A DNA stretch of 7,335 bases from a virus. Lineage: Duplodnaviria; Heunggongvirae; Uroviricota; Caudoviricetes. The stretch lies in the IMG/VR virus record IMGVR_UViG_2713896785_000009. One strand, 5' to 3'. The position numbers were made by a program, and so were the translations under genes. The notes below the pieces were generated by a model. The model had not been told where the DNA came from. It did no database searches and saw only the letters and a program-made list of their open reading frames with translations. Every line of letters begins with the position of its first letter. Position 1 is the stretch's first letter. Positions 1-7,335 of this stretch are shown here, piece after piece.

Positions 1-30
1 AGCATCGAACAGGTTATCGAAATCAGCCAC
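1..30 (-). CDS. FII: Head-tail joining / head completion protein FII, 5' fragment (first 10 codons; gene continues beyond window start)
   Basis: Minus-strand reading from 30 downward gives GTG GCT GAT TTC GAT AAC CTG TTC GAT GCT = (M)ADFDNLFDA, matching my recollection of the lambda gpFII N-terminus. GGGAGG Shine-Dalgarno at 35..40 (minus strand), 4 nt upstream of the GTG. Sits immediately downstream of the FI stop, as in lambda. Too short for the ORF track to list. Confidence 0.7.
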   Translation of the reverse strand, partial: MADFDNLFDA

Positions 31-41
31 AGCGCCTCCCG

Positions 42-437
42 TTATTGCATTCTGGCCAGGCCGCGCTCTGTCATTTCAGCTGCCACACCGGCAGAGACAC
101 GGAACGCCGTTCCCGGCAGCACAAATACCACAGCCTCATCCCGCGTGGCGTGAAGTGCATCAGTATGCAGCGTCACCAGTGCCACAACCGTGACCAGATC
201 AGCCGTATCAGTCACGGTATCCGGCTGCGCTGATACAACCTCATTTTCATGTCCGGTCAGCACATTTTCCGGGCTGAGAGGGGTATCCTGACCGGCAGTG
301 TCGCCCGTGTCATCAAGCTCTTCTTCCAGCTCTGCCACACGGAGCGCCAGTTCTTCTTTCGTCCCCGTCAGGCTGACATCACGGTTCAGTTGCTCACCCA
401 GCGACCGGAGACGGGCAATCAGTTCATCTTTCGTCAT
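42..437 (-). CDS. FI: DNA-packaging / head assembly protein FI
   Basis: Track ORF 42..476 (-). From the internal Met onward (MTKDELIARLRSLGEQLNRDVSLTGTKEELALRVAEL...AEMTERGLARMQ) the protein is colinear with, and very similar to, lambda gpFI (132 aa) as I recall it. I place the start at the ATG at 435..437 rather than 476 because GGAGGAG (441..447, minus strand) lies 5 nt upstream and the 13 extra N-terminal codons have no lambda counterpart. Stop TAA at 42..44. Confidence 0.9.
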   Translation of the reverse strand: MTKDELIARLRSLGEQLNRDVSLTGTKEELALRVAELEEELDDTGDTAGQDTPLSPENVLTGHENEVVSAQPDTVTDTADLVTVVALVTLHTDALHATRDEAVVFVLPGTAFRVSAGVAAEMTERGLARMQ

Positions 438-478
438 GGACTCCTCCACAGAGAGAAAATGGCCCCTAAGGGCCATGA

Positions 479-1507
479 TTACGCCAGTTGAACGGACACG
501 AACTCATCAGGATCAGCCAGCACCATCAGCGGTGCGGACTGCGTCATGGTAAATTCACGGGCCGGATCGCCCACGGTCAGCCAGTGTTTCGGGTAACGGG
601 AAGAAGCCACCACACCTTCGGACAACGCCTGCGCATCCTGAATGGCACCGTAACAACGGATCCCATCTGCAGCCGTATTTCCCAGGACCAGCGTGCCCTC
701 CGGCAGATAACGTTTTTCGGTACCGTCCTCTGCCACATAAGACGTTTTCGCCACCACAATGGCCAGATCGCCGTAATACCCTTTGAAAGACACCACCGCC
801 CCCAGGTCTTTCACTGCCGTTTCGAGTTGTGAATTTGAGCCGCGACGGGTATCCAGTTTTTCGCGGAACAGCTTAAAACCATTCAGCAGACGCCAGACAG
901 TACCGTCCATAATGGCAATATTCACAAGACCGCTGGCCTGATCGCAGTAGAGGTCAATATCATGCGTCGGATCAAACGTATCACGGTCCTGCTCAGACCA
1001 TTTTTTACCGTCGGCCTGCTCAATGTTATTTCCTTCAGAGCGTCCAAAATCCACCTCGACAGTATCAAACTGATCCCCTTCCATGGTGTATTTGCCATAC
1101 AGCACGGCATTCACCGCCTGCATTTCTTCCACCTGGACAATGGCATGCTCTTCCTGTTTGAGGTTATCGGTGATGATACGCAGACGACGGTAGGCCGGGT
1201 CGTTCAGTTGAGCCGGATCTTCACCGGGAAGACGCTCAACCGCCTGCTGGTAATTAAATTCGTGTTTCGGCTTGACGTAGCCCGGACGTAACACGCGGGT
1301 TTCACCACCGCGATGACGCAGCACTTTTCCTTCAACAACCGGGGAGACATAGGCCGCCACCGGCGTTTTTCCGGTAATTTTGTCCAGCATCACCTCTTCG
1401 GTATGGAAATTCACCGTACGGCGGAAAAACAGCTCCAGAAACAGCGCACGAAATTTCACTTTTTGTTCGGTATAACCGAGTAACTGGCGGGTCGTAAACA
1501 ATCCCAT
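479..1507 (-). CDS. E: Major capsid protein (lambda gpE family, HK97-like fold)
   Basis: 342 aa ORF (lambda gpE is 341 aa). Colinear similarity throughout, e.g. GYVKPKHE, DPAYRR, IAQVEEMQAV-like AIVQVEEMQAV, KEKLDTRRGSNS-LETAVKDLG, and C-terminus GDPAREFTMTQSAPLMVLADPDEFVSVQLA nearly identical to lambda. AAGGA Shine-Dalgarno at 1516..1520 (minus strand), 8 nt upstream of the ATG. Confidence 0.95.
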   Translation of the reverse strand: MGLFTTRQLLGYTEQKVKFRALFLELFFRRTVNFHTEEVMLDKITGKTPVAAYVSPVVEGKVLRHRGGETRVLRPGYVKPKHEFNYQQAVERLPGEDPAQLNDPAYRRLRIITDNLKQEEHAIVQVEEMQAVNAVLYGKYTMEGDQFDTVEVDFGRSEGNNIEQADGKKWSEQDRDTFDPTHDIDLYCDQASGLVNIAIMDGTVWRLLNGFKLFREKLDTRRGSNSQLETAVKDLGAVVSFKGYYGDLAIVVAKTSYVAEDGTEKRYLPEGTLVLGNTAADGIRCYGAIQDAQALSEGVVASSRYPKHWLTVGDPAREFTMTQSAPLMVLADPDEFVSVQLA

Positions 1508-1535
1508 AAATCAGTTCCTTTCATTCAGAAATCAG

Positions 1536-1557
1536 TCAGGCCACCGCGGTGGCCTGA
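1536..1557. repeat. Perfect 22-bp palindrome TCAGGCCACCGCGGTGGCCTGA in the D-E intergenic spacer (potential RNA hairpin or protein-binding site)
   Basis: Read directly: 1536..1557 equals its own reverse complement. GC-rich arms with a central CCGCGG. Lies between the D stop (1565..1567) and the E start (1505..1507). On the minus-strand mRNA it is followed by CUGAUUUCUGA, which is not a clean U-tract. Confidence 0.6.
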
Positions 1558-1564
1558 TAACGTG

Positions 1565-1912
1565 TTACGGCAGCGCCGCGTGACTCAGGGCACTGCCGGC
1601 AAAGGCATTTGCCTTTTTGTGTTCATCCACACTGTCAGGCCAGCGGATTGCCTCCGTCGCAAAGGTCCCCGACTTGTAATACGTCAGTACCGTCTCTGTG
1701 CCTTCAAGCGGCAGTACCAGTATGCCAACCGCACTACCGGCTTTCTGTCCGTCCCAGACCACCAGTTTCCCGGTAGCTTCATCCAGCATCAGGGGCGTCA
1801 GTGCCGGTGTTGCCGAGGAAATCCCGCTGCTGCCTGTGGCGGTATGAGCCGGATCATTACCGGCAAAAATACGTACTTCCGCACGCTGTTCAGTGATGGT
1901 TTTCGTTACCAT
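1565..1912 (-). CDS. D: Head decoration protein (lambda gpD family)
   Basis: 115 aa ORF (lambda gpD is 110 aa). Conserved blocks DPAHTAT, TPLMLD, KLVVWDG, AVGIL, YYKSGTF-like (lambda FYKSGTF), AFAG. AGGAGG Shine-Dalgarno at 1923..1928 (minus strand), 10 nt upstream of ATG at 1910..1912. Confidence 0.9.
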   Translation of the reverse strand: MVTKTITEQRAEVRIFAGNDPAHTATGSSGISSATPALTPLMLDEATGKLVVWDGQKAGSAVGILVLPLEGTETVLTYYKSGTFATEAIRWPDSVDEHKKANAFAGSALSHAALP

Positions 1913-1948
1913 ATTGTAAAAACCTCCTGTTGATGGTCAGCACTGACT

Positions 1949-2764
1949 TCATGGCATGGCCATGAGCATTTTCACGTCCGCATCACCGTCTGCTGACGTC
2001 TGTGGCACGCCACCCTGTACCGCTGCCGGTGAATGGTTCGCCATGATGCGTTCAAACAGGGCGGTTGTGGATGCAGAGACCGGTTCTGCCTTACCTGATC
2101 CCGCAGCCAGCACAGCCCGGGCGCTCTCCACAGTCATTCCCGGGCAGGCAGCCAGCTGTTCAGCCTGCGCCTCAGCCCCTTTTGCCTCATCCAGTGCCAT
2201 GATCTGATCACGGAGTGAGGGTCCGGCATCCGCCTGCGGTGAAGCAGCCAGGATCGGGCGGGCTTTTTCCACCGTCATCTCCGGCATCGCCGCCAGCGTT
2301 GCCGCCAGTTGTTCACGACCGTTCGCTTCTTCACACGCCATAATGCGATCGGCTTCACTCTGCGTGGATGCCACCGGCTGCTGCGGTGCCGCCGCGGCCA
2401 GAATCGCCCGGGCCTGTTCAACGCTCATGCCCTGTTGTCCTGCCAGCATCGTGGCAAGCTGTTCACGTCCTTTCGCTTCCTGGCATGTCAGGATCCCCAT
2501 CACTCGCTGGTTCTCCTGCGCGGCGGCTTCCGTTGCAGTTAATTGCGGCATAGTGCCTCCTCTGACATTACTGTTCAGCGCCGTGGCCATCACACTGATG
2601 GCATCCGACGCATTGACTAATTCATCCGCCAGCCCGGCATCAATGCCGGACTGACCTTCAAAAACGGCGGCCTCTGTTCCCGTGACGGCATCAACAGACA
2701 GACCGGTAAACATGGCCACTTTTTCGGCAAACATCCGGCGCGCCGCATCAATGCGCTGCTGCAT
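1949..2764 (-). CDS. Nu3: Possible nested in-frame scaffolding protein (Nu3-like), translated from an internal start within gene C
   Basis: Inference by analogy: in lambda the Nu3 scaffold is made from an internal in-frame start in C and shares its stop. Here in-frame Met codons occur at residue 231 (ATG 2762..2764) and residue 241 (2732..2734), within a few residues of where the lambda Nu3 start aligns (our Ile235). The ribosome-binding context before 2764 is weak (AGAGG about 11 nt upstream), so the exact start is uncertain. Confidence 0.3.
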   Translation of the reverse strand: MQQRIDAARRMFAEKVAMFTGLSVDAVTGTEAAVFEGQSGIDAGLADELVNASDAISVMATALNSNVRGGTMPQLTATEAAAQENQRVMGILTCQEAKGREQLATMLAGQQGMSVEQARAILAAAAPQQPVASTQSEADRIMACEEANGREQLAATLAAMPEMTVEKARPILAASPQADAGPSLRDQIMALDEAKGAEAQAEQLAACPGMTVESARAVLAAGSGKAEPVSASTTALFERIMANHSPAAVQGGVPQTSADGDADVKMLMAMP

Positions 2765-3454
2765 GTCCTGGCGAACCTCTGCCGGTAAGGCTTCAAACTG
2801 ATTGCCATCCACCTTGTGCGCCCCTGAGTAAATCAGCGTGATATCCACACCGGCCTGCGCCAGATGACCGGCATAGCTGACATGGCTCATCATCACGCCA
2901 ATGGAGCCGATACGGGATGTCTGGGTAACCAGCCGTCGGGAGCAGGCCGACGCCAGCAGCATGGCTGCAGAACAGGCCGTGTCATTGCACAGTGCCCAGA
3001 CCGGCTTCTGCTGACGGAGGCGGTAAATCATGTCAGCGCAGTCAAACGCGCCGGCGGCCTGCCCGCCCGGACTGTCAATGTCCAGCAGTACGCCCCGCAC
3101 CTGGCTATCCGCCATTGCCTGCTGAAGACAGGCGACAATGCCGTCATAGCCTGTCATTCCGGAAAATGGCCGCATACCCCCCAGCCGGTGCACCAGCGTG
3201 CCGGTCACCGGCAGTACAGCAATACCGTTCACCACCCGGTAAACACGGGCCGGTCGTTTACCTCCGGCCATGTACTCGTCCGTTTCAGCCAGCATTCCGG
3301 GAGCATCAAGCTGTACCTGCTGCTGTGGTACCGAAAGACTTGCTGCCCCCATCTCGCGCCCGAGCGCGCAAAAGAAAACCCGCGCATAGGCGGGCTCCAG
3401 AAGCAGCGGTTCATTGAATGCCGCGGCAATAATGTGTGAAAGATTACGTCTCAC
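1949..3454 (-). CDS. C: Prohead protease (lambda gpC family; ClpP/SppA-like serine peptidase domain fused to C-terminal scaffold-like region)
   Basis: 501 aa ORF versus about 439 aa for lambda gpC. N-terminal two-thirds strongly colinear with lambda gpC (AFNEPLLLEPAYARVFFCAL, NGIAVLPVTGTLV, SGMTGYDGI, GGQAAGAFDCAD, KPVWAL-ND, SRRLVTQT-R-GSIGVMM, GVDITLIYSG-HKVDGN, TGLSV, TEAAV, AIDAGLADELVN). The C-terminal third carries the repeat expansion listed separately. Start overlaps the B stop by 11 nt. Confidence 0.93.
   Translation of the reverse strand: MRRNLSHIIAAAFNEPLLLEPAYARVFFCALGREMGAASLSVPQQQVQLDAPGMLAETDEYMAGGKRPARVYRVVNGIAVLPVTGTLVHRLGGMRPFSGMTGYDGIVACLQQAMADSQVRGVLLDIDSPGGQAAGAFDCADMIYRLRQQKPVWALCNDTACSAAMLLASACSRRLVTQTSRIGSIGVMMSHVSYAGHLAQAGVDITLIYSGAHKVDGNQFEALPAEVRQDMQQRIDAARRMFAEKVAMFTGLSVDAVTGTEAAVFEGQSGIDAGLADELVNASDAISVMATALNSNVRGGTMPQLTATEAAAQENQRVMGILTCQEAKGREQLATMLAGQQGMSVEQARAILAAAAPQQPVASTQSEADRIMACEEANGREQLAATLAAMPEMTVEKARPILAASPQADAGPSLRDQIMALDEAKGAEAQAEQLAACPGMTVESARAVLAAGSGKAEPVSASTTALFERIMANHSPAAVQGGVPQTSADGDADVKMLMAMP
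2096..2512 (-). repeat. In-frame tandem triplication (~150-bp unit, about 47-53 aa) within the scaffold-like C-terminal region of gene C
   Basis: Protein repeats: RVMGILTCQEAKGREQLATMLAGQQGMSVEQARAILAAAAPQ (res ~317-358), RIMACEEANGREQLAATLAAMPEMTVEKARPILAASPQ (~370-407), QIMALDEAKGAEAQAEQLAACPGMTVESARAVLAAGS (~417-453), with a possible degenerate fourth start (ERIMANHS, ~468-475). At DNA level the motif gccag(c/t)tgttca(c)g recurs at 2151, 2304 and 2454 and gttcacg at 2311 and 2461, an exact 150-nt spacing for the latter. My recollection of lambda gpC/Nu3 has a single copy (RIMGILNCEEAHGREEQARVLAETPGMTVKTARRILAAAPQ). Confidence 0.8.
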
Positions 3455-5036
3455 GGGGTGTTGTCTCCTCTTCCGGCCTGCGACTCTCCGCTATCTGCTG
3501 CTGATACGCCTGCGCTATCCACACCGGACGTGAGAGTCCGGCTTTTTGCCGCTCTGCAGATTCCCTGACCTGCTGGCGGAAAATGTCCTGATAATCCTCG
3601 CCCATCAGCGCCAGCTCTTTCTCATACGTGCTCAGTCCGGCCTCAATGCGCATCACCGATTCCTGAACCTCCTTGAGCCCGTCAATGGCCATTCTTCCGG
3701 CACCAATCCACTCTGCCCGTGACCAGGCTGATCGCGCCTGATAAAAATCAAAACGCGCCCGTGGCGGACGGATAATCCCCCGAAGAAGTGCCTCTTCCAG
3801 CCAGCAGGAAAACATCTGCGTGGCCAGCCGGGCCGCAATAAATTTTCGCCGCCCCATAAAATAGCGCCACGACTCATTGGCAGAGGCCCTGGCACTTGAA
3901 TAACTGACCTTCGAGTAATCACGGGACAACTGTTCGTAGGAAACGCCAAGACCGGCGGCGATATACCGCAGCAGCGCCTGTTCAAGCGCCGAAAATCCAT
4001 TGTCTGAATCCTGCGCAGTCTGTAGTTTCAGATCATCACCAGGGAAAAGGTGCGGAATTTTGACTCCGCCCAGCGTCACGCTATTCGTGTCATACCAGCT
4101 GGAGAACTTCTCCAGAATATTAATAAGCGGATTATCCTTCTGCTCCTGTGGCGCGCCGGCGATATATTCAAAGGCCTTTTCGGTATCAAGTTCACTTTCA
4201 ATCGTCGCTGCATACATGGCTTTCACAATGGCCGACTGAAGCTGTGTTGCCTGCAGGGAATCCAGCATCTTCAGCCGTTCCATGACGCTGTAAAACTGAT
4301 TAGCCCCACGGGTCTGCCCGTCCTCCACCGGCTCGAAAATATGCAGCATGGCCGGACGCCCGGTGGGAAGTTCACGCGGGATCCGTTCCCATCGTCCACT
4401 CCCGGAGAACGGAAAATCATCCTCACAGATATGGTACGCAACGGCACGGCCATATCGATCGACCTCCACCCCGGCCCGCAGAAAACGGTTCCCCATACCG
4501 TGTCCTGGCGTGTCCACCCGTTTCGGACTCACGGCTTTAAAACGCGTACGGAATAACTGCGTGGTTTCCGTATCCCAGACCGGCTGCACAAAGATTTCGC
4601 CGTTAAACGCATGAACGCCCACACCTTCACGGATAAATTCCGTGAACGTGCGTTTTCCTTCCACGTCGATCTCGCCAGACATCCCTTCGGCGTATTCCGA
4701 CCAGGCCGCCTCCACCTCATCGACAAAGCTTTTTGCTGCGGTCTCCCGCATCCCCAGCCAGCGCCAGTTCGGACGGTAGCTGATAAGAAACATATGCCCG
4801 ACAATGTGATCCTTATGCAGTGCCACCGCATTGGCCGCTATTCCGTTATTGCGCACCAGATCATCTGCCCGGGCATTCCCCAGACGCAACGCGGGCAGCA
4901 GGGCCGCATCGGCACTCTGCGCCGGTGGCAACCACTCCGCCATTTGCCCGCCAAATCCTGCGCCGCCCCCGTTGTAGCTGAGACTCTCACGAAGCGGAAC
5001 GCCGTTCACATCAATCAGGACAGGCGTTCGTTTCAT
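3444..5036 (-). CDS. B: Portal protein (lambda gpB family)
   Basis: 530 aa ORF (lambda gpB is 533 aa). Extensive colinear similarity, e.g. GNARADDLVRNNG, FEPVEDGQTRGAN-FYSVME, LQSAIVKAMYAATIESELDT, LLRYIAAGLGVSYEQLSR, SYS-ARASANESW-YFMGRRKF, WIG-GRMAIDGLKEVQE-VM-IEAGLSTYEKE. Start ATG 5034..5036 overlaps the W stop in an ATGA arrangement (5033..5036). Confidence 0.95.
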   Translation of the reverse strand: MKRTPVLIDVNGVPLRESLSYNGGGAGFGGQMAEWLPPAQSADAALLPALRLGNARADDLVRNNGIAANAVALHKDHIVGHMFLISYRPNWRWLGMRETAAKSFVDEVEAAWSEYAEGMSGEIDVEGKRTFTEFIREGVGVHAFNGEIFVQPVWDTETTQLFRTRFKAVSPKRVDTPGHGMGNRFLRAGVEVDRYGRAVAYHICEDDFPFSGSGRWERIPRELPTGRPAMLHIFEPVEDGQTRGANQFYSVMERLKMLDSLQATQLQSAIVKAMYAATIESELDTEKAFEYIAGAPQEQKDNPLINILEKFSSWYDTNSVTLGGVKIPHLFPGDDLKLQTAQDSDNGFSALEQALLRYIAAGLGVSYEQLSRDYSKVSYSSARASANESWRYFMGRRKFIAARLATQMFSCWLEEALLRGIIRPPRARFDFYQARSAWSRAEWIGAGRMAIDGLKEVQESVMRIEAGLSTYEKELALMGEDYQDIFRQQVRESAERQKAGLSRPVWIAQAYQQQIAESRRPEEETTPRET

Positions 5037-5239
5037 AACCTCACTCCCAGCGGACGACGGCGACGCCGGGTTGTCCCCAGTACCGACTCCGCATCATTGA
5101 TCGCCCGGTTAAGCTCATCCAGAGAAGCCGCCGTATATTCAATTCTGCGACCATCTTTCTGGACAGACACCACCCGTTTACCGGTTAATAAATCAAGGCG
5201 CGCCTGACGCAGCGCCTGCAGTTCAGCGACTGTAACCAT
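5033..5239 (-). CDS. W: Head-tail joining / head completion protein (lambda gpW family)
   Basis: 68 aa ORF, the same length as lambda gpW. Conserved L-TGKRV--VQKDGRR-E-TA-S core and basic RRRR tail. GGAGG Shine-Dalgarno at 5245..5249 (minus strand), 5 nt upstream of ATG at 5237..5239. Overlaps the 3' end of A by 17 nt. Confidence 0.9.
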   Translation of the reverse strand: MVTVAELQALRQARLDLLTGKRVVSVQKDGRRIEYTAASLDELNRAINDAESVLGTTRRRRRPLGVRL

Positions 5240-7151
5240 TCACTCCTCCGGACAGCTTCGCTGCCAGTTCTTTCAGGGTTGGCCGGGTCGTCTCTTCTTC
5301 CCGGGATTTTGCCAGTACAGCCAGATCAAGCTGCCAGCGTTGCACGGACACACGTAATGCCGCGTAGGCATACACCAGGCAGTCCAGCGCTTCGTTACGC
5401 CGCTTTTTGTTATCCCACAGCAGACGCATCTTTCCTTTTTCCCACTTCTCCACAAGCTCTTCCGCCACCAGTTGCTGCGCCTCTGTCTGCGAAAAAATCT
5501 CCGGATCATCAGGAAAACGGATGGCATACGACGTGGCTTCATCCGCAGGCGTGGGATCGGCTTTCATACGGGCATAGAGAATTTCTTTTGCGGTGTCCGT
5601 CCCCACTTCACACAGATACACGCCCCGCTGATTGCGGGTTTTCGGCATGGTGATCACCGGCTTGCCATAGACAGACGCGCCTTTTACCGGCAGCACCCGG
5701 AAAACACTGTGTTTTTTTGATCTCTGATAAACAATTTCACCATCGATCCCCCCGGTGTCCCAGCAGACACGGGAAATGGTCATTTCGGTGCCATCCGCAT
5801 GGCGATATTTTTTGTTGATCGCAGCATCCACACGTAACAGCGTCTCTTCCTCATCGGGACGCCCCATAATGATGATTTTATCCACCAGAAAGGCTTCCTC
5901 TCCCGGTGCCCATCCCCAGACATACATCTCAAAACGGTTTCGCTGCGAGTCAATGCCCGCCGTCAGATAAACCACCCGGGAAGGCACCGCAGCCGTGTAA
6001 CGCACAACCTTATCCATCAGTACCTGGTGATCGAGTTTTTCGCCCACGGCCTCTTCCCAGGTCTCGCCCAGCGTGGTGTTCACAAAGGTTTTCAGGCCGT
6101 TGGGATCTTTCAGTGCATCCAGCCAGTCATAGACAATCTGTACCCAGGTGGTGAACGGACTGTACGCCGTCCAGATATGGAACGTGATGGAGCGCGGCGG
6201 CGGAATTTCATCACCCCGGGCGCTGAAAAACGTCAGACCGTCACGGGTCCACATGCCCGTGTTTTCACAGATCCACCGCCCGTTGCTCTGGTCCAGTTCA
6301 GACTGATGGATCACGCAGCCATGATGTTCACAGAGGTAGAAAACACTTTCAGGGCTGTCCTTCTCCCATTTAAGCCCAAAAGGCGTGGACTCATCGCCAA
6401 ATTTCAGATACTGCGCCTCCCCACAGTGCGGGCAGGGCACATAAAAACGCATAAAATGCGCCGACTCGTTAGCGGCTTTTTCGATCTGGCAGGTGCCTTT
6501 GATTTTAGGCGTCGAGCCGCGAATGGATTTTGGCCACACCGACCCCTCAATACGCTTATCCCCCAGCAGGGTTGGCGAGCCCTCTTTTTCGACATCCGGC
6601 TCGAACGAGGAAAGTTCGTCATAGCAGACCACGTCCACGGATTTTTCACGGTAGTTTTTGGCGGCAGCGCCGCCCAGGCACCAGAAACCGACGCCCGATG
6701 AAAAGCGTTTCAGCGTGAGAGTATTGTCACGATGTTTACGACCCAGCCATGGGGAAAGGTCTTTCAGGCATGGCACGTTCCGAATCGTCGCCTCCACGTG
6801 AGACTTCATAAAATCTTCAGCGGCAGAATCCGTGGGCTGAAAAAGCAGACTGTTTCGGGATTTATGCTCAATAAAATACCCGACCACCCCCAGCAACATC
6901 TTTGTATAGCCAACACGGGCAGATTTAATCAGGTTAACCGTGCGAACCTGGTCGTTACCCATACAGTTCATAATGGCGATCTGGAATGGCAGCGTTTTCC
7001 ATTCGCCCTCACCGTATGAGGATTCTTTAGGCAGATAATAATTTTGATCAGCCCATTCAACTGCCGTCATTGGTACAACCCTGACCAGAGGCTGCAGCGC
7101 AACCGAAACGGCAGCCATCATATTATTCAGTTGTTGCTCTGATATATTCAT
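5223..7151 (-). CDS. A: Terminase large subunit (lambda gpA family: packaging ATPase plus cos-cleaving endonuclease)
   Basis: Track ORF 5223..7208 (-). I place the start at the internal ATG at 7149..7151 (MNISEQQLNN...) because lambda gpA begins MNISNSQ... and the 19 upstream codons lie inside the Nu1 reading frame; this gives 642 aa versus 641 for lambda. Colinear similarity across the whole length (TAVEWAD-NYYLPKES, VGY-KMLLGV, HVE-TIR, DNTLT-KRF, FWCLGG-AAKNYREKSVDV, SPT-LGDKRIEGSVWPKSIRGSTPK, HFMRF-V-CPHCGE-QYLKFGD, FHIWTAYSPFTTWVQIV, TTLGETWE, TAGIDSQ, WDTGGID, KGASVYGKPV, RRNEALDC). Confidence 0.95.
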   Translation of the reverse strand: MNISEQQLNNMMAAVSVALQPLVRVVPMTAVEWADQNYYLPKESSYGEGEWKTLPFQIAIMNCMGNDQVRTVNLIKSARVGYTKMLLGVVGYFIEHKSRNSLLFQPTDSAAEDFMKSHVEATIRNVPCLKDLSPWLGRKHRDNTLTLKRFSSGVGFWCLGGAAAKNYREKSVDVVCYDELSSFEPDVEKEGSPTLLGDKRIEGSVWPKSIRGSTPKIKGTCQIEKAANESAHFMRFYVPCPHCGEAQYLKFGDESTPFGLKWEKDSPESVFYLCEHHGCVIHQSELDQSNGRWICENTGMWTRDGLTFFSARGDEIPPPRSITFHIWTAYSPFTTWVQIVYDWLDALKDPNGLKTFVNTTLGETWEEAVGEKLDHQVLMDKVVRYTAAVPSRVVYLTAGIDSQRNRFEMYVWGWAPGEEAFLVDKIIIMGRPDEEETLLRVDAAINKKYRHADGTEMTISRVCWDTGGIDGEIVYQRSKKHSVFRVLPVKGASVYGKPVITMPKTRNQRGVYLCEVGTDTAKEILYARMKADPTPADEATSYAIRFPDDPEIFSQTEAQQLVAEELVEKWEKGKMRLLWDNKKRRNEALDCLVYAYAALRVSVQRWQLDLAVLAKSREEETTRPTLKELAAKLSGGVNGYSR

Positions 7152-7335
7152 CGAGTAAATCCGGTAATTTATCCCCTGCCCGCGCACACTGATTTGCCCC
7201 CTTAGCAATAAGGGTTTTCAGATGGTCAAGATGGCGCGGTGTTAAATCAGGAAACTGTCGCTGCATGGATAAAGGGATGGAATCAAGCGTACTGGATAAC
7301 GCCATTGCCAGCTTACTGAGGGCAAAAATACAGAA
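7123..7335 (-). CDS. Nu1: Terminase small subunit (lambda gpNu1 family), C-terminal fragment; 5' end lies beyond the window
   Basis: Minus-strand frame is open from 7335 to the TAA at 7123..7125 (the track lists only the part from the Met at 7305). Translation ...FCIFALSKLAMALSSTLDSIPLSMQRQFPDLTPRHLDHLKTLIAKGANQCARAGDKLPDLLDEYIRATTE aligns with the lambda gpNu1 C-terminus as I recall it (...TAFCTFVLSRIAGEIASILDGLPLSVQRRFPELENRHVDFLKRDIIKAMNKAAALDELIPGLLSEYIEQSG). Its 3' end overlaps the A start by 29 nt, as Nu1 and A overlap in lambda. Confidence 0.8.
   Translation of the reverse strand, partial: FCIFALSKLAMALSSTLDSIPLSMQRQFPDLTPRHLDHLKTLIAKGANQCARAGDKLPDLLDEYIRATTE

What the first reader, a model, noticed from the sequence alone, without database searches (positions are those of the whole stretch)
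1536..1557. Perfect 22-bp GC-rich palindrome between the decoration (D) and major capsid (E) genes
TCAGGCCACCGCGGTGGCCTGA is a perfect inverted repeat filling most of the 57-bp D-E spacer. On the late mRNA it could fold into a stable hairpin of about 8-9 bp just after the D stop and about 30 nt before the E start. It is not followed by a clean U-run, so it looks more like an mRNA stabiliser, processing site or translational modulator than an intrinsic terminator. As double-stranded DNA it could instead be a symmetric protein-binding site.
Basis: seen in the sequence. Interest (0 to 1): 0.4.

Follow-up and report, generated by a model that had tools for sequence, protein, structure and literature searches.

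The report
Terminator-like hairpin between two capsid genes
The palindrome is real and forms a stable RNA hairpin between the head-decoration and major-capsid genes of a phage-21-type prophage; related phages carry an ordinary transcription terminator at the same spot, so it is an expected, largely ordinary feature whose exact role is untested.

Summary
TCAGGCCACCGCGGTGGCCTGA (1536-1557) is a perfect 22-bp palindrome in the 57-nt spacer between shp (lambda D homologue) and gene 7 (lambda E homologue). These belong to a phage-21-type head operon on the minus strand.

- **Structure:** on the late mRNA it folds into a 9-bp stem with a CGCG loop (-16.8 kcal/mol, pairing probability about 0.99). 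It starts 7 nt after the shp stop and ends 28 nt before the gene 7 AUG.
- **Distribution:** it is identical in phage 21 and present in 1909 of 5426 complete E. coli genomes.
- **Comparison with relatives:** 14 of 18 lineages examined carry a GC hairpin of unrelated sequence at the same position. Of the 14 lineages scored that have a hairpin there, 12 look like canonical intrinsic terminators with a U-tract on the sense strand. The N15 record annotates its copy as a putative terminator. The phage-21 version has the strongest stem but a decayed U-tract, and it fails a terminator score.
- **Interpretation:** it is most likely a terminator-class hairpin on the late mRNA, read through by Q-modified polymerase. 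It would act as a 3'-exonuclease barrier and at most a weak terminator.
- **Not supported:** a DNA protein-binding site, control of gene 7 translation, an RNase III site, or a REP element.

This is a new member of a known kind, of low interest.

The parts
1536..1557 (-). Perfect 22-bp palindrome. On the late mRNA it forms a 9-bp stem (UCAGGCCAC/GUGGCCUGA) with a CGCG tetraloop, dG -16.8 kcal/mol.
1531..1561 (-). Possible extended hairpin (GUUA...C-bulge...UGAU adds 4 weak pairs), dG -17.8 kcal/mol.
1526..1535 (-). Sequence 3' of the stem, CUGAUUUCUG: an interrupted U-tract (5 U in 10; T-score 1.11, against 3.2-5.1 in the lineages that score as terminators).
1565..1912 (-). shp / head decoration gene (lambda D homologue). 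Its stop codon (1567-1565) lies 7 nt upstream of the hairpin.
1515..1521 (-). Shine-Dalgarno region AAAGGAA of the major capsid gene. It lies in the 3' part of the spacer, which is the most conserved part (heterozygosity 0.009).
479..1507 (-). Major capsid protein gene (phage 21 gene 7, lambda E homologue).
459..476 (-). Second GC hairpin AUGGCCCUUAGGGGCCAU followed by UUUCUCUCUG, directly after the capsid gene stop. It matches the lambda E-FI hairpin except for the loop (UUCG to UUAG). The capsid gene is therefore bracketed by hairpins.

Best explanation
The palindrome encodes a terminator-class RNA hairpin at the 3' end of the decoration-protein cistron of a phage-21-type late operon. It is the positional counterpart of the canonical intrinsic terminator that lambda, N15, phi80, Gifsy-1 and many other lambda-like head modules carry between their decoration and major-capsid genes.

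In the phage-21 lineage the stem is unusually strong but the U-tract is degenerate, so it probably terminates RNA polymerase weakly or not at all. During lytic growth the Q21-modified polymerase coming from pR' reads through it. The hairpin then forms on the finished late mRNA and acts as a barrier to 3'-to-5' exonucleases. This would stabilise the upstream shp-containing message after downstream cleavage or occasional termination. It may also still stop a fraction of unmodified polymerase.

**Shown here:** the structure, its position, its orientation, conservation of a hairpin at this position in relatives, and the loss of the U-tract.
**Inferred:** read-through by Q, the exonuclease-barrier role, and weak termination.
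For: - **Stable fold:** the 9-bp hairpin forms with probability about 0.99 in every context tried.
- **Same position in relatives:** a GC hairpin of different sequence occupies this spacer in 14 lineages. These are the phage-21 type, Gifsy-1, L221, L223, L243, Trabulsiella L006, Serratia L009, L220, lambda, N15/phi80, L010, L237, L238 and Vibrio K251.
- **Terminator scores:** of the 14 lineages scored that have a hairpin there, 12 pass a d'Aubenton-Carafa-type terminator score. The phage-21 type scores d = -23.
- **Prior annotation:** the N15 record marks the equivalent stem-loop as 'putative rho-indep. transcription terminator'.
- **Strand:** the hairpins are more stable on the sense strand in 12 of 14 lineages (one-sided sign test about 0.0065, my calculation).
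- **Variation within the phage-21 type:** stem heterozygosity is 0.034, against 0.07-0.08 at third codon positions and 0.184 in the loop. 93% of loci keep dG at or below -12 kcal/mol.
- **A second hairpin** follows the capsid gene in the window and in nearly every relative.
- **Published mechanism:** Q proteins narrow the RNA exit channel and prevent terminator hairpins from forming at the polymerase (abstract of PMC9388147, listed). Intra-late-operon terminators of lambdoid phages are a recognised feature of unknown role (PMC8022706).
Against: - There are no transcript 3'-end or half-life data for this site. No paper in the library addresses it.
- No compensatory double substitution was seen in the stem among about 180 phage-21-type loci. 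The single-base stem variants do not favour the sense strand: C6 to T gives a wobble pair on the sense strand, while G16A, G17A and T15C would give wobble pairs only on the antisense strand.
- About 7% of loci carry weakened stems (-5.9 to -9.6 kcal/mol), and three relatives have no hairpin at all in this spacer (Providencia L007/L008, Aeromonas PhAER-5, YSD1). The element is therefore dispensable in some backgrounds.
- Most relatives retain a U-tract, which argues that termination itself, not only hairpin stability, is what selection usually maintains there.
- The hairpin base lies only 7 nt from the stop codon, so a terminating ribosome would transiently open it.
Confidence: 0.6

Rival explanations
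1. It is still an effective intrinsic terminator that insulates the highly translated capsid gene. On this view it stops polymerase that has not been modified by Q (leaky or spurious transcription in the lysogen), and that is its selected function.
For: Most relatives keep a full U-tract at this position. The simple terminator scan lists the site, with 5 T in an 8-nt window. With the extended stem the tail begins UU and the score rises to d about -9. The phage L paper proposes exactly this role for intra-operon terminators (PMC8022706).
Against: T-score is 1.11 and d is -23 for the 9-bp stem, against positive d in the 12 lineages that pass. The curated phage 21 annotation marks late-operon terminators at I/J and after J but not here. 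The hairpin starts 7 nt after a stop codon, so a terminating ribosome would interfere with it.
Confidence: 0.17
2. It is a decaying relic of a former terminator with no present function, kept only because too little time has passed for it to erode.
For: The U-tract is already degenerate. The palindrome holds more variable sites than the rest of the spacer. Weakened variants and an IS200 insertion next to it exist in natural prophages. Some relatives lack any hairpin.
Against: Stem diversity is about half that of third codon positions, while loop diversity is more than twice as high. 93% of loci keep a strong fold. It is the strongest of all hairpins at this position. A decaying element would not be expected to have the longest perfect stem in the phage genome.
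Confidence: 0.12
3. It acts as double-stranded DNA, as a symmetric protein-binding site, a cruciform, or a recombination or transposition target.
For: It is perfectly two-fold symmetric. The common CGCG-to-CATG variant changes both central bases and keeps the palindrome perfect. IS200C is inserted 6-7 nt from it in 9 E. coli genomes.
Against: There is no second copy in the window or in the phage 21 genome. The sequence is not conserved in relatives, which conserve only pairing plus a sense-strand U-tract. The frequent G14-to-T variant breaks the symmetry. The two central bases lie in the RNA loop, where change is unconstrained anyway. The 9 genomes with the IS200 insertion may descend from one event.
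Confidence: 0.05
4. It modulates translation of the capsid gene, either by uncoupling it from shp translation or by shaping the structure around the ribosome-binding site.
For: It lies 28 nt upstream of the AUG. The 3' part of the spacer, which includes the Shine-Dalgarno sequence, is very conserved.
Against: The predicted unpaired probability of the Shine-Dalgarno sequence and AUG is not consistently changed by destroying or deleting the hairpin. Values are 0.40-0.59 for wild type and 0.39-0.57 for the mutants, with the direction depending on context. Hairpins in relatives lie 20-35 nt from the AUG with unrelated sequences.
Confidence: 0.05

Closest known systems
The D-E intercistronic intrinsic terminator of lambda, and the annotated stem-loops flanking gene 8 of phage N15
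   Same: It sits in the same place (between the decoration and major capsid genes), on the same strand, and at a similar distance from the capsid start codon (20-33 nt). It has a GC-rich stem and a 3-6 nt loop, and lies within a Q-antiterminated late operon.
   Different: Lambda, N15 and phi80 have 5-bp GC cores extended by A-U pairs and followed by 7 U. The phage-21-type element has a 9-bp perfect stem, an interrupted U-tract (CUGAUUUCUG), and lies only 7 nt (not 21-33 nt) from the stop codon. There is no sequence homology beyond a generic GGCC...GGCC.
Intra-late-operon terminators of P22-like and other lambdoid phages, as discussed for phage L
   Same: These are terminator-like hairpins inside a single-promoter, antiterminated late operon next to the procapsid gene module. 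Their role is acknowledged as unknown, with partial termination or blocking of unmodified polymerase as suggestions (PMC8022706).
   Different: They belong to a different phage head-gene family. Those were predicted as full terminators, whereas this one fails the U-tract criterion.
Intercistronic 3'-exonuclease-barrier hairpins in bacterial operons (for example REP elements between malE and malF; from general knowledge, not tested here)
   Same: It is a stable GC hairpin without a U-tract in an untranslated spacer after a highly expressed cistron.
   Different: It is not a dispersed repeat. It has a single copy per phage genome and no Rfam match. Its stabilising activity is not demonstrated.

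Membership tests
Canonical intrinsic (Rho-independent) terminator | GC-rich stem of about 5-14 bp with a 3-8 nt loop, on the transcribed strand | tested here: met
   9-bp stem (6 G-C pairs) with a 4-nt loop on the late mRNA strand. The typical E. coli stem is 7-8 bp with a 3-4 nt loop (PMC10325885).
Canonical intrinsic (Rho-independent) terminator | Uninterrupted U-rich tract immediately 3' of the stem | tested here: not met
   The tail is CUGAUUUCUG. T-score is 1.11, against 3.2-5.1 in the 12 lineages that pass, and the approximate d-score is -23 against positive values in those 12. The site passes only the loose scan criterion of 5 T in 8 nt. It is not marked as a terminator in the curated phage 21 record.
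Canonical intrinsic (Rho-independent) terminator | Measured termination of RNA polymerase at the site | not testable with these tools
   This needs in vitro transcription or Term-seq. No published data were found.
Positionally conserved decoration/capsid intercistronic hairpin of lambda-like head modules | Hairpin in the spacer between the decoration-gene stop and the capsid-gene ribosome-binding site, more stable on the sense strand | tested here: met
   Present in 14 of 18 lineages examined. The sense strand is favoured in 12 of 14. The window copy is strand-symmetric because it is a perfect palindrome.
mRNA 3'-end stabiliser (exonuclease-barrier hairpin) | Stable hairpin in untranslated RNA downstream of a cistron | tested here: met
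   dG is -16.8 kcal/mol and pairing probability about 0.99. However, the hairpin base is only 7 nt from the stop codon, within reach of a terminating ribosome.
mRNA 3'-end stabiliser (exonuclease-barrier hairpin) | Accumulation of RNA 3' ends at the hairpin, and a longer half-life of the upstream message that depends on the stem | not testable with these tools
   No expression data are available here.
REP/BIME-type dispersed extragenic palindromes | Many dispersed copies with a family consensus | tested here: not met
   There is no Rfam hit at the site and a single copy in the phage 21 genome. All listed E. coli matches lie under the decoration and capsid genes.
RNase III processing site | About two helical turns (roughly 20 bp) of double-stranded RNA (criterion from general knowledge) | tested here: not met
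   Only 9 perfect pairs, or 13 with the weak extension.
Symmetric operator or protein-binding palindrome | Sequence-conserved two-fold symmetric site, usually repeated or near a promoter | tested here: not met
   There is no other copy. The sequence is not conserved across relatives. Symmetry is broken in a common variant. The one promoter-like match in the window (1913-1940, upstream of shp) is not at the palindrome.

The most novel reading that the evidence does not exclude
The two hairpins that bracket the major capsid gene in lambda-like head modules could form a conserved expression cassette. They would carve out discrete, long-lived decoration and capsid mRNAs, or keep the capsid gene silent in lysogens (for example to avoid triggering capsid-sensing host defences). 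Within that picture, the phage-21-type palindrome, lacking a U-tract, would be a functionally shifted version: a pure RNA-stability or pause element, or a hairpin target for IS200-type single-strand transposases.
Probability: 0.1. Interest if true: 0.5.

Novelty: new member of a known kind. Interest (0 to 1): 0.2.

Why it matters
It matters little on its own. The element explains why there is a 57-nt spacer in an otherwise tightly packed head operon, and it should be annotated as a stem-loop in phage-21-type prophages, which occur in about a third of complete E. coli genomes.

The wider pattern is more interesting. Terminator-like hairpins of rapidly changing sequence are kept on both sides of the major capsid gene inside an antiterminated operon, and their role is admitted to be unknown in the literature (PMC8022706). 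The phage-21 version, with a strong stem and no U-tract, is a natural separation-of-function variant. It could be used to ask whether the hairpin alone (RNA stability) or termination is what matters.

Tried and rejected
- **Cross-lineage alignment for compensatory changes.** MAFFT could not place the stems in register because the hairpins share no sequence homology, so no covariation count was attempted. Each hairpin was scored on its own instead.
- **An apparent alternative hairpin linked to a different D gene (viral contigs L048/L226).** This turned out to be the right end of an IS200C element inserted next to the palindrome. That reading was withdrawn.
- **Rfam at a permissive threshold.** This gave nothing at the site. 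The only hit was a sub-threshold DicF match at 6646-6675, E = 0.83.
- **The search for related loci with an alignment.** This returned only near-identical phage-21-type loci. Diversity had to be obtained from single-protein scans of divergent capsid proteins and from tblastn of the phage collection.
- **Nine literature searches.** None found transcript-end, termination or stability data for this spacer in phage 21 or lambda. The 1988 PNAS paper on lambda late-gene translation is not held.
- **A satellite att site in late genes.** Considered and rejected, because that integration site lies inside the capsid gene, not in this spacer.
- **Wobble-pair analysis of phage-21-type variants.** This did not discriminate between strands.

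Full report
**What the window is**

All long ORFs lie on the minus strand and form a lambda-like head operon:
- large terminase, 5223-7208
- W-like protein, 5033-5239
- portal, 3444-5036
- protease/scaffold, 1949-3454
- decoration protein, 1565-1912
- major capsid protein, 479-1507
- FI, up to 476

Positions 497-7335 of the window are 95-96% identical to phage 21 and its relatives. In those records the two genes flanking the finding are shp (the lambda D homologue) and gene 7 (the lambda E homologue). The first 497 bases resemble lambda-type FI regions instead, so the window is a mosaic. The whole window is 100% identical to a prophage of E. coli 2013C-3264.

**The observation**

Positions 1536-1557 read TCAGGCCACCGCGGTGGCCTGA, a perfect palindrome. 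It lies in the 57-nt spacer 1508-1564. It starts 7 nt after the shp stop and ends 28 nt before the gene 7 ATG.

- On the minus-strand RNA it folds into a 9-bp stem with a CGCG loop, with dG -16.8 kcal/mol.
- Four weak flanking pairs can extend it to -17.8 kcal/mol.
- The stem pairs form with probability about 0.99 in three sequence contexts.
- The tail is CUGAUUUCUG.
- A perfect stem this long appears somewhere in 5 of 300 dinucleotide shuffles of the window. It is also the longest perfect stem in the 42.9-kb phage 21 genome.
- It sits in one of the very few non-coding spacers, so chance is an unlikely explanation.

**Distribution and micro-variation**

The 22-mer is identical in both phage 21 records, and neither annotates it. 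The surrounding 261 bases occur in 1909 of 5426 complete E. coli genomes. In every listed case they lie under 'head decoration protein | major capsid protein'.

Among about 180 phage-21-type loci from viral contigs and genomes, the variants of the 22-mer are:

| Variant | Loci | Effect | dG (kcal/mol) |
|---|---|---|---|
| Reference | 93 | none | -16.8 |
| G14 to T | 34 | opens the innermost pair | -13.0 |
| CGCG to CATG | 29 | loop change only | -15.8 |
| Rarer single changes and one deletion | few each | weaken the stem | -5.9 to -12.1 |

In all, 93% of loci keep dG at or below -12 kcal/mol.

Heterozygosity across 63 haplotypes, by site class:

| Site class | Heterozygosity |
|---|---|
| Stem | 0.034 |
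| Loop | 0.184 |
| 3' part of the spacer (includes the Shine-Dalgarno sequence) | 0.009 |
| Third codon positions of the flanking genes | 0.07-0.08 |

A constrained stem with a free loop is what a hairpin predicts, but the site numbers are small. No compensatory double change was seen. The single-base stem variants do not favour one strand.

**Relatives outside the phage-21 type**

This is the informative comparison. I collected decoration/capsid spacers from genomes, viral contigs, annotated phages and E. coli prophages.

- **Hairpins present.** A GC hairpin of unrelated sequence sits in the same spacer in lambda (AAAGGCCGCcuguGCGGCUUUUUUU), N15 and phi80, Gifsy-1, Serratia L009, L220, L221, L223, L243, the L010/L237/L238 group, Trabulsiella L006 and Vibrio phage K251.
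- **No hairpin or weak structure.** Providencia L007/L008, Aeromonas PhAER-5 and the chi-like phage YSD1 have no hairpin there. Burkholderia AH2 has only a weak structure.
- **Terminator scores.** With an approximate d'Aubenton-Carafa score (modern energies, so rough), 12 of the 14 scored lineages that have a hairpin score as terminators. Their T-scores are 3.2-5.1 and d is above 0. The phage-21 type has the strongest stem but T = 1.11 and d = -23. Trabulsiella also fails.
- **Prior annotation.** The N15 record annotates the equivalent stem-loop, and a second one after the capsid gene, as putative rho-independent terminators.
- **Strand.** The hairpin is more stable on the sense strand than on the antisense strand in 12 of 14 lineages (one-sided sign test about 0.0065, my calculation).
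- **A second hairpin.** Another GC hairpin follows the capsid gene in the window (459-476), in lambda, N15, phi80, Gifsy-1, phage 21, PhAER-5, K251, YSD1 and AH2. The capsid gene is therefore usually bracketed by hairpins.

**Mechanism**

These late operons are transcribed from pR' by polymerase modified by Q. Q forms a nozzle on the RNA exit channel that prevents terminator hairpins from forming at the polymerase (abstract of PMC9388147, listed). The phage 21 record annotates the Q21 binding element and pR'. Read-through of this hairpin during lytic growth is therefore expected; this is an inference.

Once the RNA has left the polymerase, the hairpin will form. The standard role of a stable hairpin without a U-tract at the end of a cistron is to block 3'-to-5' exonucleases. 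This comes from general knowledge and was not tested here. I commit to that role, with weak termination of unmodified polymerase as a secondary activity.

The main rival is that it still works as an insulating terminator. Relatives retain their U-tracts, and the phage L authors suggested this role for intra-operon terminators while stating that the roles 'are not known' (PMC8022706).

Other readings fare as follows:
- **Neutral relic:** not excluded, but it fits poorly with the stem/loop diversity contrast and the exceptional stem strength.
- **Translation control:** not supported. Removing the hairpin in silico does not consistently change the predicted accessibility of the gene 7 Shine-Dalgarno sequence or AUG.
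- **DNA-level protein site:** not supported. There is no second copy, no sequence conservation across lineages, and a common variant breaks the symmetry.
- **RNase III site:** the stem is too short.
- **REP-type element:** it is not dispersed and has no Rfam match.

**Novelty and verdict**

Terminator-like hairpins inside lambdoid late operons are known and are annotated in N15. The phage-21-type palindrome is an unannotated member of that class whose U-tract has decayed. It is real and non-random, probably functional at the RNA level, and ordinary. Direct evidence (3'-end mapping, termination assays, compensatory mutants) is missing and could not be obtained here.

Noticed in passing
L242:1640-2365 (E. 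coli S1-ISR-02-A prophage); also viral contigs L048/L226: An IS200C element (tnpA) is inserted in the decoration/capsid spacer 6-7 nt 3' of the palindrome. The junction is present in 9 of 5426 complete E. coli genomes. Its right-end hairpin CCTCCGGCTATGCCGGAGG first looked like an alternative spacer hairpin.
   Followed up: partly
window 459-476 (minus strand): A GC hairpin AUGGCCCUUAGGGGCCAU plus UUUCUCUCUG lies directly after the capsid gene stop. It matches the lambda E-FI hairpin except for the loop. With the finding, it brackets the capsid gene.
   Followed up: partly
window 435-476 (minus strand): The mechanical FI ORF starts at the ATG at 476-474, which lies inside that hairpin. As in lambda, the real FI start is probably the in-frame ATG at 437-435, preceded by GGAGGAG (447-441).
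   Followed up: no
window 1-497: There is a mosaic joint. Phage-21-type identity begins at about position 497 (the 3' end of the capsid gene). The FI region upstream of it resembles lambda-type phages (ev243, Lambda_2E9) rather than phage 21.
   Followed up: no
window 1598-1613 (plus strand): A terminator-like inverted repeat GGCAAAGGCATTTGCC followed by TTTTTG lies on the antisense strand inside the 3' end of the shp coding sequence.
   Followed up: no
window about 2040-2400: Weak direct repeats spaced 141-156 nt lie inside the scaffold (gene 6 / Nu3-like) coding region. They correspond to the 'Tri boxes, function unknown' annotated in the phage 21 record M81255.
   Followed up: partly
L244 (phage 21) 15651-15670: The annotated I/J terminator of phage 21 (AAACCGCCTCCGGGCGGTTT) has the same hairpin core (CCGCCUCCGGGCGG) as the decoration/capsid spacer hairpin of the L010/L237 lineage.
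   Followed up: no
window 1913-1940 (minus strand): This is the only sigma-70-like promoter match in the window (CTGACC-16-TACAAT, 9 of 12). It lies just upstream of shp, and fewer such matches were found than expected from shuffles.
   Followed up: no

Follow-up and report, generated by a model that had tools for sequence, protein, structure and literature searches.

A phage-21-type lambdoid head operon with an ancient in-frame triplication of a scaffold module

The window analyzed here, a 7,335-nt stretch of a Caudoviricetes genome (IMG/VR record IMGVR_UViG_2713896785_000009), is almost certainly a phage-21-type lambdoid head operon in which the homolog of phage 21 gene 5/gene 6 contains three in-frame copies of a module of about 40 residues, a triplication that is ancient and fixed. 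The role of the module is less secure. Taking identity and mechanism together, we consider the explanation developed below a slightly better than even bet; its mechanistic part, in which the three units act as multivalent docking modules that tether scaffold and protease to the shell or portal, we put at about even odds.

The window has the layout of a lambda-type head operon, with all genes on the minus strand according to the ORF list and Pfam (Table 1) and with the order of the lambda head type, i.e., terminase, W-like, portal, C, decoration, major capsid, and FI genes. Judging from homology, it is a phage-21-type head module. The protease/scaffold gene begins with a GTG start and overlaps the end of the portal gene. 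By its domain content, its 501-aa product is a lambda gpC-type protein with an N-terminal S49 (SppA-like) serine peptidase domain. Peptidase_S49 (PF01343) matches aa 146-293 (E 7.2e-35, 120.7 bits, cut-off 24.9), the PHROGs head maturation protease family phrog_53 matches at E 3e-78, and the NCBIfam SppA domain matches at E 4e-31, which falls short of the equivalog cut-off, as a phage paralog would be expected to.

A second gene, encoding a Nu3-like scaffold, is nested in frame within the first. Its start (GGAGG-N5-ATG at 2560-2549) matches the gene 6 start annotated in phage 21, and translation of a 200-aa scaffold from the internal ATG at 2551 is predicted from this start, the Shine-Dalgarno sequence, and the phage 21 annotation. 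All three units lie in the last third (3') of the S49 gene, inside the C-terminal part common to the protease and the nested Nu3-like gene, so that both products, the protease (501 aa) and the scaffold (200 aa), would carry three units each. Of the two, the gp6-like scaffold is by far the more abundant. No match was obtained in an Rfam scan of the window, and a promoter/terminator scan found nothing within the repeat. Plus-strand ORFs of 61-103 aa across 2309-2654 were rejected as antisense read-through in GC-rich coding DNA.

Table 1. Features of the window, by position, with the evidence on which each was placed.
Feature	Position in window	Strand	Evidence or remark
FI, Packaging_FI	42-476	-	ORF list, Pfam
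Major capsid protein, Phage_cap_E	479-1507	-	ORF list, Pfam
Decoration protein, HDPD	1565-1912	-	ORF list, Pfam
S49 peptidase, prohead protease/scaffold fusion (lambda C, phage 21 gene 5 homolog), 501 aa	1949-3454	-	ORF list, Pfam
Nested in-frame scaffold gene (lambda Nu3, phage 21 gene 6 homolog), 200 aa	1949-2551	-	ATG at 2551
C-terminal tail, poorly conserved, predicted disordered, ends in conserved LLM-x-x-P motif	1952-2035	-	pLDDT, alignment
Post-repeat helix, TTALFERIMANHS, like the first helix of a further unit; equivalent of lambda 'ALDRLMQ'	2036-2074	-	AF2 helix
Tri3 box (unit 3)	2090-2203		M81255.1 5823-5936
Unit 3, DQIMALDEAKGAEAQAEQLAACPGMTVESARAVLAAG, aa 416-453	2096-2209	-	Unit HMM, 68 bits
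Linker 2, QADAGPSL	2210-2233	-	pLDDT dip and alignment
Unit 2, RIMACEEANGREQLAATLAAMPEMTVEKARPILAASP, aa 369-407	2234-2350	-	Unit HMM, 77 bits
Tri box (unit 2)	2234-2344		M81255.1 5682-5792
57-bp block in unit 2, deleted in natural 482-aa variant, CTGGC microhomology flanks	2246-2302	-	DNA alignment with NZ_CP053247.1
Linker 1, QQPVASTQSE, variable	2351-2380	-	Indel-rich in alignment; pN 0.45 vs Gifsy-1
Unit 1, RVMGILTCQEAKGREQLATMLAGQQGMSVEQARAILAAAAP, aa 317-358	2381-2506	-	Unit HMM, 70 bits
Tri1 box (unit 1)	2381-2484		M81255.1 5542-5645
Shine-Dalgarno GGAGG of nested scaffold gene	2556-2560	-	Sequence AGAGGAGGCACTATG; annotated RBS in both phage 21 records
Portal, Phage_portal_2	3444-5036	-	ORF list, Pfam
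W-like gene	5033-5239	-	ORF list, Pfam
Terminase large subunit	5223-7208	-	ORF list, Pfam

The affiliation with phage 21 is close. The protease/scaffold gene shares 98.7% nucleotide identity with phage 21 gene 5, the 200-aa scaffold part shares 97.5% amino acid identity, and window bases 497-7077 are about 95% identical to phage 21, whereas the FI-side end (1-496) is not 21-like. As in gene 5/gene 6 of phage 21, in which the head-tail preconnector gp5 contains the scaffold gp6, the window gene has products of 501 and 200 aa, a nested start and RBS, and three repeat boxes, and it shows only point differences. An earlier sequence-only reading of this DNA had presented the repeat as a departure from the lambda blueprint. 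The idea that this departure is unrecognized is not supported, as the phage 21 record M81255.1, a pre-2022 GenBank deposit, already marks a Tri1 box, a Tri box, and a Tri3 box inside gene 6 as repeat_region features, each with the note 'function unknown; putative', and their coordinates, once mapped onto the window, coincide with the HMM-defined units (Table 1). On the strength of the feature table of M81255.1, the triplication is already known in phage 21. The complete phage 21 genome of 2022 (OL657228.1) names the corresponding products (CPT_21_05/06) capsid protease/scaffolding protein and scaffolding protein, with matching internal RBS and start. Two 'CII binding sites' annotated near the repeat in OL657228.1 are bare pattern matches and were not counted as evidence. 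No textual description of the triplication was found in the literature searched, a set outside the phage 21 head-gene and gpNu3 biophysics papers.

The units were delimited with an HMM built from the three units of the window together with the lambda, phi80, and Gifsy-1 units. It finds three matches in the 501-aa protein (68-77 bits), and the unit motif has the consensus I-L/M-x-x-x-E-A-K-G-R-E-x-L-A-x-x-L-A-x-x-P-G-M-T-V-E-x-A-x-x-x-L-x-A-A-P. Two PHROGs families, phrog_8940 (the lambda Nu3 family) and phrog_8399, each match the window protein in three stretches; Pfam and NCBIfam hold no model for the unit, which PHROGs alone recognize. In a self-comparison of the C-terminal 200 aa, the repeat appears at offsets of 50, 47, and 97 aa with BLOSUM62 scores over 35 aa of 100, 93, and 82 (300 shuffles: 30.1 +/- 5.3, maximum 51). 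At the DNA level, identity over 105 nt is 66%, 63%, and 59% at the best offsets of 150, 141, and 291 nt (codon shuffles: 47 +/- 1.8%, maximum 53%). These values correspond to a z against shuffles of about 10-13 for protein and about 7-10 for DNA. The in-frame triplication that the sequence-only reading had located at 2096-2512 is therefore borne out, with the HMM placing all three copies within 2096-2506, and so is its assignment to the Nu3-like scaffold region. The regularity ascribed to the repeat needs correction. A period of 150 nt holds from unit 1 to unit 2 and gives way to 141 nt from unit 2 to unit 3, and the three repeated segments, described as units of about 50 aa, are not uniformly of that length; each has a conserved core of about 40 aa, and the linkers are of 8-11 aa.

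The third repeated segment, as displayed at the end of the 501-aa product, reads QIMALDEAKGAEAQAEQLAACPGMTVESARAVLAAG. Unit 3 is the most diverged of the three; in its KGRExL motif, other residues (KGAEAQ) take the place of the near-invariant R and L. The post-repeat helix contains a fourth xRIMA match (aa 468-472). Tandem Repeats Finder (TRF), run on the window, reported no array at the repeat locus, the identity among the copies being below 70%, and exact-seed repeat finding recovered only fragments of 12-22 nt.

In the wider family, a single unit is common. Among individual gpC proteins, the unit HMM counts one unit in lambda, phi80, and N15, and three in phage 21 and Gifsy-1; the single copy given for lambda in the sequence-only reading is thus confirmed, by BLASTP as well as by the HMM. 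Compared with 1.84 billion representatives, the unit profile matched 1085 proteins at E <=0.001. The best 150 of these matches include 57 full-length proteins, 55 of which have one unit, one of which has two (P0141), and one of which, the 21/Gifsy representative P0092, has three; the short scaffold-only proteins P0104 and P0105 have two units each. In the unit tree, both units of P0141 and both units of P0104 cluster by protein, which points to independent duplications. Within the best 150 of the 1085 matches, one unit is the family norm and multi-unit forms are a recurrent minority.

For the 200-aa scaffold, AlphaFold2 (AF2) with 20 homologs (pLDDT 67, pTM 0.27) predicts three separate modules (pLDDT 73-81) with low-confidence linkers between them, each module consisting of three helices, the first of them short, connected by two loops. 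In the numbering of the 200-aa protein, the helices of unit 1 lie at 6-21, 30-37, and 44-53 (pLDDT 77-81), pLDDT falls below 50 at residues 58-63 of linker 1 and dips at residues 105-112 in linker 2, and the post-repeat helix spans 160-172; the C-terminal tail is predicted to be disordered (pLDDT 44-52). An isolated unit (unit 2, modeled with 21 unit sequences) also gave three helices, with pLDDT 84. The conserved positions of the unit are mostly small or hydrophobic (I4, A10, A17, L20, A21, M26, A31, and L35), and the invariant or near-invariant polar residues K11, G12, R13, and E14 form the sequence K-G-R-E in an exposed loop/turn. A sequence-profile search against the PDB and fold searches found no solved homolog of the unit and no significant fold match. 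The only profile matches were de novo designed tandem-repeat proteins (a 'GVSLEQA..IL' resemblance), which were rejected as chance or low information.

In lambda, both Nu3 and gpC are found inside the prohead and are proteolytically removed, with Nu3 degraded by gpC (PMC3224144 Table 2), and interactions of Nu3-E, Nu3-C, Nu3-Nu3, and Nu3-B have been reported without domain mapping (PMC3224144). In the mechanism that we propose, each unit would fold alone into a small three-helix module with an exposed, near-invariant E-A-K-G-R-E loop, flexible linkers would connect the modules, and the unit would serve to bind protein, anchoring scaffold and protease on the inside of the shell as it assembles. 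Its likeliest partner would be the major capsid protein, and the portal is possible as well. With three units, the 21-type scaffold would be trivalent, compared with a monovalent lambda scaffold, and might gain higher avidity or bridge neighboring subunits. At maturation, the S49 protease would then digest the entire region, as is established for lambda. Lambda builds the same T=7 shell with one unit, and the extra units are therefore not required in principle. Caution is also called for because unit 3 of the 21 lineage lacks the conserved Arg and Leu, and the three sites need not be equally functional. Considered together, a natural variant with a half-deleted unit 2 and a unit 3 without the conserved Arg may mean that three fully competent sites are not needed, or that the prophages in question are defective.

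Another explanation is that the units are self-association (oligomerization) modules, in which case extra copies would alter the oligomeric state or network of the scaffold core. It is consistent with the lambda Nu3-Nu3 interaction in yeast two-hybrid assays and with reported dimers (PMC3224144), and also with the unit being the sole well-folded, conserved element of a short scaffold protein. The lambda Nu3 interactions are, however, not mapped to domains, and the units do not pack together in the AF2 monomer, although at a pTM of 0.27 this counts only weakly. Overall, we regard self-association as unlikely to be the main role of the units. Self-association and shell binding are not mutually exclusive.

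We think it quite unlikely that the units chiefly serve as bulk, spacer, or protease-substrate cassettes that take up volume in the prohead or offer the conserved EAKGRE loop for cleavage, allowing scaffold breakdown, with a copy number that is nearly neutral. Lambda has a low-complexity linker of about 55 aa in place of the extra units, and the overall length of the tether may thus count for more than its valency; in addition, the variant in which unit 2 is half deleted is common, and conserved motif residues are gone from unit 3 of the 21 lineage. Substitution patterns relative to Gifsy-1 argue otherwise. The units have a dN/dS ratio of 0.12 (0.09 for unit 2 and 0.24 for unit 3), compared with 0.14 in the S49 domain, and pN is 0.20 in the units vs. 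0.46 in the linkers and tail (0.50 in the tail, 1952-2035), i.e., purifying selection is as strong on the units as on the protease domain, while the linkers drift. With dN/dS of about 0.1-0.2, each copy is individually maintained under purifying selection. It also weighs against a cassette role that the whole three-helix core, and not the loop alone, is conserved across very distant relatives, and that duplication has recurred independently.

The remaining alternatives concern the origin of the repeat rather than its role. The sequence-only reading had raised the possibility of a 150-bp direct repeat that recombines readily, and on such a view the triplication would be a recent tandem DNA duplication with a copy number that is unstable among close prophages. 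Variants do occur among close relatives, i.e., an in-register fusion of units 1 and 2 in a rare partial protein (P0020, three sequences), two rare partial proteins without unit 2 (P0021 and P0016), and a 57-bp deletion, and a separate E. coli lineage with four units has an array that TRF detects (138 bp, 77% matches). The units of the window, however, share only 57-65% nucleotide identity pairwise; they are 65-81% identical at first and second codon positions and 35-41% identical at third positions, which are saturated. The longest exact run between units is 8 nt in register, and no exact direct repeat in the scaffold gene exceeds 9 nt. RecA-dependent exchange needs about 25 bp or more, and with exact runs of <=9 nt the units are therefore no substrate for homologous recombination. 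The silence of TRF at the locus points the same way. In the unit tree, the first units of all multi-unit proteins, including those of the window and Gifsy-1, form a single U1 clade, and units 2 and 3 of the window pair with units 2 and 3 of Gifsy-1. From this one-to-one pairing of orthologous units it follows that the triplication is older than the divergence between these phages of E. coli and Salmonella.

Population data give the same picture. The segment is full length in 38 of 40 rows sampled down the ranking (37 of exactly 652 bp and one of 650 bp), and length is constant in 57 of 59 full-length rows drawn from the ranked complete-genome hits, from a total of about 1870 genomes. The other two or so of these 59 represent the 482-aa variant (WP_001253887.1, UniProt B7N3L2), which is present on at least 1000 contigs; its deletion junction is a 5-nt CTGGC microhomology inside one unit, with no inter-unit crossover. 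The four-unit lineage is present in 106 complete genomes, with units 2-4 that are 83-88% identical in protein and a length that is constant in the full-coverage rows sampled. As judged from divergence and length, the triplication is old and diverged rather than a recent or unstable DNA repeat, and a recent duplication is very improbable. The prediction of instability is thus not upheld; that of copy-number variation survives in part, in that rare deletion variants and a four-unit lineage exist, but the common deletion did not arise from unit-to-unit homologous exchange. Copy number is evolvable (1, 2, 3, and 4 across lineages), yet it is not unstable within the 21 lineage.

A spurious expansion of a single unit during assembly, for which no support was found, can be set aside with near certainty, as the three-unit sequence occurs in 1870 complete genomes and in 19 phage records, mostly sequenced phage isolates, the Sanger and Illumina assemblies of phage 21 are identical (PMC9119081), and the copies are too diverged for assembler confusion.

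Three units are also not an unusual state. Of 5426 complete E. coli genomes, 1870 carry the three-unit segment, in up to five copies per genome. At least 994 contigs encode the identical 501-aa protein, and the segment of the lambda type, with a single unit, occurs in 3224 of the 5426 genomes. Three-unit and single-unit segments are the ordinary states of two common head-module types, and Gifsy-1 shares the three-unit state of the 21 type. The triplication, which is normal for one of the two lambdoid head modules most often found in E. coli, carries little weight as a discovery. The new content is modest: copy number was surveyed (1 to 4, with duplications that arose independently), and selection was analyzed unit by unit. 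The residual value of the triplication as a lead is that the lambda-family scaffold has no other folded element that is well conserved, and natural versions with one, two, three, and four units offer a way to work out how scaffold and protease of the lambda type are tethered within the prohead. More tentatively, and with more doubt than confidence, copy number might be a selectable 'valency dial' of lambda-family scaffolds. If this were true, copy number may adjust the avidity with which scaffold and protease bind the shell and, in this way, assembly fidelity, the amount of packaged protease, or resistance to capsid-targeting parasites (PICIs).

Compared with lambda, the window shows the same order of portal, C/Nu3, D, and E, and its protein is 54% identical to lambda gpC in amino acid sequence (BLASTP), through the S49 domain, with a length of 501 aa vs. 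439 aa. The lambda unit, RIMGILNCEEAHGREEQARVLAETPGMTVKTARRILAAAP, has the motif of the window units and is followed by a DRLM helix and a tail. It stands alone after a low-complexity linker of about 55 aa, where the 21 type has about 15 aa. BLASTP aligns the 'ALDRLM' that follows the lambda unit with the start of window unit 2, and both types have an extra element resembling a first helix after the last unit (ERIMA in the window, DRLM in lambda). The lambda gpC homolog STM2605 (498 aa) of the Salmonella prophage Gifsy-1 has three units in the same order, with amino acid identities to window units 1, 2, and 3 of 75%, 80%, and 59%, and about 71% nucleotide identity overall; its unit 3 retains the canonical KGRE motif, whereas the 21-type unit 3 has lost it.

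More distant systems offer only partial parallels. Fusions of the P2 gpO type combine an N-terminal serine protease with a C-terminal scaffold or capsid-targeting part, as the window type does. We know of no repeated unit in them, and their protease family and C-terminal sequence differ from those of the window type. The C-terminal helix-turn-helix (HTH) coat-binding domain of the P22 scaffolding protein is a functional analog only, as no sequence or fold similarity of the unit to this domain was detected. The likeness lies in a small helical module at the C-terminus of a largely flexible scaffold, with conserved charged residues and a proposed role in coat tethering. The P22 domain is classically single and built of two helices, whereas the window module has three helices, is present in three copies, and is shared with the protease.

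The variable part of the three-unit segment is unit 2. A widespread change, a natural in-frame deletion that removes the second half of this unit, has its junction on CTGGC microhomology, and at least 1000 contigs encode its product, a 482-aa protein (WP_001253887.1, UniProt B7N3L2). Rare changes are seen in P0020, P0021 and P0016, partial proteins of E. coli that either carry units 1 and 2 fused exactly in register (..GMSVEQAR|PILAASPQ..) or lack unit 2 wholly or almost wholly. Among the variants found, none alters unit 1 or unit 3. Unit 3 reads KGAEAQAE in all E. coli 21-type sequences, with loss of an otherwise near-invariant Arg and Leu, whereas unit 3 of the Salmonella relatives and every other unit carry KGRExLA instead; its dN/dS (0.24) is the highest of the three units.

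Multiple units are also present in other lineages. In E. coli, the protease/scaffold gene has a separate lineage with four, of which units 2-4 share 83-88% protein identity and make up a 138-bp array (77% matches); this lineage occurs in 106 of 5426 complete genomes, with constant length. In its GCA_032727965.1 contig, baseplate genes (GPW_gp25 and Baseplate_J) come after the lambda-type head genes, which suggests that the tail of this phage is of myovirus type rather than lambda type. Two units each are present in the distant relatives P0141, P0104 and P0105. The units of P0141, like those of P0104, are closer to each other than to any unit elsewhere, suggesting that the same module was duplicated independently in these proteins, while those of P0105 do not cluster together.

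Towards base 1, the window ceases to resemble phage 21 and its relatives at about base 497, where the major capsid gene (E) ends, and the FI gene beyond it differs in type from ORF1 of phage 21. At the other end, identity to phage 21 and ev017 is likewise lost beyond about 7077, but PhiR12-type phages continue to match through 7335. The E/FI boundary is a mosaic joint, and a second lies at about 7077, close to the terminase small-subunit gene and the 5' end of the large-subunit gene.

Features of the window and of the sequences compared with it
Feature	Position	Remarks
Outside phage 21 similarity	window 1-496	relatives included
FI gene	window 42-476	Pfam Packaging_FI; weak SAP-like match at N-terminus
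Stem-loop	window 1536-1557 (-)	GC-rich, 9 bp (TCAGGCCACCGCGGTGGCCTGA); T-containing tract after it
Unit 3	window 2096-2209	
Unit 2 deletion	window 2246-2302; L007 (482-aa variant) 647-2095	57 bp
Counterpart of lambda codon-309 start	window 2549-2560	
Protease/scaffold-portal overlap	window 3444-3454	11 nt
Phage 21 and ev017 identity gone	window 7078-7335	
Lambda codon-309 start	L003 (lambda gene C region) 1023-1048; NC_001416 about 5322-5347	GGAGG-N5-ATG
Four-unit gene	L008 1-1043	GCA_032727965.1 contig; H128-H166
P0141		469-aa protease-scaffold; PPTPPTPP linker
P0104, P0105		short, scaffold-only proteins

Translational coupling of the portal and protease/scaffold genes is suggested because the GTG start of the latter overlaps the portal gene end, as the start of C overlaps the end of B in lambda. 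A stem-loop separates the decoration gene from the major capsid gene; its location matches that of the "putative rho-independent terminator" annotated between genes 7 and 8 of N15.

For the scaffold itself, no Shine-Dalgarno sequence is visible at the RefSeq nu3 start (codon 239 of lambda gene C, MDATRQ...), and a strong one precedes the ATG at codon 309 (MTKETQ...). This downstream start may be the true one for lambda Nu3, giving a protein of ~131 aa; it is the exact homologue of the scaffold starts in gene 6 of phage 21 and gene 6 of N15, and has its counterpart in the window.
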